The position numbers and the translations under genes were made by a program. From IMG/VR virus record IMGVR_UViG_3300037262_000003, positions 32,001 to 96,000 of that record: DNA of 64,000 nucleotides, one strand, 5' to 3'. The stretch's first letter is position 1. Every line of letters begins with the position of its first letter. The DNA is from a virus. The notes beneath the pieces were generated by a model. The model saw only the letters and a list, made by a program, of their open reading frames with translations, did not search any database and had not been told where the DNA came from. Below, in pieces: positions 1 to 64,000 of this stretch.

Positions 1-170
1 GGACCCTGTTGCTGCTGCTGACCATAGCCCGTGACCTGGCTCCCCGGCTGCTGCGGCTGGTAGACCTGCTGAGGTTCGTCCTGCCACCATGCCTTGCCTG
101 CCACCGGAGCTGTGGGCTGTGCCGCTGGTGCTCCCGATGTCGGAGTGAATACGTTGTCCCAGAATGCCAT
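1..170 (-). CDS. Hypothetical protein, N-terminal part (runs off window): MAFWDNVFTPTSGAPAAQPTAPVAGKAWWQDEPQQ...
   Basis: Hand translation; ATG at 170 just after the stop of 173..586 with AGGA upstream; open to window edge. Confidence 0.7.
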   Translation of the reverse strand, partial: MAFWDNVFTPTSGAPAAQPTAPVAGKAWWQDEPQQVYQPQQPGSQVTGYGQQQQQG

Positions 171-172
171 TG

Positions 173-586
173 CTATTCCTTGAATACGAGTATGCCCGAG
201 GCTAGAAGGTGTGAGACTATGCCGTGGACTGCTGTTACGATTACGTTGGTGGTCTGCCTGACTAGCGTGTTGCGGAGGAAGTCAGTGGGAATTCCGTCAT
301 CATCATCGTCATCGTCATCGATGACATCCTCTGCCTGCATGAGGAAATATTCAGCGATAGCCTCCGCTGAATAGCTCGACATCACACCGAGGGTTTCCGA
401 GAGAGGCTTCATTGAACTGATACGAGTGTCGCTTTCCTTGCGTTCCATCTCAAGGACGTCAAGACTGGAGGGTACAAGGCCCAGTCGCTCCTGCATCTCT
501 AGAAGCTGCTCGTCTGTCGCACTGTAAGGCAGTACGTCAATGATAACCCGACGAAGCAACGACGGTCGAGGGTCTTGTGTCTCCAT
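173..586 (-). CDS. Hypothetical protein with acidic tract
   Basis: ORF track; ATG 586 preceded by GGAGGT. Confidence 0.75.
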   Translation of the reverse strand: METQDPRPSLLRRVIIDVLPYSATDEQLLEMQERLGLVPSSLDVLEMERKESDTRISSMKPLSETLGVMSSYSAEAIAEYFLMQAEDVIDDDDDDDDGIPTDFLRNTLVRQTTNVIVTAVHGIVSHLLASGILVFKE

Positions 587-587
587 A

Positions 588-2714
588 TTAACCTCCAATA
601 AGACGAAGGGGCAGGAACCGAAGTCCCTGCCCCTTAGTGTACATGACTAACTTGGCATCTGACCAGCGATCACACACATGGAGATCGATCTTCAAGGGCA
701 AAGCAACGTAGTCCTGAATCCCTTCGCCCGTCATAGCCCACTCTAGGAGGGCCTGAGCTTCGGGAACATCAGCCTCGGGGCACTCGATCACGATTTCATC
801 GTGGACCGTAAGGTTGATCGTCCAGTACTCCTTCTTCTTACTATAGAACCTCACCATTGCCATCTTTGTCAAGTCAGCAGACGATCCCTGGATCTTAGCG
901 TTGAAGATCTGACGCTCAGCCCTGTTCCGAATCTTCTGATCACCAGACATAAGCTCTGGCAGACGACGCATCCTTCCCAGGATGGTTGACGTGTGAGGTG
1001 GCTTGCCCGTCTTCCTCATTGAATGACGTCGGGCCTCACGGAGAACCTTTTCCTTCTCGGCCTCGATCTCCGGGGTGTTCCTGTCGTACCTGTCCTTGAA
1101 CTCCTGAGCCTCATCCATAGACACGGACATCATAGAAGCTAGCTTCTTGATCCACGCGCCGTAGACTGTGGCGAAGTTGATGGACTTGCCGAAACGCTGA
1201 CGGTGATTCTTGGCTTCCTTGTCCCCGGCATCCACTAGAGCTTGCAGTTCTTCCGGTACCAGCCCGAGAGCCATGGCTGCGGTCAATGTGTGAGGGTCGA
1301 TTCCGTTGAGGAACCCGTCCCACATTGCACCATAGCCTATGAAGTGGGCCAGCAGGACCAGCTCGATCTGCCCGTAGTCAGCCACGATCAGCTTGTTACC
1401 TGGTCGGGCAACGAACAGACCACGGATCATCGTAGCCAGGTCATTAGGATCACCGGTCGGACGGGGGATGTTCTGGAGGTTCGGATTTCTACAGCTCATT
1501 CTACCAGTTACTGTGCCGTACTGCACGAAGTCAGGGTAGACGATGCCATCGAACACACGGCATGGCTTTTCCTTGTCGTCTGGGTCACCGAGGTACCCCA
1601 GGACGTACGTGCTGTAGACCTTGTTCGTCTCCCTGTACTCCAAGAGCTTGTCAATGACAGGGTTCTCACCTCTGAAACCTTCTAGGCTCTCGTCATCCGT
1701 TGAGTAGAACGAATGGTCCGGAACGATCTTTACCTTGGCCTTGCGAGCAGCCTCAACCTTCTTCCTCCCAGTCGTGGTCATCTTCCAGGGCCTGAGTCCC
1801 AGGCCGCCGTCCTTCTCGGACTTGAACAGGAGACCCTGGATCTGCTGCGAGCTGCGGAGGTTGACCTTACGTCCAGCCTCATGATAGAACGCCCGCTCTC
1901 TCTGATCAACAAGAACAGACAGTTCCCCGCGTAGCTCCTCCAGCCTCACCGTGTCCATGGCAGTCCCAGTCGTGCGCATGTCAGCCAGGACAGTAGTCAG
2001 CCTGACCTCCCACTCCCAGACTTCCTCAAGTCCGTCAGCGATAAGCAACGGCAGACATCTCTTGTACTCCTGCCATCCGTACACAAGGTCGTAGTGAAGA
2101 TACTGCGCGACCTGGTTCATCCTGTAACGCTCGACGGTCTTGCCAATGCCCGAGTCGTCATAGATAAACCCGTACTTGTTCTTGGTCACAGGCTTGAGAC
2201 CGTACTGCATCTGGTTCTCGTCTGTCAGATGGTGCATCTCTATGGTGCAGACCAGACGACCCTCAGGAACAAGGGGCTTGCCCGAGAACGGAGACGGGCG
2301 GTACTTGGCGACTGACGCACCGTCGAACGTGGCACCGTGAGCGATCTGTGTGATCGCAGAGTCAGCGAACAAAGGATTGATCAGATCAAAGACTTGCTGC
2401 TGATTCATATGCGCCGGGGGCTGTGAGTAGATAGGAACTTTGTAGTTCCTGATCTTACCGTCCTGGCAGAGGCGAGGCTCGATGCCCTCACCGATGATCT
2501 CGTTGCCGATCGGGTGACCCATTGGGATCTTGATGACACGCCCGTGGGTTGCCATTCCCATCCATATAACAGAGTTCCTGGCGGGGACACCGCGATCGTC
2601 TAGGCCCGGCTCAGACGGGATAGACTCCACGTCAAAGAAAAAGATTCCTTGTTCAGCAATATATTCCACCTCCTCCTTCAACCTCTCGGGTGTCAAGATG
2701 ATACTTGAATCCAT
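588..2714 (-). CDS. polA: Family A DNA polymerase with 3'-5' exonuclease; conserved part ends at ...DRWSDAK (651)
   Basis: ExoI FFDVES, ExoII AHGATFD, ExoIII YLHYD; TGRMSCRNPNLQNIP; motif A ADYGQIEL, B RFGKSINFATVYG, C VHDEIV. Confidence 0.95.
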   Translation of the reverse strand: MDSSIILTPERLKEEVEYIAEQGIFFFDVESIPSEPGLDDRGVPARNSVIWMGMATHGRVIKIPMGHPIGNEIIGEGIEPRLCQDGKIRNYKVPIYSQPPAHMNQQQVFDLINPLFADSAITQIAHGATFDGASVAKYRPSPFSGKPLVPEGRLVCTIEMHHLTDENQMQYGLKPVTKNKYGFIYDDSGIGKTVERYRMNQVAQYLHYDLVYGWQEYKRCLPLLIADGLEEVWEWEVRLTTVLADMRTTGTAMDTVRLEELRGELSVLVDQRERAFYHEAGRKVNLRSSQQIQGLLFKSEKDGGLGLRPWKMTTTGRKKVEAARKAKVKIVPDHSFYSTDDESLEGFRGENPVIDKLLEYRETNKVYSTYVLGYLGDPDDKEKPCRVFDGIVYPDFVQYGTVTGRMSCRNPNLQNIPRPTGDPNDLATMIRGLFVARPGNKLIVADYGQIELVLLAHFIGYGAMWDGFLNGIDPHTLTAAMALGLVPEELQALVDAGDKEAKNHRQRFGKSINFATVYGAWIKKLASMMSVSMDEAQEFKDRYDRNTPEIEAEKEKVLREARRHSMRKTGKPPHTSTILGRMRRLPELMSGDQKIRNRAERQIFNAKIQGSSADLTKMAMVRFYSKKKEYWTINLTVHDEIVIECPEADVPEAQALLEWAMTGEGIQDYVALPLKIDLHVCDRWSDAKLVMYTKGQGLRFLPLRLIGG
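606..635 (-). terminator. Stable hairpin with cUUCGg tetraloop, inside the polymerase C-terminal extension
   Basis: AAGGGGCAGGGAC-TTCG-GTTCCTGCCCCTT on - strand. Confidence 0.65.
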
Positions 2715-2731
2715 GTTTACCTCCCTAAATG

Positions 2732-2767
2732 CAGTAGCACCACCCTAGCATGAGGGTGGTGCTACTG
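2732..2767. terminator. 15-bp perfect inverted repeat between SSB and polymerase
   Basis: CAGTAGCACCACCCT-agcatg-AGGGTGGTGCTACTG. Confidence 0.6.
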
Positions 2768-2773
2768 TCAATG

Positions 2774-3487
2774 TTAGCCTAGGGAGTCCACGAACTCCTG
2801 TAGCTCGGCGCGGGTCTTCATCTGGTTAAGGATGTACGTGTCGTCGTACGCACGGTGACGCAGGGCTTCACGCTGTGTGGCAGTGATCGGGCTGAGACCT
2901 TCCCACTCCGACGCCATGTCATCTTCGGACAGACGGTCCACGCTGTAGGAGAAGAAGCCGTTCTTGCCCTTCTCCTTGGAGATGACCCAGTACATGTTGT
3001 CATCCGAAAGGTGCTTGCCCTTTCCGACGAGCTTGTTGTACTCCTTCTGAATGGCAGAAGTCGGATCAGGAGTTGCCTCCCAGACGAGAACCTTGCTCGG
3101 GGCAGAGACATCCACGACGTTGAAGTACGCGGTAGGCTTGGCCCTGTCACCGATCTCGCAGAGCGGGCAGTCATCCTCGTCCTCAAGGCAGTACTCCACC
3201 TTGGTTACCTGAACGGGCTTGCCCGTGGCCTCATCCACAGACATGTACTTGATCCAGTGACGCTTGGCATAGGAGAAGTTCTCCGGGTCAAGGAAGACCA
3301 GGACCGCTGACGAACCCTCAAGCTGGAAGGTGGTCTTGTTGAGGTTGTTATATCCCCCGAAGCCACGACGTGACGTACGCGCAGTGCGTGTGCCCGTGAC
3401 GGTGGTTCCCTCTGATGCTCCGGTGTCGAATGATTCGCTCACTGTGTCGCTCTCTTCTCTTGTCGCTGTGTTACGCGCTGTTCTCAT
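2774..3487 (-). CDS. Single-stranded DNA-binding protein (T4 gp32-like, Zn-binding)
   Basis: H..C..CPLC motif; position beside the polymerase. Confidence 0.65.
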   Translation of the reverse strand: MRTARNTATREESDTVSESFDTGASEGTTVTGTRTARTSRRGFGGYNNLNKTTFQLEGSSAVLVFLDPENFSYAKRHWIKYMSVDEATGKPVQVTKVEYCLEDEDDCPLCEIGDRAKPTAYFNVVDVSAPSKVLVWEATPDPTSAIQKEYNKLVGKGKHLSDDNMYWVISKEKGKNGFFSYSVDRLSEDDMASEWEGLSPITATQREALRHRAYDDTYILNQMKTRAELQEFVDSLG

Positions 3488-3510
3488 GTGTGTTTGACCT
3501 TTCCTCTATT

Positions 3511-3942
3511 TTACCGTATTCCCTGGCGTCTTAGTTCAAGGAAGAGTTCGGTGACCCTCCTGGTGAACCCCGTCTTGGAGATCGAGATCCTCGTACTTGG
3601 GTACAGTACACCCTCTTCGTGTGCGATGTCAAGCAGTCCTTCGACCTGACGACGAGTGTAGTACCTGCGCCTGCCACGAACGTCACCGTTCTTGCCCGGC
3701 ACGTAGTAGCCCGACTTGGGGAGGATGCCGTCAGACTCCCAGCCTCGTATCGTAACAGCCTTACGGTGTCCGAGCAAGTCTGCGAGCTGACCGGTCGTGA
3801 AACACTCTACCTCATACCCCGAGATGGTGAGGATGCGGCCCGAAGGCCATTCGATCTCATCCTCTGGCTCTGGGTCAGGCTTGCGTACCTCGGGCTTCAT
3901 CTTGGAGCCTGGGTAGTACTCGATGATGTTGTCTAGGATCAT
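3511..3942 (-). CDS. MerR-like HTH DNA-binding protein
   Basis: FTTGQLADLLG...TIRGWESDGILP...RRYYT. Confidence 0.75.
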   Translation of the reverse strand: MILDNIIEYYPGSKMKPEVRKPDPEPEDEIEWPSGRILTISGYEVECFTTGQLADLLGHRKAVTIRGWESDGILPKSGYYVPGKNGDVRGRRRYYTRRQVEGLLDIAHEEGVLYPSTRISISKTGFTRRVTELFLELRRQGIR

Positions 3943-4361
3943 GACTTCACCGGCACGATGGCAAAGGTCTCGACCTCTGTGATGAGGGAATCGAGCTGTG
4001 CGTCAGTGATCTTGCCCTGCTGGTTGAGCGCGTAGAGCTTGTCCTCATCGAACTGTCGGACTTCCTTGACAGGGAAGACCTCATCGTAAAGATTCAGTTC
4101 CTTGGACAGGGATTCAGTGGCGTCAAGGTCAATGCTTGACGAGATCCTGCGCTGAGCGCAGATCGCCTTGTAGGTCTTGCCTTCTACTGTGAGTTCTTCC
4201 TCGAAGTCAAGCCAGCGATGCCCGTTCTCGTCCTCCCGCCCGTCCTCCATGAGGATCTCACGCAGGAGATTCCTGTAACTATCACGACTCTTACCCGTGC
4301 GTTCCTGTTCAGCACGGTTGAACAAGAAACCGTGAATCATCTGGTTCACCGCGCTGTTCAT
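3939..4361 (-). CDS. Hypothetical protein of the replication module
   Basis: ORF with ATGA overlaps on both sides. Confidence 0.7.
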   Translation of the reverse strand: MNSAVNQMIHGFLFNRAEQERTGKSRDSYRNLLREILMEDGREDENGHRWLDFEEELTVEGKTYKAICAQRRISSSIDLDATESLSKELNLYDEVFPVKEVRQFDEDKLYALNQQGKITDAQLDSLITEVETFAIVPVKS

Positions 4362-6019
4362 GCCACGTCTCCATTCTCCGAATAGTTACTAGCATACTCC
4401 CAGGCGTCGATGACTTCTTGCGCGTGCTTAATGAGGCTCTTGATGTCCTTGACCAGTGAGCCCGTGATTGTCTTACCGTCAATGGCAGCCAGGGCAATGT
4501 CGTCCTTGAACTCACGGACGGCTGCCTTACGTTCCTCGATCGTGCCTCTCATGAGGACGTTCACTACATTAACCGAGTCGAAGATAGATGAGGCACGGAT
4601 GTGCCGTCCGTTAACCTGCGTGCCAAGTCCGCCCGACCATGCCATGTCGATGTTGATGAGCCAGTTAGCGCACGGCAGGTCAGTACCATAGGCTCCAGCG
4701 TGACTGGAGACGAACACTCTCGTGTCTTCATCGTCTAGGAAGGCGGCAATGGCTGCTTCCTTTGCAGAACTCGTCATCTCTCCGTGGTATTCGACGCACT
4801 CCCAACCGAGATCCTCAAGGCCCTGCTTCGTGACGTTGACCATCATGCGGTAACGGGAGAAGAGAATGACCTTGCTTGACGGATCATTGTGAAGTATGTT
4901 ATTGACCTTGCGCAGAACGTAGTCCAGCTTCGGGGTATCCGTTGGGATACGTGCTCCCTCAGTGACCAGCTTGTGGGCGTACTTCGAGCCCGACTCACCA
5001 TCAGTCTCGTCGTACTTCAACGCCGACAGGTGAATCATCGGAGGGTAGTCAAGCAACTGCTCCATGACAGTGTGGATCGACATGACCTCGCCCATTCCGC
5101 CCTTGGCGCTGGTCTGTCCGCCAGCTCCGTAGTGAGCGCTCAGCGAGAAGCCCCCTGGATGGCTCGGAGAGCGATCGTAGGCGACTAGGAGGTCCCTGGC
5201 CATGTCAACGTATGCCTCTAGCATCTGAGGCTCTGTATCGACCTCCCAGGTATGGTAGACGACCTCTGGCATGAAGGGCGCTACGTCAGGGTCAACCCTG
5301 GACTTCCTGTACATGGCGGTGGACAGCTTCTCCCAGAGGATGTCAAGATTCCTGTAGCCCATGACCCCGCCATTGGAGTCTCTTCTGATGTAGGACTTGT
5401 CGAAGAGGTCAAAGCGCCCGAGGATGTTGCGGTCCACGAACTGCATGATCGAGTAGACATCCTCTGGGATGTTCTCAAGCGGTGTGGCAGTAAGAGCCAG
5501 ACGGAACGGGAAGTATCCCAGGCATTCCTTGATGGCCTGTGACCTCTGCGAAGAGGGGGACTTGATCAGGGAAGCCTCGTCAAGAACAGCGATGGTAGGG
5601 GATAGTTGATAAATATACTCATCGAATTCCGCCACAACCGTGTCGTATCCGACAATGACGTACTCAGGTCGGTTGAGTACTGCACGGGCATACTGATCGC
5701 GGCGCTTAGCAGGGTCTCCGTCGATGATGGTACAGTATTCTTCCTCCGGAACTGTTATGTGCTTGCGCTTGATTTGGAGCTGGCGTGTCGGGATGTCAGT
5801 GACGGAGGCTATGGCCTTGGCCCACTGGTACTTGAGGTTAGCAGGGACCACGAGCAGACAGCACTTGGTCATGCGCCGCTCAAGCAGATCCTCGCAGATG
5901 GCTATAGCCGTGGCAGTCTTCCCAAGCCCTGTGTCCAAGGCGAGCAGAAGACTGCCACGGTCCATGAACATGTCAAACGCCTCTTCCTGGTAGGGAAAGA
6001 GGTCAATTGTCATGGCCAT
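4358..6019 (-). CDS. SNF2-family SF2 helicase
   Basis: DTGLGKT, LDEAS, LTATP, VILFS, YGTDL, QVNGRHIR. Confidence 0.9.
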   Translation of the reverse strand: MAMTIDLFPYQEEAFDMFMDRGSLLLALDTGLGKTATAIAICEDLLERRMTKCCLLVVPANLKYQWAKAIASVTDIPTRQLQIKRKHITVPEEEYCTIIDGDPAKRRDQYARAVLNRPEYVIVGYDTVVAEFDEYIYQLSPTIAVLDEASLIKSPSSQRSQAIKECLGYFPFRLALTATPLENIPEDVYSIMQFVDRNILGRFDLFDKSYIRRDSNGGVMGYRNLDILWEKLSTAMYRKSRVDPDVAPFMPEVVYHTWEVDTEPQMLEAYVDMARDLLVAYDRSPSHPGGFSLSAHYGAGGQTSAKGGMGEVMSIHTVMEQLLDYPPMIHLSALKYDETDGESGSKYAHKLVTEGARIPTDTPKLDYVLRKVNNILHNDPSSKVILFSRYRMMVNVTKQGLEDLGWECVEYHGEMTSSAKEAAIAAFLDDEDTRVFVSSHAGAYGTDLPCANWLINIDMAWSGGLGTQVNGRHIRASSIFDSVNVVNVLMRGTIEERKAAVREFKDDIALAAIDGKTITGSLVKDIKSLIKHAQEVIDAWEYASNYSENGDVA

Positions 6020-6053
6020 GGATACTCCTTTGTAGACTACTAGTTACTCCAGT

Positions 6054-7040
6054 CTACACCCAATCGATACCTTCGAAGTAGGTGAACGCTGCCGGTGTGG
6101 CAGTGAATATCCCGTTGTGAATCTCCTCAGGAGTCAGGTCGTTAGGATCACGACCATCAGGGGTGTGAATGTACGCACCATTATCCTTGCGTACCGTGCC
6201 GTAGTCGAACACGAACGTGCTCGTCCTGGCGTAGGGGTTGTTGAGAATAAAACGCTGCATGGCCTTGTGCCCGGCAGCGTCGTTGTCCAGCATGAGGATC
6301 ACGTGGTCAGCCACGGGCCAGAGCAGATCGTTGACCTGGTAGTCCGTGAAGCTAGAACCACAGGTACTCACCACTCTCTTCCACCCTGCATCGTAGACAA
6401 GCCCCGCCTTGACTGGGTTCTCTAGGACAACGCACAACCCTACGGTCCCCGTTGACTTTAGATTCCTGTAGCCGAAGACAGTGGTCGCCTTCTTGATCTT
6501 GGGAGGGTAGTTGATCACCAACTGCCCATCTTCCCCCGTCCCCTTCTCCTGCCATCCTATGAGCCTGTCTGTCCAGGGGTCTCTGAGGACAAAGACCCAG
6601 CGTTCCTTCTCTTCATTCCACAGAATCTCAAGAGCCTCGCAGGACTCAGCCGAGATCCTTCTCTCTGCCAATCTCTCCGCAGGCGGTGACACGAACGGCC
6701 AGAGATCCATCTCGCGGACAGCAGCCTCGCGTGCTACCTCAGGCTCATCCACTATTCCGATGCGTACCTTCTGCGTCTTGATCCACGCTACAGCCTCGCC
6801 CGACCGCACTCCCTTGGTGATCTGCACGAGCCACTGGAACGAACCACCGAATCCACAAGAGAAACAGTGGTGCTTACCGGTGTTCATATTGATCGACCAC
6901 GACGGAGAGCCGTCATAGTGCTGCGGGCTAGGGCACAGTGCCGTGGCCTCGTCGCCACGGATCTTGAAATCTATATTCAGATCCCACAGCGCCCGTTCCA
7001 TATCAGCGGGCACCAGATCAGGCAGTCTAGTAATCGTCAT
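6054..7040 (-). CDS. DNA primase (CHC2 zinc finger + TOPRIM)
   Basis: CP..H.D..PS....HHCFSCG; LDNDAAG; DPND; SD GAAGGAGG before ATG 7040. Confidence 0.88.
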   Translation of the reverse strand: MTITRLPDLVPADMERALWDLNIDFKIRGDEATALCPSPQHYDGSPSWSINMNTGKHHCFSCGFGGSFQWLVQITKGVRSGEAVAWIKTQKVRIGIVDEPEVAREAAVREMDLWPFVSPPAERLAERRISAESCEALEILWNEEKERWVFVLRDPWTDRLIGWQEKGTGEDGQLVINYPPKIKKATTVFGYRNLKSTGTVGLCVVLENPVKAGLVYDAGWKRVVSTCGSSFTDYQVNDLLWPVADHVILMLDNDAAGHKAMQRFILNNPYARTSTFVFDYGTVRKDNGAYIHTPDGRDPNDLTPEEIHNGIFTATPAAFTYFEGIDWV

Positions 7041-8352
7041 CATCATCCTCCTTCGCCTCATACGCCTGGAACTCGAATACATCCCAGTCCCATTCACCAC
7101 GGATGGTCGGAAGATAGCCCCGACGTGCCGCAGTGTTCTTGATCGTGATCTCCCTGTCGTCTCCCTTGTCGATGGTGAACACCATATCGGAAGCCATGCG
7201 GAGTCCTGTGCCGCCCATCATCGCAGTGTCATCAAATCCGCCGCCCGACTTGCCGAGCTGCTTCTCACGAGCCTGGTGGGTCACCCAGACAGGGAATCGA
7301 TGTCTCATGGCCAGGTTCTTGAGATCCCTTGCAAGGTTGTCGTGAGCCTCCCAGCTTGAACCAGGAGTGCGGCCCGTGGCCTCGTCAGTCAGGAAGTAAA
7401 ACCCGTCGATGTAAACGATGTCGGGCTCGAACTTCTCGATCTCGTACTCAAGGTGAGACATGGTGAACTTCGAGATGGGCTGGACGATGGAGAATGCCTC
7501 TGAACCGCTGGACATCTCCCTCTCCCAGTACTCGCGGACCTTCTGCTCGTCAGACTTGGGCAGACGGAATTCCCTGGTGCTGGCGATATAAGGCGCAGGG
7601 TTAACCCCGGCTCCATAGCAGACCAGCATGTCACGAACGTCTTCCTCCGGTATCTCAGTCGAGATGAATATGACACGGCGAGGGTCGAGCTGCTCCTGCC
7701 CCGAGAAGGATGTCCTTCCGAACCAGGCGTGGTAGGCAGACTGCAAGAGGAACGTGGTCTTGCCCGCCTTGGCACGGCCTACCAGCGTGATGAGCTGACC
7801 GGGCTGCGAGCCAGGGAAGTGCTTGTCCAGCTCATCGATGCCGAAGCCAGGGCCAGGCTCGCGCACCATAGCGATACGTTCTTCGAGCTGGTAGTCCGAT
7901 CGGTCCCAGGTCACCGAGATGGCAGCCTGCTCCTGCTGGTACAGAACCTTGCGTGCCGTCGCCATCATGATCTCAGCGGCAGTGACAGGATCTCCTGCCT
8001 CCACGTAGCGCTGGGCCTCAGTCGTGCCGACCTGAGTCTCGAACATGGAGACTGCCTGCTTGGCCAGGTCCACAAGCTCACGGTCATCGAACGAGGGCTC
8101 CACCAGCCTGTAACTCTCGGGCGGGTACGAGCGCCTGAACAACGTGATGTCCATGACCTTCGTGTACTTCTCGTAGTGCCTGAGGATGGTGTTCCAGGCG
8201 TCAATGTCCTGGCCCGTGAACACTGCCGCATACGCAGGGCTCATCTGGTTGGACATGAACTCGCCGTCCAGTCCCGCCTTAAGGTAAGGCTGGATGTTCT
8301 TGGTCTGTAGCACACGGGCGATAATCTCACGCCCGAGGATCATCTTAGCGAT
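7027..8352 (-). CDS. dnaB: DnaB-like replicative helicase (start ATC 8352 or ATG 8343)
   Basis: Walker A GRAKAGKT, ISTE, YIDG, LKNLA, THQ, LRMASD. Confidence 0.88.
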   Translation of the reverse strand: MAKMILGREIIARVLQTKNIQPYLKAGLDGEFMSNQMSPAYAAVFTGQDIDAWNTILRHYEKYTKVMDITLFRRSYPPESYRLVEPSFDDRELVDLAKQAVSMFETQVGTTEAQRYVEAGDPVTAAEIMMATARKVLYQQEQAAISVTWDRSDYQLEERIAMVREPGPGFGIDELDKHFPGSQPGQLITLVGRAKAGKTTFLLQSAYHAWFGRTSFSGQEQLDPRRVIFISTEIPEEDVRDMLVCYGAGVNPAPYIASTREFRLPKSDEQKVREYWEREMSSGSEAFSIVQPISKFTMSHLEYEIEKFEPDIVYIDGFYFLTDEATGRTPGSSWEAHDNLARDLKNLAMRHRFPVWVTHQAREKQLGKSGGGFDDTAMMGGTGLRMASDMVFTIDKGDDREITIKNTAARRGYLPTIRGEWDWDVFEFQAYEAKEDDDDDY

Positions 8353-8439
8353 GGTAATCCTCCTTCTTGTGGGTGAGCGTGCAGCGCTCACCAGTATGCT
8401 TTGAATAGTTACGCGGCATCCAACTGCCACATACTGCCA

Positions 8440-8937
8440 CTACTGAATCCCCTTCCTCTTACGTCTGTCCCGGTACACTCTCCACAGTCCCTTGGTGCAA
8501 TCGTCCAGGGTAACCGGGTCGTAGAACATTCCGAGAACGTCCTCCACGCCATTGCAGTACCCCCAGGGAGCGTTCTTCTTGAAGTACCTCACGACATTGC
8601 GCCCGAAGTCAGCCAGAGATAGCTGCCTGCCGTCACCATCGCGGAACCTCTCGGGGTAAGCCGCATAACTGATCCTGATAGCCGAACGATCCAGGGCGTC
8701 CTGTCCCCTCTTGAACAGCCAGGCAGCGTTCTTGCCTGTGATGATGCCCTCATCGTAGAAGAACTTCTCCATCTCCTGAGCGATAGCCCAGGCCACATCG
8801 TCAGGATCACCCAGTCGGTCAGGCGTAGCGTTCTCACCTCTCACGAACCTAGGACGATCTTCATCAGCCCGACGTTCCCTGTCTCTAAGAGACCCTGGTC
8901 TCGGGGCTGGCTTGTTCCTGTTGTAGACCTTTTCCAT
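8440..8937 (-). CDS. Hypothetical protein heading the replication operon
   Basis: ORF with SD AGAAGGAGG. Confidence 0.7.
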   Translation of the reverse strand: MEKVYNRNKPAPRPGSLRDRERRADEDRPRFVRGENATPDRLGDPDDVAWAIAQEMEKFFYDEGIITGKNAAWLFKRGQDALDRSAIRISYAAYPERFRDGDGRQLSLADFGRNVVRYFKKNAPWGYCNGVEDVLGMFYDPVTLDDCTKGLWRVYRDRRKRKGIQ

Positions 8938-9070
8938 GTCGCCTCCTTCTGGTCATAGTTCTACAGCACCAGAGTCGGGATGTCAACTTCGGAGTCAGCT
9001 CGGCCATAAGTATTTTGGTAGGGAACTACATGAGTATTAGAACCAAAGTCAAAGTCAAAACCTAATGACG

Positions 9071-9099
9071 ATTGTAGCGACGGGTCTAGGAGTTGTCAA
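9071..9099 (-). promoter_or_regulatory. Housekeeping-sigma promoter for the replication operon
   Basis: TTGACA-17-TACAAT. Confidence 0.8.
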
Positions 9100-9122
9100 G
9101 CACTCTCGGATCTTGGGACTGC

Positions 9123-9152
9123 TTGACTCCCAGGGGTACCTGGCCCTAGACT
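9123..9152 (+). promoter_or_regulatory. Divergent housekeeping-sigma promoter
   Basis: TTGACT-18-TAGACT, followed by SD AAGGAGG. Confidence 0.7.
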
Positions 9153-9174
9153 GTTGGGACAAGGAGGTACAAAC

Positions 9175-10089
9175 ATGACTGAGAACGAGGTGCAAGAGGC
9201 ACCGATGACGACGTACGCCCTGTGGGGCACGGGGGACATCACGGCTGAGAACGCCAAGGCCCTGCTGGAGGAGTACATCCCCGACAATGTGGGCACAGTC
9301 TTCAGGCCCGATCGTATCACGAGGGATCACAAGGGGCTCAGGACTGCCCTGGACTGGTTCGAGAGCCCGGACTTCCTGGGTGACGGCGGGGCTCTGCCCA
9401 GCACGGACCTGATTCAGTCGCTAGTGGATGAGCGCGACGGCGAGTTCCACGATGAGGTCTATCTCTTGGCGCTGTGGCCCAGCGAGCCCTCCCATGAGGA
9501 CTTCGACTTCATCGAGAGCGTGCAGCAGGCTGGCATCACAGTGATCGCCCTGTCACATGCGTTCGTTGAGCTGGACCTGAGCTTGTACAGCAGGCCCGAG
9601 GCGACCAAGGAAGAGAAGGCTGAGGCCAGGGCTGCCGCCATCGCAGAGAAGAAGCCGAGGGGTCGCCCGAGGAAGCTTTCTGACGCTGCCCCTGAGACCA
9701 AGGAGTTCATCAGCCCGAGTGTGACCGAGGCAGCTTCTACTCTGGTCACGGCTACAGATCCACTAGTCTGCGACGGAACGCTGCTGCCCGAGGTTCAGGT
9801 CAACGATGACCTTACCGCACAGATGTTCGCTGGCATCAAGAGGTACATCGATATGAACATCGAGGCCGGTATCAAGGCTGCCATGCAGTCGCTGGGGGAG
9901 GCTGTCCGTCCTGTTCTGCATCACGACGAGCACCCTCCGTTCGAGCCTCCGTACGTTGGCATCGACACCAAGCCTTACTTCTTCAACAAGACCACGAACG
10001 TGTACCGCGAGGGCACAGGCAAGCCGCGACGTGGTGAGCTTCTGGTTAACATGACTGACGAAGAAGCTCAGGAGAAGGGCGCGCTGTGA
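9175..10089 (+). CDS. Hypothetical protein with AT-hook motif
   Basis: KKPRGRPRK; SD AAGGAGG before ATG 9175. Confidence 0.75.
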   Translation: MTENEVQEAPMTTYALWGTGDITAENAKALLEEYIPDNVGTVFRPDRITRDHKGLRTALDWFESPDFLGDGGALPSTDLIQSLVDERDGEFHDEVYLLALWPSEPSHEDFDFIESVQQAGITVIALSHAFVELDLSLYSRPEATKEEKAEARAAAIAEKKPRGRPRKLSDAAPETKEFISPSVTEAASTLVTATDPLVCDGTLLPEVQVNDDLTAQMFAGIKRYIDMNIEAGIKAAMQSLGEAVRPVLHHDEHPPFEPPYVGIDTKPYFFNKTTNVYREGTGKPRRGELLVNMTDEEAQEKGAL

Positions 10090-10283
10090 TCAAGGCAGAA
10101 TACCTGCGCGGAGTGCTGAACGGGCTGCATGACGCAGGGATGGACCTGGAAATTCTTGACCTGCAAGTCGTATCGAACGGCAAGTACATAGACAAGGGAG
10201 ATCCTGTTGATGTGACAGGAATGGTCCAGGTCTCAGTAAACGAGGATGGTCTCGGAGGTTCGCTGGCCATCGGTATAGAGTAA
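10086..10283 (+). CDS. Small hypothetical protein
   Basis: GTGA overlap with upstream gene. Confidence 0.65.
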   Translation: MIKAEYLRGVLNGLHDAGMDLEILDLQVVSNGKYIDKGDPVDVTGMVQVSVNEDGLGGSLAIGIE

Positions 10284-10287
10284 TGAA

Positions 10288-10324
10288 AGAGGCCCCCAGG
10301 GAATAGTCTCAACCTGGGGCCTCT
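10288..10324 (+). terminator. Hairpin after 10086..10283, with TAGTCT in the loop
   Basis: AGAGGCCCCCAGG...CCTGGGGCCTCT. Confidence 0.55.
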
Positions 10325-10419
10325 AGTGCTCTTGCCGGAAGGAGGGGGTCCAGCTTGAGCGGCGAGTGGAGGGTCCTCGCACTTTTGAGTATACATGATG
10401 GATTGGAAAAGTAATAACA

Positions 10420-10869
10420 ATGCAAAAGGGTAACCTATCTAATCAGGTTCAGGCGAGAGCGCTCTTGGTGTTTGAAGGCGCACTCGGTCACATCTCAGGT
10501 GAAGACGTTAAGGAATTCAACGCACTGGGATCAGCCGGTCAGTGGTACGAGGCATGGTCCCTCTGGACTATCAACGAAGACATGGCAGGAAAGATCTGGC
10601 AGGTCGTCAAGAACCAGTTCGTTCAAATCTCACTGGTCTCATTCGTAGCACCCGAGGATGGTGACGCCAGCTATGGGCTACAGCAGATCATGGACGAGCA
10701 CCACCTACCAATAGCAGAGGTATTTTCTTGGAGCCCTAAGCGTCTAGCCCGAGAGCTTGCGTACATGCCTGACGTGGCCTGCGTCTACGATGCCAACCCT
10801 GAGACATGGGCTATGTTCGGGCGCAAGGGTCAGGCCCTCCAGAACATCAACGACTTCTGTAGGTTCTGA
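10420..10869 (+). CDS. Hypothetical protein, possibly HAD-like fold
   Basis: ORF track; LLVFEG strand pattern. Confidence 0.65.
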   Translation: MQKGNLSNQVQARALLVFEGALGHISGEDVKEFNALGSAGQWYEAWSLWTINEDMAGKIWQVVKNQFVQISLVSFVAPEDGDASYGLQQIMDEHHLPIAEVFSWSPKRLARELAYMPDVACVYDANPETWAMFGRKGQALQNINDFCRF

Positions 10870-10883
10870 CGCCAGGAATTAGA

Positions 10884-11261
10884 TCAGAGTTCGGGGACGA
10901 ACTTCTCCACTGTTCCTTCGGAATCTGGCAGTGGGTACCCGCGAGTCAGGAAGTCAGTTACCTCGACCTTAGCCTTGGGCTTGAGCTTGACGAGGTTGTC
11001 ACGTATCTTCTCAACAGGTACGCGCACTGGCTCATGCCCCTGGAGTCTTACGCCGGTCCAGCCATAGATCAATCCCATCGGGATAGTCATGGCGAGGGAC
11101 AGAACAATGATGTGCGGTAGCACCAGCGCGGTAAGAGCAGCCGAGAACATGACCAGAGGGTTCAGCTTCTTGTCGATGCTGAATGGCAGCAGGTTAACGA
11201 CCAGCGCGGAGCCCGCTACTGCTGCAAATATTGCGAGTATGATCCAAATGAATTCCATCAT
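10884..11261 (-). CDS. Membrane protein, probably leaderless
   Basis: Three hydrophobic segments; TACAAT 6 nt before ATG. Confidence 0.7.
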   Translation of the reverse strand: MMEFIWIILAIFAAVAGSALVVNLLPFSIDKKLNPLVMFSAALTALVLPHIIVLSLAMTIPMGLIYGWTGVRLQGHEPVRVPVEKIRDNLVKLKPKAKVEVTDFLTRGYPLPDSEGTVEKFVPEL

Positions 11262-11273
11262 ACTCGCATTGTA

Positions 11274-13064
11274 CTATGAGAACTGCGTGACGGGGCTGTT
11301 GTAGACCGGGGCGTAGGCGTGCAGCCCGAGCGCCAGATGATCTGACAGCACCGACTGGACGGCAGCGTAGGCGATGTTGCCACGGATGTAGTAGTAAGAG
11401 CGCGAGTCGTTTACCGTGCCTTCCCAGTTCCATCCGTCGAATGACCCGTCACCATAGGGAATGAGCCCGCCAGGGTTTAGCATGACGGCATCCAGATACC
11501 AGTCCATGGTCGTGCTAGTCGGAGCTGTGAGTGAGTTCTCAGTCCAGAAACCTATGATCACATTGGTTGTTGGTGCGATGAACTGCAATGTGATCTGGGT
11601 CCAGCCCGTTGACACAATGGCTATGGTCGCAGAGGCAGCAGATGCCAGTGAGACTGTCGGGTTGACTGCCATCGTCAGGAAGCGAGGGTTAGACCCGTCA
11701 GTGTGCAGCGCGTAGGCTGACACCGTGTATTCCTCGCCCACAATAAGGTCGGGGACCGCTATGTAGTTGCCGACCTGAGTGCCAGTGCCTGTGCTGAACA
11801 AGGAGGCAGAGCCTAGGAAGTGCTGCGATGTCTGTCGTGAGATCGTAGTCGTAGGAGCAGCCACCCATCCCGCAGCGTCAGTCTCGAAATTAGGGTTGGT
11901 GATGTAGTTCATCTGTGATGGTGCCAGGGTGGCGGTCAGTGCCCGAGGGCGAACGTACGCACTGGGAACTACGTTTGCGCCTGTTCCGGGGACAAGCTCG
12001 GCCTGTACGTGAGTGATGTTCTGGGCACCTGATGCCGCAATAGATGCGAACTCATATCCCACTGCGAAGTAAGCCGCCTTGTTCCACGTCTTTGTGTCCG
12101 AGCTGTTGAGCAGCGAGTGCGGGGCAGAGAAGGTAGCGAACGGCCGAGTGTAACCGGCCGATCCTGATGTGTTTACTCCGGAGGCAATGCCAGCGTTGTT
12201 GTACCCGATCAGAGCCATGGCAGGGTCTACGTCTGCCGGTGTGAATGTCGAGAAGTCATCCAGACCTGCGAACATAAGCAGAACTGTCAGACCAGTCGGT
12301 ACCACCGTTCCGCCACCGGATAGGACTACTCCGTCAAGGCCGGTGAATGCATCCCCGGACAAGTCAATGTCGCCAGTGACAGTGATCGGGCCAGAGGCAG
12401 GATCAGAGTTGACCAGGAAGAAGATCGCAGCCTGGTTGAGCAGCGAGGCAAAGCCCGAGAACTGAATGTCACCTGATGCCGCTATCTGATTCTGGTAGAG
12501 CTTGTAACTCGCGCTCTCTTCGGCAGTGCCTACCCAGAATCCAAAGAGCTGATCACCATCGATGTACGGAGTCGGGAGGTTGCCTCCATTGAGAGTGAGG
12601 CTGGGCTCGTACTGAACGCCGTCGATAAGGAACGAGCACATCTGAATGCCGACAGTCTCGACATAGACCGCAATGCTATCGCCGTTAACCAGTGACAGCC
12701 CGTTGAGAATTACCCGCGTCCATCCCATCGTCGGGTCAAACGACACCGTGGTAGACGCCAGAGTAATAGCGCTAGTGGTGTCAATGGCGTAGACGTTCAG
12801 CGTACCAGACTGGTCGATGTCAGAGCCCTGTAGGTAGAAGCTCACACACCCTGTTGCAGACGCCAGAACGGTCCCTGGAGGCAGGATCACGCCCTCGTTA
12901 GGGTTCTGGCCCGGAGCGGTGACTTGTAGGCTCTGCGTGCCGTACAGGCCCGTTCCCATGTTGAGTACAGGGACTACCCCGTTGACTCCAGTGACACCTG
13001 TAAGATCCTGCTCGAAGCTTGGGTTAGAGCAGAAGTTGTAGGTGTATACGCTTGGCCACGCCAT
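11274..13064 (-). CDS. Tail/baseplate protein with two CBM4/9-like carbohydrate-binding domains
   Basis: Repeated NPSFE/NPNFE ... YxDG..W.G....S.S modules; position after baseplate genes. Confidence 0.75.
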   Translation of the reverse strand: MAWPSVYTYNFCSNPSFEQDLTGVTGVNGVVPVLNMGTGLYGTQSLQVTAPGQNPNEGVILPPGTVLASATGCVSFYLQGSDIDQSGTLNVYAIDTTSAITLASTTVSFDPTMGWTRVILNGLSLVNGDSIAVYVETVGIQMCSFLIDGVQYEPSLTLNGGNLPTPYIDGDQLFGFWVGTAEESASYKLYQNQIAASGDIQFSGFASLLNQAAIFFLVNSDPASGPITVTGDIDLSGDAFTGLDGVVLSGGGTVVPTGLTVLLMFAGLDDFSTFTPADVDPAMALIGYNNAGIASGVNTSGSAGYTRPFATFSAPHSLLNSSDTKTWNKAAYFAVGYEFASIAASGAQNITHVQAELVPGTGANVVPSAYVRPRALTATLAPSQMNYITNPNFETDAAGWVAAPTTTISRQTSQHFLGSASLFSTGTGTQVGNYIAVPDLIVGEEYTVSAYALHTDGSNPRFLTMAVNPTVSLASAASATIAIVSTGWTQITLQFIAPTTNVIIGFWTENSLTAPTSTTMDWYLDAVMLNPGGLIPYGDGSFDGWNWEGTVNDSRSYYYIRGNIAYAAVQSVLSDHLALGLHAYAPVYNSPVTQFS

Positions 13065-13072
13065 GACTACTC

Positions 13073-16000
13073 CTATGTTGCGATGCTGGCGATGCCCGCA
13101 TTCGATGTGGTAGCCGATGTGCTGGGCAAGTAGGGTGTCGTGAGACTTGACATGGCAGTGTGAGTAGCCGTGCCCCCGGAGCCTATCACTACTAGTGTAT
13201 TGGCTGAGGTACGGCTGTTCTTGTAGACGAGCACGGACGGTCCAACGAGAGTTCCCGTAGGGATCGTCGTAGTGCTCGTCGTGTTGTTGAATTCGGCGTA
13301 GATCCTGTCACCCGTTGCAGGTGCCGTACCAGTGTACGCCACGACACGTGTAGTGGCCGACTCGACGTAGTAGAGCGCACTTAGTCCGGCCATCCAGAAA
13401 TTGCTCGTGTTCTCATACCAGAAAAGCGCCCCGCAGTCGTCGCCAGCCTGGGCTGGGTTAGACACGGTGACTGCGCTTGTGCCCTGCGCAGCGCTCGCCA
13501 CCACCCCGATAGCGTCAGCATCAGATGTTCCAGCATAAGCAACTCCATTCGTAGAAACTGTCCAAGTCCCAGCGGGGACACTCCATACTGCTGTTGGAAT
13601 GGCAGGCAGACGCCCGGCTAGAGGATAGCCCGCGCCTGTATCGAATCCGTCGAACTGGTAGTTGGTAGGGTAACCGCCCGACGTTGAGCTAGTACGTGCG
13701 AACACGCGGGTTATTATGCTGCCCCATGAGTCGTAGAACTCAGCGAACGGGGTCACCGTTGTTGACACTGTTGGGGTGAATCCCAGATCAGAGATGGCAT
13801 AGCCTGACATGGTGACAGGCAGACGATGATCTGCTCCAAGCGGAGCCCACTCAGGAGTTGCCACGCAGGTCAGCTCCACAAGATCCCAGTAGGTAGTCAC
13901 ACCTGACGCTGCATTAGTCGGGTTGATGTACACAGTTCCTGCGTTGTTGGGAACTGTGAACACATTTGAGATGGCAGTCCAGGTGCTTGTGGCCAGGACC
14001 ACGGCAGTCGGGAACGCCCCAGACAAGTACGTGCCGAACGGGTCGTTCCAGTTAGCGTGGAGCGACACCGATGGTGTTCCAGTGGATGCGAAAGCCAGCG
14101 CGGTAGCGACGTACGTCGCACCAGGGATGGCCGGTACATTCTCGGGGAAGGCATATCCGTTTACCGCAGTCGATACCAGCGACATAGAGTGCGTGCCATG
14201 GTATGCAAAGGAGGCAGACTGTGTGACCGTGGCATTGTTGCCCTGCCAAGGGGTGATGCCCGTCTCGAAGTCGTAGTTCTGGTTGAGTACAACCTGCTGT
14301 CCCGGTGGCGTGGCTCCTGTGCTCTGACGCAGGGCGATGAAGTTGGTGTTCCCGAATGACACAACCTGGTTGGTCTGGTAAGTCGTGGTGCTATTCCAGG
14401 GCTGAATCCCAGACGGCACTGGCACACCGTGCTCGATTACTAGCTGAGGGTCAGGATACAACGCGGTAGCGGTAACACCTGCGGTTGACCTAGCAACAGA
14501 CCTTAGCAGGGCGTTGGTTATAGTGCTGCCAGTGTTGTTGTTGACGCGGAACGTGTTGCCGTAGCCATTAGGCCCGGTGACCGGTGTGGTTCCTGACTCT
14601 GCCCATGCCTGAGGAGTCGGGAAACCGACTCCCATTGCAGAAGCGTAGGCTGCACCGGATGCGTTAGTGAACTCCCACGTGCCCGAATTCGATGCCAGAC
14701 CGGAGATGCTGATAGGAACGTTGTACTCGGCACCGTTCTTATCGCCGCCGTAGACGGCGGTCCAGTAAGTCGTCGCGCTCAGAGAACCCGAAGGCTGCTC
14801 GTTCTCATTAGCCAGAATGCAGACGTAAAGGTACGGCCCGTTGACACTCTGGGACCAGTTGGCTGTAGTCGTCGGGAGGACCTGCGTCGTGTTGGCTACC
14901 GTGCAGGTGTAGAACAGGTCGTTGTACATCACGACAGATCCTACGTTATAAGTACTTACAACACTCCATGACTGCGCTACAGGGAAGGTCACCAGATTGC
15001 CTGCGACATAAGACATGTTGGCAGACCAGGGAGCGGTCCTAGGATCATCGGGTTCGCTCTGGTCATCATCGAGCATGAAGTTGCGAGTCGTCTGAATGTC
15101 AGCCTGGTAGCCCGTCAGCAGTGTGATGTGCTCTGCGATGCCCGCAAGTGTGCCGCGCTCCTGCATGACACGGCCCCAGAACAGGGCAGCCTTACGTGTG
15201 GTGTAAGCCGGAAGCTCTGGGTTATACGGCAGGCCGATCTCAGCGCAAAGATTCTCAAGATCCCCGAGGCTCATGGTCATGGGGTTGTTGAGGGAGTTGA
15301 ACTTCTGATCGTACTGCGACTTAACAAGGTCAAGCCCCATGCCCACTACTGCCAGGAACTGAGGCAGGGCTTGGTTGTCAGGCTGTTCAGCCCTGTTGAC
15401 CCACTGCCATTCGGGCGCACTTGAGTAGGAGATAGTCACACTGCCGTTAGCGGGAAGCGTGAAGAACGACTGCATACCAAGCGGAATGTTGTTAACCAGG
15501 ACATTGCAGGCGAAAGATAGCCATACGTCAACGTCGTAGCTGTAAGGGTTTGAGACATTTCCGCCAGACGATGGCATAGTGGGCGCGGGTACGGGAATGT
15601 CTGTGACAACCGTGTCTATGGTCTGGCTCTGGAAGAACGCAGGCAGATCCTGCATGAGCTTGATGTCATAACCGTAGTAGTAAGGCATGAGACCGGCGGT
15701 GAAGCCACCGCGAAGCCATACCCCGGCGGACAGTACGTAGATCCCGTAGTACTGGACCGTTCCAGGGCTGGGAGAGGTGTCAACGTACGAGTAAGGGTAC
15801 GACGGAGGCGCACCTGTGACATCTAGGACAATGGTTCCGTCATTCTCGTCAACCGGGAATCCCCAGGTGTTGGAGATCAGACGGAACTCAGTCACAGTTG
15901 CGTTAGTGCCCGGCCCGAGAGGACCCCAGGTCACAAGAATGTTGCCGTAGTCCTGAACGGTAGCAGCCATACCCGGAAAGATATAGGCCGTGTTGACTAC

Positions 16001-16093
16001 CGGGATGGTGATCTGTGAGCCAGGGTAGTTCCCGGTGGGCGGAGTCGGCCCGTAAGTAGACAGACCGTAGTCGTCATAGCCATAAGTCGCCAC
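13073..16093 (-). CDS. Baseplate wedge/tail protein (P2 gpI-like) with CBM5/12-like and CBM4/9-like modules
   Basis: ERGTLAGI..LTGY; repeated W...Y..G.VV.Y; NYDFETGITPW. Confidence 0.75.
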   Translation of the reverse strand: MATYGYDDYGLSTYGPTPPTGNYPGSQITIPVVNTAYIFPGMAATVQDYGNILVTWGPLGPGTNATVTEFRLISNTWGFPVDENDGTIVLDVTGAPPSYPYSYVDTSPSPGTVQYYGIYVLSAGVWLRGGFTAGLMPYYYGYDIKLMQDLPAFFQSQTIDTVVTDIPVPAPTMPSSGGNVSNPYSYDVDVWLSFACNVLVNNIPLGMQSFFTLPANGSVTISYSSAPEWQWVNRAEQPDNQALPQFLAVVGMGLDLVKSQYDQKFNSLNNPMTMSLGDLENLCAEIGLPYNPELPAYTTRKAALFWGRVMQERGTLAGIAEHITLLTGYQADIQTTRNFMLDDDQSEPDDPRTAPWSANMSYVAGNLVTFPVAQSWSVVSTYNVGSVVMYNDLFYTCTVANTTQVLPTTTANWSQSVNGPYLYVCILANENEQPSGSLSATTYWTAVYGGDKNGAEYNVPISISGLASNSGTWEFTNASGAAYASAMGVGFPTPQAWAESGTTPVTGPNGYGNTFRVNNNTGSTITNALLRSVARSTAGVTATALYPDPQLVIEHGVPVPSGIQPWNSTTTYQTNQVVSFGNTNFIALRQSTGATPPGQQVVLNQNYDFETGITPWQGNNATVTQSASFAYHGTHSMSLVSTAVNGYAFPENVPAIPGATYVATALAFASTGTPSVSLHANWNDPFGTYLSGAFPTAVVLATSTWTAISNVFTVPNNAGTVYINPTNAASGVTTYWDLVELTCVATPEWAPLGADHRLPVTMSGYAISDLGFTPTVSTTVTPFAEFYDSWGSIITRVFARTSSTSGGYPTNYQFDGFDTGAGYPLAGRLPAIPTAVWSVPAGTWTVSTNGVAYAGTSDADAIGVVASAAQGTSAVTVSNPAQAGDDCGALFWYENTSNFWMAGLSALYYVESATTRVVAYTGTAPATGDRIYAEFNNTTSTTTIPTGTLVGPSVLVYKNSRTSANTLVVIGSGGTATHTAMSSLTTPYLPSTSATTSNAGIASIAT

Positions 16094-16103
16094 GGATTCC
16101 CCC

Positions 16104-16778
16104 TTACGACTTTAGGAAGTACGCTGATAGATTCATACTCTGGACTGCCAGAGGGTTGACGTTAGTGAAGTTGCCCGACGATACCCCTATGACCGTGCCC
16201 GGACCTACCCAGCCTACGTACGTGGCTTCATTGTGCCCGTCAAGGTTAAGGAACCTCTCACCATAGGCGTTCGATCCAGAGCCAGGGAACTGACTGTAGC
16301 TAAAGATATCACGGCGCAGCACAGCGCCATTGGACATTAGCTGCATCATGACCCAGCCCGAGCCAGCGTAGGCCCAGCGCTGGAATGCGTGGAGAATCCA
16401 CACACCACCGTCCACGATAGTAATGGTCCCACTGCCGTTAAGGTAGTTTCCCCAGCCTGTCGTGGTAGTTCCGAAGGGGTTAGCCACGGCGTGGAAGGTG
16501 CTCACGTCTGTGCTGTGCGCCACATTCCAGTTGGTGTTCCTTGAGATCTCAACAAAAGGATGTCCAGTCTGAGCCTGAGCTGCCGCAAGACGAGCAGACA
16601 TAGAACTGAATGTCTTGGTCGCACCGTTGACTGCGAAGGACTCGATCTGAGGGTTAGGACCGATGTAGGTCTCAAGGGCGGCGATCTCAGCAGCCAGAGC
16701 GTTAGGGTCGGCAGCCCACACAGTCTCGCCATCGATCCTCTGCGTCCAGTTGACTACTGACGTAGGATATGAAGCCAT
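16104..16778 (-). CDS. Minor tail protein
   Basis: MASYPTSV...NAL.AEI.ALE N-terminus typical of actinophage tail proteins. Confidence 0.7.
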   Translation of the reverse strand: MASYPTSVVNWTQRIDGETVWAADPNALAAEIAALETYIGPNPQIESFAVNGATKTFSSMSARLAAAQAQTGHPFVEISRNTNWNVAHSTDVSTFHAVANPFGTTTTGWGNYLNGSGTITIVDGGVWILHAFQRWAYAGSGWVMMQLMSNGAVLRRDIFSYSQFPGSGSNAYGERFLNLDGHNEATYVGWVGPGTVIGVSSGNFTNVNPLAVQSMNLSAYFLKS

Positions 16779-18283
16779 TAGATACCGCCGCTCACACTCA
16801 AAGTAAAGTTGCCGGGCACTGGGATCTCGAATGCACGGAGCTGAATCGGGTTGGTGTTCGTCTGGGGTGCGTCTTCACGCGAGATGATAGTCACCACTGC
16901 GTATGCCACGCCCGCCACTCCTAGTATTGTCCCGTAGATTCCGCCGACAGTGAGAAGCTGCCCGAACGTGGTGTTGGGGTTGCTCAGCATGGTGTTCAGG
17001 GATGACTCCACGGATGCCAGCACGCCCGAGTTGCTGTAGCTAGGAAGAACCTGAATGCTGGCGGTGACATCTACTGCCACAAGAGTAGGGGCGGCGGCAC
17101 TGACAGTCACGCCAGCCAGGGTCTTGCCCACGAAGGCAGCCAGTACGGAAGCCTGCTGTGTCGAGCTTGCAGGCTGGTTGTTGTTGCCCATGAGGTACAA
17201 CGTCACGCTAGTGCTGTGCAGAGCTACCGCTGCCACCGTCGTGATGCCAGGGACGTTCTCAGCGATGGACTCGAAGTCGTCAAGAGAGACTGCTCTCTGT
17301 ATCGTAGTGAACGCAGCAGGTGCATTGGCGCGGATCTGATCGTTGGTCTCGGGGTCAGTTCCGCCTGTCATGGCGGTCGATACGTAGGCGTTGGAGATGA
17401 GCTGCGTGGCAACGCCCGTGATTGGGGTCAGGAAGGTACCAACGCTGCCCGCTGAGACGTTCCCAGCACTTCCCTGACCAACTCTGTAGGTAGCGGTGAT
17501 AGTCCCCCCAGAGACCGGTATAGCCCCGTTAACGTTGTCCCCGAACTGGACCCATGTCAGGCCGGTCGAGTCAAGGTACGTAGTGTAAACCAGATCACCA
17601 GGACCGAAGTCCCCTAGGAACTGCACGTAGCTCCACTGTACCGCTGTGCCACCTACGGCGGTGACCTGAACAGAGACAGTGCCGTCGATGATGCCAGTCT
17701 GAGGCAGGCTGAATGCCTGCGCGGCAGTGCCAGCAGACGTGCCTACAGTGTAGTTCGATATTGTCTCACCCTGCGTTACTGTGAGCGTGAGTGTTCCGCC
17801 GTTGGCTGGTACCAGGTAAGAAGCCTGGCCCGGATCGATCTCGTAGACCACAGTCGTGTCGGTGATGGCGTTGAAGCCAGTCATGAGCTGGGTCAGCGGA
17901 GGCACAGTAGTAGCAGGTGAGCCCGCGAAGGTCTGTAGGGTCACGCTTCCGATAGCAGGAGTGCCATTGGATACCGTGTATCCCAATAGCGCTGCGATGT
18001 TTAGCAGACTCTGGCGCTGTGTGGCAGTCGGAAGGTATGCCTCCTGGCTGATCCTATCGCCATAGTAGGACAGGATATCACCCTCGTAGGCGAATGCCTC
18101 GATGATGGCCAGGCCGATGTCACCCTCAGAGGTTCCAATGTCCCAGCCCGGCATTGCTGTCGCGACGTAGGTCTGCAATGATGACATGAATCCCAGGAAG
18201 TCCTTGGACGTATAGTCCACGGACGCAGGGATGGTAAGCCCTGTGATGACCGGGGGAGTCGCGAAAGGATTAGTTGTTACCAT
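16778..18283 (-). CDS. Baseplate J-like wedge protein
   Basis: DYTSKDF, YYGDRISQEAYLPTA, FGDNVNG, YRVGQG..GNV, GGTDPET, RAVSLDDF. Confidence 0.92.
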   Translation of the reverse strand: MVTTNPFATPPVITGLTIPASVDYTSKDFLGFMSSLQTYVATAMPGWDIGTSEGDIGLAIIEAFAYEGDILSYYGDRISQEAYLPTATQRQSLLNIAALLGYTVSNGTPAIGSVTLQTFAGSPATTVPPLTQLMTGFNAITDTTVVYEIDPGQASYLVPANGGTLTLTVTQGETISNYTVGTSAGTAAQAFSLPQTGIIDGTVSVQVTAVGGTAVQWSYVQFLGDFGPGDLVYTTYLDSTGLTWVQFGDNVNGAIPVSGGTITATYRVGQGSAGNVSAGSVGTFLTPITGVATQLISNAYVSTAMTGGTDPETNDQIRANAPAAFTTIQRAVSLDDFESIAENVPGITTVAAVALHSTSVTLYLMGNNNQPASSTQQASVLAAFVGKTLAGVTVSAAAPTLVAVDVTASIQVLPSYSNSGVLASVESSLNTMLSNPNTTFGQLLTVGGIYGTILGVAGVAYAVVTIISREDAPQTNTNPIQLRAFEIPVPGNFTLSVSGGI

Positions 18284-18686
18284 TGGTGATTGTTCCCCCA
18301 ACGCTCATGGTGGCCTGCTGGTAGATCGGAGTCGTCGCAGTGCCCACTACGTTGACGTTGCTTGAAGAGTACTGAACGTTGACAGCGGCCAGCCCGGACT
18401 GTGCGTCAGTTGACTGTGCAGGAGTGACATTCTCGATGTCAATGTTGGGTTCCCACTGAGAGAAGGCATCGATAACGTCATTCTGTACAACATTTAGCAG
18501 GATAGGGTCGTTGTTTCCAAACACTAGGCCCGCGAGGTTCAGTCCGTAGCTAGCTAGCATGACCCTCTCACCGATGACGGTGGAGATCAGACTCTGGACA
18601 TGCTGATCAGTGACGGCAGCAGTATCGCTGACCGTCGCAATGATACCGTTCGGGCCGAGCTGGAACGGAAGCAAAATCTCTGTCAT
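18270..18686 (-). CDS. GPW/gp25-family baseplate protein
   Basis: T..GERVM..YG; QWEP.I. Confidence 0.85.
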   Translation of the reverse strand: MTEILLPFQLGPNGIIATVSDTAAVTDQHVQSLISTVIGERVMLASYGLNLAGLVFGNNDPILLNVVQNDVIDAFSQWEPNIDIENVTPAQSTDAQSGLAAVNVQYSSSNVNVVGTATTPIYQQATMSVGGTITNGNN

Positions 18687-18701
18687 ATCATAAGAATACC
18701 G

Positions 18702-20327
18702 TTACGCTCCCTTGCGGGTGAATACGCTTCCGTAGTTGGAGGCAGTCTGGGTAGTTCCCGAGGGATTACCCCCCCAGGAGCTATCCAAGGCGATAGTATT
18801 CGACACTGTGGTGTTAAACGCGACATTCGTTGCCTGGCTGGACAGGAACCACGCGTCAGTGCTAGCCCCGCCCTGAAGATTTCCAGTAAACGCCACTCCA
18901 CCCTTGATGAAAATGTTGACCACGCCAGACGTACCAGTCGATATGACGACCATCCTCAACCGGATCTCTCCGGTGTACGTTGTGCTCGGGGCCATTGCTG
19001 TTGCGCCGATAATGTCACCACCGGAAGTAGACACAGCAGTACCGTTGAGGCTGGGCTTGTACCCGTATGTCTCGACTGTCGTCCAGGTAGTAAAGCTGAA
19101 TGGAGTCTCTATCTCGTAGATGGTCCCGACCTGGGCGTCATTAGCAGGGATGGACCACTGCCTGGTCATCGGATTGTATCCGGTGAGGTTGGCGTTGTTG
19201 TCTACGGTATTATCGGCCTGGGTGATGAGAGTGTATCCAGAAAGAGCCGAATGAGGTGAGGTGACTCCGCCCGATAGCGCGATGGGCGCATTGGCTGTGA
19301 TCTCGGATGAGTTCCAGACTAGTATTTCCAGGGCTCCCGCCGCAGAGATCGACATGAGGTAGCCCTCACATAGATGACCGGCTGCCAGACCCGTCTCACT
19401 GCTCAACAGGGCTATTCCGACACCCTTGCTATCTGCTGTGCTGACCGGGCCAGTCAACCACGACACAATCTGCTCGGTAGAACCCGATCCCTGAGCCCAT
19501 GTCTGAAATTTTGCCGGTGTTAGCTCGACAGTAGTACCTGTTGCCTGGACGTGAGCAGCCGATGATCCGTTAAGGGTGTCTCCGAATACAGTCAAAGCCG
19601 AGTAAGCATTGCTTGACCCGGTACCATACGTGGCCACTCCCGAAATGTATTGATTGCCATCCGCCTCAGGCACGTTGATTATCTCATAGTCGTTCCCGGG
19701 CACGGGGGACACGGAGGCGTCGAGGTTTCCGGATGCCGGTGTTCCAGTATAGGCGAGGATCTGCCCGCTGGTTCCGTCCGCGATAAACGTAGCTCCGGTG
19801 ATTGTGCCGCCTGTGATGTCGGGCTCAACCACACCCAGAGGGTTAGTTCCTGCGCCGCTCTGCGCTGAGGTCACCCAGGAGAATGTGGATGTGCCCGAGT
19901 TGAACGTCCAAATCTGGGCAGGACCGTAGAATGTGGTGCCGTCCACTGCAAAGGTCTCGTACCAGACATCCCCGATCTTAGGGTCAGCGGGAGCGCTCGG
20001 AGTGTAGTAAACCGCAGTGATCCCTGCATTGATTATGGGGTCAAGATCAAGCGGGCCGATCCATGCGGGCTGAGAAGGATCACCGCCAATGAACGAGCAG
20101 GCCACTGTGGTCGTGTTATTGGGAATCGAATAGTACGTTCCCAGCGGCACAGCCCAGGCAGACACAGAGTTGCCCAGAACCTGAGGCACATTCAACTGGA
20201 GACGGCCCACGCCAAGAGGGTCATCGTTATTGATGACAGTTCCGGCGTAGATACCTGGCCATAGTGGTACTGTGCCCTCGCCTGCGCTGGGTAGATAAGT
20301 ACTTCCGTTGTTGACTGGGGTTGTCAT
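18702..20327 (-). CDS. Baseplate spike (gpV/gp5 OB-fold) with long fibre-like C-terminus
   Basis: GIYAGTV..NDDP..GR....VP...WA.P...FIGGDP..P.W. Confidence 0.85.
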   Translation of the reverse strand: MTTPVNNGSTYLPSAGEGTVPLWPGIYAGTVINNDDPLGVGRLQLNVPQVLGNSVSAWAVPLGTYYSIPNNTTTVACSFIGGDPSQPAWIGPLDLDPIINAGITAVYYTPSAPADPKIGDVWYETFAVDGTTFYGPAQIWTFNSGTSTFSWVTSAQSGAGTNPLGVVEPDITGGTITGATFIADGTSGQILAYTGTPASGNLDASVSPVPGNDYEIINVPEADGNQYISGVATYGTGSSNAYSALTVFGDTLNGSSAAHVQATGTTVELTPAKFQTWAQGSGSTEQIVSWLTGPVSTADSKGVGIALLSSETGLAAGHLCEGYLMSISAAGALEILVWNSSEITANAPIALSGGVTSPHSALSGYTLITQADNTVDNNANLTGYNPMTRQWSIPANDAQVGTIYEIETPFSFTTWTTVETYGYKPSLNGTAVSTSGGDIIGATAMAPSTTYTGEIRLRMVVISTGTSGVVNIFIKGGVAFTGNLQGGASTDAWFLSSQATNVAFNTTVSNTIALDSSWGGNPSGTTQTASNYGSVFTRKGA

Positions 20328-21505
20328 CAGGCTCCGTTGGCTATGCCGTCAACAATCACAGTCTGCTGCGATGCCTGCCATACGCCCTTATTGCTGACGC
20401 AGGAGACTATCTCCGGTGAGACTGTGACTATATTCTTGTAGGCCGGGACTGGCCCGCCACTGTTTCTTAGGATGTCTACTTGTGTAGTGTACTTGTCGAG
20501 TGTGGCCAAGGGTGAACCTGACATCAAGAGAAGATGTCTTGTCCTGGATATCACCCAGTACCCAATATTACCAGCGGGCAGGGCGTTACCATCTAGGTAA
20601 ACAATCTTGCCGGGATAGAGGCCCTGGTCACCGAAGAACTCAGCGGAAGCCCCGATCCAGAACTGACTAAGGCCAGCCCATGCGTTGATGACCTGCTGAC
20701 CTTCGCCTATGCTGGTGACTGATCTCGTAGTGTTGACAATAGTAGGTCCGCTTCCTCCTGTGGAGTTGGAGATGAGGTTGCCAGTAGCTCCGTCAATTCC
20801 GTAGACGACACGATTTGCCACAGTTGCTCCGGGTAGGTTATTTCCCTGGAGGACGGTGAAGTCTCGCATGGTGTCCTGCTGAAGCTGGGACTTGTCCTGC
20901 TGGAACGTAGACACATTCTGGTTGAATCCTCCCATGAAGTAGATCGCGGGGTCCACGAAGTACAGCGTGCCATTGCTGCACCAGAATCTGTACCCCGTCT
21001 TCTGGGCGAGATAGTTCATGAACTGGAAGTCAGACATGTTGGCCTGGGTCAACTGATTCTGTATCTGAGCGCCCGACGTTACGACACAGCGAAATCCGTA
21101 CTTCTTGGCCATGGACTTAGCCACGAACGTGCCAGTGACATTACCCCACTGATAGCTCTGCTGGGTGTTCATGGGATAGCTAGTCCCGATGCAGTAGTAA
21201 GTGATCTGAAGATTGTGCGAGCCCGACTCTGCGTTCGACTTCATCTCGTAGTGGTTCAAGTACCCGTACCAGGTCATGAGCGCACCCGAAGACTGGCCCC
21301 AAGTCATAGTGATCAGGGCGTCAGAGGGCCATGTCACGATAGAAGACATGTCCTCACCACGGTTGTATTCGATACGCATGGCTGCGATGTCGTGCATACC
21401 CCAGCACATGTCAAGTGAGACGTTAAGTATCACATCTGATACAGGCACGCCGTTTACGGTCACTGCGTAAACGACGGGTGCTACTGGTATTAGCGTGGAC
21501 GCCAT
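20327..21505 (-). CDS. Baseplate hub (gpD/VgrG-like)
   Basis: Q...SDFQFM..LA...GY; G...LYPG.IV.L.G; gene order. Confidence 0.8.
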   Translation of the reverse strand: MASTLIPVAPVVYAVTVNGVPVSDVILNVSLDMCWGMHDIAAMRIEYNRGEDMSSIVTWPSDALITMTWGQSSGALMTWYGYLNHYEMKSNAESGSHNLQITYYCIGTSYPMNTQQSYQWGNVTGTFVAKSMAKKYGFRCVVTSGAQIQNQLTQANMSDFQFMNYLAQKTGYRFWCSNGTLYFVDPAIYFMGGFNQNVSTFQQDKSQLQQDTMRDFTVLQGNNLPGATVANRVVYGIDGATGNLISNSTGGSGPTIVNTTRSVTSIGEGQQVINAWAGLSQFWIGASAEFFGDQGLYPGKIVYLDGNALPAGNIGYWVISRTRHLLLMSGSPLATLDKYTTQVDILRNSGGPVPAYKNIVTVSPEIVSCVSNKGVWQASQQTVIVDGIANGA

Positions 21506-21554
21506 TACGATACCGTTCCGATGTACTTGAAGACATTACCCATTAGTCCCATGT

Positions 21555-21836
21555 CTATGAGACCGGGATTCTGATCTGGACTCCGACTGGCAAGACTGAC
21601 CAGTCAATGATAACGTCCGGATTGATGTCAGCGATCTGCCACCACAGGGAAGAGTCGCCTAGATACGTGTTCGCCAAATTATCCAGCCTGTCAAAGCCCG
21701 TGACTGTATGAAGCATGAATGAGAACTGTGTGGACTCAGGCTCGGGCAGGGTGATGGTCGTCCTGTTGATGCCGTCAGAGCCTGTGATCATGACCAGAGG
21801 ATCGTTGGCGTACCTGCTGTTTGTTGTGATTGCCAT
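21555..21836 (-). CDS. LysM/tail-X-like baseplate protein
   Basis: DRLDNLA..YLGD..LWWQIADINP...G..IRIP. Confidence 0.85.
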   Translation of the reverse strand: MAITTNSRYANDPLVMITGSDGINRTTITLPEPESTQFSFMLHTVTGFDRLDNLANTYLGDSSLWWQIADINPDVIIDWSVLPVGVQIRIPVS

Positions 21837-23971
21837 TAGCCTGTCACTCCCGCTGCGATGTTCCTGATGACTGCGCTCTTGGTCAGCCCGGTCTCTACTG
21901 CCTGAACCAAAGCAGCGGCGGTTGACTGCACATCAGGAGAGTTGTTGGTGCCCGACGTTAGGCCGCTTCCGTTGGTGGTCATTGTGATGGAACCGCTCTG
22001 GAAGATGATAGACAGTCCGGAACCACCAGAACCACCTATGCCTCCCGAGAATGAAGGCTGTAGCATCTTGGCAGTCTGTGCAGCGTTGATGATCTGCTGT
22101 CCGCCGGACATGGCCACGACTTCAGGGCCACGCTCACCGACAACTGCAAGACCGGGCTTGGTACTGCTAGACCCGTCCGAGTACCAGTTGTACTGACGCT
22201 CATGCGCCCAAGCAGTCTCGGGATCTCCATAGCGCTGCTTGATGTACTTAAGACCTGCCTGGATCTGGGTCGCAGGATCACTGCTCTTGGAATAACCTAC
22301 AGTGCCCCATGTCGTGTTGAGGAACTGGGCAATACCATACGCGGTAGAGGTCGGATTCTGGGCAGTGTTGTTCCATCCCGACTCCTGGTTCCACAGCGAT
22401 ACCAGGTCGTCCCATTCAGTGCCAGAGTTCCATCCCTTGTAAGAAGAGTTCACCGAGATGATGTTCTTGGCCATGGCCTGGTTCTGCGATGCCGAGCTTG
22501 ACGACGCACCAGTGTTGCCCGCTCCGCTACCACCGCTAGATGTGGAGTATCCAGTGAGGTCAGCAGCGAGGCCCGTGATGTCCTTGCCTAGGCTGCTGAC
22601 ATTGCCAGCGATAGCGTCAATGACTGTGTTGGAAATACCACCAGCACCTGCCCCGATTACGCCCGAAGAGTTAAGAGATCCCACAGCGCCAGCGAATCCC
22701 GAGGTACCTGCCATGGACTGCAATCCCTTGGCCAGGGCAGCGGTGAACTTGTTGATCATCCCGGTAGCATCCTGTAGACCCTGCGTGAACGCCTGGTTTC
22801 CGCCAGCCTCAGCACCTGTCTGACCTGCCTGGGCCTGAGTCATGGACTGTAGTAGAGACTGGCTCATGCCATGCTGACTCAGCCAGGACTGGGCCGCCTT
22901 CTGCTGAGAAGCCGATCCGTTCATGTACTGGCCGACTTCGTTCTGCATCTGGTTCATCGTCGTCTTACTGCCGACGACGGCCGTGTTCTCCTGTGCCCAC
23001 TGCTGTGACCATGTGTTGTACTGAGACTGGCTCATGCCAGTGGCGTCCATGATCTGCATCTGGAACAGAGGGTTGTCTAGGTTAGCTGAAAGGTTCTGGC
23101 TATTGAATGTGCCAGTAGCGGAGTTGTATCCCTGGAATCCGAATCTCTGCCCGATAGCGCCTTCGACGGCGTTGATGTTGTTGGTCTTGCCAGTGCCGAG
23201 CTGGAGAGGGGTGGTGTTAACACCCATCATCATAAGGTTGTATGACGTGCTGGCGTTGTAAAACTGCCCGGCTACACCTGCTGAGCTAGCCATTCCAAGG
23301 CCGGGGTTAGCCATGGCAGTAGTTGCGGCAAGACCGAATGCCCCATTGCCTCTGCCGTATGTTCCTCCAGCAGGTGCGGTGTAATTCGCCTGTCCCGAGA
23401 TCTGCGACAGGAGCTGTCCTCCGAGACGGGCGTCACTTGCCGATGTGGCCATGTTGTTCTGTGTGAGGTTTGCGCCGTTTCCACCGCCGAATGCCGTGGT
23501 GATGGCGGACTTCGACGAGACGTTCCAGAATGCAGCCTGGGTGTAGCCGTATGTGTTGATCGTGGCCTGGTTGTTTAGCTGCGCAGCACCGGCAGCGAAC
23601 TGCCCGTTGACGGCAGAACTTGCAACGTTGACAAGGGCCTGAGCACCCGATCCGCTACCACCTGTGATACTGAAAGGGTTAACGCCTGACGTACCGCCTG
23701 ATCCGTTGTATCCGCCCGATCCTAGATTGCTGGCAGCACCATTAGACCCGCCACCCGCTCCTGCGTATGATCCACCGGAGAATGCCACTCCCTGAGCCGC
23801 AAGACTAGACGACATGGCAGGACTAGTAGTCATGCCGTTGCCGTTAGAGATACCCTGGATGGCAGTAGTCAGTCCGTCCATTGTGCTGTCAAGACGGTCA
23901 ATGGACTGCTGAAGGTCTGCCGACCCTGAGAGTACGCCCCCCATGGGGTCTGACTGCGATGGTGTGGTCAT
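21836..23971 (-). CDS. Tape measure protein with C-terminal lytic transglycosylase domain
   Basis: LWNQESGWN..AQNPTSTAYGIAQFL...GLKYIKQRYG; VVGERGPE; SD before ATG 23971. Confidence 0.85.
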   Translation of the reverse strand: MTTPSQSDPMGGVLSGSADLQQSIDRLDSTMDGLTTAIQGISNGNGMTTSPAMSSSLAAQGVAFSGGSYAGAGGGSNGAASNLGSGGYNGSGGTSGVNPFSITGGSGSGAQALVNVASSAVNGQFAAGAAQLNNQATINTYGYTQAAFWNVSSKSAITTAFGGGNGANLTQNNMATSASDARLGGQLLSQISGQANYTAPAGGTYGRGNGAFGLAATTAMANPGLGMASSAGVAGQFYNASTSYNLMMMGVNTTPLQLGTGKTNNINAVEGAIGQRFGFQGYNSATGTFNSQNLSANLDNPLFQMQIMDATGMSQSQYNTWSQQWAQENTAVVGSKTTMNQMQNEVGQYMNGSASQQKAAQSWLSQHGMSQSLLQSMTQAQAGQTGAEAGGNQAFTQGLQDATGMINKFTAALAKGLQSMAGTSGFAGAVGSLNSSGVIGAGAGGISNTVIDAIAGNVSSLGKDITGLAADLTGYSTSSGGSGAGNTGASSSSASQNQAMAKNIISVNSSYKGWNSGTEWDDLVSLWNQESGWNNTAQNPTSTAYGIAQFLNTTWGTVGYSKSSDPATQIQAGLKYIKQRYGDPETAWAHERQYNWYSDGSSSTKPGLAVVGERGPEVVAMSGGQQIINAAQTAKMLQPSFSGGIGGSGGSGLSIIFQSGSITMTTNGSGLTSGTNNSPDVQSTAAALVQAVETGLTKSAVIRNIAAGVTG

Positions 23972-24026
23972 CGGGCCTCTTTCTCGTAATATGATTAGTA
24001 TATCTTCTACAAGCTTGGAGTCCCCT

Positions 24027-24938
24027 GTGCCCATCTTCGCAAGCCAGTTTGGCTATGCCAACGCCTATGACCCGATTGGACTTGATACGGGCACGCCATC
24101 AGTCGGTGCCACTCTAGGCAAGTCAGCCAAGGCTTCACCTACTGAGCCCGAAAAGGTAGGTGCCAGTGTAGGAGCATCAGCCGCAGCGTCAGCAGCAGCG
24201 GAAGCGGCAGCGTCCAACGCTGCCAACCAGCAGCTATCCAGCTCTAACGGCAACGCAGGATCGACATCACTGGCTAACCAGGGCACACTGAACAAGCTGA
24301 CCCGTATGGAGTCAATGACTGCCGGGGCCACTAACGCTCCCCTCTCTGACCCGCAGACGAACACTTACAGGTCAGATAGCGACATGCTTGACACACCGAG
24401 TGGCCCGACACCAAAGGAAGCCACTGTTAGCGCCCCGGCAAAGTCGTCTCACACTCTTGCTGCATCGTCAGGTGGCGGGGGATTCTTCCACAGCATTGCC
24501 AACGGATTCGACACTGCCCGTCATTCTGTGTCAGCGGGAACTGACTGGCTCATGAACACCAACGGGACTAACCCCAGTAGCCCGAACAACATGGGATCTG
24601 CCAAGACATACGCACCTCGCGGCACTACTGACTCAGGTGTGACAGAACCTTCCAATGTGTGGAACCCATCTCAGTACACCAACACTCCAAGCCCGAGCGG
24701 CAATGGAAGTGTGATGGCTGGCGTGTCCAGCCCTAGTGCTATCGCTGCTGAGTCAAGCCCGCGTGCCATCGGCATGAACGGTGCCTACAATGAGCAGCAG
24801 TTCGGCCGTCTACAGCAGGCACGTAACGCAGCGCAGTCCCAGGTCGATGACAATGACGCTCCTGGCTGGATGCAGGACATCGAGAATTTCGCCAACAGCC
24901 CGCAGGGCAAGCTTGTAGGAGCAGACGACGACGGCTAA
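24027..24938 (+). CDS. Low-complexity Ser/Ala/Thr-rich protein, inverted within the tail operon
   Basis: Long ORF; GGAG 6 nt before GTG 24027; fills the gap between two - strand genes. Confidence 0.7.
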   Translation: MPIFASQFGYANAYDPIGLDTGTPSVGATLGKSAKASPTEPEKVGASVGASAAASAAAEAAASNAANQQLSSSNGNAGSTSLANQGTLNKLTRMESMTAGATNAPLSDPQTNTYRSDSDMLDTPSGPTPKEATVSAPAKSSHTLAASSGGGGFFHSIANGFDTARHSVSAGTDWLMNTNGTNPSSPNNMGSAKTYAPRGTTDSGVTEPSNVWNPSQYTNTPSPSGNGSVMAGVSSPSAIAAESSPRAIGMNGAYNEQQFGRLQQARNAAQSQVDDNDAPGWMQDIENFANSPQGKLVGADDDG

Positions 24939-25730
24939 TCACTTCTTCTTGGTGGTCTTCTTCGGTGGCACATAGTTCTTTAGGTTCCCGTAAGGGTTAA
25001 GAACTCCCTGTGCCATCGCCCCATTGGAGAGATAACTGCTTGACGTGCTTGGCAGCATCTGGAATGAGATGTCAATCGTCGCACGATAGGGCACCATGTT
25101 CTGGGTGAATGCCGTGTACGTAACGTCCCACTCGTTGATGAAGCCGTAGTATCCCAGCCTGTTCTCCTGTGCCATGCGAGTAGCGTTGGCACCCACATTC
25201 TGCCCGAAGTACACCCAAGAGAAAATGTTCATCATGACCCCGCCCTTGTTAACGGTCGGGGTCTTTATCTTTGTCGTGCCGGAAGCCAGATTCGACAGCA
25301 TACCGGTGAACTGCATGATCTGCACAACGTCAGACTGCACGCCAATCAATGAAGGGTCGTTGGACGTGCCGTTTGGCTTATTGTAGTTGACTTCATACGT
25401 GCGGTCGAAGTACAGTGTCCATGACACTGACTGGGACAGCGGAATAGCCAGAACGGAACTAGCCCCAGGAGCGTTGTAAAGCATGGCTGCCTGGGCCTGG
25501 TTCGATTCAATGGAGAACGCAGCATAGACCTGCTGAGGATTGTACATAAAATTGAACGTAGCCCGGCCACCGTAGGAGCCTCCGGTGTAACCCAGGTTAC
25601 CTCCGTTGACATCCCAGATCATGTAGCCCTTCTGGAGGTTAGGCGTCAGGCCCATGGCCCGGTCCTTGGTAGCCGATAGCTGCTTAGCAAATGGCGGCTG
25701 TGTGATTAGGGCCTGTGTTGCTGTAGCCAT
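24939..25730 (-). CDS. Tail tube initiator-like protein
   Basis: FNFMYNP, LYFDRT, YYGFI..W.V.Y..F...MVP.R. Confidence 0.7.
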   Translation of the reverse strand: MATATQALITQPPFAKQLSATKDRAMGLTPNLQKGYMIWDVNGGNLGYTGGSYGGRATFNFMYNPQQVYAAFSIESNQAQAAMLYNAPGASSVLAIPLSQSVSWTLYFDRTYEVNYNKPNGTSNDPSLIGVQSDVVQIMQFTGMLSNLASGTTKIKTPTVNKGGVMMNIFSWVYFGQNVGANATRMAQENRLGYYGFINEWDVTYTAFTQNMVPYRATIDISFQMLPSTSSSYLSNGAMAQGVLNPYGNLKNYVPPKKTTKKK

Positions 25731-25918
25731 TGCTCGCGGGCCTTTCGTTCGATTTCAATCATCTCTGAAGCCCAGTTTACATAGTGACGGCGTATCCTTA
25801 CGGACATCCCCATTAGCTCGTTGAAGCCCCAGCCCGTGAAGTACTGGGACAACTCCCCCACGTCCTGAATGGTCTGCTTGTAGTTCAGACCCTTAAACGA
25901 AGCCGAGGAGGAGGTCAC
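25706..25918 (-). CDS. Tail assembly chaperone second part, probably reached by +1 frameshift
   Basis: L...F.GW...E...M..R.R pattern; overlaps upstream gene end in the +1 frame. Confidence 0.65.
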   Translation of the reverse strand: MTSSSASFKGLNYKQTIQDVGELSQYFTGWGFNELMGMSVRIRRHYVNWASEMIEIERKAREQWLQQHRP

Positions 25919-26729
25919 GAAACAGATCCACCATGCTGAGTGCCAGCTTCACTTCCTTCTGGCACTCCTCATGCACGAAGCTGATCACGTTGTAACGCGG
26001 GCCAGGCTGACGATCGCTAATTGCTTCGACAAGATTGTGACGGTCTGGGATGTTCATCTCTGCGATGGCACCAGGGAATGCCTGAACGTGAATGCTCGAT
26101 CCGTCAGTACGCGTGATGGTCTTGACGCAGCGGCGTAGCATCTCGGAGTTACGCTCTGTGGCAGTCCAGTTCTTGTTGTCGCAAGCCTTCTGATCCACGC
26201 CCGTTGGGAATCGGACTAGGGCCTTGGCACCACGACGGAGTTCGATCTCGAAACCAGGCTCTCCGTATTCATTGGATTCCAAGGCGACACGTTCAACGCT
26301 GTCAGCGAGGGAGAAATTCAAATCACTCTGGACACCGCAGTGCGGGCAGGTCCATCCTTCGAGTTCAAAGTCAGGCCCGTACGTAGCCACACGGATCTGG
26401 ATGAGAAGCTCGTCACGGTCACCTAGCAAGAGGTTGGCAACACTGTCAGGAGTCGCGGGTATTCCCTGAATGTGCGTCACCCCACGGTTAAGCAGGGTGT
26501 CCATGAAGTGGAACGTTGAGTTAGATGCCATCGTCCTAGACAGGGCTTCCTCGTCAACGCCCGTGAGTTCCTTGACCTGAGCCGTCAGACCACTCGGAAG
26601 GTTGATCAGGTCACCGGGAGCGTTGGGGACAAGCGGAATGTCCTGGCTCCCGGTGAGCTGCGCGATAAGGTCGTTGACTCTGCTGGGGTTAGCTAGAGCT
26701 TCTTCTCGACTAATGAAGGTGTTTTCCAT
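25893..26729 (-). CDS. Tail assembly chaperone / baseplate hub assembly protein
   Basis: KELTG.DEE, GDRD.LL..IR..TYG, CPHC; follows the tube gene. Confidence 0.75.
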   Translation of the reverse strand: MENTFISREEALANPSRVNDLIAQLTGSQDIPLVPNAPGDLINLPSGLTAQVKELTGVDEEALSRTMASNSTFHFMDTLLNRGVTHIQGIPATPDSVANLLLGDRDELLIQIRVATYGPDFELEGWTCPHCGVQSDLNFSLADSVERVALESNEYGEPGFEIELRRGAKALVRFPTGVDQKACDNKNWTATERNSEMLRRCVKTITRTDGSSIHVQAFPGAIAEMNIPDRHNLVEAISDRQPGPRYNVISFVHEECQKEVKLALSMVDLFRDLLLGFV

Positions 26730-26754
26730 TTAATGCTCCAATTTCCTCTGTTAG

Positions 26755-27348
26755 TTAGAAGGATACTCCGGTGGTGACGTTGGTTCCTACTATGAGATCC
26801 CAACCCTCATGGGCCAGAGTCATCTGTGATACGAGAATCTGGTTTGCGCCAGCGTCAAGATCAGAGTAGGATACGGATGACGGCCATGCGTTGTAGACAC
26901 GGAACCATGCGTTGATAGGAGCGGCATAGCCCGTTACAGGATGACCGAGGATCTGAACGTCAACAGTCGCACGGAACTCGCTGCCAGGCCCGTTCGGAAA
27001 CTGGGCAGTATCATCAGTCGTAGCAGCAGCGGTGCCCTGCATGACCTGGAATAGCTGCTTGAGCCACGCCAGCTCGTACTGAGTGCCCACGGCAAGTCCA
27101 CGGCTCAGAACGATCGGGCTGAAGTCAGCCTGCCCAGGAAGCTTCTGAGTTACCGTGTTCATTGATCCGTCACGGTAAGCGATAACGCTCACAGTAACCG
27201 ACAGCCCAGACACAGACATGAATCCGACACTGATAGCACCGCCCGCAGGAGGTGTGATGCTAACGACAAACTTGAAGTTACGTATCGGGTCTGTCTGAAT
27301 GCGAGCCACACTGCTAGTCTGTGTGACCTGAATGTTACCGATGGCCGT
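26755..27348 (-). CDS. Tail tube protein (T4 gp19-like); start uncertain (ACG 27348 or GTG 27360)
   Basis: DPIRNFKF, GF.SVSGL, YRDG...KLPG..DFSPI.LSRG, NAWP, LAHEG. Confidence 0.9.
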   Translation of the reverse strand, partial: TAIGNIQVTQTSSVARIQTDPIRNFKFVVSITPPAGGAISVGFMSVSGLSVTVSVIAYRDGSMNTVTQKLPGQADFSPIVLSRGLAVGTQYELAWLKQLFQVMQGTAAATTDDTAQFPNGPGSEFRATVDVQILGHPVTGYAAPINAWFRVYNAWPSSVSYSDLDAGANQILVSQMTLAHEGWDLIVGTNVTTGVSF

Positions 27349-27766
27349 AGCCCCTTTCACGAGTGCGATGCCTATGGCAGTTGGCACACACGACTTCACA
27401 TTTGGCTATCTCGCGCAGGAGACGTGGCATAGCGTATGTCTTCATAGCAGCTACGTTTCCGGACTTCTCAAACCCTGGAAGGTGATCAAAGTCAAGAGCT
27501 TCCGGGTACCTATCGTACCCACAATCGGCACAGCCACTCTCTATCTTTATTCTATCTATAAATGCTTGACGGTCGGCGTAAGCTTCGGGAGAGATTCGGC
27601 AGTACGTGGGATCATCTTCCCGCTTACTCTTGCGCCAGTCTTTCTTCCATTCCAGCGTTTCATACGACTCGTGACGCCCGTTGTGGCCGAAGACGCGACC
27701 GCAGTAGTTACCACGCTTCATGCGATGGTTACAGCGGTCGCTGTCTTCTAGCTTTTCGAACGCCAC
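27335..27766 (-). CDS. HNH endonuclease between sheath and tube genes
   Basis: CADCG...LDFDH...KCEVVCANCHR. Confidence 0.85.
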   Translation of the reverse strand: MAFEKLEDSDRCNHRMKRGNYCGRVFGHNGRHESYETLEWKKDWRKSKREDDPTYCRISPEAYADRQAFIDRIKIESGCADCGYDRYPEALDFDHLPGFEKSGNVAAMKTYAMPRLLREIAKCEVVCANCHRHRTRERGYGHR

Positions 27767-27775
27767 GACAGTTCC

Positions 27776-29788
27776 TTACGAGCTAACTGTGGCTGACGAA
27801 CCTGAGGCCATCTGGGTCAAAGAGATCACCACGAACTCGGCAGGTGCTGCAAGCGCAACGGCCACGGTCGCGTTAACCATTCCTGCTGCAATTGTATTCG
27901 GTGTGTTCACTGTGCTATCGCAGATGACCTGGAAGGAAGTGCTCGGGGTATTGCCCGCGAGCAGACCGTCCTGCATCTCCGACGTTAGATAGCCCGTGAT
28001 GGCTGTTGACATGTTCGACCAGAGCACGGAGTCGTTGTTCTGGAATACAGCGAACGCTGTGATCGCCTGTAGGTCATGCTGGAGCTTCATCAACGTACGA
28101 TTGATGTTGATGTACTTGGCAGGGTAGCCAGCGGCAGTTGTCAGACCGCCGAAGATGCAGAACCCAGTGTTCGGCACGATCTTGATCGGGTTGATCTGAG
28201 ACGTCTCAAGGTTGCCTAGGTCAGTCGGTGTGAAGTAGGCTTCGAGTGCTACCGCTGTGACGCTCGTCTGAGTTCCAGCAGGAGTCTGAGCGACATTGTT
28301 CTGGTTGTCGTTGACTGCCCACTGGCCAAGTACAGCGCCTCCCGGCGGAACCCACTTAGTTGCAGAGGAAGTACCAGCGGCAGGGTCGATGATTGACATC
28401 CAAGGACCGTAGATCTGACCGTTCTGAGAGGCCGTCACTGACGATCCTGACTGGCCCGATGTCATAGTCGTGTATGACGCTGCGACTACGGCACTGGTTG
28501 TCAGTCCGCCATTGAACATTCCGTCGATCACAAGAGCGACATTACCCACGCTGTTAGCCCAGGTGAGTACGTTGTTGAGAAGTGTGTAGTTGATAGTGGG
28601 AGATCCGCCCTGCAAGCCAGAAGAATCCGGCAGGTTAAGGTTGAGGATCTGGTGACCCACAATTCCGGCGAATGATCCCTGCTGCCATGAGACAGACACC
28701 GTGGCAGTGCCCGAAAGAGCGCCGTACAGGTCAATGGCAGTGGTTCCGTCTGTGCCAGGGGTGCTTGAGATAACGGCAGGCTGACTCGGGCCGGTAGCTG
28801 TTCCCAGGCTGATCGGGGTAGCGATGGCGTAAGGGTCAGACACTCCTGATACGTACGATCCTGCGCTCGGGTAATTCGATAGGCGAATGTAAGCCGAACC
28901 TGACGTTGTGCTGTTGATCATGCCAGGAGCATAACGGGAGCTTGCAGGGTTAAGGGAGATGCTTGGCCAGATCTCTACGACGTTGGCTGCATTCGGGCCA
29001 CCCTGGTAGATCTGTAGAGTGAAGAGGCTAGTAGCAGAGCCGTTAGTCGGGGTGATGCTGATGAACAGGTTAGATCCCCATACGCCAGGGAACAACGAGG
29101 TAACCGTCATAGACTGTACGCCCGTGGTGTTTGTCGTCGGAGGAACTGCGCCAGTAGAGGTAGGAGGTGCGGTGATCGTCAGCGCTGTGCCAATGGCAGT
29201 CGGGCTGCCTACAGTCTGCTGACGAGTGTACGTACCGGAGCCGCCTACCTGAGTCGAGTAGCAGTACCAGCCCGTTGCGTTAAGATCCGTTGGCGGTGAG
29301 GGGATGGTGATCGTTGATGTAGAGCCCGTCGTCAGGATAGATCCTGACGGAGACGGAGTGGTCTCACCATTGCCCGTGACGTAAGTCACTTCGAAGCGAT
29401 ACGTACCGGCTGCGACAGTACCGCCAGAGGTAGCAGTAGTTGGAACTGGCGCAGATGGAGCCGAAAGCTCAGGGCCAGTAGTGTCAGCAACAGTCAAAGC
29501 AGCCTGCGTGGCATCGCTGTTAGGAACACGCAGGACGTAGCAGCCCGTGCCACCGTTAGCGAAATACTGGTACACGGCGTATGGAAGATAGCTCGCAGAG
29601 CCCGAGCTGAACCCTCCGTACAGACGCTGGAATGCCTGCCAGTTGGTGATAAACGTCGGAACAGTAGGACCCACGTTGTAGTTTGCGGCGAAGGCTGCAA
29701 CGGCCTCGCCCGGAATGTTACCGGCACTGACCGTAACAGGTGCTGGTACCTGGTTTACGTACACACCTGGGTAAGTGTAGGCGGTCAT
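27776..29788 (-). CDS. Tail sheath protein with an inserted extra domain
   Basis: YPGVY, YFANGG..CYV.RV, PPGG...G, PAG, INPI, YININR, FQNND, PAEFV. Confidence 0.93.
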   Translation of the reverse strand: MTAYTYPGVYVNQVPAPVTVSAGNIPGEAVAAFAANYNVGPTVPTFITNWQAFQRLYGGFSSGSASYLPYAVYQYFANGGTGCYVLRVPNSDATQAALTVADTTGPELSAPSAPVPTTATSGGTVAAGTYRFEVTYVTGNGETTPSPSGSILTTGSTSTITIPSPPTDLNATGWYCYSTQVGGSGTYTRQQTVGSPTAIGTALTITAPPTSTGAVPPTTNTTGVQSMTVTSLFPGVWGSNLFISITPTNGSATSLFTLQIYQGGPNAANVVEIWPSISLNPASSRYAPGMINSTTSGSAYIRLSNYPSAGSYVSGVSDPYAIATPISLGTATGPSQPAVISSTPGTDGTTAIDLYGALSGTATVSVSWQQGSFAGIVGHQILNLNLPDSSGLQGGSPTINYTLLNNVLTWANSVGNVALVIDGMFNGGLTTSAVVAASYTTMTSGQSGSSVTASQNGQIYGPWMSIIDPAAGTSSATKWVPPGGAVLGQWAVNDNQNNVAQTPAGTQTSVTAVALEAYFTPTDLGNLETSQINPIKIVPNTGFCIFGGLTTAAGYPAKYININRTLMKLQHDLQAITAFAVFQNNDSVLWSNMSTAITGYLTSEMQDGLLAGNTPSTSFQVICDSTVNTPNTIAAGMVNATVAVALAAPAEFVVISLTQMASGSSATVSS

Positions 29789-29797
29789 CTAGTCTCC

Positions 29798-30547
29798 TTA
29801 ACCGACGTTGACCTGGCTGACAAGTCCCGCGCTCAAGACCCCTGTATTGAGCGCGATCCCAGCCGGGCTATCAAGATCGATATCGCCCAGATCGGAGTAT
29901 ACGGAGAGGTCAAGGTTTATCATGCTTACAGGAATAAGCGTACCACCCCAAGCCACAGAACTCCGAATGTCCTCTAGTAGCTCTGTGTAAAGACGCACAC
30001 GGTAGACCACCTTGAACAGACGCTTGCCGTCTTCATCGAGGCCATAGCCTTCTTCTGGTCCACCCAGGAGACGCATTGTTCTTAGTGTCCCGTTCTGTGG
30101 TACCCACATGGCACCCATCTTCGCAGGAAGACGCCAGAGTGTGGCAAGCTCAGCAATGAGAGGCTGGATGTGCTCGTTCCAGAAACGCCCGTACAGCGTG
30201 ACCTGGTAGTCAAGGTTGTACGGAGTTGGCGGGAACGGTGTGTAATACGGCGAATCCCGAGGGTCTAGCGCATGAGGATCAAACGCCGTGCCGAAAGCGA
30301 AAGGCGTCAGTCCTTCTGGCGTGTAAGGGATCTGCACCATCGCGCCCGACTGCATTCTCTCCTGGTCAGGATAGATACCAGCGTGCTCGATGATGATGAC
30401 AGGGTATGTGAGGTTAGCCAGCTCGTCCTGAGGCAGACGGAATCGCACGCCAACAGGACGACCTCCGACAGGAGCGTTCGTGTCTGTTACCGTGAGTCCC
30501 TGTAGACGCCACTTCATAACGGCGTCCTCATCGCGCAGCCATGGCAT
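29798..30547 (-). CDS. Tail terminator/completion protein
   Basis: P.PYNLDYQVT; immediately upstream of sheath. Confidence 0.65.
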   Translation of the reverse strand: MPWLRDEDAVMKWRLQGLTVTDTNAPVGGRPVGVRFRLPQDELANLTYPVIIIEHAGIYPDQERMQSGAMVQIPYTPEGLTPFAFGTAFDPHALDPRDSPYYTPFPPTPYNLDYQVTLYGRFWNEHIQPLIAELATLWRLPAKMGAMWVPQNGTLRTMRLLGGPEEGYGLDEDGKRLFKVVYRVRLYTELLEDIRSSVAWGGTLIPVSMINLDLSVYSDLGDIDLDSPAGIALNTGVLSAGLVSQVNVG

Positions 30548-31114
30548 TACTGTGTACCCCCACCAATTGTGCTAGGCGGCCCGTTGGTAGTGTAAGGCCC
30601 GCCCGGAGCCCAGTCAGCGAACTGCGAGTCCCAGACCAGCTCGTCGGGCTTGACCTGTGTCGTGGAGATGGCAACGATGATGTCACGACGCTGCATCTGA
30701 CCTCTGACGGAGATCTGGCGTACTCGGAATACCTTCCTGTCGTACACCACGCGATCCTTCATGTAGTTGCCTGTCATGATGTCAGCGTAATCCATACCGG
30801 CCTGTAGCATCTTGCTGAACGAGACGATGAGGGCGGCGTCGTCGTTGTAGTAGAATCCGTTCTCAGACTCTTCGTTGGCACCTTCCACGTGCTCGATATG
30901 CATACACTGTAGACGCTGTGACGGCAGGTACATAAGCCCGTTGCCCGTAGGCTCGTCGTAAACGTCATCCATCTGAGAGTTGGCCTCATCGAAACGGAAG
31001 TAGTCCGCCCAGTCACCATCAACGGCCTGCCATCCGTCCATGGCACCGAGGATCTTGTCAGTCTCATAAATAGTCCGGATTAAATCTTCCACGCTTGAAG
31101 TCCATGCGGCTCAC
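30547..31114 (-). CDS. Neck/head-closure protein split across two frames (GTG 31114 MSRMDFKRGRFNPDY, then ETDKILG...) by TAT-TTA-TGA
   Basis: Strong SD AAGGAGGT and GTGA coupling at 31114; DDVYDE, DRVVY..KVF, QVKPDELV.D.QF in the downstream frame. Confidence 0.7.
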
Positions 31115-31344
31115 CGGCTAACCACCTCCTTCAGCACCCACTCCGCGAACAAGCGTAGCTGTTCGGGCGATGCATCTCGTTTCATGCTGTTAGCCAGGTG
31201 GCTAATGACTTGGACATTACCTGGGACATACCCTAGGGCAGGGACGATGCGGTCAAGGCTTGGAGCATTGTGCCCTGGACCTCTTCCAGTACCAGGATAC
31301 AGGGAAATCCCCAAGACAGGGCAAACATCTGGGATGTAGAACAC
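31111..31344 (-). pseudogene. N-terminally truncated HNH-type endonuclease
   Basis: CPVLG...PSLDRI.P..GYV.GNVQVIS..AN.MK; only 77 aa. Confidence 0.6.
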
Positions 31345-31346
31345 TA

Positions 31347-31691
31347 CTACTCCCAGTCCTCGTGATAGACGCGTGCCGGAATTATCCCACCCATCTTCTG
31401 GGCGAAACGCTCTCCGTCATCTGTGCGCTCTGGTGCGTGCATGAGCTGCCCGCCAGTTGCGGCCTGGGCGCGCTGGTACAGAGCTGTTCCTATTCCCCTG
31501 CCACGATCTGCCTTGTCGTAGACCTTTACCTCACCGATCTGCGGACGAGACTGGCCTGAGTCGTAGTTAGACAGATAGCTCAGGTGCGCCACGGGCTCGT
31601 CATTCCGCATGGCGAATACGTGGCCCGAGTTGGTGTCCGGGTCGTGGTGCTCCTCGAACTGCACACTGTTGAGGTGGTCTGTCGCTGACAT
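31347..31691 (-). CDS. GNAT-family acetyltransferase
   Basis: V.V....RGRGIGTALY acetyl-CoA motif; TDDG..F. Confidence 0.75.
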   Translation of the reverse strand: MSATDHLNSVQFEEHHDPDTNSGHVFAMRNDEPVAHLSYLSNYDSGQSRPQIGEVKVYDKADRGRGIGTALYQRAQAATGGQLMHAPERTDDGERFAQKMGGIIPARVYHEDWE

Positions 31692-32092
31692 TACTTCATC
31701 CTCGTCTTGTAACCCTTGTCGCCACGCTCTCCAAGGGAATCTCTTGCCTTCTGTTCATCAGGATTGCGGGCTGTTGACCACGAGTCGTGGACTGCATTAG
31801 GCTGTGCCGTAGGATTGTCACCCACGTCTACGGCAGGCAAGGGCATTCCTAGCCTTGCGGCTACTGCCGCCCGATGATGCCCGCCACCCTGGATCTGGTA
31901 GTTACCAGCACGGTCGTTGAACTTGACACCCACAGGAGTCTGAAAACCATTCTCCTTGACGTGCGACTCCAACTTGGACATGTACTCGGGCTCGCGGTTG
32001 TATAGCGTGTCAGCCACAGCGTGAAGGGACTTGCCCTTCACACCGGGGTCTGAGCCTACGACATGCTTGAACTGTTCAGGCGAGAACTCCAT
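31691..32092 (-). CDS. ParB/Srx N-terminal-like protein
   Basis: L..HVKENGF.TPV.V...GGHHRAAVA..LG. Confidence 0.7.
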   Translation of the reverse strand: MEFSPEQFKHVVGSDPGVKGKSLHAVADTLYNREPEYMSKLESHVKENGFQTPVGVKFNDRAGNYQIQGGGHHRAAVAARLGMPLPAVDVGDNPTAQPNAVHDSWSTARNPDEQKARDSLGERGDKGYKTRMK

Positions 32093-33054
32093 TAGACACC
32101 CCAGTTCGCAAACCAGGGAGAAGGCAGACCAGAGTTGTCGTCGTAGCGGTGATCCACCGGAGGAATCTGACGTACCGGCCAGCGGTGGTCATCGTACTCG
32201 CGATCCTTGAACAGAGGAACGAGTCTTCCGGTTGTCCTAGACACACGACGCAATGGCAGGGTCTCAGAACGGTAGAGCCCGACGTTGAGCTGTCCGCAGT
32301 AGTCCATGTACCGGGCCGTAAGGCCCTGGATCTGCTCCATGATCTGACGGTATCTTGTGGTCCTGTCAATGACAGTGCCCTCAGCCGTCTGAACATTGGA
32401 ATCACTGGCTGCATCATTAGCCAGAGCCCAGAATGCATTGATCGTCGTGAGCATCTCGACTAGAGGTTCTTCGATAGCCGGTAGGTTCTGTAGCGTCTTG
32501 GTCTCTTCACGATACGAGTAGAACCCACGGGCGTCTAGGTAACGTTCGTTGATCTCCTGCCCGTAGACATGCTGACGAGTCGAGTCCATTGCGATGATCG
32601 CAAGCTCGTAGTCAGAGAACAGAGACCAGGCCGACCCCACGATGATCAACGTTGAGTTCAGCGGAACAGGAGCGCCCAGGAAGATCTGCCCGTTAATGGT
32701 GTCGATAGCGTAAGCCGAGGCTGTGTCATCCTGCCAGTAGGCCGTGCCGCCAGAAACGGGAGCGTAATCTATGTTGTCCTGTAGGGCAGTGTAGAACCCC
32801 AGTTCATACGCGACCTGGTTGCCTGCGCCGTATGTGACGGTGCTCGACCACGGAGTAGCTGACGTGAAGTCCGCCAGTACCGTCTCTATGGCCCCTGAGA
32901 CGACCGTGACGGCTAGAACAGAGGACCGGTTGACTTCCTGCTTGGGTAGGTCATACCAGAGCGTCTGTCCGTCTCCTAGGGCCGTTGTACGGAACGGCGT
33001 AGGCGGGTCACCGATCTGGAATCGGACCCTGTGAATAAGATCCTTTAGATGCAT
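32092..33054 (-). CDS. Head-tail adaptor/neck protein with a CBM5/12-like insert
   Basis: RVR..IGD; R.R..RY; LRRVSRTT.RLVP....EYDD; insert W.S.VTY..G.QV.Y. Confidence 0.7.
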   Translation of the reverse strand: MHLKDLIHRVRFQIGDPPTPFRTTALGDGQTLWYDLPKQEVNRSSVLAVTVVSGAIETVLADFTSATPWSSTVTYGAGNQVAYELGFYTALQDNIDYAPVSGGTAYWQDDTASAYAIDTINGQIFLGAPVPLNSTLIIVGSAWSLFSDYELAIIAMDSTRQHVYGQEINERYLDARGFYSYREETKTLQNLPAIEEPLVEMLTTINAFWALANDAASDSNVQTAEGTVIDRTTRYRQIMEQIQGLTARYMDYCGQLNVGLYRSETLPLRRVSRTTGRLVPLFKDREYDDHRWPVRQIPPVDHRYDDNSGLPSPWFANWGV

Positions 33055-33070
33055 CGGTTATCCCTTCGGT

Positions 33071-34162
33071 CTACTCACTAGGATACATGTAGTTCCAGCG
33101 ATCAAATGCTAGCTGACGCATGTTGCCCTGGTAAGGAGCGCCTGCCACACACGCACTCGTGAGCGTTGACACCAGACTCGCCTCAGCATTGCAGGCAACC
33201 GTGATTGACGCCGTTACTCGCCCCGCATTAGGGTTAAGCGCTATGCCTACGGCGATGAGCGCAGGAATGACGTGCATCGTCGCGCCGACGTGTTGTCCGT
33301 GGCTACGCCCGGTGAAGAACGTAGGAGTCTGAGTGCTAAGAGCGCTTCTAAGATGACCGCGCTTCCGATTAGCCGTAAACGTCGGGGACTGCGCGCTAGT
33401 AGCAGACCTTACGCGTCCTCGGATATGTACCGCCAGGAACGTAGGAATCTGGGTACTCGTAGCAGAGCGATAGTGCCCGCGAGTCCTTCCCGCAGAGAAT
33501 GTCGGGCTCTGGTTGGAGGTAGCAGAGCGCTTTCGTCCGTGGATTCTGGTGGCAATGAAGTTCGGCGTTACACTCATTACCGCGCTGCGAACAATGTTCC
33601 CACCGGCTACGAGAGCCGTAGCCAGGAACGTAGGACTCACCGAAAGAGTGGCGTGTCTTCCGTGACCGTGAATCCTGGTGGACACGAATGAGGGAGTAAT
33701 GCTCGACAGGGCAGACCTCACACGCCCGCGTGTACGTCCAGCATTGAACGTTGGCGTGAGCGTCAATGTTGCCTGACGTGGATGACCATGTAGCTTCGTG
33801 GTAACAAACGTAGGGTTTGGCGTCAATGTTGCGTGACGCCCATGTCCGTGAATACGTGTGGCCAGGAACGTCGGAGTGATAGCCGCGAGAGCTGACCTGA
33901 CACGGCCTCTCGTGCGCCCGGCATTGAAAGTAGGAGTCGGAGTGAGAGATGCACTGCGTGGGTGACCATGATGCTTTGTAGCGACAAACGTAGGACTCTG
34001 GGTGCTCAGCGCTGAACGGACACGACCTCTGATTCTGGTCACGTTGAAAGTCGGGGTTACCGACAGGGATGCTGAAGGCGTATGAGAACCGCTAGCCCCA
34101 ACGTTACCGGGATTGGCCGAACCGGGCGACATGCTGCCCGGTGTCGCACCAAAGGATGTCAT
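33071..34162 (-). CDS. Putative structural protein with about 13 basic 20-aa repeats and C-terminal DRWNYMYPS module
   Basis: A....(T/S)PTF.A.R.(R/H)G..RS repeats in translation. Confidence 0.75.
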   Translation of the reverse strand: MTSFGATPGSMSPGSANPGNVGASGSHTPSASLSVTPTFNVTRIRGRVRSALSTQSPTFVATKHHGHPRSASLTPTPTFNAGRTRGRVRSALAAITPTFLATRIHGHGRHATLTPNPTFVTTKLHGHPRQATLTLTPTFNAGRTRGRVRSALSSITPSFVSTRIHGHGRHATLSVSPTFLATALVAGGNIVRSAVMSVTPNFIATRIHGRKRSATSNQSPTFSAGRTRGHYRSATSTQIPTFLAVHIRGRVRSATSAQSPTFTANRKRGHLRSALSTQTPTFFTGRSHGQHVGATMHVIPALIAVGIALNPNAGRVTASITVACNAEASLVSTLTSACVAGAPYQGNMRQLAFDRWNYMYPSE

Positions 34163-34167
34163 ATCGG

Positions 34168-34293
34168 TTACGCTATCTTAGACACTTCTAGGACTGCGCC
34201 TTCTTCAATCTTTATCTCATCACCAGAAGTGGTGCTCTGGACGGTCAACTGAAGTGTACCGGGTGCCGCCCAGTCGATCCTGACGCCGCCCAT
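34168..34293 (-). pseudogene. 41-codon chimeric relic, probably ending in the former fibre C-terminus (GTLQLTVQS...GAVLEVSKIA)
   Basis: TAATG-coupled to the fibre stop; composition drops from high GC to phage-like inside it. Confidence 0.5.
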
Positions 34294-37200
34294 TAGTTGA
34301 CCCGCTTCCAGCAGCCGCCATTGATCGTTACCGACACGCCCGCAGCCGAGGGGGTCATGCCCACCATCATCTGCTCCGCGCCCGTGGTGACCACGGTGGT
34401 GAGCTGCTGGCCCATCGTGGTCAGGAAGTAGTTCATGTACAGCGACGCCGTGACGCTCGCCTCGGTCGTGCTCAGGAACTGGACGATCGCCGAGTAGCGC
34501 ATCGCCGCGCCCGTCACCGCCGCGCCCGCGTTCGGGTTCGCCGCCCCGGAGCTGACGAGGCTCGTCCCGGCGAGGCCGCCGTAGAAGACCTGCCAGGTGA
34601 GCGTCTGCGTGTCGACCGTGGTGGTCACGGTCCCCCACAGGTCCAGCTCCCACGTCTGCCCGGCCGCGATGCTGCCGCCCGCGATCGTCGGCCCCGGGAA
34701 CACGTCCACCGCCACCGTGCCGCCCGTGTAGGGGCCGCCGGGCAGCGAGGGGATGTAGACGCTCCCGGGGTGAACGTGGCCCGCGTCGGCCGCCTTGCCG
34801 GTGGCACCTGCCGCCTGCGTGCCGAGGGGCTGGATGTCCGCCGCGGTCCCGTCCAGCTCCACCGCGCCCTGCGCGCTGGTCGTCGCCGCCGGCAGGTCGC
34901 CCGAGGCGATGGTGCCCCAGCCCGGCGCGGCGGAGGCGCTGCCCGTGCCCGTCTGGGTCAGGAACTTCTTCGTGGCGGCCGTGTTCCCGGCCAGCCGCGC
35001 CGCCGTGCCCGCCCCCGACTCGTACTCCAGGTCCCCGGTCGTCGTCATCGGCGACAGGGCGTTGTACGCGGCGGCGGCCGTGATCGCGCCGGTCCCCCCG
35101 TTGGCGATGGCGAGCGCGTTGTTCTTCGCGAAGTCGGACGGCCCCGCGCTCTGCACGTACCAGGTGGTGCCGATGTAGACGACGGCGAAGGTGTACCCGG
35201 CCGGGATGGCGATGTTCCCGCTCGTCCCGAAGTTGCTCAGGGTCGCGCCGCTGCCGGGGGCCAGCGTGACGGAAACCGAGGCGGCGTTGGTGACCGTGTT
35301 GATCGAGCTGCCCGGCGGCGACGCGGGCAGCGTCAGCGTCTGCCCCGTGGTCGACCCGGTGAAGACCGTCTCCTCGCCGGGCAGCAGCGTCGCCGTGGCG
35401 GTCCGCGCGGTCGCGTTGTTCAGGTCGCTCACCAGGGTCGCCTCAGCGCTGGTGATCGCGACGCCCTGGACCTTCCCAACGGTCGTCGCGCCCTGCGTGC
35501 CGGTCACGTCCCCGGCGAGGCTGCCGGTGAAGCTGCCCGCCGACCCGGTGATGTTCTCCGCGTTGGGCCCGTACCACAGCGACGTGTTCGTGTCCCAGAA
35601 GAACTGCCGGGACGAAAGCGCGGGGATCACGTCTGCTGTTCCGTCTGCGACGTTGCTTGTTCCTGCCGCTGCGAAGGTGAGTGCGTTCGCCGACTGGTTG
35701 ACGACCGTCACCATCTGCCCGCTTGTCCCTGCTGTTGCGAGGATCAGCCCCGTGTACGCAGCCGCTGCTGTCACGGGCACGAACGACACCGAGGTCGGGA
35801 TCGTCTGCCCGTTGGCTGTGAGCGCGGTAGGTCCGGCGTAGTTCCCGATCGCGAGCCCGTACGGCGTCTGTACCTGGGTGGGGAAGATGTTGGTCACGCT
35901 GGCGAGGACGGAGTCGCCGAGCACCTGCCCGTAGTACCCGAAGTTGCTGGTCTTGTTGCTGGCGGTGAACGGGTAGGCCCCGGCGGCGAAGGACAGGAGC
36001 CCGCCGCAGGCGAAGCTGTAGTTCCCGGTCGCCCCGAAGTAGATCGTGTACGGGGCCAGGAAGGTAGCGTCGTCCAGCTCGACGCCGATATTGAAGGTGC
36101 TGTCACTGATGAAGCTGTAGCCGGGGTCGGGCCCGGCGAGGGCGGTGTTGTTGCCGGTGATCCTCAACACGGCGTACTGAGTCGTAGAGGTGCTGAAATT
36201 ACCGAAGATGCCGAGCTGGACGGCGTTCTGGGCCAGAGCGCCGTTCTGGAAGACGACGCCGTCACCCCCGTGGCCGTTGGCGTTGGAGACCGTGAAGGAA
36301 TCCATGACGAGGCCGGAGCCGCCCTGCCAGATCTCAAACCCGGCCTGGCAGTCGATCAAATACCAGGCGGAGTTGCACCAGCCCTGGGTGATCATGTACT
36401 GGATGAGGTAGTACATGTCCACGGTCGCGGTGGTGACCTGGCTGGTGAATTGGAAGCTCGCCGTGCCTTCGGTGGCGTTAGCCCACGAGCTCTGCCAGTA
36501 CACGTCGAACGTGTTCGCGCCGATCGTCACATTGGACGCGTAGAGCGTGCCCGGCGGGGTCACGCCGGTCGAGTTGGCCATCCAGACCATGACCTCAAGG
36601 CCGTTGGTGGCGTTGTTCGTCGGGTCCGGTGCCGTGTTGATCCAATGGTCATGGACGCAGTCCCAGATGTCGGAGCCGCCCGCGCCGAGCGTGACCGTAT
36701 TCGATACGACGACCTGGCCCGGTGTGATGCTAGAGCAGACCAGCGGGAACGGATTGAGCGGGCTCAGCGACCCGTACTGGTTGCCGACGTAAACAGACGG
36801 GTAGGCGGCCGGGGAACCTGGGTGGGTGTTGGCGAGGGAGGAGGCGGCGACCGAGAACGTGGTGGGCAAGCCGATCGTGTAATCGACGGTGAATGCCGCT
36901 GACGAGTCGTAACGGTTGCTCTGGATGACATAAGGCCCGTCATTGACCTGCTGTAGTGCGGTCAGCGTGCCGCTGCCGCTGCCGTACTGGCCGGAGCCGG
37001 TCCCGTTCTGGTTGATGAAGATATTGAGATTCATCCGGTCGTAAGATCCGGTCGCATTACCCGAGGTGTTCGCCGTGTTGTCGAAGACGACATGCTGCGT
37101 GCAGTTCTGGGCGAAGATCTCGCCCTCCATCTGCTCGCACCACGAATACTGGTTGTCGAACCAGATGCCCTTGCTCGTGGTGCCTGCGAAGAAGTTCTGG

Positions 37201-37919
37201 ACGCCGACATCGAATTTTAGCTTGAAGATGTCGCCGACATGGACGCCGCTGGAATTCCCGGTCGCATGCGTCCCGTCGACCGTCAGGCCGAGGAAGCCGC
37301 CGCCGTTGACCGTCTTGCTCGACCACAGCGTCGAATCGTAAATACGGAATACATCACCCGTGCCGTACCACTCGATGTTAGAAGACCACTTGCCGTCTCC
37401 TAGGAAGTACACTGCGGTTCCCGCTACATTCTGCGTGACCGTCGTGGACACCTTGTATGTACCGGCAGGTATGTAGACGACACCACCTCCCTTGGCCACT
37501 ACGGCGGCACTCGCGGCCTGGAATGCTGACGTGGAGTCGCTTACTCCTGTCTTGTCAGCTCCTAGCTGAGTGACGTTGACGATCACCGCCTGCAAGGTCT
37601 GAATAGAAGCCCTTGTGAGTACCTGCTTGACGGTGAAAGGCGTTGTATGAGCTACCGGGGTAGTTCCGTCTGCTCCTCGCGTCACTGTCGCCGTGTAAGG
37701 CCCGGTGCCAGTGACATTCGTAAAGAGCACCTTCTCAGTCTCAACAGACGCGAGAGAATCAGCGGCATAGCACTGGGTCGCGGGGGTCGAGGAACTAGAG
37801 ATCGTCGGCAGAGTAGACGCTGATAGCGTCCACGTCTCTACCGTTCCGGCAGCGGGCGCGGTAGTGCCACCGCTGGATACCGTCGCCGTCGCGTCGTTCG
37901 CGAAAACCTCTATTGCCAT
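34293..37919 (-). CDS. Mosaic tail fibre/spike: pectate-lyase-3-like start, inserted GH12 domain, high-GC C-terminal modules
   Basis: GADKTG..DST.AFQAA...GGGVVYIPAGTY; YPSVYVG, EVMVWM, WYL...QAGFEIWQGG; LAIANGGTGA. Confidence 0.85.
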   Translation of the reverse strand: MAIEVFANDATATVSSGGTTAPAAGTVETWTLSASTLPTISSSSTPATQCYAADSLASVETEKVLFTNVTGTGPYTATVTRGADGTTPVAHTTPFTVKQVLTRASIQTLQAVIVNVTQLGADKTGVSDSTSAFQAASAAVVAKGGGVVYIPAGTYKVSTTVTQNVAGTAVYFLGDGKWSSNIEWYGTGDVFRIYDSTLWSSKTVNGGGFLGLTVDGTHATGNSSGVHVGDIFKLKFDVGVQNFFAGTTSKGIWFDNQYSWCEQMEGEIFAQNCTQHVVFDNTANTSGNATGSYDRMNLNIFINQNGTGSGQYGSGSGTLTALQQVNDGPYVIQSNRYDSSAAFTVDYTIGLPTTFSVAASSLANTHPGSPAAYPSVYVGNQYGSLSPLNPFPLVCSSITPGQVVVSNTVTLGAGGSDIWDCVHDHWINTAPDPTNNATNGLEVMVWMANSTGVTPPGTLYASNVTIGANTFDVYWQSSWANATEGTASFQFTSQVTTATVDMYYLIQYMITQGWCNSAWYLIDCQAGFEIWQGGSGLVMDSFTVSNANGHGGDGVVFQNGALAQNAVQLGIFGNFSTSTTQYAVLRITGNNTALAGPDPGYSFISDSTFNIGVELDDATFLAPYTIYFGATGNYSFACGGLLSFAAGAYPFTASNKTSNFGYYGQVLGDSVLASVTNIFPTQVQTPYGLAIGNYAGPTALTANGQTIPTSVSFVPVTAAAAYTGLILATAGTSGQMVTVVNQSANALTFAAAGTSNVADGTADVIPALSSRQFFWDTNTSLWYGPNAENITGSAGSFTGSLAGDVTGTQGATTVGKVQGVAITSAEATLVSDLNNATARTATATLLPGEETVFTGSTTGQTLTLPASPPGSSINTVTNAASVSVTLAPGSGATLSNFGTSGNIAIPAGYTFAVVYIGTTWYVQSAGPSDFAKNNALAIANGGTGAITAAAAYNALSPMTTTGDLEYESGAGTAARLAGNTAATKKFLTQTGTGSASAAPGWGTIASGDLPAATTSAQGAVELDGTAADIQPLGTQAAGATGKAADAGHVHPGSVYIPSLPGGPYTGGTVAVDVFPGPTIAGGSIAAGQTWELDLWGTVTTTVDTQTLTWQVFYGGLAGTSLVSSGAANPNAGAAVTGAAMRYSAIVQFLSTTEASVTASLYMNYFLTTMGQQLTTVVTTGAEQMMVGMTPSAAGVSVTINGGCWKRVN

Positions 37920-37928
37920 ATTGACCTA

Positions 37929-38300
37929 CTAAGAAGCTGTTGGAAGAGTGATTGTGATAGGAGTTATTGACAGCGTGTCAGTCGTCGCCATTGTTGCCGA
38001 TGAAGACAGTGTGATCGAGAACTCAAAGGTTCCAGATGTTGACGCAGACCAGAAGCTAACGTCAGTCACGACCTCGTTGTTGGTACCTGCCCAAGACGGC
38101 CATGCCGGTGTGGTAGTGGCGCTGATAGAACCAGCGGAAGCGCCAGTTGCCCATGCAACAGCCTCACGCGTGGTTGTGCTAGAAACGTTGGAGGTACCAG
38201 CAGTGCCCGGATCTCCGGTGTGGAGCTGCGCAAACAACGCTGAGGTTGTCCAGTTGTTCAACGCTGTGTCGGCGTTGAGTACAGAAAGTCCGTCAGCCAT
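37929..38300 (-). CDS. Small tail-fibre-associated structural protein
   Basis: QLHTGDPG..GT; W.A.T.G.F. Confidence 0.7.
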   Translation of the reverse strand: MADGLSVLNADTALNNWTTSALFAQLHTGDPGTAGTSNVSSTTTREAVAWATGASAGSISATTTPAWPSWAGTNNEVVTDVSFWSASTSGTFEFSITLSSSATMATTDTLSITPITITLPTAS

Positions 38301-38308
38301 GATGTCTC

Positions 38309-38851
38309 CTAGGAGATGGTGTTGAAGGTGACCTGGAGGTTGAACTGGCTTGTGCCCGGATTACCCGTAGCCGTTCGCCTGATCCAGACAGGAAGAACCT
38401 GTCCTGGTCCTATATTACCAGCCTCTAGTCCGCCCGATACTGTGGCAGAAGGGCTGGAGTAACTGGAGATACCAGCGGGTGCGACATACGGGGAAGAGAT
38501 TTGGAGAGCCTGCTGTGAGCCCGAGTTGTAATTCGATACGCCGGTAGGGTCAAGTGCGTAGGCCCAGGTAATACATGAGCTAGTCACAGATGATGTGGGA
38601 ATCCACACTGTCGGGGCGATCATCGTGTCAGTGTCGTCACTGTTGTAGACGAAGACGCACTGATAGTCGATCTGCTGGGCTGCGTTCTGCGGGCCAGTAA
38701 GATCAGGGAATAGATTGTTCAGGACAGTGGAAAGGTTGACCTGCGTAGTCGAGCAGTACATTCCATTGGAGTTGTACACAGAGCCCGGAGTTGAATATCC
38801 ACTGTCAGCGTTCGGTGCTGACAGAAGATACTGAACCTCGTCAATGTTCAT
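38309..38851 (-). CDS. Putative structural protein
   Basis: NNLFPD.TG, DYQC.FVYN, VWIRRT. Confidence 0.65.
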   Translation of the reverse strand: MNIDEVQYLLSAPNADSGYSTPGSVYNSNGMYCSTTQVNLSTVLNNLFPDLTGPQNAAQQIDYQCVFVYNSDDTDTMIAPTVWIPTSSVTSSCITWAYALDPTGVSNYNSGSQQALQISSPYVAPAGISSYSSPSATVSGGLEAGNIGPGQVLPVWIRRTATGNPGTSQFNLQVTFNTIS

Positions 38852-39435
38852 TAGCTCACTCCGATTTCAAAGGTCCCAGGAGCGACCTGAATGCTCTGAG
38901 TGCTGAGAACCTGCTGAGCCACGGGAACCTGCCATACGTACAGCAGAAGCCCGTTCAGCACGGTGCTGGCGATGGGAGTGTAGGAGCTTGAGTCAGCGAA
39001 TGGCACGCCGATCATGGCAGCCCACCCGATAGGAGCGGCCTGGTTAGCCGTGTAAGGCCCGAAGGTCACGGTGTTAGTGTTCGTGAATGACGTGGGCTCG
39101 GATGCATTAGCAGCACCGAATGTGATGGGCTGACGTAGATAACCCGTCGTGGTGTCCTCAATGGCGGCGATGTCAGAGATGTTGACTACCAGGCCACCAC
39201 CAGGACCGGCCACGGTGGGGTCACTAGTCAGAAGACATAGGTAACGTTCATAGGGGCCAGTAACCCAGGTCGAGGTGTGCGGATCGTATACGTTCAGGAC
39301 TGATCCCGAGGTGTTGATCCACTCCTGTCCCACAATCCAAGTTCCAGGTGCGGACGCACCGATAAAAGGAGTGGCGATGCCGCTGATCTTGTTAGCGACG
39401 TACTCCGCCCCGTACTGGGTTAGCTGGCCAGCCAT
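38851..39435 (-). CDS. Tail-fibre-associated structural protein
   Basis: YL.LLT.DP, GY.RQ.ITF, N...TFGP. Confidence 0.65.
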   Translation of the reverse strand: MAGQLTQYGAEYVANKISGIATPFIGASAPGTWIVGQEWINTSGSVLNVYDPHTSTWVTGPYERYLCLLTSDPTVAGPGGGLVVNISDIAAIEDTTTGYLRQPITFGAANASEPTSFTNTNTVTFGPYTANQAAPIGWAAMIGVPFADSSSYTPIASTVLNGLLLYVWQVPVAQQVLSTQSIQVAPGTFEIGVS

Positions 39436-39440
39436 ATGTC

Positions 39441-39680
39441 CTACTCAGAGAAGTTGTAGGTGGATACTGTGCATGGAAGAATGCTGACGTTATCGTGGAA
39501 CGTCCATGAGACGCCGTCGTGCGCATCCCACCACGGGGTCCACGGCTGGTACGGAACAGCGGGCTGCTCGACCTTGACACGATCCAGGGTGAACTGGTAC
39601 GCTGCAACCATGCCCTCAAGCTCGGCTACCCTAACCTTGAGGTCGTTGATCTCGGCTTCTAGCTCTGCCTTTGTCTTCAT
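39441..39680 (-). CDS. Small coiled-coil hypothetical protein
   Basis: SD AAGGAGG; heptad pattern. Confidence 0.65.
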   Translation of the reverse strand: MKTKAELEAEINDLKVRVAELEGMVAAYQFTLDRVKVEQPAVPYQPWTPWWDAHDGVSWTFHDNVSILPCTVSTYNFSE

Positions 39681-39737
39681 TAGTCCTCCTTAACGGGACC
39701 ACGATGGTTAAGCGTCAACATAGTACAGTAACCGACA

Positions 39738-40226
39738 TCATTCATAGATATATCCGAGGTTCGCCAGGTGGTCAGCATGATCTGCATCGACCGTGTACCA
39801 GCGTCCCTCCTCGAATGTGAAGTTACGGAGACCGCCCAGGATCGGCGGCCTGATGTACCCGCCGAACTCATTAAGTTCACCTGCGAAGACGACCTCACGC
39901 CCGAACGTCTGGTCCTCGATGGGGTAGTTCACACGGATACGACGCTTCGGAAGCTCAAGTTCGACTTCCTCAACGACTACCTCAGTGGTCGCTTCACCAT
40001 CGACCTCGACAACCCGCTCGACAGGACGCTTGACAACCGGCCTAAGCTGAGTAGAGTAGTCCACATCAGTGTTGAGCTTAACTTCGCGATCAGACACAAG
40101 TGCGTCCTGAACCTGACGCTTGGACTCCTCGTGCTCGCGGGCAGCCTCTGTTGCTAGCTGCTGGCCACGGACACCGGTAAGGTCACCTGGACGCTTGCGC
40201 TGAGTACGGTTAGTTGCTGGAGGCAT
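39738..40226 (-). CDS. Hypothetical head-module protein
   Basis: SD AAGGGG before ATG 40226; F.EG..Y.V....A.HL..LGY. Confidence 0.7.
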   Translation of the reverse strand: MPPATNRTQRKRPGDLTGVRGQQLATEAAREHEESKRQVQDALVSDREVKLNTDVDYSTQLRPVVKRPVERVVEVDGEATTEVVVEEVELELPKRRIRVNYPIEDQTFGREVVFAGELNEFGGYIRPPILGGLRNFTFEEGRWYTVDADHADHLANLGYIYE

Positions 40227-40288
40227 TTCGTTCCCCTTGTCGTGTACGATTCTTGACTCCAGCATACCAGTTTCGCAAAGGAGGAAAC

Positions 40289-40651
40289 ATTAACAGTCTC
40301 TATCATGCCAAGAGCAGCGCCCGAAAGTGGGGCGGCCACTGGACGGACTACATTGACATCCATGAGTTCATCGACAGTTCCAAGCACATCATCGGAGACG
40401 CCCGGCACAGGAGCATCTACCATCACACCGAGGGTGTCTGGTTGACACAGCGCATCTTCGGGCGTACTCTGGTGCGTGGCAGGATCGAGATCCCGGTCAG
40501 GGAGATCGCTGAGCTTCACATCATCGAGGATCTGGGGTGGCTTCCGAGCCCGAAGGATTACATCGACAACATGGAGCTTCGCCCGTGGATGGGCGGGGAC
40601 AAGACCAAGCGCATCATCGCGCTAAGTGACTTCACAGGAGGAAACAAGTGA
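40289..40651 (+). CDS. DUF6915-like protein with apparent ATT start
   Basis: HAKSSARKWGG..DY..IH...D.SK...RHR..H; SD AAGGAGG then ATT AAC. Confidence 0.7.
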   Translation: MNSLYHAKSSARKWGGHWTDYIDIHEFIDSSKHIIGDARHRSIYHHTEGVWLTQRIFGRTLVRGRIEIPVREIAELHIIEDLGWLPSPKDYIDNMELRPWMGGDKTKRIIALSDFTGGNK

Positions 40652-41181
40652 CTGATACGACTCGCACCTTTGCAGGCATCCCGATGTCAGGCGACTTCAA
40701 CGACGGGTACAGCCGTCCCGAGCAGTACAAGCTGGAGGACTTCCTGCCGATCTTCAACGCGGTAGTCCAGAACACGCACGTCACCCGTTTCGGCTGGCAC
40801 CAGTACACCCCGTACTTCAACGACGGTGAGGAGTGCGTCTTCGGTGCTTCGAGTGTCTGGATCGAGACTGACGCTGATAACGTCAGCAAGGACGAGGAGA
40901 ACGACGACTACTACAGCCATGACGAGTGGTACAGCATGGACTACGGAGATGGATACCTGGCCAAGCATGACTGGAACGGGCCAGGTCACACCGAGGTCTA
41001 CGCAAACAACGAGCCCTGGGTTGCGTTCCTGCGCGAGCAGGCTTATGCTCTGTCCGGTGCGGTAGATGGCGGTCACTTCGACAACGTGCTGCTGGATAAC
41101 TTCGGCAACCATGTAGAGATCACTGTCTACCCTCGTGAAGACAGCCCGAGGATCGAGCTTGAGACGTACTCGCATGACTAA
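40648..41181 (+). CDS. Acidic hypothetical protein (W.QYTPYFNDG..C.F)
   Basis: GTGA-coupled to the DUF6915-like gene; SD AGGAGG. Confidence 0.75.
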   Translation: MTDTTRTFAGIPMSGDFNDGYSRPEQYKLEDFLPIFNAVVQNTHVTRFGWHQYTPYFNDGEECVFGASSVWIETDADNVSKDEENDDYYSHDEWYSMDYGDGYLAKHDWNGPGHTEVYANNEPWVAFLREQAYALSGAVDGGHFDNVLLDNFGNHVEITVYPREDSPRIELETYSHD

Positions 41182-41518
41182 GCCCATCGTGGCAGGAGGG
41201 CACGTAATGCCAGAGCCCTCCTGCCCGCATGGTTACACTAGATCAGATCTCGAAGCACTGTTCGGTGAAGCCCTACCGAAGTTCAACAAGTGGATGACCG
41301 GTCAGACTATGATGATCTGCGAGGCCACCCAGTATCACTACGACCGCAAACACGGAGAGTTCTGCGGCCATGCGGAAGGTGACGAGGAGACCTGGCAGTG
41401 CGACTACGTGGGCACGGGATACTACGAACCTTCGGAGTGTGCTGACAACCCTCACGGTGTGGTGGCTTACGTCTCTGATGTGGTCAGATTCGTCCGGGGC
41501 CTGCCCATTCTGGACTAG
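41174..41518 (+). CDS. Cys/His-containing hypothetical protein (alternative start 41207)
   Basis: F.KWM.GQT...C...PHG.V.Y..DV.RF..G.P. Confidence 0.65.
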   Translation: MTKPIVAGGHVMPEPSCPHGYTRSDLEALFGEALPKFNKWMTGQTMMICEATQYHYDRKHGEFCGHAEGDEETWQCDYVGTGYYEPSECADNPHGVVAYVSDVVRFVRGLPILD

Positions 41519-41664
41519 CTCGGGTACATGTAATTCCATCTATCGATGGAAAGTTGTCGGATCTGTCCCTGCAAAGGCTGTAGGGCAACACACTCGATCG
41601 TCATATCAGAGACGAGCGCGGATTGTGCGTTGGCCTCTATGATGAGGATCGTAGTCATGGTCAT
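41515..41664 (-). CDS. 49-aa protein paralogous to the C-terminus of 33071..34162 (not in ORF track)
   Basis: MTMTTILIIEANAQSALVSDMTIECVALQPLQGQIRQLSIDRWNYMYPS; TAAACT 6 nt before ATG. Confidence 0.75.
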   Translation of the reverse strand: MTMTTILIIEANAQSALVSDMTIECVALQPLQGQIRQLSIDRWNYMYPS

Positions 41665-41670
41665 GCTCCA

Positions 41671-41721
41671 AGTTTAGCTTGACAGGACACCCCAAGCTGT
41701 GTAGGCTTGGGGTGTCTTTTT
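41671..41721. promoter_or_regulatory. Divergent promoters overlapping a 12-bp inverted repeat with T-tail
   Basis: + TTGACA-17-TAGGCT; - TAAACT; GACACCCCAAGC-7-GCTTGGGGTGTC-TTTTT. Confidence 0.7.
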
Positions 41722-41742
41722 ATCCAACAAACAGGAGGATAT

Positions 41743-42717
41743 ATGAAGAAGCTACTAGCCGCTGTTGGTGTTATCGCCATGTCAGCGGCTCTCGGGCTTA
41801 GCGCTGCACCGGCTTTTGCGGACACGTCCAGTAGCATTCCCAGCGCAGGGTGGATCAGCACGGAGACTGTGCCCGACTACATTCTTGCCAACGATGGACT
41901 GAATGTCACATACACGCCCGGAACGGTGGAGTACTCTGCCACCTGGAATCCCAGGTTCTCTGCCCAGTGGCAGGATGCGTATCTCGTAACGGGATACTCT
42001 CACGGTGCCAACTCGACTGCCCAGGCAGGCTCATACGGCAAGTATGTGTACAAGATGCCCCTTCGAGTTGACGCAGAATCCCAGTTCACAGGCAGTATGA
42101 CATACAGCACCAGTTCTGACTTCGACGGCCGGCCGGGCTGGGACATCTGGCTGTCACCAAGCGGAAGTCAGAATGTTGACACGACTGCCGCGACACTGGA
42201 AGCCAACCCCCGTACTGTTGAGGTTCTTCTCCAGCCCGGCACCCTCTCTTATGAGTCCAACCCAGGTTACGACAGGATCTTTTACGGAGTCGGGTCTCTG
42301 TCTGACGTGAATATCGGTGAGTACGTCATCAAGGCCCTTGACTACCTCGGGCTGGACCCGTCAGAGTATTACTGGGCGGCGATCGACGGCGGCGCTGAGA
42401 TGACACGGGGATCGTTCACTATGGACAGCTACTCGCTATCAGTCGTAACTGATCAGACGGTGGGTTCCAAGACTGTCAAGATCCCCGACTGGGGTGCGAC
42501 GAAGCCCGCGAGTCACAAGGCTGTCAAGACTTACAAGGCTGTGGTGAAGGCTGTCAAGAAGGTCACCATCAAGGCAACTCCCGTGGCTGCCACAGTCACT
42601 GCCGCACAGCCTTCCTCAGGCATCTCAGGGACAGTCCTAGGACTGTTCGGATTGGGTGCTCTGCTGGCTGCTGCGACTGGCTTCCTGCTCTGGAGGCGTT
42701 CGCGTCGTCGGGGTTGA
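41743..42717 (+). CDS. Secreted, C-terminally anchored GH12-like protein
   Basis: Sec signal MKKLL...AFA; WDIWL, VEVLL, YYW..IDGGAE; K/A/V/T linker; TM helix then RRSRRRG. Confidence 0.6.
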   Translation: MKKLLAAVGVIAMSAALGLSAAPAFADTSSSIPSAGWISTETVPDYILANDGLNVTYTPGTVEYSATWNPRFSAQWQDAYLVTGYSHGANSTAQAGSYGKYVYKMPLRVDAESQFTGSMTYSTSSDFDGRPGWDIWLSPSGSQNVDTTAATLEANPRTVEVLLQPGTLSYESNPGYDRIFYGVGSLSDVNIGEYVIKALDYLGLDPSEYYWAAIDGGAEMTRGSFTMDSYSLSVVTDQTVGSKTVKIPDWGATKPASHKAVKTYKAVVKAVKKVTIKATPVAATVTAAQPSSGISGTVLGLFGLGALLAAATGFLLWRRSRRRG

Positions 42718-42770
42718 CGTTCGTTGTCATGCCCTGTAGACTTCTCTTACCAACGAAAAAGGGAGGCAAG

Positions 42771-42926
42771 ATGGCCGACAAGACAGACGAAAAGATCATT
42801 TGCGGGCACACCTGGAAGCAGAAGTACGAGGATGTGTGGCACGTGAACCACACGTGCAAGATCAAGATCGTGCCCGGCGTGCCCCACACTGGCTTTCACA
42901 TCTGTTCATGTGGAAGGGTTGACTAA
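42771..42926 (+). CDS. Cys/His-rich micro-protein 1 (51 aa)
   Basis: SD GGGAGG; C.H...H.C...H...H.CSCG. Confidence 0.65.
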   Translation: MADKTDEKIICGHTWKQKYEDVWHVNHTCKIKIVPGVPHTGFHICSCGRVD

Positions 42927-43099
42927 TGGCAGCTCACCAGCACGACTACAGGTACAGCGGTCCTCACGGGGAGACGACCACAGAGAAGGGCAGAACATGG
43001 AACGTCATGTACGCCCGATTCGTGTGCAAGAACCGGGAGACGTTCTGCCCTAAGCCCGTGATGGACAAGCTCATCCGAAAGACGGAGGTCAAGAAGTGA
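42926..43099 (+). CDS. Cys/His micro-protein 2 (57 aa, MAAHQHDY...VCKN...FCPKP)
   Basis: Hand translation; TAATG and GTGA overlaps. Confidence 0.65.
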   Translation: MAAHQHDYRYSGPHGETTTEKGRTWNVMYARFVCKNRETFCPKPVMDKLIRKTEVKK

Positions 43100-43287
43100 A
43101 GACCGAGCACAACTGCAAGAAGGCTGGCACATGCTCAAGGGTTGACAAGCCCGGCAGTCCGTGCAAGAGTCAAGACAAGGTTCCCAGCATGGGAGCCATC
43201 CACAAGCCCGATCACGATAACGGGTGCCACGCAGGCTGCTGGCCTGACGCTGGTGGTCCACCAACTAGTCACCGTAAGAGGCGCTAA
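43096..43287 (+). CDS. Cys/His micro-protein 3 (63 aa)
   Basis: GTGA overlap; SD GGAGGT. Confidence 0.6.
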   Translation: MKTEHNCKKAGTCSRVDKPGSPCKSQDKVPSMGAIHKPDHDNGCHAGCWPDAGGPPTSHRKRR

Positions 43288-43415
43288 TGAGCTGCCCTGG
43301 CGAAGCGCCGGACACACTGGTATGCAATGAGCAAGACACGCACGATCCGCATTTCTGGCAGGAGCCACATTCGGGCATAACCATGTGGTGTCCGGGTCAT
43401 ACTGAGATCCCATAG
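43287..43415 (+). CDS. Cys/His micro-protein 4 (42 aa, C.....H.PH.W...WCPG)
   Basis: Hand translation; TAATG overlap. Confidence 0.65.
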   Translation: MSCPGEAPDTLVCNEQDTHDPHFWQEPHSGITMWCPGHTEIP

Positions 43416-43423
43416 GAGGAACT

Positions 43424-43630
43424 ATGTCAGCACCAAAGCCGCGTTGGGCCAAGCCCGACGCTCCCAAGTCTGCCAAAAAGTGCCCGCCCCATGACATGAA
43501 GGAGGTTCACAAGTCCGTGGGCTTCAAGGGCTGGGGCAAGAACAAGAAGAAGATCACAACCAAGTACTTTGAGTGCAAGCGCCCAGGGTGCGACCACGAG
43601 GACACCGACGTGACGGAGGTAACAATCTGA
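43424..43630 (+). CDS. Lys-rich Cys/His micro-protein 5 (68 aa)
   Basis: SD AGGAGG; CPPH...CKRPGC. Confidence 0.65.
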   Translation: MSAPKPRWAKPDAPKSAKKCPPHDMKEVHKSVGFKGWGKNKKKITTKYFECKRPGCDHEDTDVTEVTI

Positions 43631-43830
43631 TGGGACTAGACGACATGGCGAAGAAGGCCCTCGCAAGCGCCGTACACAACATCAGGAAGGGCGCTAGCAG
43701 GCACTACTGCCCGGCCACCAAGGGAAATCACAAGATGGGTCATTCCGATATGGGCGGGGGCTGGAAGGTTCTCCACTGCACCGAGTGCGGATGGTTCGAC
43801 CCCAAGAAGCACCAGCACTTCTTGGGGTAG
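43630..43830 (+). CDS. Cys/His micro-protein 6 (66 aa)
   Basis: TGATG overlap; CP....H...CTECG. Confidence 0.65.
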   Translation: MGLDDMAKKALASAVHNIRKGASRHYCPATKGNHKMGHSDMGGGWKVLHCTECGWFDPKKHQHFLG

Positions 43831-43838
43831 GAGACACT

Positions 43839-43997
43839 GTGCCTAGGATCAACACGTGGCACTGCGGCAAGAAGGACGACCACCCTGGGCACCACTACCG
43901 CAGGCCGGGAAAGCTTCACGGGCGACCCGCTGTGATCAGGCTGTGGTGCCCAGGTGGCCCTTTCAAGCCGCAGGGCAAGAATCCCCCGGAGGAGTGA
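43839..43997 (+). CDS. Cys/His micro-protein 7 (52 aa, C.....HP.H.Y...WCPG)
   Basis: SD AGGAG before GTG; motif shared with micro-protein 4. Confidence 0.65.
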   Translation: MPRINTWHCGKKDDHPGHHYRRPGKLHGRPAVIRLWCPGGPFKPQGKNPPEE

Positions 43998-43998
43998 C

Positions 43999-44127
43999 AT
44001 GGCTGATCTATCGAAGTGTACTTCCAAGAAGTGCGTTCACACCAAAAAGGGCGGGCACTGCGATAACGCCTGGTGTGGTAACTGGTGGGGGGCTTGCTTT
44101 GTACACAACGGGATGATCAAGTCTTGA
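43999..44127 (+). CDS. Cys/His/Trp micro-protein 8 (42 aa, MADLSKCTSKKCVH...CDNAWCGNWWGACFVH)
   Basis: Hand translation; SD GGAGGAG. Confidence 0.65.
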   Translation: MADLSKCTSKKCVHTKKGGHCDNAWCGNWWGACFVHNGMIKS

Positions 44128-44152
44128 CACTGGCCACAGCATCTGATAGGAT
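44124..44152 (+). promoter_or_regulatory. Promoter giving a leaderless transcript at ATG 44159
   Basis: TTGACA-17-TAGGAT-6-ATG. Confidence 0.75.
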
Positions 44153-44158
44153 ATAGCC

Positions 44159-44317
44159 ATGATCAAGATTGTCGAAATGTCCGAAGAGGACGCAGCCACC
44201 ATTAACAAGTTTGCTGGTGGTGGCACCGAAATTGTACAGTACCTGGGAGCGGGCCAGGCAGCGGCGCATGTAGAACCCATTGAGGAGGGTGATGGCGAAG
44301 CCAGGCCCGAAGCCTGA
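44159..44317 (+). CDS. 52-aa acidic hypothetical protein (MIKIVEMSEED...)
   Basis: Hand translation; leaderless geometry. Confidence 0.55.
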   Translation: MIKIVEMSEEDAATINKFAGGGTEIVQYLGAGQAAAHVEPIEEGDGEARPEA

Positions 44318-44837
44318 TCCTTCTAAGCCCAACAGCAGGTACAACCCGGCCTCCCGGCACACACCGGGAGGCTCATCTATCTGTGGGTCCGGGCATGAAT
44401 GGGTCGAAGGTTCGTATAAGCTACGCGGGGATGGCAAGAAGATTTGCCTGATCTGCATCGAAGAACGCAAGGGAGACACGTGTAAGGCTGGCCACAGTCG
44501 GGAAGAGTTCCAGAACAAGTACGGAGCATGTCGGGCGTGCCAGGCTGAGAAGATGGTCGCACGGAGGCTCATGGAGAAGTATGGTTTGACACCTGAGGCA
44601 CTTGAGGATATGATCAAGGCACAGGACGGACGGTGTGCAGTATGTAGGGAAGAGTTCGACGCAGAGAAGCACAATGGAATCTGCGTAGATCACGACCACT
44701 CGTGCTGCCCCGGAGAAAAGACTTGCGGAAAGTGCGTAAGAGGGATACTATGTGATTGCTGCAACAAGCTTCTAGGAAACGCTCGTGATAGCGTGGAGAT
44801 CTTGGAAGCAGCAGTCAAGTATCTGTTGGAGAACTGA
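44292..44837 (+). CDS. Endonuclease VII-family HNH endonuclease
   Basis: KYGLT, QDGRCAVC, VDHDH, VRGILC..CN..LG..D. Confidence 0.88.
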   Translation: MAKPGPKPDPSKPNSRYNPASRHTPGGSSICGSGHEWVEGSYKLRGDGKKICLICIEERKGDTCKAGHSREEFQNKYGACRACQAEKMVARRLMEKYGLTPEALEDMIKAQDGRCAVCREEFDAEKHNGICVDHDHSCCPGEKTCGKCVRGILCDCCNKLLGNARDSVEILEAAVKYLLEN

Positions 44838-44841
44838 AAAA

Positions 44842-44861
44842 GCCCCCTCGTAAGAGGGGGC
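44842..44861 (-). terminator. Intrinsic terminator after the capsid gene (possibly bidirectional)
   Basis: GCCCCCTC-4-GAGGGGGC with T-run on the - strand. Confidence 0.75.
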
Positions 44862-44899
44862 CTTGACAGATGAAGGGATAACCGATACGATCTAATTGG

Positions 44900-45946
44900 T
44901 TAGTTCGTTCGGGCGATGACCACAGCCTGGTCTGTTATGAGGCCGAGACCCCAGATACTATACCAGGCTAGTCCGTGCTCACGGCCGTAGTCAAGGATTC
45001 CCGCATCGCGAAGCTCTACAGGGAGTGAGATGGCGTGACCGAACGCGTTGTCACCGATGAAGATAGCGTCGTAGTACAGCGCTGTGTTTCCACCAGTAAC
45101 GCCCGAGTAAGCATTGCTTACAAGGTCGTTCCAGACCTGAGTCGTCTCGATGAACACGATATCGTTGATACGCCCGATCTCACCGAGCATGAAATTCCCC
45201 GGGGCCGCGTACTTGGTGACTTCGATCCATTCCGGGTCATCACGTAGCTGACGGCTCTGGTGAGGGTGAACGAATCCTACGTACGAATCCCCTAGCCTCG
45301 GGACGTTCTTTGTCGCTAGAGTCTCAGCGACGTCCTTCGTAACCGCAGCGGTCATGGCGTAGTTACCCACGGCCAGACCAGTGTAGGTTGATGCAGAGGT
45401 ACCAGTTGCGCCCGTTGCGGGCACACCGTGGTCGTACGGGCTGAGCGGAGTACGAACAGCGCTAGCAAGAGCTGGCTTGTTGTAACCGAACAGCATGGAA
45501 GTCGCCTGACGCAGTGTGTCACGAGCTGAACCGTCAAGGTACAGCGCCATGTTACGTCCGAGAAGACGAGCAGCGGATGCCATAACGTCATCGAAGGAAG
45601 CGTTCAGAAGAAGCTCGGTAACGGCAACGGCAAAGCCCTGCTCAGCTACTGAGATGTCGAACTGCGAAGCGGTAAGAGCGACCGGCTCCATACGTACGCC
45701 TTCAACAAGCTGTGCCGCAGCAGGCAGGTTGTTGTATCGCATGAAATGGATGGTCAGACCTGGCTGAACACCAAGCTCTGTCTTCTTTACAGCGAATTGT
45801 TCAAAACGAAGCGTGGGCATCGCCATAAACAAAATTTCCTTGCTCCACAGTTCCTGGACGGCTGGTGTGAGCTGGGAGTTGGCACCGCTATACGCAGACG
45901 GGCTACCCGCTAGGAAGCCCGAACCGGTGATTGCTGATCCTGCCAT
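44900..45946 (-). CDS. Major capsid protein, N4-gp56 family
   Basis: WSKEILF.A.P.LRFEQFA, L.EG, FVHPHQ..LRDD, GEIG....FIET, DYGR...AWY..WG. Confidence 0.93.
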   Translation of the reverse strand: MAGSAITGSGFLAGSPSAYSGANSQLTPAVQELWSKEILFMAMPTLRFEQFAVKKTELGVQPGLTIHFMRYNNLPAAAQLVEGVRMEPVALTASQFDISVAEQGFAVAVTELLLNASFDDVMASAARLLGRNMALYLDGSARDTLRQATSMLFGYNKPALASAVRTPLSPYDHGVPATGATGTSASTYTGLAVGNYAMTAAVTKDVAETLATKNVPRLGDSYVGFVHPHQSRQLRDDPEWIEVTKYAAPGNFMLGEIGRINDIVFIETTQVWNDLVSNAYSGVTGGNTALYYDAIFIGDNAFGHAISLPVELRDAGILDYGREHGLAWYSIWGLGLITDQAVVIARTN

Positions 45947-45970
45947 CTACGTTCCTTCTATGTAGGGAGA

Positions 45971-46042
45971 GGCAGCGCCTACAAAGTCTGCCAACACTTC
46001 TGAGTTTACAGCAAGTGTTTGTGTTGTTTTGTAGGCGCTACC
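45971..46042 (-). promoter_or_regulatory. Long stem-loop upstream of the capsid gene, with TAAACT in the apical loop
   Basis: GGTAGCGCCTACAAA/TTTGTAGGCGCTGCC with inner AACACTT/AAGTGTT. Confidence 0.6.
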
Positions 46043-46054
46043 CGTTAGTTACTA

Positions 46055-46810
46055 TTAGTCGAACAGTCCACGGCCTGAGCCAGTAGGCATGTTTACCTTC
46101 TTACGCAGGGCTGCGAACTCCTGCATTGACATCCCACGGATGTCTTCTGCTGAGAGCTGACGGTCGCCCGGCTGGTCCATAATGGTCACTCCGTTGGTTC
46201 CCGATGAGGGAGCCACGCCTGGCATCTGACGCTGCTGGCCCATTCGCGCATTACGCGCCGACTCAGCGATAGCAGCACTCTTCTCCTTAAGGATCTGAAT
46301 GCTGGCCTCTACCTCTTCGGCAGTGTTGCCGTTGATGAAGTCGATAAGCTCAGGAACGATGTTGGAGTTTTCCTCCGCTGCCCGGCGCTGGATGTAAGCC
46401 TCTAGGCGTGCTGCCTCGTTGGCCTTCTCAAGCATCGCCACACGAAGCTCGTTCTCTGCCTGGATCTGCTCAATGCGTGCATTGAAGTCAGCGTCACGCT
46501 TGGCGATAAGATCCTTGGCAGACATCTCTGCCTCTTCCTTGGCACGCTGAGCGTCCTCCACGGCCTTTAGACGAGACTGCTCGTCCTTCTCTGCCTTCTT
46601 ACGGAACGCAGACAGCTCCTTGACTTCTGCCTCCATAGCGGCTGCCCGCTCGTCGGCCTTGCTGATGGTCGGGTAAAGCTTGTCCTTCTCCTGCTGACGG
46701 GCCTTCTCGATCATGGCCTGAACGTCTGCCTCGGTGAAGTACTTAGTCTCGCCCGCTGGCTTAGCAGGAGCGACTGCCGGGTCAGTAACCGGCTCTGCTG
46801 GCATAGTCAT
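46055..46810 (-). CDS. Scaffolding protein
   Basis: Coiled coil, KARQQEKDKLY, I..MSM.EFA..R; between portal and capsid. Confidence 0.85.
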   Translation of the reverse strand: MTMPAEPVTDPAVAPAKPAGETKYFTEADVQAMIEKARQQEKDKLYPTISKADERAAAMEAEVKELSAFRKKAEKDEQSRLKAVEDAQRAKEEAEMSAKDLIAKRDADFNARIEQIQAENELRVAMLEKANEAARLEAYIQRRAAEENSNIVPELIDFINGNTAEEVEASIQILKEKSAAIAESARNARMGQQRQMPGVAPSSGTNGVTIMDQPGDRQLSAEDIRGMSMQEFAALRKKVNMPTGSGRGLFD

Positions 46811-46848
46811 GTTATCCCTTTTCCGAATGAGTTCCACTAATAGAGATT

Positions 46849-48645
46849 CTATCCTATGGAATCCAACCCTGGTGATTCAGGATTGGAAGCCACCTGACGA
46901 CGCTGCGGAAGCTTAGTACCGAATGCCTGCGTTACAAGATCAGCCATGAGGTTAGCCTGTGATCCGTCTACGGCCTGGGCGATGTCACCCATGCCCGGCA
47001 TCGGAGTCAGCGGGGACTGACCCGTTGGACCGACTGTCGGACCCTTGTCTGTGGTCTTCTTGGTAGTCGTTCCCGTAGAAGACTTAGACGTGCTCTCAGT
47101 ATGCTCGCCCGAGTCAACAGGCTGGGCACCGCCGTCTGGCACTACGCCAGTCAGCATGATGATCGCAGCATCGATCTGAGCGTTGAGGATACGCTGGGCA
47201 CCAGCCATCTTGGTGTCATCGATCTGCTCCATGAAGAGTTCCTGTAGCTTCTCATCAGGGAACTGCTCACCAAGCTTGCGCAGAGCGCCAGCCTTAGACT
47301 CAAGGCCGAGCTGTAGCTCAGTCATGATCTCGTTGAGAACGACGAGCTGGTCCTGTGGCAGCGGCGGCGGGAACATGACTTCGATGTTGTAGATAGCTGG
47401 ATCGAGAATGTCGATGTACGGAGGCTGACCCTCACGCATGATGCCGTCAGTGCTCGGATTGTAGACAGCCTGGTCGGGCTCGAAGAACAGCAGAGTCTTC
47501 AATGACATCTGGGAGATCTTACGGAAGCCATTGCCGTACTGAGTCTTCTTAAGACTGTACTTCAGCATTGTAGGAAAGTACTGGATTGCGAGAGCTACGC
47601 CCGAGGTATTAGAGATCTGCTGCTCAGCTCCCATGGCATTCTGGGGCACACCCATTAGCTCATGCATCCAGAGCTTGAGCATCTGCATGAACTCTATGGC
47701 AGGAGCAAGACCATCCGCACCACCAGTAAGGTTCTCTACACGAGCGTCCTTCTGCGGCAGAGCCCAGACCTTGTTGGCACCCATCTCAAGGTTGGCTGCC
47801 TTAGCTCCGGTGATGATGGTGATAGGTGCGACGTGGTAGTTGATGATGTCAAGGATGTCTGTGGCTAGTTCGTTGAACGTACGGTTTAGCGGAATGATGT
47901 CCTGTACGTCTGAAAGACCCCACGGGGATGCAGCCACGGGCTTGTTAGCGATATGCACAATAGGAATGAAGCCAAGCGGGTTCGGACGGCGATCGATGAG
48001 TTCGTCATTAACGTATTCCTCAATGTACTGGTCAGTTAGTATTTCTACGTAGGTGTTAACCATACGTGTGCCCTCCGGGGCAGTACTCCAAAAGCGGTAC
48101 TTGAGCTTGAACCGGATCATGCGATCCTTGTCATGCGGGTGCCACTCGGGATAGCAGAATGAGGGGTTGATCGGTAGGATACGGACGCGGCCCGGCTCTA
48201 TCTCACCTGTCGCCACGTTCTCGTACTCGGGCTCGTATGCGATCTTGACGAAGACGTCACCATAGACAGATCCTAGGTTTCCCATGCCCCATAGGAGATC
48301 GTCCTTGCGGTTGTCCTGATTCCAGATTCTCTCAAGCAATGCAGGAGTGATGTGGGTAAACTCAGGATCGACCTGGAACATCACGCTCTTGCCGAAGGTG
48401 AAGTTAGTCAGATAGTCAGAGAACGCTGCTACGTAATTCGCTGTGATCTGAGGCTCACCAGGAGCACGACGGTAGGCCCAGTGGTGACCTAGATAGAACG
48501 CTGCCGCGTTAGAGTAACGAGTCAGTCTCGGGCCGTGAACTTCAAATTCTTCATCGCTCAGCTCGATAAGGCCGAGTGGGGACACACTGATGGTAAGGTC
48601 AGTGCCCGCTGCCCTCATGGACGGGCTAATGAAATCCAGTGCCAC
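46849..48645 (-). CDS. Portal protein (SPP1 gp6-like)
   Basis: FYLG.HW, NPLG.IPIVH, G.SD, SNTSGVAL; SD AGGAG before GTG. Confidence 0.9.
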   Translation of the reverse strand: MALDFISPSMRAAGTDLTISVSPLGLIELSDEEFEVHGPRLTRYSNAAAFYLGHHWAYRRAPGEPQITANYVAAFSDYLTNFTFGKSVMFQVDPEFTHITPALLERIWNQDNRKDDLLWGMGNLGSVYGDVFVKIAYEPEYENVATGEIEPGRVRILPINPSFCYPEWHPHDKDRMIRFKLKYRFWSTAPEGTRMVNTYVEILTDQYIEEYVNDELIDRRPNPLGFIPIVHIANKPVAASPWGLSDVQDIIPLNRTFNELATDILDIINYHVAPITIITGAKAANLEMGANKVWALPQKDARVENLTGGADGLAPAIEFMQMLKLWMHELMGVPQNAMGAEQQISNTSGVALAIQYFPTMLKYSLKKTQYGNGFRKISQMSLKTLLFFEPDQAVYNPSTDGIMREGQPPYIDILDPAIYNIEVMFPPPLPQDQLVVLNEIMTELQLGLESKAGALRKLGEQFPDEKLQELFMEQIDDTKMAGAQRILNAQIDAAIIMLTGVVPDGGAQPVDSGEHTESTSKSSTGTTTKKTTDKGPTVGPTGQSPLTPMPGMGDIAQAVDGSQANLMADLVTQAFGTKLPQRRQVASNPESPGLDSIG

Positions 48646-48689
48646 AGTATCTCCTAATGATGTCTCAGTTAAGTATAACCGTACCACCC

Positions 48690-48718
48690 TTGACTTCTCG
48701 ACTAGGGTAGGGTAGAGT
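48690..48718 (+). promoter_or_regulatory. Promoter for the inverted membrane-protein gene
   Basis: TTGACT-17-TAGAGT. Confidence 0.7.
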
Positions 48719-48746
48719 CATGACCACAACGAACAAGGAGGAACAT

Positions 48747-49580
48747 TTGGAAGACATAACAGCAGACGAGGACTTCCTTGCCAAGTACGTGACGTGGGCT
48801 CTCTGGGCTCTTGCGATCATCGTCATCCTCGCAACGGTCACGGGCCAGATCGAGTCCTACGACGGGCTGTACATCTGGTTCGCGACACACCACATCACAG
48901 GGATCTGGGCGGACTTCGCACCCCTCGCTGTAGACGGCCTCACGGTAGTAGGAGAGTTGGCTATCTTCGCTGCCATAGCCCGAGCATGGGAGTGGAAGAG
49001 TCGAATCATTCCGTGGCTGTCCGCTGGCCTGGGATTCTTCGCCTCTGTAGCTGCCAACGTCGGTGACAAGGTTCAGTTCCACAGCATTCCCACCGACCTG
49101 ACGGGCGCAGTCTTCCCTATCGTCGGAGCATTCGGAATCGTCATAGGACTAGGTGTCCTCAAGAGGATAGCCAAGGACCATGACGAGAAGAAGGCTAAGG
49201 ACAAGCTCAAGCTAGGTCTTACGCCCGAGCAGATCTCAGCTCAGCTACTCAAGGATAATCAGGAGTTGCAGCGCAAGCTCAACCAGGCCGCACCGGTAGT
49301 GGTGGACATCTCGCCTACGCCCGAAGACGGTCCTGGGTACTGGAACGCTAACCCGCAGATCTCACCTGAGGATCTAAAGGGACGTGTTCACGTCGGTGAG
49401 CCGGTGGAGATCAAGGGACTGGACGTGCTCATCCCCCCAAAGGACCCCACTGTGGTTGCACCTGCTGCCGCGCCCGTAGTCGTGTCTCGGGAAGAAGCCC
49501 GTAGGCGTCAGACTGCCGCCGATCGTGGCCTGCTGACGAACACGGGCCAATGGCAGGCTATTCCGGACGAACTCGCGTAG
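48747..49580 (+). CDS. DUF2637-like multi-pass membrane protein
   Basis: ESY.GL, PLAVDG, SVAANV; four TM segments; SD AAGGAGG before TTG. Confidence 0.7.
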   Translation: MEDITADEDFLAKYVTWALWALAIIVILATVTGQIESYDGLYIWFATHHITGIWADFAPLAVDGLTVVGELAIFAAIARAWEWKSRIIPWLSAGLGFFASVAANVGDKVQFHSIPTDLTGAVFPIVGAFGIVIGLGVLKRIAKDHDEKKAKDKLKLGLTPEQISAQLLKDNQELQRKLNQAAPVVVDISPTPEDGPGYWNANPQISPEDLKGRVHVGEPVEIKGLDVLIPPKDPTVVAPAAAPVVVSREEARRRQTAADRGLLTNTGQWQAIPDELA

Positions 49581-50046
49581 CATTGTAAGACTGATCAGAG
49601 AATCGACGGTTCTGACCGCTAGAGACCAGGCGATCGTATGCAGATACGGAGCCGGGCACTCGGCGGTCAGCTTCGTTTTCGGCGTAGGCTTCGACCTTGC
49701 CACGCTTCTGACGATCAAACATGGCATCCTCGAACTGCACCGGATTGACACGATGCTGGGATGCATGATGGGCTTCGTGGACTAGCAGTCTACGGCCCTG
49801 CAAGGCACGCTGAGGGTCTGGATGCCCGACCATGGTACTAGGTGATCCTTGAAGGTTGATTGACCTGTCAGTGGATCTGTACGCCCCGGCAGTGGGCTGA
49901 TCCTGGTTGAAGCGCCAGTTCTGAATGTGCTGAACGGTCTCAATAGGCACACGATGCGTCAGGAGGGCAGCAGCCAGAGTCTTGTGCTCGAATGGCTGAC
50001 TGACACCGTTGATGGCGTCGGAGTAGTCGTTTACCGTATGTGGCAT
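49558..50046 (-). CDS. Zincin-like HExxH protein
   Basis: AGAY...I.L...LLVHEAHHA.Q...VEAYA. Confidence 0.7.
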   Translation of the reverse strand: MPHTVNDYSDAINGVSQPFEHKTLAAALLTHRVPIETVQHIQNWRFNQDQPTAGAYRSTDRSINLQGSPSTMVGHPDPQRALQGRRLLVHEAHHASQHRVNPVQFEDAMFDRQKRGKVEAYAENEADRRVPGSVSAYDRLVSSGQNRRFSDQSYNATRVRPE

Positions 50047-50049
50047 GAC

Positions 50050-50301
50050 TTACTCCTGAGTGCCGTAAATGAAATTCTTGTATTCCTCAATGGATTCAAA
50101 GTCGCCCTGACCAGCGTCCCTCTGACGCTGACGCTGTACTGCTGTGGTCTTGATCTTGCGATCTACATCTGCCCGACGATATGCAGGTGTCGCACCCATG
50201 ATGTGACGGTTGGCCTCAGTCACGGCTGCCTTGTCTAGGGACACGCCAGAGTCCCCCTCCGCGAACGGAGAGGGACGCCTGTCGTTGTAGAACTTGGCCA
50301 C
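50050..50301 (-). CDS. Hypothetical protein
   Basis: GTG 50301 after AAGGA. Confidence 0.65.
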   Translation of the reverse strand: MAKFYNDRRPSPFAEGDSGVSLDKAAVTEANRHIMGATPAYRRADVDRKIKTTAVQRQRQRDAGQGDFESIEEYKNFIYGTQE

Positions 50302-50311
50302 AGCCTGTTCC

Positions 50312-50722
50312 TTAGTCGAGCACCTGTGCTGCATTGCGACGACGGTAGCCCGAACCGTCACGGTTGACCTGGATGTAGGTCTGCTCTGCCTCAGGTGAAG
50401 ATCCGCCTAGAAAGCCCTGTAGGTACGTCGGGCTCTCAGTCCAAGAAGCTGAACCTGGGTGAACACGCTCACGCATGGTCTCCTCGGCTGGCTTCTCATA
50501 GACGTTCATGTTATGCCCGCGAGGATCAGTTGAGTAACCCTGCTGCATACCAAAGACGAACTGACCAGGGATGTCAGTGTCAGTCGCAAGCCCCTCTTCG
50601 AAACGCATAGGGCCACGGCCACCCGGCATGTCCGGAGCGATCTTGACCTCATAGACAGAAGAGATCTGCTGGGGGGCCTGGATTGCCGGTGCCAGCGGGC
50701 TAGAGTTTACTGCCTCAGCCAT
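50312..50722 (-). CDS. Head-module protein (GP.RFEEG.ATDTD.P)
   Basis: Motif-rich ORF between terminase and portal. Confidence 0.7.
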   Translation of the reverse strand: MAEAVNSSPLAPAIQAPQQISSVYEVKIAPDMPGGRGPMRFEEGLATDTDIPGQFVFGMQQGYSTDPRGHNMNVYEKPAEETMRERVHPGSASWTESPTYLQGFLGGSSPEAEQTYIQVNRDGSGYRRRNAAQVLD

Positions 50723-50747
50723 TGTGTTTCCTTTCGACACTTACAGT

Positions 50748-51212
50748 TTAGCCGTTGCCAGCAATTGTGTATGAGGTAGCCCCGCCCGATGATGCAGTCC
50801 AGACGGACACAGTAGTTCCGTCATCTGCCGTAGTCCCGAGAAGAGACGATCCTAGAGGATAGATTAGACCAGGCTGAGCCGGGCTCGTTGGTGTAGTAGA
50901 TGTCAGTACCTCAGAGTTCGATCCACCACCAGTAGGAATCTTAGGCACGCCAGCAGGAATGACCCTGCTGCTCGGATACCAGAGCTGGCCGCCATTGGCA
51001 ATTGTTGCACTCTCGCCAGGGCCGATGGCCAGGCCGTCAGTTCCGGTCGCTGCTGCACCGTTAGCTGTGGCGTAGATCTCTCCAGATGTGCTGGTGTTCG
51101 TTACCACAACATATCCGAACCGGTCTGCGAAGGTTGTGGCCTCCGCAGTACCCGGAGTGGCGAATGTGCTGGAGTAGACGTAAACACCAGACGGTACGGT
51201 TCCGCCTGCCAT
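50748..51212 (-). CDS. Putative virion protein (T/G/S-rich)
   Basis: ORF with SD AAGGAG; composition. Confidence 0.65.
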   Translation of the reverse strand: MAGGTVPSGVYVYSSTFATPGTAEATTFADRFGYVVVTNTSTSGEIYATANGAAATGTDGLAIGPGESATIANGGQLWYPSSRVIPAGVPKIPTGGGSNSEVLTSTTPTSPAQPGLIYPLGSSLLGTTADDGTTVSVWTASSGGATSYTIAGNG

Positions 51213-51222
51213 TTGTTACTCC

Positions 51223-51750
51223 TTAGTTGGTCGGCGTGTAAACGACGGCGGTAGCGTTGCCACCGACAGTCTTGATCCAGCCGCCCGGAGGTACGCTTAC
51301 CAGGATCGGGTTGGCAGATGCTGTACCAGTGAACACGGTGGTGTAAACCGGAGTGCCAGTCGTGAATGGCGCAACGGCAACCGATGTGACGGCAGCACCA
51401 GTCACGGCAGCGGACGTGTTAACGCCGTAAGGCTGCTGAACACCGGTCGTGGTCGGGAGTGGCAGGGTAGCCGTCGTAGATAGGTTAGTCGTCGGGCTCA
51501 CAGAGTATGAACCGTTGACCAGGATCTGAGAGGTGTAAGAACCTGAGTTCTCGCTGTCGATGTTGCCCGCGCCCGGAGGGTTAGGGAAGCCAGCAGATGT
51601 CTGACCTACGTTGGTGGCAGCAGGGACAACACCAGATACGGCGTAACCCTCACCTGGGATGCCTGTGGTTGCCTGAGCAGAGCCAGTGCCCTGAACTGTC
51701 CAGCCCGGAGACAGGTTCTCGTCCGGAGTCTGCTGTGCAAACTGAGCCAT
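51223..51750 (-). CDS. Putative virion protein (T/G/V-rich)
   Basis: ORF with SD; composition. Confidence 0.65.
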   Translation of the reverse strand: MAQFAQQTPDENLSPGWTVQGTGSAQATTGIPGEGYAVSGVVPAATNVGQTSAGFPNPPGAGNIDSENSGSYTSQILVNGSYSVSPTTNLSTTATLPLPTTTGVQQPYGVNTSAAVTGAAVTSVAVAPFTTGTPVYTTVFTGTASANPILVSVPPGGWIKTVGGNATAVVYTPTN

Positions 51751-51788
51751 GGATATTCCTTAAAGTCGGTTAGTTAAAGGATAGCTTA

Positions 51789-54017
51789 TTAGGGTGTGGC
51801 GTTGAGCTGAGCGGTTCCGTTGCCCGACGCTGAAGCCTGATGTGTAGTCGCAGGACCCTGCCAGTTAGCGGTAGTTCCCGTACCGGTCGTGTTCTGCTGT
51901 GCAGGCTGAGCCCCACCGGCAGAACGGGCAGAGCCCTTAAGCGGACGCTGTGTACCACCAGCACCACCAATGGTTCCGCCAGTCTGACGGTTGGCACCGA
52001 CGTTTCCACTTCCATGAGAAAGCTTCTCGCCGCTACCACCGGTCTGACCAGTGACGTGCTTGATGCCCTTCTGTAGATCGTGGTGGCCCGTCGAGTCGTG
52101 ATACCAGGCGTTGAACTTAGCGCCGCCACCCGATGACTGATGGTCTTCTGGCTCGGGCTGTCCGCCTTCACCTGAGCCACCAGACGGACGAGAGTACCCA
52201 CGTCCGCCAGCATGATCCACATTACCCTGAGATCCGCCCACGTGACCATAGTTCACGTTGTTGGTGTTGTGGTTGATCACCACAGAACCGTAGTTATGCC
52301 CTCCAATGCCTACAGAGTGGTCACTAGTGTTCATACCACCACGCCCGCCGCCTACCTCAGGACTGCGAGGAGCGGCACCGCTACGACCACCCCCAGTTGG
52401 GGCAGGAGGTGTAGCAACGGCACCACGATCAGGTACATCCGGTGCAGCAGGAGCAGGAGCGGGAGCTGACGGACGGTTACCCAGTGTCGGAGCTGCTGGA
52501 GTAGCCGTAGGAGCCGGGCTTCCACCACCGAGCTTGGCAGGCGCAGAAGGTGCGGGCGCTGGTGCAGTGACCTTGTTCATCTGTGAAGACATTGGAGTGC
52601 GCTGTGGCTCAGGCGCTAGACGCATAGGCGGTGCAGCCGCTGGTGCTGGAGCAGAACCCACATTTGACTTAGGAGCAGGGGCAGCAGACGGAGGTGGCGT
52701 TGGCGGCAGTGTAGCTGGGGATGTCTTGGCCGCTGGTGCAGGCTGTGGTGACAGAGATGGTGTCTCTGTGACTACCTCCGGGGCAGACTTTGCTGTCTTT
52801 GCACCCGTGCGCTTTGCCTTGGCAGCGTCACGCCCGGCCCAGTAGGTGTCGTTGCTGCCACCGCCAGCGATATGCGATTCGTATCCTGCGCGCATCTTAG
52901 AGGCAGGAGCCTTGGGGTTATCGATGGCGCGGGTGACCTCGCCAACCTTAGGCTTGGCAATTCCCACACTACCGTGGTTCATGGGAGCAGCAGCCTGGGC
53001 CTCTGGGCTAGCAGGGAAACGCCCGCCAGCAGGGGTAGGAGCTACAGGAGAGGGATTAGCAGCCGCCGATGGGGTCGGATGATCAACTGCTGTCTTAGCT
53101 GTCTGGTGACCGGCTGAGTCAGCCATGCGAACCGGAGGCTGTGCTGACGGCTTGTCAGAAATCTTGCTAGACGGGCCGCCCTCGGGCGTGACCATGGCGG
53201 CGAAGCCCTCAGCGTGACGACGGCTGGAGTACAGACCGGTCTCCTTCTGCGGGAACTGACGCCCCATGACAGGGGTGGCTGTAGGAGCCGCTGAGGCAGC
53301 GCTACGCGGGCTAGAAGCTCTTGCAGCAGCCTTAGCCTCGGCAGCCTTGCCACCTCCCTTAGAGCCTCTTGCAGCGGCTGCACGGGCCTGGTCTCGTTCT
53401 GCCCGAGATCCGCCAGCGGTTCGACCGGCGACAGCGGAAGCCCCGTTGTCCTGCGTACGCGGGGCAGCCATGTTGTTGCGAGCAGCAGTGCCAGCGTCTA
53501 CGGCCTGTGGCTTCAAGGTGCCAGAGGTAGATGTGCTCGGAGCAGGACTCTTAGACTGCGCAGATGCCACAGATTCGGGTGTCTGCTTGTCTGACGTACG
53601 AGACAGACCGGCCTTAGACATTGCCTCGGCCATGGATGACTGCGGTGCAGAGCCAGGAGTGGACGTTGAGTGGGCTGCGCCCGATGGCTTAGATCCCCTT
53701 GCAGCCGCCTGCTGTTCTTCGGGAGACATCTTAGACCAAGCCTTGTCGGAGTCGGCGGCCTTCATCGCTGCCGGGTCAAGCTTCTTAACGCCACCGGCTA
53801 GCGCCTTGTGGGTGGACGCCACAGTCTCCTCATCTTCGGCTGCTGTGTCAATGTTGATAGCGTTCTTAGCAGGCTTACGTGACACACGTCCTACCTGCTG
53901 CGCCACCTTAGCCTTCTGGGCTTCGAAGCCAGCCTCAGGAGATGGCGCTCCTGCGTCTTCTGACTTGCGACGGGCACGGTAAGCCTCAAGGCTTTCGCCC
54001 GGATACGGTGCAGACAT
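51789..54017 (-). CDS. 742-aa Pro/Ala/Gly-rich, probably disordered protein
   Basis: ORF track; SD AGGAG. Confidence 0.75.
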   Translation of the reverse strand: MSAPYPGESLEAYRARRKSEDAGAPSPEAGFEAQKAKVAQQVGRVSRKPAKNAINIDTAAEDEETVASTHKALAGGVKKLDPAAMKAADSDKAWSKMSPEEQQAAARGSKPSGAAHSTSTPGSAPQSSMAEAMSKAGLSRTSDKQTPESVASAQSKSPAPSTSTSGTLKPQAVDAGTAARNNMAAPRTQDNGASAVAGRTAGGSRAERDQARAAAARGSKGGGKAAEAKAAARASSPRSAASAAPTATPVMGRQFPQKETGLYSSRRHAEGFAAMVTPEGGPSSKISDKPSAQPPVRMADSAGHQTAKTAVDHPTPSAAANPSPVAPTPAGGRFPASPEAQAAAPMNHGSVGIAKPKVGEVTRAIDNPKAPASKMRAGYESHIAGGGSNDTYWAGRDAAKAKRTGAKTAKSAPEVVTETPSLSPQPAPAAKTSPATLPPTPPPSAAPAPKSNVGSAPAPAAAPPMRLAPEPQRTPMSSQMNKVTAPAPAPSAPAKLGGGSPAPTATPAAPTLGNRPSAPAPAPAAPDVPDRGAVATPPAPTGGGRSGAAPRSPEVGGGRGGMNTSDHSVGIGGHNYGSVVINHNTNNVNYGHVGGSQGNVDHAGGRGYSRPSGGSGEGGQPEPEDHQSSGGGAKFNAWYHDSTGHHDLQKGIKHVTGQTGGSGEKLSHGSGNVGANRQTGGTIGGAGGTQRPLKGSARSAGGAQPAQQNTTGTGTTANWQGPATTHQASASGNGTAQLNATP

Positions 54018-54674
54018 TTAGACTCCTGAGTATGGACCTAGAGTGTTATACAGATCATCTTCCGGGGTCCACACATTACCATCTGGGAAGACCGGATCGT
54101 ACTTATACTCTTCAATGGTACCGGGCACAATGAGTGAGTTGATGTCAACTGTCTCGTTGGCGTCGGTCGATGGGACCTGAATGTGGAATGTTCTTCCGCC
54201 CATCCAGTGTTCTGTGACGAAGTAGAAGAAGGCATTGCCCGAATCTGTGGTGATTGTCGAGCTTGATGCAGTCTGATCGGTGGCGAAGAGGAAGATATTG
54301 AGCTGCCCGAGACGTGTGTACAGACGCTCTGATCCCCAGTTGTTGTACGCGAACGCAATGGGATTGTTCATGGTTCCCGTGTAACGGCGCGGCAGACGGA
54401 AGGTGTTGCCGTTGTCTACGACTGTGATGTTGTCAGACATCATGACTGTGACGTACCCGGCCAGAGGGGAACTGTTCGTGTCGAAGTAATTCCCGGTGAC
54501 ATTCACGAATGCAAGATTGGTAGGAAAGCCAGGACCAGTAGTCAGAGTGTCGCCCGCGAGGATGGTGATCTTGTCCTGCGCCGTCCAGCCCGGAATCCAC
54601 CAGGGAGCGCGCAGAGGATCATCGGCGTTGTACGTCCCGTTGTAGGCCATGGCGTAGCTGTTTGGCGTAGTCAA
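54018..54674 (-). CDS. Putative virion protein (V.VTG.Y.D....P.GYV)
   Basis: TTG start after GGGAG; N-terminus resembles tail-protein modules. Confidence 0.6.
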   Translation of the reverse strand: MTTPNSYAMAYNGTYNADDPLRAPWWIPGWTAQDKITILAGDTLTTGPGFPTNLAFVNVTGNYFDTNSSPLAGYVTVMMSDNITVVDNGNTFRLPRRYTGTMNNPIAFAYNNWGSERLYTRLGQLNIFLFATDQTASSSTITTDSGNAFFYFVTEHWMGGRTFHIQVPSTDANETVDINSLIVPGTIEEYKYDPVFPDGNVWTPEDDLYNTLGPYSGV

Positions 54675-54721
54675 GATGACTCCCTTCTCCCCATAATAGT
54701 ACCTTGACTTCGGGCTGAGCC

Positions 54722-55309
54722 TCAGTACCGACGACGCCTAAGGTAAGTTATTGCAGAGAATAGCCGTTCAGGGGAGTCCTGAAAATGCCCGAGACCATGG
54801 TTACACCCTCGGCACAGGACCCCCCTTACTTCCCCTGTGACATGTGAGTGATCAATATGCGTATCCTTGCTGTCTAGCTCTAGCATCATTCCGCATATTT
54901 CACATCTGCCACCGCAACGCTTCCATAGGCGATCGAAGTCGTCAAAACCGTCGAGCCCGTAGTTATTGATTAGCCGCTTCATTCGCGCGTAGTGTCTGTC
55001 ACAGTAACCAGAGCCCCGTGTTAGCTCATCGCAGTCTGAGCGAAGGCATGTACCCGCTATGCCACGAAACACCACATGCTTTACAGAGCCGGTAGGAACA
55101 ACTCCATTACTCTTCCACGACTTGTTATGTGGGTCGCATAGCTGGTTAGCTCGTTGTTTCCTTTTGCAATCAGACACAATGCAAATCTTCTCATGCCTAA
55201 CCGGAAGATACGCAGGGTCTCCGTGTGCCTTCCATCGCTTCCAGTGCTTGTGGCAGTATCCTTGCCCGTAATGTTTCGTCTTGCAGTCGTCTACAGTACA
55301 TATTCTCAT
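54722..55309 (-). CDS. Endonuclease VII-family HNH with three N-terminal C..C..C..H modules; leaderless
   Basis: CEICG, IDHSH..G.VRGVLC..CN.GLG.F.D; TACACT 6 nt before ATG. Confidence 0.88.
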   Translation of the reverse strand: MRICTVDDCKTKHYGQGYCHKHWKRWKAHGDPAYLPVRHEKICIVSDCKRKQRANQLCDPHNKSWKSNGVVPTGSVKHVVFRGIAGTCLRSDCDELTRGSGYCDRHYARMKRLINNYGLDGFDDFDRLWKRCGGRCEICGMMLELDSKDTHIDHSHVTGEVRGVLCRGCNHGLGHFQDSPERLFSAITYLRRRRY

Positions 55310-55313
55310 ACTC

Positions 55314-56963
55314 TTAGTGTAGCCGACGACGACGGTAGAAAGGATTAACACTCACCTCCACGACGGAGGTCTCCTCTTCCCTGTCACGACTCAACATGCA
55401 GCCGATAGCCAGGGAGTCGGCGTAGTCATCATGAGCATCCCTGATGGACGGAGCCTCAGCCAGGACGTAAGGACCCTTGAAGACTATCTCAAGGTCTTCC
55501 ATCTCCTGGCGGAAACGCTTCCAGATCTTAAGACGACGTACCTTGGCCCCAGCGGGCCACATGACCTGACGGCGGTCGATAAGAGAACGTAGGTACTTCC
55601 AGCGCTCGGACTGCTCGCTCTGTGACGATCCCAGATCGACAATATCGATGTGCGGCATAAGAACCCTGAGCCTCTGGGCCACGACATCCCCCAGACCGCC
55701 CGAGTCGATGCCTACCTTCCAGATGCTGTAGTTCGAACAGAACTCAACAATGCGGAAGTACTGTTCTTCCCAGTCCATGCCTTCCAAATCGAGCCAGTTC
55801 AGGACACGGTGATGGTACATGCCCAATTCGTCTGGGTGATCCCAGTCAACGAAGATGGCTGTGACGACGGTCCTGTCCTGCTTTCGGGCGCAGTCGATGC
55901 CTATGACGATGGGAGTCCTGTTCCACGCCTGGACAAGCTGCTGCATGGTGATGTCCCCGCAGGCGTCAAGCTTCTCATTGGTCGTGAACATACCCTTATC
56001 GAGCAGCCAGATCAGTCTGTAGGAGAGCTTGAACTCATCAGAGTCTTCTCCCATGGCGAGCATGTCGCCCGCTACGGACTTCTTGTAGTTGTCATTCTCT
56101 CGCGCTGCTATGCGCCAGTCAACCTCAAAGTGATTCTGACGATGACGGCCCCTCTTGACGGCCTCTCGCTTGTTGACATTGATCTGCTTGTAGAAGACGT
56201 TCTTGGTGTACGTCGGCGTGCCCGTGTAGACTTTGGTGGCGTTATACGCTGCACCCATAGGACGTACTGACTTGTCGATGACCTTATCGTCTGCGCCCTG
56301 GCATTCGTCAATCAGGATGATGTGGTACGAACGTCCTTCAATGGTTGCCCGAGGATGGCAAGTCGTCTTACGCACAAGACTATGGCCCTTGCCGTCCTGC
56401 AACGGGCGAGGGTTGTTCAGGAATCGAACGTAGACCGTACGGCCCTTCCCTGCAAGCTCTGCGTTGATCTCAGGGTCATCCATGACCGCCAGGGCGTTGT
56501 CTGAGGACAGCCTAGAAACTATACGCCCGAAGAGGTTGTCAGCCTGCTCGTCCACAGGGGCGAAGGCACCGACCCAGACACCACCAGCGAACTTGCCCAA
56601 CAGGTCAGGGAACGCCTTGGAGAGCACGGGGAACATGATCATAGCCGTCGCTATAGTGTTGGCCACGGTCTCAGACTTGCCTGTCTGTCGTGCGAACAGG
56701 GCCGTTATGGTGGCACCGTCGTTGATGATCAGGCTCTCGAATATGCGACGGGCGAATGGCTTCTGGTACTCGTACAGAGGGTTGCCAGAAATGATGTCGC
56801 AGACCAGCATGAGCTTATCGATTAGCTTGTTGACCGTGGCCTGTGACATATCATCAAGGATGACCTCTGTGGCCTCGCGGGCCTCGCGCTCTGCGTCTGT
56901 GTCATCCGACTGATCGTCTTCTAGCTCAATGCCTAGATCCAGATCGATATCTTCTTCTACCAT
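55314..56963 (-). CDS. terL: Terminase large subunit
   Basis: ARQTGKS, ILIDE, TGTP, GIDCA, HDDYADS. Confidence 0.93.
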   Translation of the reverse strand: MVEEDIDLDLGIELEDDQSDDTDAEREAREATEVILDDMSQATVNKLIDKLMLVCDIISGNPLYEYQKPFARRIFESLIINDGATITALFARQTGKSETVANTIATAMIMFPVLSKAFPDLLGKFAGGVWVGAFAPVDEQADNLFGRIVSRLSSDNALAVMDDPEINAELAGKGRTVYVRFLNNPRPLQDGKGHSLVRKTTCHPRATIEGRSYHIILIDECQGADDKVIDKSVRPMGAAYNATKVYTGTPTYTKNVFYKQINVNKREAVKRGRHRQNHFEVDWRIAARENDNYKKSVAGDMLAMGEDSDEFKLSYRLIWLLDKGMFTTNEKLDACGDITMQQLVQAWNRTPIVIGIDCARKQDRTVVTAIFVDWDHPDELGMYHHRVLNWLDLEGMDWEEQYFRIVEFCSNYSIWKVGIDSGGLGDVVAQRLRVLMPHIDIVDLGSSQSEQSERWKYLRSLIDRRQVMWPAGAKVRRLKIWKRFRQEMEDLEIVFKGPYVLAEAPSIRDAHDDYADSLAIGCMLSRDREEETSVVEVSVNPFYRRRRLH

Positions 56964-56981
56964 GAGTTCTCCAAATAAATA

Positions 56982-57015
56982 GCCCGGCTCCCTCCATACT
57001 AGAGGGAAACCGGGC
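56982..57015 (-). promoter_or_regulatory. Hairpin upstream of terminase with TAGTAT in the loop
   Basis: GCCCGGtttCCCTC-TAGTATG-GAGGGagCCGGGC then TATTTATTT. Confidence 0.5.
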
Positions 57016-57027
57016 CAATAAGTGGAT

Positions 57028-57279
57028 CTATGCCAGACGACCCTCGATATAGGCCAGTACAGCCTTCTCAACGGTCTCCAGTGCTAGCTGAACTGCTGCC
57101 TGAATCTCGGGCGTAGCGTCCTTGATAGCAACCAGTGCATCAGACTTGGCCTGAGCCTCTACGTTCTTGACGTCAGACAGAGCATCCAGTACGCCACTGT
57201 GGAAGATGTGGGACACGTGGTCCTTGACTTCGACAGCATCATCCTTGAGCTTGCTCTCGATCTGTGAGAACGTCATCAT
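57028..57279 (-). CDS. Hypothetical protein
   Basis: ORF with SD AAGGGG. Confidence 0.65.
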   Translation of the reverse strand: MMTFSQIESKLKDDAVEVKDHVSHIFHSGVLDALSDVKNVEAQAKSDALVAIKDATPEIQAAVQLALETVEKAVLAYIEGRLA

Positions 57280-57306
57280 AGGCTTACCCCTTTCGTCCTT
57301 CTCAGT

Positions 57307-57672
57307 TTACTCCATGACCTCGCTTGGCGCATTCGCAGTGCCAGTCTTGGCCCGCCGACCCCTTAGGAATCGTCTCGGGGCAGAGTTCGTGATGGTAGCC
57401 TGTGGTGGTTCTGACGGTGCAGAAGGAACAGGCGTAGGATCGTCCCTTTCTTCTACGACGGGCCGGAACTTCCTCTCCATCAGCTCCGTGATCACTAGAT
57501 TCGCTGTCGTCTCCGCTATCGCCAGCTCCGACAGGTGGTCCGGGTTCCGACTCGACTGATAGGCTTCCAGGTGACGTTGCATTCCTGGTATTGCTGACCC
57601 TAGCCATTCGAGCATCTGCCCCTCTGACATGCCCTTGATTCTCTTCTCAGCTCGGGCGATATCAAAGGTCAT
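57307..57672 (-). CDS. Hypothetical helical protein
   Basis: ORF track. Confidence 0.6.
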   Translation of the reverse strand: MTFDIARAEKRIKGMSEGQMLEWLGSAIPGMQRHLEAYQSSRNPDHLSELAIAETTANLVITELMERKFRPVVEERDDPTPVPSAPSEPPQATITNSAPRRFLRGRRAKTGTANAPSEVME

Positions 57673-57784
57673 CGTTATCCATATAGTCCATCAGACCTAG
57701 CATGTCCAGTAGCATGAACTCATCGGTAAGACCTGTAGATGAGCGACTTACGTACTCACGCGCTAGTGATCTTTGATTCTTCAT
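57662..57784 (-). CDS. 40-aa hypothetical protein (MKNQRSLAREYV...LDMLGL)
   Basis: Hand translation; fills the gap; AAGGTG upstream. Confidence 0.45.
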   Translation of the reverse strand: MKNQRSLAREYVSRSSTGLTDEFMLLDMLGLMDYMDNDDL

Positions 57785-57840
57785 GAGTCACCTTACCTCG
57801 CAGTCCAGACTGCCCTTCGAGTAGTCCGAGATGGACTCCC

Positions 57841-58200
57841 TCAACGAGTCCAGAGTTCTTGGGGGACGGATTCATCCCATGCGTCATGTTCTTCATTCGT
57901 GCGGTTCCTCCCATGGATAGTAGCGCTGAGTAGCGCTGTGTTCTCATCGTAGTGCTTCTTTCCCCAGAAGCCCAGGACCAGTGAACGCTTCCACCAGTAC
58001 CTGACGATGAGAGTGTATCCCTTACGGAAGGGTTCGTCAAGTTCCCATGAGATGCCGCCCAGGACAGGAGGCGTGTACCACTTGACGCGTACTGTGTGCC
58101 AGAATGCCCGGTGTACCCACGAGCCTGTTATCTTGTTCTCAGCCCAGTCCAGGGCGTTGTGCAGCCCGGCGATGATGTCTGTGGCGTCCTTGTATTCCAT
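57841..58200 (-). CDS. Trp-rich hypothetical protein
   Basis: ORF with GGAG SD. Confidence 0.65.
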   Translation of the reverse strand: MEYKDATDIIAGLHNALDWAENKITGSWVHRAFWHTVRVKWYTPPVLGGISWELDEPFRKGYTLIVRYWWKRSLVLGFWGKKHYDENTALLSATIHGRNRTNEEHDAWDESVPQELWTR

Positions 58201-58212
58201 GTGAAGCTCCGA

Positions 58213-58662
58213 TTATCCGACTCTGGTGCCGCTGCCTGGCCCGCCTATTCCGTTACGGGCCATCCACTTGCCTGTACTGGTACGCTCGCGCTGTAGGTCT
58301 GCCCACTGATCGGGAGAAATACCAGAATAGTCATAGGATATACCATCACGGAACAGTATCCTGAGCGTCCCGCTCTGCTCGTCGTATGTGGCGTTGTGGG
58401 TTCTCGGGCGCGTAGGGTCCATCGTCACTGTTGGCTCGATCGCATCGTCTTCTATGAAGTCCGAGGGGGCGGTTGCCAGCCACGCTAGGTCAGCGTCGTA
58501 GACATCGCCTATAACGGCCGAGAAATCGTCCTGGGGGGGCTGCTGGTAGGCGGGTGCCGTAGAGTACTCAGCCACGCCTCCAGGGGCCACAGGAGCCGTC
58601 CTGGCCCCTCTACGGGTGACCCACGAAAGAGGGTTAACCCGGCTAGTCCATCTCGTTGCCAT
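58213..58662 (-). CDS. KTSC-domain protein
   Basis: YD...TL.I.FRDG..YDY.GI....W..L....STGKW. Confidence 0.75.
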   Translation of the reverse strand: MATRWTSRVNPLSWVTRRGARTAPVAPGGVAEYSTAPAYQQPPQDDFSAVIGDVYDADLAWLATAPSDFIEDDAIEPTVTMDPTRPRTHNATYDEQSGTLRILFRDGISYDYSGISPDQWADLQRERTSTGKWMARNGIGGPGSGTRVG

Positions 58663-58927
58663 CGGAGCCTATCCTGTCCCACTGGACTGTCCACGCAGGG
58701 TTGATCCGGAAACCCGTCTCGTCCTCGACCTTGAAGTGAGGGCACCAGGACTTCGGGGGACTCTCATGACGACCGTTCAGGTACACGCAGGTATAAACCG
58801 TGGCCAAACGTTCATGGCCACGGTTCGGCCTCATATCAGGAGACTCTCTCCAGAAGTTATTCCGGAAGTCGGGCTCCTGCTTCTTCGGCACTACCGGAGT
58901 AGGGATATAGAAGTCGTCGGCTGACAT
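58643..58927 (-). CDS. Hypothetical protein
   Basis: TAATG-coupled ORF. Confidence 0.55.
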   Translation of the reverse strand: MSADDFYIPTPVVPKKQEPDFRNNFWRESPDMRPNRGHERLATVYTCVYLNGRHESPPKSWCPHFKVEDETGFRINPAWTVQWDRIGSDGNEMD

Positions 58928-59397
58928 TAGCTACCACTATAAGCCTTTATACAGTCACGGGGGGCGTCTACCTGCGCAACATGAGACTTGATGACTGACT
59001 CCTCGTGCAGGTCATATGCGTTGGTGTTTCCCTTGAGTAGAATGTCAAGGAAGAAATCCCAGTTGCCGCTATCATCGGCGGCACGAGTGTTCTGGTACTC
59101 GCAGCCAGCGATTGCAGCCTTCTGGAAAGACGTAGCCTGACGTTGTGCCGCCGTTGCCTGACTCTGGACCTGTTCTGTCAGGCTGTACTGATTTGCATAG
59201 AGGTATCCAGACACGCCAGCGCCGAGGGCTAGAGCGACTACCACGCCGGTAAGCCAACGGACAGCAACCTTCCACGGCTTCATCGCGGCGTTAGTGGCAG
59301 CCTTAACCAGATCATCGATCTTAGTTAGCTGAACCTCCGCTGCCCGTGCTAGCTTGCTCTCCTCGACTTCCGCCGCTGTCTGTACCTTGTTCGCCAT
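58927..59397 (-). CDS. Single-pass membrane protein with an external Cys pair (lysis accessory-like)
   Basis: TM helix, coiled coil, C...N.R ... PRDC. Confidence 0.6.
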   Translation of the reverse strand: MANKVQTAAEVEESKLARAAEVQLTKIDDLVKAATNAAMKPWKVAVRWLTGVVVALALGAGVSGYLYANQYSLTEQVQSQATAAQRQATSFQKAAIAGCEYQNTRAADDSGNWDFFLDILLKGNTNAYDLHEESVIKSHVAQVDAPRDCIKAYSGS

Positions 59398-59848
59398 CAC
59401 CACTCACTTCCAATTGCTTCATTGTGTGCAACAAAATTGCGGCAGCGACTTGTTCCCCTGGAAAGATCTTGAACGGCGCTGCCGTGCCGTGTTCCCAGTC
59501 TCTGATGACTTCTAGATACCCCGAAAGCTCATCCGCCTCTGTAGGAGTTATGTTCCCATCTAGCAGTGTATCGAGTAGTTCATCCACTCTTGCCCGAGAG
59601 GGCTCTGGGTGGTGAAGCACCCTTGCCATGTCTCCTGCGATCTCTCGCCAGAAGACTTCCATCTTGGTCTCAACGATAGTCACTCGCTCCTTAAGGGGAT
59701 CGATGACTTCCTCCATGAGCTTATGGAGGGTAGACGTGACTATATTTTCTATAGCCTTCTTACTTCTCTTGGCCCACAACTGGTAAAAAGTGAACCCGGC
59801 GATGACTATAGAGCACACAGCCTCTACGAAGTAGACATCTACATGCAC
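59321..59848 (-). CDS. N-terminal TM plus coiled-coil protein
   Basis: Hydrophobic N-terminus; ERV..VETKMEVFW. Confidence 0.6.
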   Translation of the reverse strand: MHVDVYFVEAVCSIVIAGFTFYQLWAKRSKKAIENIVTSTLHKLMEEVIDPLKERVTIVETKMEVFWREIAGDMARVLHHPEPSRARVDELLDTLLDGNITPTEADELSGYLEVIRDWEHGTAAPFKIFPGEQVAAAILLHTMKQLEVSGDGEQGTDSGGSRGEQASTGSGGSAN

Positions 59849-59871
59849 GTCGAAACCGCCAAATAAGTAGA

Positions 59872-59914
59872 AAAAGGGACGATACCTCTACGATACGAGT
59901 ATACCGTCCCTTTT
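59872..59914 (-). terminator. Hairpin with T-tail and TATACT in the loop
   Basis: AAAAGGGACGGTA...TATCGTCCCTTTTT. Confidence 0.65.
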
Positions 59915-59922
59915 CCTTCAAC

Positions 59923-61254
59923 TTACTCACCAGTATGCACAGTGAGTCCTTCCCATCCGATGCCCTGTCCGGGGGTAACCCATAGGCTAATCATACCAGC
60001 CGGGACATCTGATCCGTCAGCACGACGGAACCAGTTAGATCCTCCGTCCAGAGGCGGGGCCTGAATCCAGGTCCGGTTAGAGCCCATCTGCTCAACCCGC
60101 AGGTGATGGAAGTGGCCCGTGAACATCATGTCAGCGAGGCCAGCCTGCTGCTTGCCGAATGACTGCTTGCCCCACCATGCCTCGAAGCTGTTCGGTGCCT
60201 TGGCGAGGTGCCCGTGAGTGAATCCCAGAACGAAGGGCTTGTCCTGCCCACCGACGTTCAGCGTGATGACAAGTTCCTCATCCTCAGGGAAGATGAATCC
60301 CACGTGCTTGTACTTGGGATTGTCAGCCATGGCGTCAGCAACGGCAGAAGCTCCCTCGATAGCCCACGAGTCAGTCACGGGCTGCTGGACGATGCGATAG
60401 GTCTCATCGTGGTTGCCCGGAAGGACAGGGACGATGACACGAGCCGCATACGGGGACAGCTCAGCCACGATGTGGGTCAGCAGGCGACGGTACACGCGAA
60501 CCTGCTCTGTGATGCTGATATCGAGACGTGCCACGAGCTTGCCACCCTGAGACACAAGCCCCTCGATGCAGTCACCGAGCACAGGGATGACGATCAGGTC
60601 AGCTCCACCGGCAGCTTCGATCTTCTCACGGATCTCCTGCACAATACGCCCGAACCTGTCTACCAGAGCGGCGGTGCCGCCTCCGTCGATCTTCCCTGCC
60701 TGTAGGTCAGCGATAGGAACCACGAAGATCCCATTAGCGTGATGCTCTCCACTGTCCCATCGTGCCAGGCCGTCTCGTCCCTCGTAGTCCTTGAGGATTT
60801 CCGAGATCTGATCCACCGAAAGGTCACCTGACTGAGCGCCACGACGACCCAGCTCCAGCTTGTGGGCTGAAAGCCATTCACCGCCAGCGTTCTGCCAGCG
60901 TGATTCCTTGCGGCACGTGACTTCCCACTTCTCGGGGTCGGCTCCGACACTTTCCAGAAGTTCCTTGTCCTCAAGGGTCACGCCCTCGGTAACAGGAACA
61001 GGAAGTGTGCGGGCCTCGCCACGGTCTCTTGAGAGATCAAGACCTGGGAACCACTGCACTGTCTGACCAATAGGGCCGGGCTCGCTGATACGCTCCATGG
61101 GCTCAGGGGCAACGATGTTACGCTGACGCCAACGACGAATGACACTTTCGTCAATATCAAACGTCCGTGCCACCTCCCGGTTGGGCATGGACCTGTTCAT
61201 CACTGCTGCGGCAAGGAAGCTGTTGTCCCTCATCCGTTCTTCTAGCGTTGCCAT
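59923..61254 (-). CDS. HTH + calcineurin-like metallophosphoesterase (Mre11/SbcD-type)
   Basis: N-terminal REVARTF.I.ES.IRRW; ADLQ.G, LGD, PGNHD, THGH, GHFHH. Confidence 0.85.
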   Translation of the reverse strand: MATLEERMRDNSFLAAAVMNRSMPNREVARTFDIDESVIRRWRQRNIVAPEPMERISEPGPIGQTVQWFPGLDLSRDRGEARTLPVPVTEGVTLEDKELLESVGADPEKWEVTCRKESRWQNAGGEWLSAHKLELGRRGAQSGDLSVDQISEILKDYEGRDGLARWDSGEHHANGIFVVPIADLQAGKIDGGGTAALVDRFGRIVQEIREKIEAAGGADLIVIPVLGDCIEGLVSQGGKLVARLDISITEQVRVYRRLLTHIVAELSPYAARVIVPVLPGNHDETYRIVQQPVTDSWAIEGASAVADAMADNPKYKHVGFIFPEDEELVITLNVGGQDKPFVLGFTHGHLAKAPNSFEAWWGKQSFGKQQAGLADMMFTGHFHHLRVEQMGSNRTWIQAPPLDGGSNWFRRADGSDVPAGMISLWVTPGQGIGWEGLTVHTGE

Positions 61255-61262
61255 GTAACTCC

Positions 61263-62069
61263 TTACTCTATTTTGAGATCCCTGCGGATCTCGCGATTCA
61301 GGTACGCTGCTATGGCGGGATTATCCCTGACGTACCTTATAGACTCTTCGGTGCCCTGCACCGTACGAGAGTCGGGCATCACATACCAGGCTCCTCGCTT
61401 AGTGACAATATCATGTTCTGTCCCTATGCGCAAGAGTTCTTCTGCCCAGTCAATGCCCGATCCGGGTCTTATGACGTACTCGCAGGACTCTCCCGTCTTG
61501 AGGGAAGCCTCGATGACCTTGGAACCGTCCTGATGGGACTTGACGACCTTGAGGTTCAGTCTCTGACGTGCCTTCTCAGACAGGCCCGTTCCACGTATCG
61601 GGGAACGTTCCTTGTCACGGGGCTTGGAGATGAATATCACTGTCCCACCAGACATCTCTGCCTGATCAGCCAGGGCTGTCAGCTCGTCCTTGAACTCCCT
61701 GTGCGGGGAGGGCTGATACCAGGGATCGAAGTCAGGAGACTCCTCGAACTCCCTGCTGCGAATCAGCCCGCCAGCGTGATCAACAACGACCAGACCGGCT
61801 CGGATCTGTAGTGCGGCGGTAGTGATCGAGAATACCTCCTCAGCGGTCCTGGGAGCCACCACAGAGGCCCTAATAGCCCTATGCGGTACCTCTGACCCTA
61901 CCGACACCCAGAGGCTCTCCAGGGGCGGCTCAAGGTCGTTTACGGTGTGCTGGGCCAGAGTGGTCTTACCCGTTCCGGTGCCACCCCAGATCTCAGCGAT
62001 GAAGCCACGAAACCAACCACCGCCAAGCAGGCCATCTACGCCAATTGACCCGGTGCTTATGTACTCCAC
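61263..62069 (-). CDS. Short divergent RecA-like ATPase
   Basis: ISTGS..D..LGGG..RG...EIWG....GKTTLA; VVVD; GID; K.GAWY. Confidence 0.85.
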   Translation of the reverse strand: MEYISTGSIGVDGLLGGGWFRGFIAEIWGGTGTGKTTLAQHTVNDLEPPLESLWVSVGSEVPHRAIRASVVAPRTAEEVFSITTAALQIRAGLVVVDHAGGLIRSREFEESPDFDPWYQPSPHREFKDELTALADQAEMSGGTVIFISKPRDKERSPIRGTGLSEKARQRLNLKVVKSHQDGSKVIEASLKTGESCEYVIRPGSGIDWAEELLRIGTEHDIVTKRGAWYVMPDSRTVQGTEESIRYVRDNPAIAAYLNREIRRDLKIE

Positions 62070-62268
62070 TGTCAACCTCCTTAGACTTTCGTTCCTCAGC
62101 TATCTTCATGCCCACGTCGCCTCTGCGAACGAACAGTTCATCACCACGCCCGAATGACTCTATGTGATCGGGCAGGTATGAGTCCCTCCAGTAGACAGTT
62201 CCGTACTTGTCGGTGATTGTGTAGTCAAGGGCATAGTCACCTTCCGATGCCCTTATCTCTACAGCCAT
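61993..62268 (-). CDS. Hypothetical protein
   Basis: ORF in operon; 3' end overlaps the RecA start. Confidence 0.5.
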   Translation of the reverse strand: MAVEIRASEGDYALDYTITDKYGTVYWRDSYLPDHIESFGRGDELFVRRGDVGMKIAEERKSKEVDSGVHKHRVNWRRWPAWRWLVSWLHR

Positions 62269-62270
62269 CG

Positions 62271-62495
62271 TTACGGGGTGCCCACACCTAGGTTCGGGTG
62301 CTCACGGGTCGGGTAGAAGACTCGCATACGCTTAGAGCCCTCGCGAACGTTCACCTTGAGCTGCGGTGAGAGGGCCTCGGGTACATCAAACACGTACTTG
62401 TGCCAGGTGACCCAGACACCCTCAGGGGTGACCTTCGAGATGTTGCCCCGAAGCTGTGGGCTCTGGTGCAGGTAAACAGACTCGCCTGACTTCAT
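62271..62495 (-). CDS. Small SH3-like hypothetical protein
   Basis: SD AGGAGG; K.G..V...G.I..V....V.V.W. Confidence 0.6.
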   Translation of the reverse strand: MKSGESVYLHQSPQLRGNISKVTPEGVWVTWHKYVFDVPEALSPQLKVNVREGSKRMRVFYPTREHPNLGVGTP

Positions 62496-62516
62496 GTTTC
62501 CTCCTAAAATAGAAAA

Positions 62517-62540
62517 CTCCTGCCCCGACTGGGACAGGAG
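62517..62540 (-). terminator. Intrinsic terminator after 62581..63006
   Basis: CTCCTGTCCC-agtc-GGGGCAGGAG-TTTT. Confidence 0.65.
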
Positions 62541-62580
62541 AATACTATCAGGGCGTTTGCCCTGGTGTCAAGCTCAGAAC

Positions 62581-63006
62581 TTAGAAGGTACCGGTCGCAA
62601 TGATCACGAACGCGTTCGGGCTGAGCTTGAACTGCATGACGCTAGATGCGCGAACGGTGTCGGCAGTGGCAGCAGTCAGAAGAAGCGACACCTGACCGAT
62701 CTTGTTGTTCGCTGCCTGAGACACACCCGGAACTGGTGCCCAATACTGGTCGTTCACCGTGGTAGCAGCGATCGATGTAACGACCGGAAGCCAGTGAGCA
62801 GCGGTGTCACCTGTAGTCGGCGTGAAGCCAACAGACGTCGGGTTGTACTGACGGTTGATTCCACCGGCCGGGTCAAGGATACCGGCTACCACTGAGGTAC
62901 CAGCGACGATGGAAGCGTTGAGAGTATATACAGGTGATGCGTCGGTGCCCGTGTTCTGAACAACGGGCTGGACCGCGAAAGTCAGACCTGAAAATCCTAC
63001 AGCCAT
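62581..63006 (-). CDS. Putative virion protein (beta-rich, T/A/V)
   Basis: ORF with GAAAGG SD, upstream TATACT and own terminator. Confidence 0.65.
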   Translation of the reverse strand: MAVGFSGLTFAVQPVVQNTGTDASPVYTLNASIVAGTSVVAGILDPAGGINRQYNPTSVGFTPTTGDTAAHWLPVVTSIAATTVNDQYWAPVPGVSQAANNKIGQVSLLLTAATADTVRASSVMQFKLSPNAFVIIATGTF

Positions 63007-63109
63007 GGTTGGCCTTTCTGGATAAGTACAGAGATGCGATGATTTCCGTACTCAGTATAGCTTACGATGCAACACAGATACTGTTGCAGTCATACCTCTA
63101 TTTTACACC

Positions 63110-63298
63110 CTACGCCCGATGCCTACCCTTGTATCGCTTCCTAACTTGGTCTGCTACTTCCTCGCGATCGGTGATCGCGTCCATCTCGTGTGTGCTGTCG
63201 AAGTACGGTCTGACCTGGACGCGAAAGTCATCGTCCGAGGCTTCGTGCAGCTTAGCAAGCCACGCTTCCATCTCTGCTAGATCTTCGTCGTCGGGCAT
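63110..63298 (-). CDS. Small hypothetical protein
   Basis: SD AGGAG. Confidence 0.55.
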   Translation of the reverse strand: MPDDEDLAEMEAWLAKLHEASDDDFRVQVRPYFDSTHEMDAITDREEVADQVRKRYKGRHRA

Positions 63299-63307
63299 GT
63301 CGATCTC

Positions 63308-63520
63308 CTAGTCCGTTAGAGGGGCCTTAATCATCGTAGCCGCCCGGATCTCGACGCAGATCTCACCAGGCATGAACGACAGCATCATGGCGTCTAGCGA
63401 GATCAGCGGAGTAGAACCCTGCCACCAGAACTCGTACAAGTCCTGTGACGGGCGGTAGTACCAGCCCATTAGATCAAGATGGAACGCATCTGGCGTTCCT
63501 ACTGCTGTTGCAGTGCTCAT
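63308..63520 (-). CDS. Small hypothetical protein
   Basis: SD AGGAGG. Confidence 0.6.
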   Translation of the reverse strand: MSTATAVGTPDAFHLDLMGWYYRPSQDLYEFWWQGSTPLISLDAMMLSFMPGEICVEIRAATMIKAPLTD

Positions 63521-63594
63521 CGTTGCCTCCTAGAGATGAGTATGGCCCGGCAGAGGATACCTCACTACACGTGAGCAGAGCATACCGGGCCAGG

Positions 63595-63665
63595 CTTCGG
63601 AACAGGGACTCGAACCCCAATGAGCAGACTCAGATTCTGCCATCCTGCCATTAGATGATTCCGAA
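63595..63665 (-). tRNA. tRNA-Gln(CUG)
   Basis: Acceptor TTCGGAA/TTCCGAA; GCAGA-ATCTGAG-TCTGC; GGTTCGAGTCC. Confidence 0.8.
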
Positions 63666-63666
63666 G

Positions 63667-63737
63667 TGCCCCCATGAGGATTTGAACCCCAATACGACGG
63701 GTAAAAACCGCCTGTCCTACCGTTGAACGATACGGGC
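63667..63737 (-). tRNA. tRNA-Lys(UUU) with G-G mismatch in the acceptor stem
   Basis: GGCGG-TTTTTAC-CCGTC; GGTTCAAATCC. Confidence 0.65.
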
Positions 63738-63742
63738 ATATG

Positions 63743-63814
63743 TTTCGGGACAAAAGACTCGGACTTCAATCCTCGGCTTCAAAAGCCGGTGTCCTGCCAT
63801 TAGACGATCCCGAA
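63743..63814 (-). tRNA. tRNA-Gln(UUG) with degenerate T-arm (possible pseudo-tRNA)
   Basis: TTCGGGA/TCCCGAA; CGGC-TTTTGAA-GCCG; T-loop TCCGAGT. Confidence 0.6.
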
Positions 63815-63839
63815 ATATAAGTCTAATATATCAGACCGG

Positions 63840-63911
63840 TACCCCCCCAGGGAATCGAACCCTGATTCACTGGGTAAGAGCCAGCTACTCTAGCCGTTGA
63901 GTTAGAGAGGT
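63840..63911 (-). tRNA. tRNA-Lys(CUU)
   Basis: GCTGG-CTCTTAC-CCAGT; CAGGGTTCGATTCCCTG. Confidence 0.8.
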
Positions 63912-63978
63912 ATATAGTGCCGGAATTTTGGGTTCCCTGGCGCTAGAGGTAACTAGCGCCCCGACACATGGGGGATCT

Positions 63979-64000
63979 CGCACTCTCGACCGGACTCGAA
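63979..64000 (-). tRNA. 3' end of a further tRNA cut by the window edge; identity unknown
   Basis: TTCGAGTCCGGTCGAGAGTGC = T-loop plus acceptor 3' strand. Confidence 0.5.

Follow-up and report, generated by a model that had tools for sequence, protein, structure and literature searches.

A candidate recoding site at the edge of a predicted endonuclease cassette in a phage neck gene

How does a phage make full-length neck protein when the well-initiated reading frame of its neck gene closes after only a few codons? The window, a 64,000-nt stretch of a viral genome from peat/permafrost metagenomes, contains such a gene on its minus strand (Table 1). Frame A encodes MSRMDFKRGRFNPDY and then reads TAT-TTA-TGA, while the remainder of the protein (YETDKILG...) lies in the +1 frame, from the TAT at 31068. 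A preliminary description of this locus had taken the start of frame A to be the strong one and had pointed out identical codons on the two sides of the break; both statements hold, since frame A is served by the Shine-Dalgarno (SD) sequence AAGGAGGT and by a stop-start overlap with the upstream ORF, and since take-off and landing codons are both TAT. Also as described, an alternative start at GTG 31092, in the other frame, has TTA as its fourth codon (31083..31081).

Table 1. Features of the neck locus, in window coordinates
Feature	Position	Strand	Basis
ParB-like accessory gene (candidate), 133 aa	31691..32092	-	weak PHROG ParB-like/DNA-binding matches
GNAT acetyltransferase (predicted), in place of HNH N-terminal half	31347..31691	-	PF00583, E 2e-5
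HNH-type (beta-beta-alpha-Me) endonuclease remnant (predicted), 77 aa	31111..31344	-	PHROG profiles, L006 homology
SD AAGGAGGT, serving the frame-A start	31124..31131	-	direct reading of sequence
Frame-A GTG start codon	31114..31112	-	overlaps TGA of upstream ORF, 31113..31111
Neck codons 1-15, frame A, MSRMDFKRGRFNPDY, GTG start	31070..31114	-	matches N terminus of contiguous homologues
Take-off codon TAT (neck codon 15)	31072..31070	-	
TTA, frame A, directly after take-off TAT	31069..31067	-	
4-nt coding gap (T + TAT)	31066..31069	-	insert relative to HNH-less relatives (DNA alignment)
Landing TAT, in frame of 181-codon ORF, then GAG ACT GAC (ETD)	31068..31066	-	
TGA stop, frame A, after TTA	31066..31064	-	
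Neck gene body, frame B (ETDKILG...GGGTQ)	30547..31065	-	homology to contiguous proteins
First codon of frame-B body, GAG	31065..31063	-	
Stop of frame-B body, TAA	30549..30547	-	
181-codon ORF, frame B	31092..30547	-	

The gap in the neck gene

In 23 distinct relatives compared as DNA and about 90 database proteins, the stretch ...GRFNxD[YF]ET... is unbroken, and the window therefore has four additional bases precisely at DY|ET. The DNA alignment shows them as a clean 4-nt insert, which confirms the split that had been proposed for this gene. The consensus of the contiguous homologues, BRock-group phages included, is MSR.D.KRGRFN.D[YF]ET; they thus begin with MSR... rather than with MEDLIRTI and continue across DY|ET without the 4 nt. 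The neck body is 76 to 91% identical to contiguous 187-aa proteins (P0005 to P0016), and a scan of metagenomes with the neck alignment yielded five loci, every one contiguous; the region had no megablast match among GenBank phages. Among 84 homologues, D5 and K7 never change and conservation of G9, R10 and D14 is 90% or higher, so that a protein without the N-terminal segment is unlikely to work. Residue 15 is variable (Y, F, S, Q, L, K or W).

The identification of the product as a neck protein was upheld by fold matches. Its model (pLDDT 79.7; N-terminal 12 residues predicted to be unstructured in the monomer, pLDDT ~52) was matched by Foldseek to the T4 portal-neck-tail structure 9mkb (1.2e-4), as well as to 6tba (GTA), 8hdr (Pam3), 9b42, 7z4w (SPP1) and 8k37 (lambda), and its place in BRock-group phages is between the genes for major capsid and tail sheath. 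By predicted fold and gene position, the product belongs to the neck stopper/head-completion class (SPP1 gp16, lambda gpFII, T4 neck); no Pfam or PHROG family was found for it, and Pfam and NCBIfam searches returned nothing useful.

The extra bases are genuine, as independent DNA contigs and a contig from an RNA library carry all four of them, these being contigs rather than raw reads. In peat assemblies, contigs of X2, of X5 (from a different study) and of X8 (a metatranscriptome contig covering 30759-31216) cross the site without a difference, with 0 differences and 0 gaps for X5 and X8. Two contigs of run X7 stop beside the site, at 31024 and 31066, without bridging it, and we therefore regard them as neutral; their ends could reflect mixed variants, the one observation that might favor a sequencing or assembly artifact or a rare defective variant. 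Against the unchanged contigs, and given that a relative with ~75% nucleotide identity (locus L006) has a matching insert, such an explanation is scarcely credible. Nor did anything else within the reach of computation turn up that the preliminary description had named as speaking against its own reading. Transcriptional slippage was also rejected, the T runs being just 2 to 4 long and the 4 nt being present in the RNA-library contig.

The gap is also conserved. In L006 it is written TAC-TTA-CGA, with TAC for both take-off and landing, and the two sequences align over 703 nt without a gap and with the insert included, synonymous sites being near saturation. In codons 1 to 15, six codon changes are synonymous and two non-synonymous, third positions hold seven of the nine differences in the N-terminal segment (binomial p ~0.008), and codons 2 to 15 in frame A give a pN of 0.087 and a pS of 0.8; were the segment read in frame B, 6/6 changed codons would be non-synonymous. 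For the body, pN is 0.156 and pS 0.60. Codons 1 to 15 and the body are thus both under purifying selection, although selection on the body would partly predate the insert if the lineages of the window and L006 gained the cassette described below independently.

As DNA, the 4-nt form with UUA is represented by two genomes, the window and L006, so that n = 2 for the retention of UUA and for the matching of the TAY codons. The preliminary description had looked to relatives for a TTA followed by a stop, together with matched landing codons; L006 has TAC-TTA and TAC/TAC, the codon after TTA being CGA there and TGA in the window. The match itself, TAT/TAT in one genome and TAC/TAC in the other, is weak evidence of covariation (~0.5 by chance), and matched Tyr codons could be a by-product of the origin of the cassette junction described below. 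The tRNA-Tyr reads both TAT and TAC. When IMG/VR was scanned for the 4-nt pattern, the L006 contig was the sole return; eight matches in GTDB genomes, none adjoining a neck homologue, were dismissed as chance.

Within the phage genome, TAYTTAY occurs 15 times, and one copy alone joins an ended 15-codon frame to a 173-codon +1 frame. That only 1 of the 15 has this frame-switch geometry, at a place where homologues are contiguous and the insert is clean, goes beyond chance. The remaining copies, none with such geometry, were discarded as recoding sites, among them one at window position 20301 that is merely out of frame with a 541-aa ORF.

The cassette upstream of the break

Across 27 distinct neck loci, a predicted HNH endonuclease gene lies directly upstream in all four interrupted ones (the window, L006, L028 and L029) and in none of the 23 intact ones (Fisher 1/17550), which establishes the link between cassette and gap. 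Codons 1 to 15 are out of frame with the body at the interrupted loci and in frame at all 23 HNH-less loci, and intact HNH-less close relatives exist for the window (P0005, 91%), L029 (L109, 97%) and L028 (L115, 88%). Between L029 and L109, DNA identity steps from ~70% to ~97% exactly at the break, and in L028 neck codons 1 to 14 occur twice, once as the native 5' end joined to the HNH ORF and again, after that ORF, in recoded form. Identity across hosts is 64 to 67% for HNH and 46 to 49% for neck. From these sequence comparisons, the break marks the right-hand border of a mobile HNH cassette that bears its own copy of neck codons 1 to 15. In all four cassettes, the start of frame A is coupled to the upstream gene and has a strong SD; the neck start is preceded by AAGGAGGTGGTT (with ATG) in L029 and by GGGGGAG in L006.

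The preliminary description had recognized neither the upstream ORF as what is left of a predicted HNH endonuclease gene nor the 4 nt as a mobile-cassette edge. Taken together, remnant and edge argue for a selfish-element rather than a regulatory origin of the insert.

The remnant, whose last codons contain the SD of the neck gene, corresponds to the C-terminal half of a 158-aa protein of L006, with 86% identity over that C-terminal region; a tblastn search with the L006 protein recovered residues 85-154 only from the window. Full-length versions of the endonuclease gene lie at 2482-2955 in L006 and at 1228-1734 in L028. The best PHROG match was phrog_3322, "endonuclease" (E 4e-23, profile positions 82-152 of 162), accompanied by phrog_1035 (endonuclease VII) and phrog_3118 (HNH), E values ranging from 4e-23 to 6e-6, while Pfam and NCBIfam searches with the remnant were empty and a PDB sequence search gave chance matches only. 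For the model of the full-length L006 protein (pLDDT 89.6), the top Foldseek match was PacI (E 1.1e-3), a borderline match, with Gme HNH and Hpy99I also found. Across 27 members of the family, whose motif reads PS.DRID...GYVPGNVQ, N124 and N133 do not vary; both the window and L006 have the His of HNAPSLDRI, which the family as a whole does not conserve. The HNH assignment is thus a prediction, drawn from PHROG profile matches and from a fold similarity that is borderline, in a family in which the canonical His is not general. A second HNH copy is present in the genome (G000 29080..28586), and no frame break was seen in the gene that follows it. The ParB-like gene is homologous to an ORF of L006 (1997..2431) and missing from those HNH-less relatives that were compared, with L017, L019, L022 and L024 having other genes or none at that position.

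Possible routes across the gap

The break is a real, endonuclease-linked 4-nt coding gap in the neck gene, and we consider it rather probable that it is rescued by a +4 hop of the Tyr peptidyl-tRNA at UUA. The cassette consists of the endonuclease gene (in the window, its N-terminally truncated remnant), the SD and the cassette-borne copy of neck codons 1 to 15, and full-length protein needs a +1 frame change between Tyr15 and Glu16. With peptidyl-tRNA-Tyr on UAU in the P site and, in the A site, the rarest sense codon, UUA, read by none of the 26 phage tRNAs, the tRNA-Tyr would release during the pause and re-pair on the identical UAU 4 nt downstream; decoding would then restart at GAG to give ...FNPDY-ETDK..., colinear with all homologues, while ribosomes decoding UUA would terminate one codon on, at UGA. 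Such a hop, with whatever efficiency it may have, is what we infer from sequence as the most likely route. Judging from T4 MobA and gene 60, the insert is probably there to spoil the endonuclease target in the phage's own DNA and so would protect against the enzyme.

The rarity of UUA is clear: TTA is the least-used sense codon of the phage (24 of 29,895 codons, 0.8 per 1000, observed/expected 0.16), and there is no tRNA-Leu(UAA) among its 26 encoded tRNAs. The host tRNA for UUA is presumably rare as well. As for stimulatory signals, a hairpin of 4 to 5 bp lies 5' of the site in both the window and L006, RNA folding near the site was not better than that of shuffled sequences (z of -0.21 and -1.75), and no internal SD was found near the gap. 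A nascent chain of 15 residues is short for bypass, which counts against the hop.

The same frame change could be achieved by a one-base +1 frameshift, either by Tyr-tRNA entering the A site on an overlapping +1 UAU while UUA goes unread (giving DYYET) or by UUA being read as Leu, followed by a +1 shift before UGA in the window or CGA in L006 (giving DYLET). Such shifts at hungry codons are well known (PMC5009743), the UUA-UGA of the window has the shifty-stop layout seen in L029, and an added residue might be tolerated next to the variable position 15. However, not one of the 84 aligned homologues has an added residue in the stretch from D14 to E16, and re-pairing of tRNA-Leu(UAA) on UAU or UAC would be poor. 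The sister cassettes are also instructive here. Their inserts are 1 nt long, at UUU-C in L028 and UUU-UGA in L029, and perfect P-site re-pairing is possible in both, on UUU-U before UGA in L029 and from UUU to UUC before CAA in L028; in the window and L006, the Tyr hop alone offers it. We therefore consider a one-base shift unlikely.

Alternatively, there may be no recoding, and a shortened neck protein could be made from GTG 31092 or ATG 31041, both of which exist in frame B, or the gene could be crippled and either complemented or dispensable. The disorder predicted for the N-terminal 12 residues would fit this, the in-frame ATG of L028 could give a protein with a nonhomologous N terminus, and some database proteins (P0041, P0042, P0044 and P0049 among them) are called from an internal Met. 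Neither frame-B start has an SD, however, while in all four cassettes it is frame A that has the strong SD and the stop-start overlap, and translation from GTG 31092 would itself meet TTA at its fourth codon. L006 lacks a Met at the position of ATG 31041, for which reason termination-reinitiation at that codon was rejected as a general answer. The purifying selection on frame-A codons 2 to 15, and the invariant D5 and K7 that they encode, likewise speak against this explanation, and we judge it to be quite unlikely.

Returning to the hop, a wider proposal can be made, which we put forward tentatively, holding it to be close to evenly balanced: HNH cassettes would repeatedly invade codons 14 and 15 of the essential neck gene, each leaving a different minimal insert (4 nt in UAY-UUA-Y, 1 nt in UUU-U or UUU-C) that makes its own copy uncuttable and is tolerated by way of +1 re-pairing at a slow A-site codon. 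If true, homing endonucleases would use recoding as a general means of immunity, one that arose here independently of T4 gene 60, and the UUA version would also tie neck output to the host supply of tRNA-Leu(UAA).

Comparison with known systems

To our knowledge, natural bypassing is known in few systems, i.e., T4 gene 60 and its homologues, yeast mitochondrial byps and, as a candidate, the phiHau3 terminase, and gene 60 is the sole bypass tied to a homing endonuclease, further examples so far all being gene 60 homologues. The neck locus shares with gene 60 and MobA an HNH-type endonuclease gene (here a predicted one) inserted in an essential phage gene, a cassette that supplies a restart of its own and a divergent version of the segment it targets, with the insert that would have to be skipped a few codons on, matching take-off and landing codons, and a stop or hungry codon after take-off. 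The endonuclease is often decayed in both (a pseudogene in T4, N-truncated in the window), and presence of the cassette varies among close relatives. The 50-nt bypass of gene 60 is described as belonging to the MobA HNH homing-endonuclease element (Bonocora et al. 2011, in PMC5009743; bioRxiv 10.1101/2022.08.31.505936) and as protecting against MobA nicking, with a hungry codon replacing the stop in some members (bioRxiv 10.1101/2022.08.31.505936; PMC5009743). Unlike in gene 60, the target is a neck protein rather than a topoisomerase, the endonuclease comes from an unrelated family, the gap measures 4 nt in the window and 1 nt in the sister cassettes, and a take-off stem-loop, an internal SD and a long nascent-peptide signal were not detected, only 15 residues having been made at the take-off of this predicted bypass. 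The neck locus has the look of a second family, independent of gene 60 and following its logic, an endonuclease cassette beside a recoding site in an essential gene, with far smaller gaps and three different slippery solutions at one target. It raises the questions of whether recoding is a general means by which selfish endonucleases protect their carriers and of how short a hungry-codon hop can be.

Shifty-stop +1 frameshifting as in prfB (RF2) was reportedly described by Weiss et al. in 1987. As in prfB and in hungry-codon hops, P-site peptidyl-tRNA would re-pair in a new frame with a stop or starved codon in the A site, and UUU-UGA of L029 follows the logic of CUU-UGA in prfB; unlike in prfB, there is no SD stimulator at the prfB spacing and no autoregulatory logic, and the window would require a +4 hop rather than a +1 slip. 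Hungry-codon hops in E. coli are attributed to Gallant and Lindsley (1998) in bioRxiv 10.1101/2022.08.31.505936. Free-standing HNH/Endo VII-like phage homing endonucleases, such as F-CphI (PMC6083498), are likewise small beta-beta-alpha-Me genes between or inside conserved genes, patchily distributed and better conserved than the flanking gene; the present family differs from them in having no Pfam match and no family-wide canonical catalytic His, its nuclease activity being predicted.

The precedent of UUA-linked bypass in phiHau3, on which the preliminary description had drawn, is genuine (PMC10732093). Such bypass has been proposed for the terminase of this Streptomyces phage and for the StrepC.1 and S. 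catenulae prophages (Smith et al. 2013, cited by Antonov et al. 2023, PMC10732093), in a paper whose text mentions neither "HNH" nor "homing." Common to both systems are a rare UUA directly after take-off and a short, frame-shifting block in an essential virion assembly gene whose homologues are contiguous, the genome being actinophage-like. In the window, however, the gap is 4 nt rather than 7 to 10 nt (PMC10732093), the landing codon overlaps UUA, the gene and the phage type are different (large and myovirus-like, distant from the BRock group), and an endonuclease cassette is attached.

From this precedent it had been suggested that neck protein is made only while the bldA tRNA-Leu(UAA) is scarce, a regulatory switch that would couple virion assembly to Streptomyces development. 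UUA is indeed kept in both 4-nt cassettes, TTA is strongly avoided genome-wide with no phage tRNA to read it, and the phiHau3 idea has partial experimental support (PMC10732093). The nearest cultured relatives infect Streptomyces, if at only 32 to 43% identity, and a WhiB-like gene in the phage genome suggests an actinobacterial host, which the host probably is. Still, this is a metagenomic phage from peat/permafrost, and developmental gating by bldA finds no support here. L029 and L028 would shift alike without UUA, having UGA and CAA, respectively, in the A site, so that the shared need looks like a slow A-site codon and not tRNA-Leu(UAA) itself; furthermore, the tight link to a mobile endonuclease accounts for the insert without any regulatory benefit, and the closest HNH-less relatives produce neck protein free of a switch. 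We consider such a switch very unlikely.

For annotation, the consequence is that gene callers mis-start or truncate neck genes of this kind. The database calls P0021 and P0022 have out-of-frame N termini, and the calls from internal Met noted above (P0041 to P0049) may be further interrupted cases; P0022 is probably a third case of the 4-nt form.

A neck gene interrupted after codon 15

Direct reading of the minus strand bore out the preliminary description of the break: in the 15-codon frame opened by GTG 31114 (frame A), TAT, TTA and TGA follow one another, and a second TAT lies in the +1 frame of the neck body (frame B). Read from the alternative start, GTG 31092, codon 4 is likewise TTA, in agreement with what had been stated.

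Coordinates of features at the interrupted neck locus and related sites (window positions unless another record is named)
Feature	Coordinates	Strand	Detail
HNH-type ORF, 77 aa	31344..31111	minus	PHROG endonuclease, Endo VII and HNH profiles, E 4e-23 to 6e-6
Shine-Dalgarno sequence AAGGAGGT	31131..31124	minus	sequence read directly
Frame-A start GTG	31114	minus	overlaps TGA of upstream ORF
Frame-A peptide MSRMDFKRGRFNPDY	from GTG 31114	minus	direct translation
Take-off TAT	31072..31070	minus	frame A
TTA	31069..31067	minus	frame A, right after TAT
TGA stop	31066..31064	minus	frame A, right after TTA
Second TAT	31068..31066	minus	frame of 181-codon ORF; then ETDKILG...
181-codon ORF	31092..30547	minus	carries neck body in frame B
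GNAT acetyltransferase and ParB-like genes	31347-32092	minus	between 320-aa virion gene and HNH remnant
Second, intact HNH-family copy, 164 aa	G000:C1 29080..28586		outside window; L116
WhiB-like gene	28614..28195		in G000:C1, directly downstream of second HNH copy
L028 fused ORF	L028:1162-1734		IMGVR_UViG_3300048811_000002; neck 5' end joined to HNH ORF
L006 second endonuclease gene	L006:3456-4160		234 aa, Endo VII type, CAICHG...DHNH...CQQCN

The whole virus record (G000; 110,053 bp, 56% GC) was found in peat and permafrost metagenomes from 13 studies. The four bases, which might have been an artifact, are genuine: contigs from a separate study (X5, covering 30600-31251) and from a metatranscriptome library (X8, 471 nt, covering 30759-31216) both carry them, with no differences from the window. 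In one peat metagenome (X7), two contigs stop beside the hop site, at 31024 and 31066, and leave it unbridged; strains with and without the cassette may be mixed there, or the depth (4-8x) may just be too low.

A tblastn search of GenBank phages gave matches only in the Streptomyces myophages BRock, LuckySocke, Alone3, GiJojo and pSt2308, with the landing tyrosine as the exact start of the alignment. Translation of these neck genes, Alone3 left out, placed the annotated start 14 codons earlier in all four (MSR[LI][DG]W..GRF[NH]VD[YF]ET), and the nearest proteins in a large protein collection (187 aa, 76 to 91% identity) are unbroken (MSR[LM]DYKRGRFNPDYETDKILG). Aligned at the DNA level with relatives lacking an upstream HNH gene, the window shows a clean 4-nt insert. 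The contiguity of relatives at the junction points to one gene broken by four bases, in line with the split gene considered earlier. D5 and K7 never vary across the 84 aligned homologues, and conservation reaches 90% or more at G9, R10, D14 and T17, so that the 15 codons of frame A hold some of the neck protein's best-conserved positions. Annotated N termini are out of frame or internal methionines in P0021 (the neck protein of the related locus L006), P0022, P0041, P0042, P0044 and P0049; P0022 (...PTTYETDK) probably adds a third to the 4-nt cases, and 157-aa neck homologues beginning M[AR]GWQ may hide further interruptions.

Pfam and PHROG hold no family for the neck protein. An AlphaFold model of a contiguous relative, P0005 (pLDDT 79.7), matched phage neck proteins, including the T4 portal-neck-tail complex (9mkb, E 1.2e-4), GTA (6tba), the cyanophage Pam3 neck (8hdr), Pa193 and E217 neck proteins, the SPP1 connector (7z4w) and the lambda neck (8k37). 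At the level of the modeled fold, the label "neck gene" is thus right, in the stopper or head-completion class. In this monomer model, residues 1-12 are extended and a helix (13-31) starts at the junction.

A putative endonuclease cassette upstream of the break

Overlooked in the preliminary description, the 77-aa ORF directly upstream is part of a mobile cassette with a putative HNH-type endonuclease. The ORF matches just the C-terminal half of the endonuclease profiles, with the GNAT gene taking the position of the absent N-terminal part. Its L006 homologue is full length (158 aa) and ATGA-coupled to the interrupted neck gene; the model of that protein (pLDDT 89.6) has PacI, Gme HNH and Hpy99I as best folds, with borderline scores. 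No frame break was seen in the gene following the second HNH copy in G000.

IMG/VR was searched with the 77-aa ORF and the matches were screened for a downstream neck gene, which yielded the L006 contig and two further loci, L028 and L029, both interrupted. In L029 (...GCC GAC TTT TGA; +1 frame ACT TTT GAA ACG, giving MARLDWHSGKFEADF/ETKR), a 1-nt insert lies at the same D-[YF]/E-T junction, and UUU-U re-pairing is possible before the UGA stop. In L028 (...GGT CGA TTT CAA TAC TGA; +1 frame TTC AAT ACT GAC TAT GAA, giving MSRLDAKSQGRF/NTDYETSK), a 1-nt insert lies four codons earlier, and UUU to UUC re-pairing is possible before CAA. Across 27 distinct neck loci, codons 1-15 are out of frame with the body in all four that have an HNH gene directly upstream and in frame in all 23 that lack one (Fisher, 1/17550; about 1/2600 with the window and L006 taken as one event). 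A selfish endonuclease cassette offers the best explanation for where the insert came from.

Comparisons with close relatives place the break at the edge of this cassette. First, the neck body of L029 shares 97% protein identity with that of the HNH-less locus L109, and DNA identity drops from ~97% right of the break to ~70% left of it, exactly at GAC-TTTT-GAA versus GA-TGCT-GAA. Second, the nearest relative of L028 (L115, 88%) is contiguous and HNH-less; L028 itself retains the native neck 5' end, MSRLDAKNQGRFNTA, joined in frame to the HNH ORF, and translation of the endonuclease may begin at the start codon of the neck gene. A further copy of the native 5' codons, with synonymous recoding, stands after the HNH gene, and the presence of two copies indicates that the element entered at about codon 14, bringing its own restart. 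Identities are higher for the HNH protein than for the neck protein between the window and L028 (67% versus 46%), the window and L029 (64% versus 49%), and L028 and L029 (73% versus 39%), a pattern to be expected of a horizontally moving element.

Hot spots for insertion lie on both sides of the neck gene. In L006, the interrupted neck gene is separated from the next virion gene by a second endonuclease gene, unlike the first, and an unrelated gene of 194-222 aa takes that place in the HNH-less L017 and L024.

Selection on both halves and recoding

L006 (IMG/VR contig 3300050011_000007) carries the same interruption (GAC TAC TTA CGA GAC; frame B, ACT ACT TAC GAG ACC) and aligns with window positions 31336..30634 over 703 nt, without gaps, at ~75% identity. 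Between the two, pN and pS are 0.087 and 0.8 for neck codons 2-15 in frame A, 0.156 and 0.60 for the body in frame B, and 0.115 and 0.70 for the HNH C-terminal domain. Seven of the nine nucleotide differences in codons 2-15 are at frame-A third positions, the changes being six synonymous and two conservative; in frame B, each of the six changed codons would be protein altering. Flanked by the HNH gene on one side and the 4-nt insert on the other, this 45-nt segment shares the cassette's history, and selection on it would only make sense if it were translated and joined to the body. The gap thus appears to be old, with both halves still under selection.

In all four cassettes, a strong Shine-Dalgarno sequence and stop-start coupling serve the 15-codon frame, and a +1-frame change is required within codons 12-16. 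Where this change has to occur, the P-site tRNA can re-pair perfectly in the new frame with a slow codon waiting in the A site: UAU to UAU (+4) before UUA in the window, UAC to UAC (+4) before UUA in L006, UUU to UUU (+1) before UGA in L029 and UUU to UUC (+1) before CAA in L028. A UUA in the A site requires any landing codon 4 nt downstream to be UAN, which leaves tyrosine as the sole residue fitting the geometry. The product of such a hop is colinear with every homologue. Two +1 alternatives would instead give DYYET or DYLET; the residue that they add occurs in none of the 84 aligned sequences, but position 15 is variable among homologues, which keeps them standing. No significant RNA structure or internal Shine-Dalgarno sequence was found at the site. 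Recoding of some kind is well supported by the comparative evidence and, in our judgment, probable, with somewhat more than half of the total falling to the tyrosine hop specifically. The neck protein is likely needed in only few copies per virion, so that a low recoding efficiency might suffice.

We found no paper describing this interrupted locus. The closest logic is that of T4 gene 60, a topoisomerase gene split by the HNH homing endonuclease MobA, whose cassette includes a 50-nt insert that ribosomes bypass and that shields its carrier from MobA nicking; in some gene 60 homologues, a hungry codon replaces the stop after the take-off codon (bioRxiv 10.1101/2022.08.31.505936; PMC5009743). 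At the codon level, the nearest precedent is the phiHau3 terminase gene, with 10-nt UUA-containing gaps; StrepC.1 has such a UUA-containing gap and an S. catenulae prophage a 7-nt gap, and bypass of this type is supported by mass spectrometry in E. coli (PMC10732093). The text of that paper mentions neither "HNH" nor "homing," so that no endonuclease link is reported for phiHau3, unlike for the neck locus. The latter differs from the known systems in its gene, its unrelated endonuclease family and its gaps of just 1-4 nt.

The special standing of UUA held for the phage genome. Of all sense codons in 115 long ORFs, TTA is used least (24 of 29,895, or 0.8 per 1000; observed/expected 0.16, with expectation from positional base composition), CTA occurs at 10 per 1000, and the 26 phage tRNA genes include Tyr(GTA) and Leu(CAA) and none for Leu(UAA). 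One of the TTA codons lies in the ORF at window positions 588..2714. Judging by the WhiB-like gene (PF02467, E 1e-11), the host would be an actinobacterium. That the hop is a regulatory device, tying the neck protein to host development through the bldA tRNA, remains speculation, and we consider it unlikely. AAA, with 28 codons in G000, is scarcer relative to expectation than TTA (observed/expected 0.10), and the phage encodes a tRNA-Lys(UUU).
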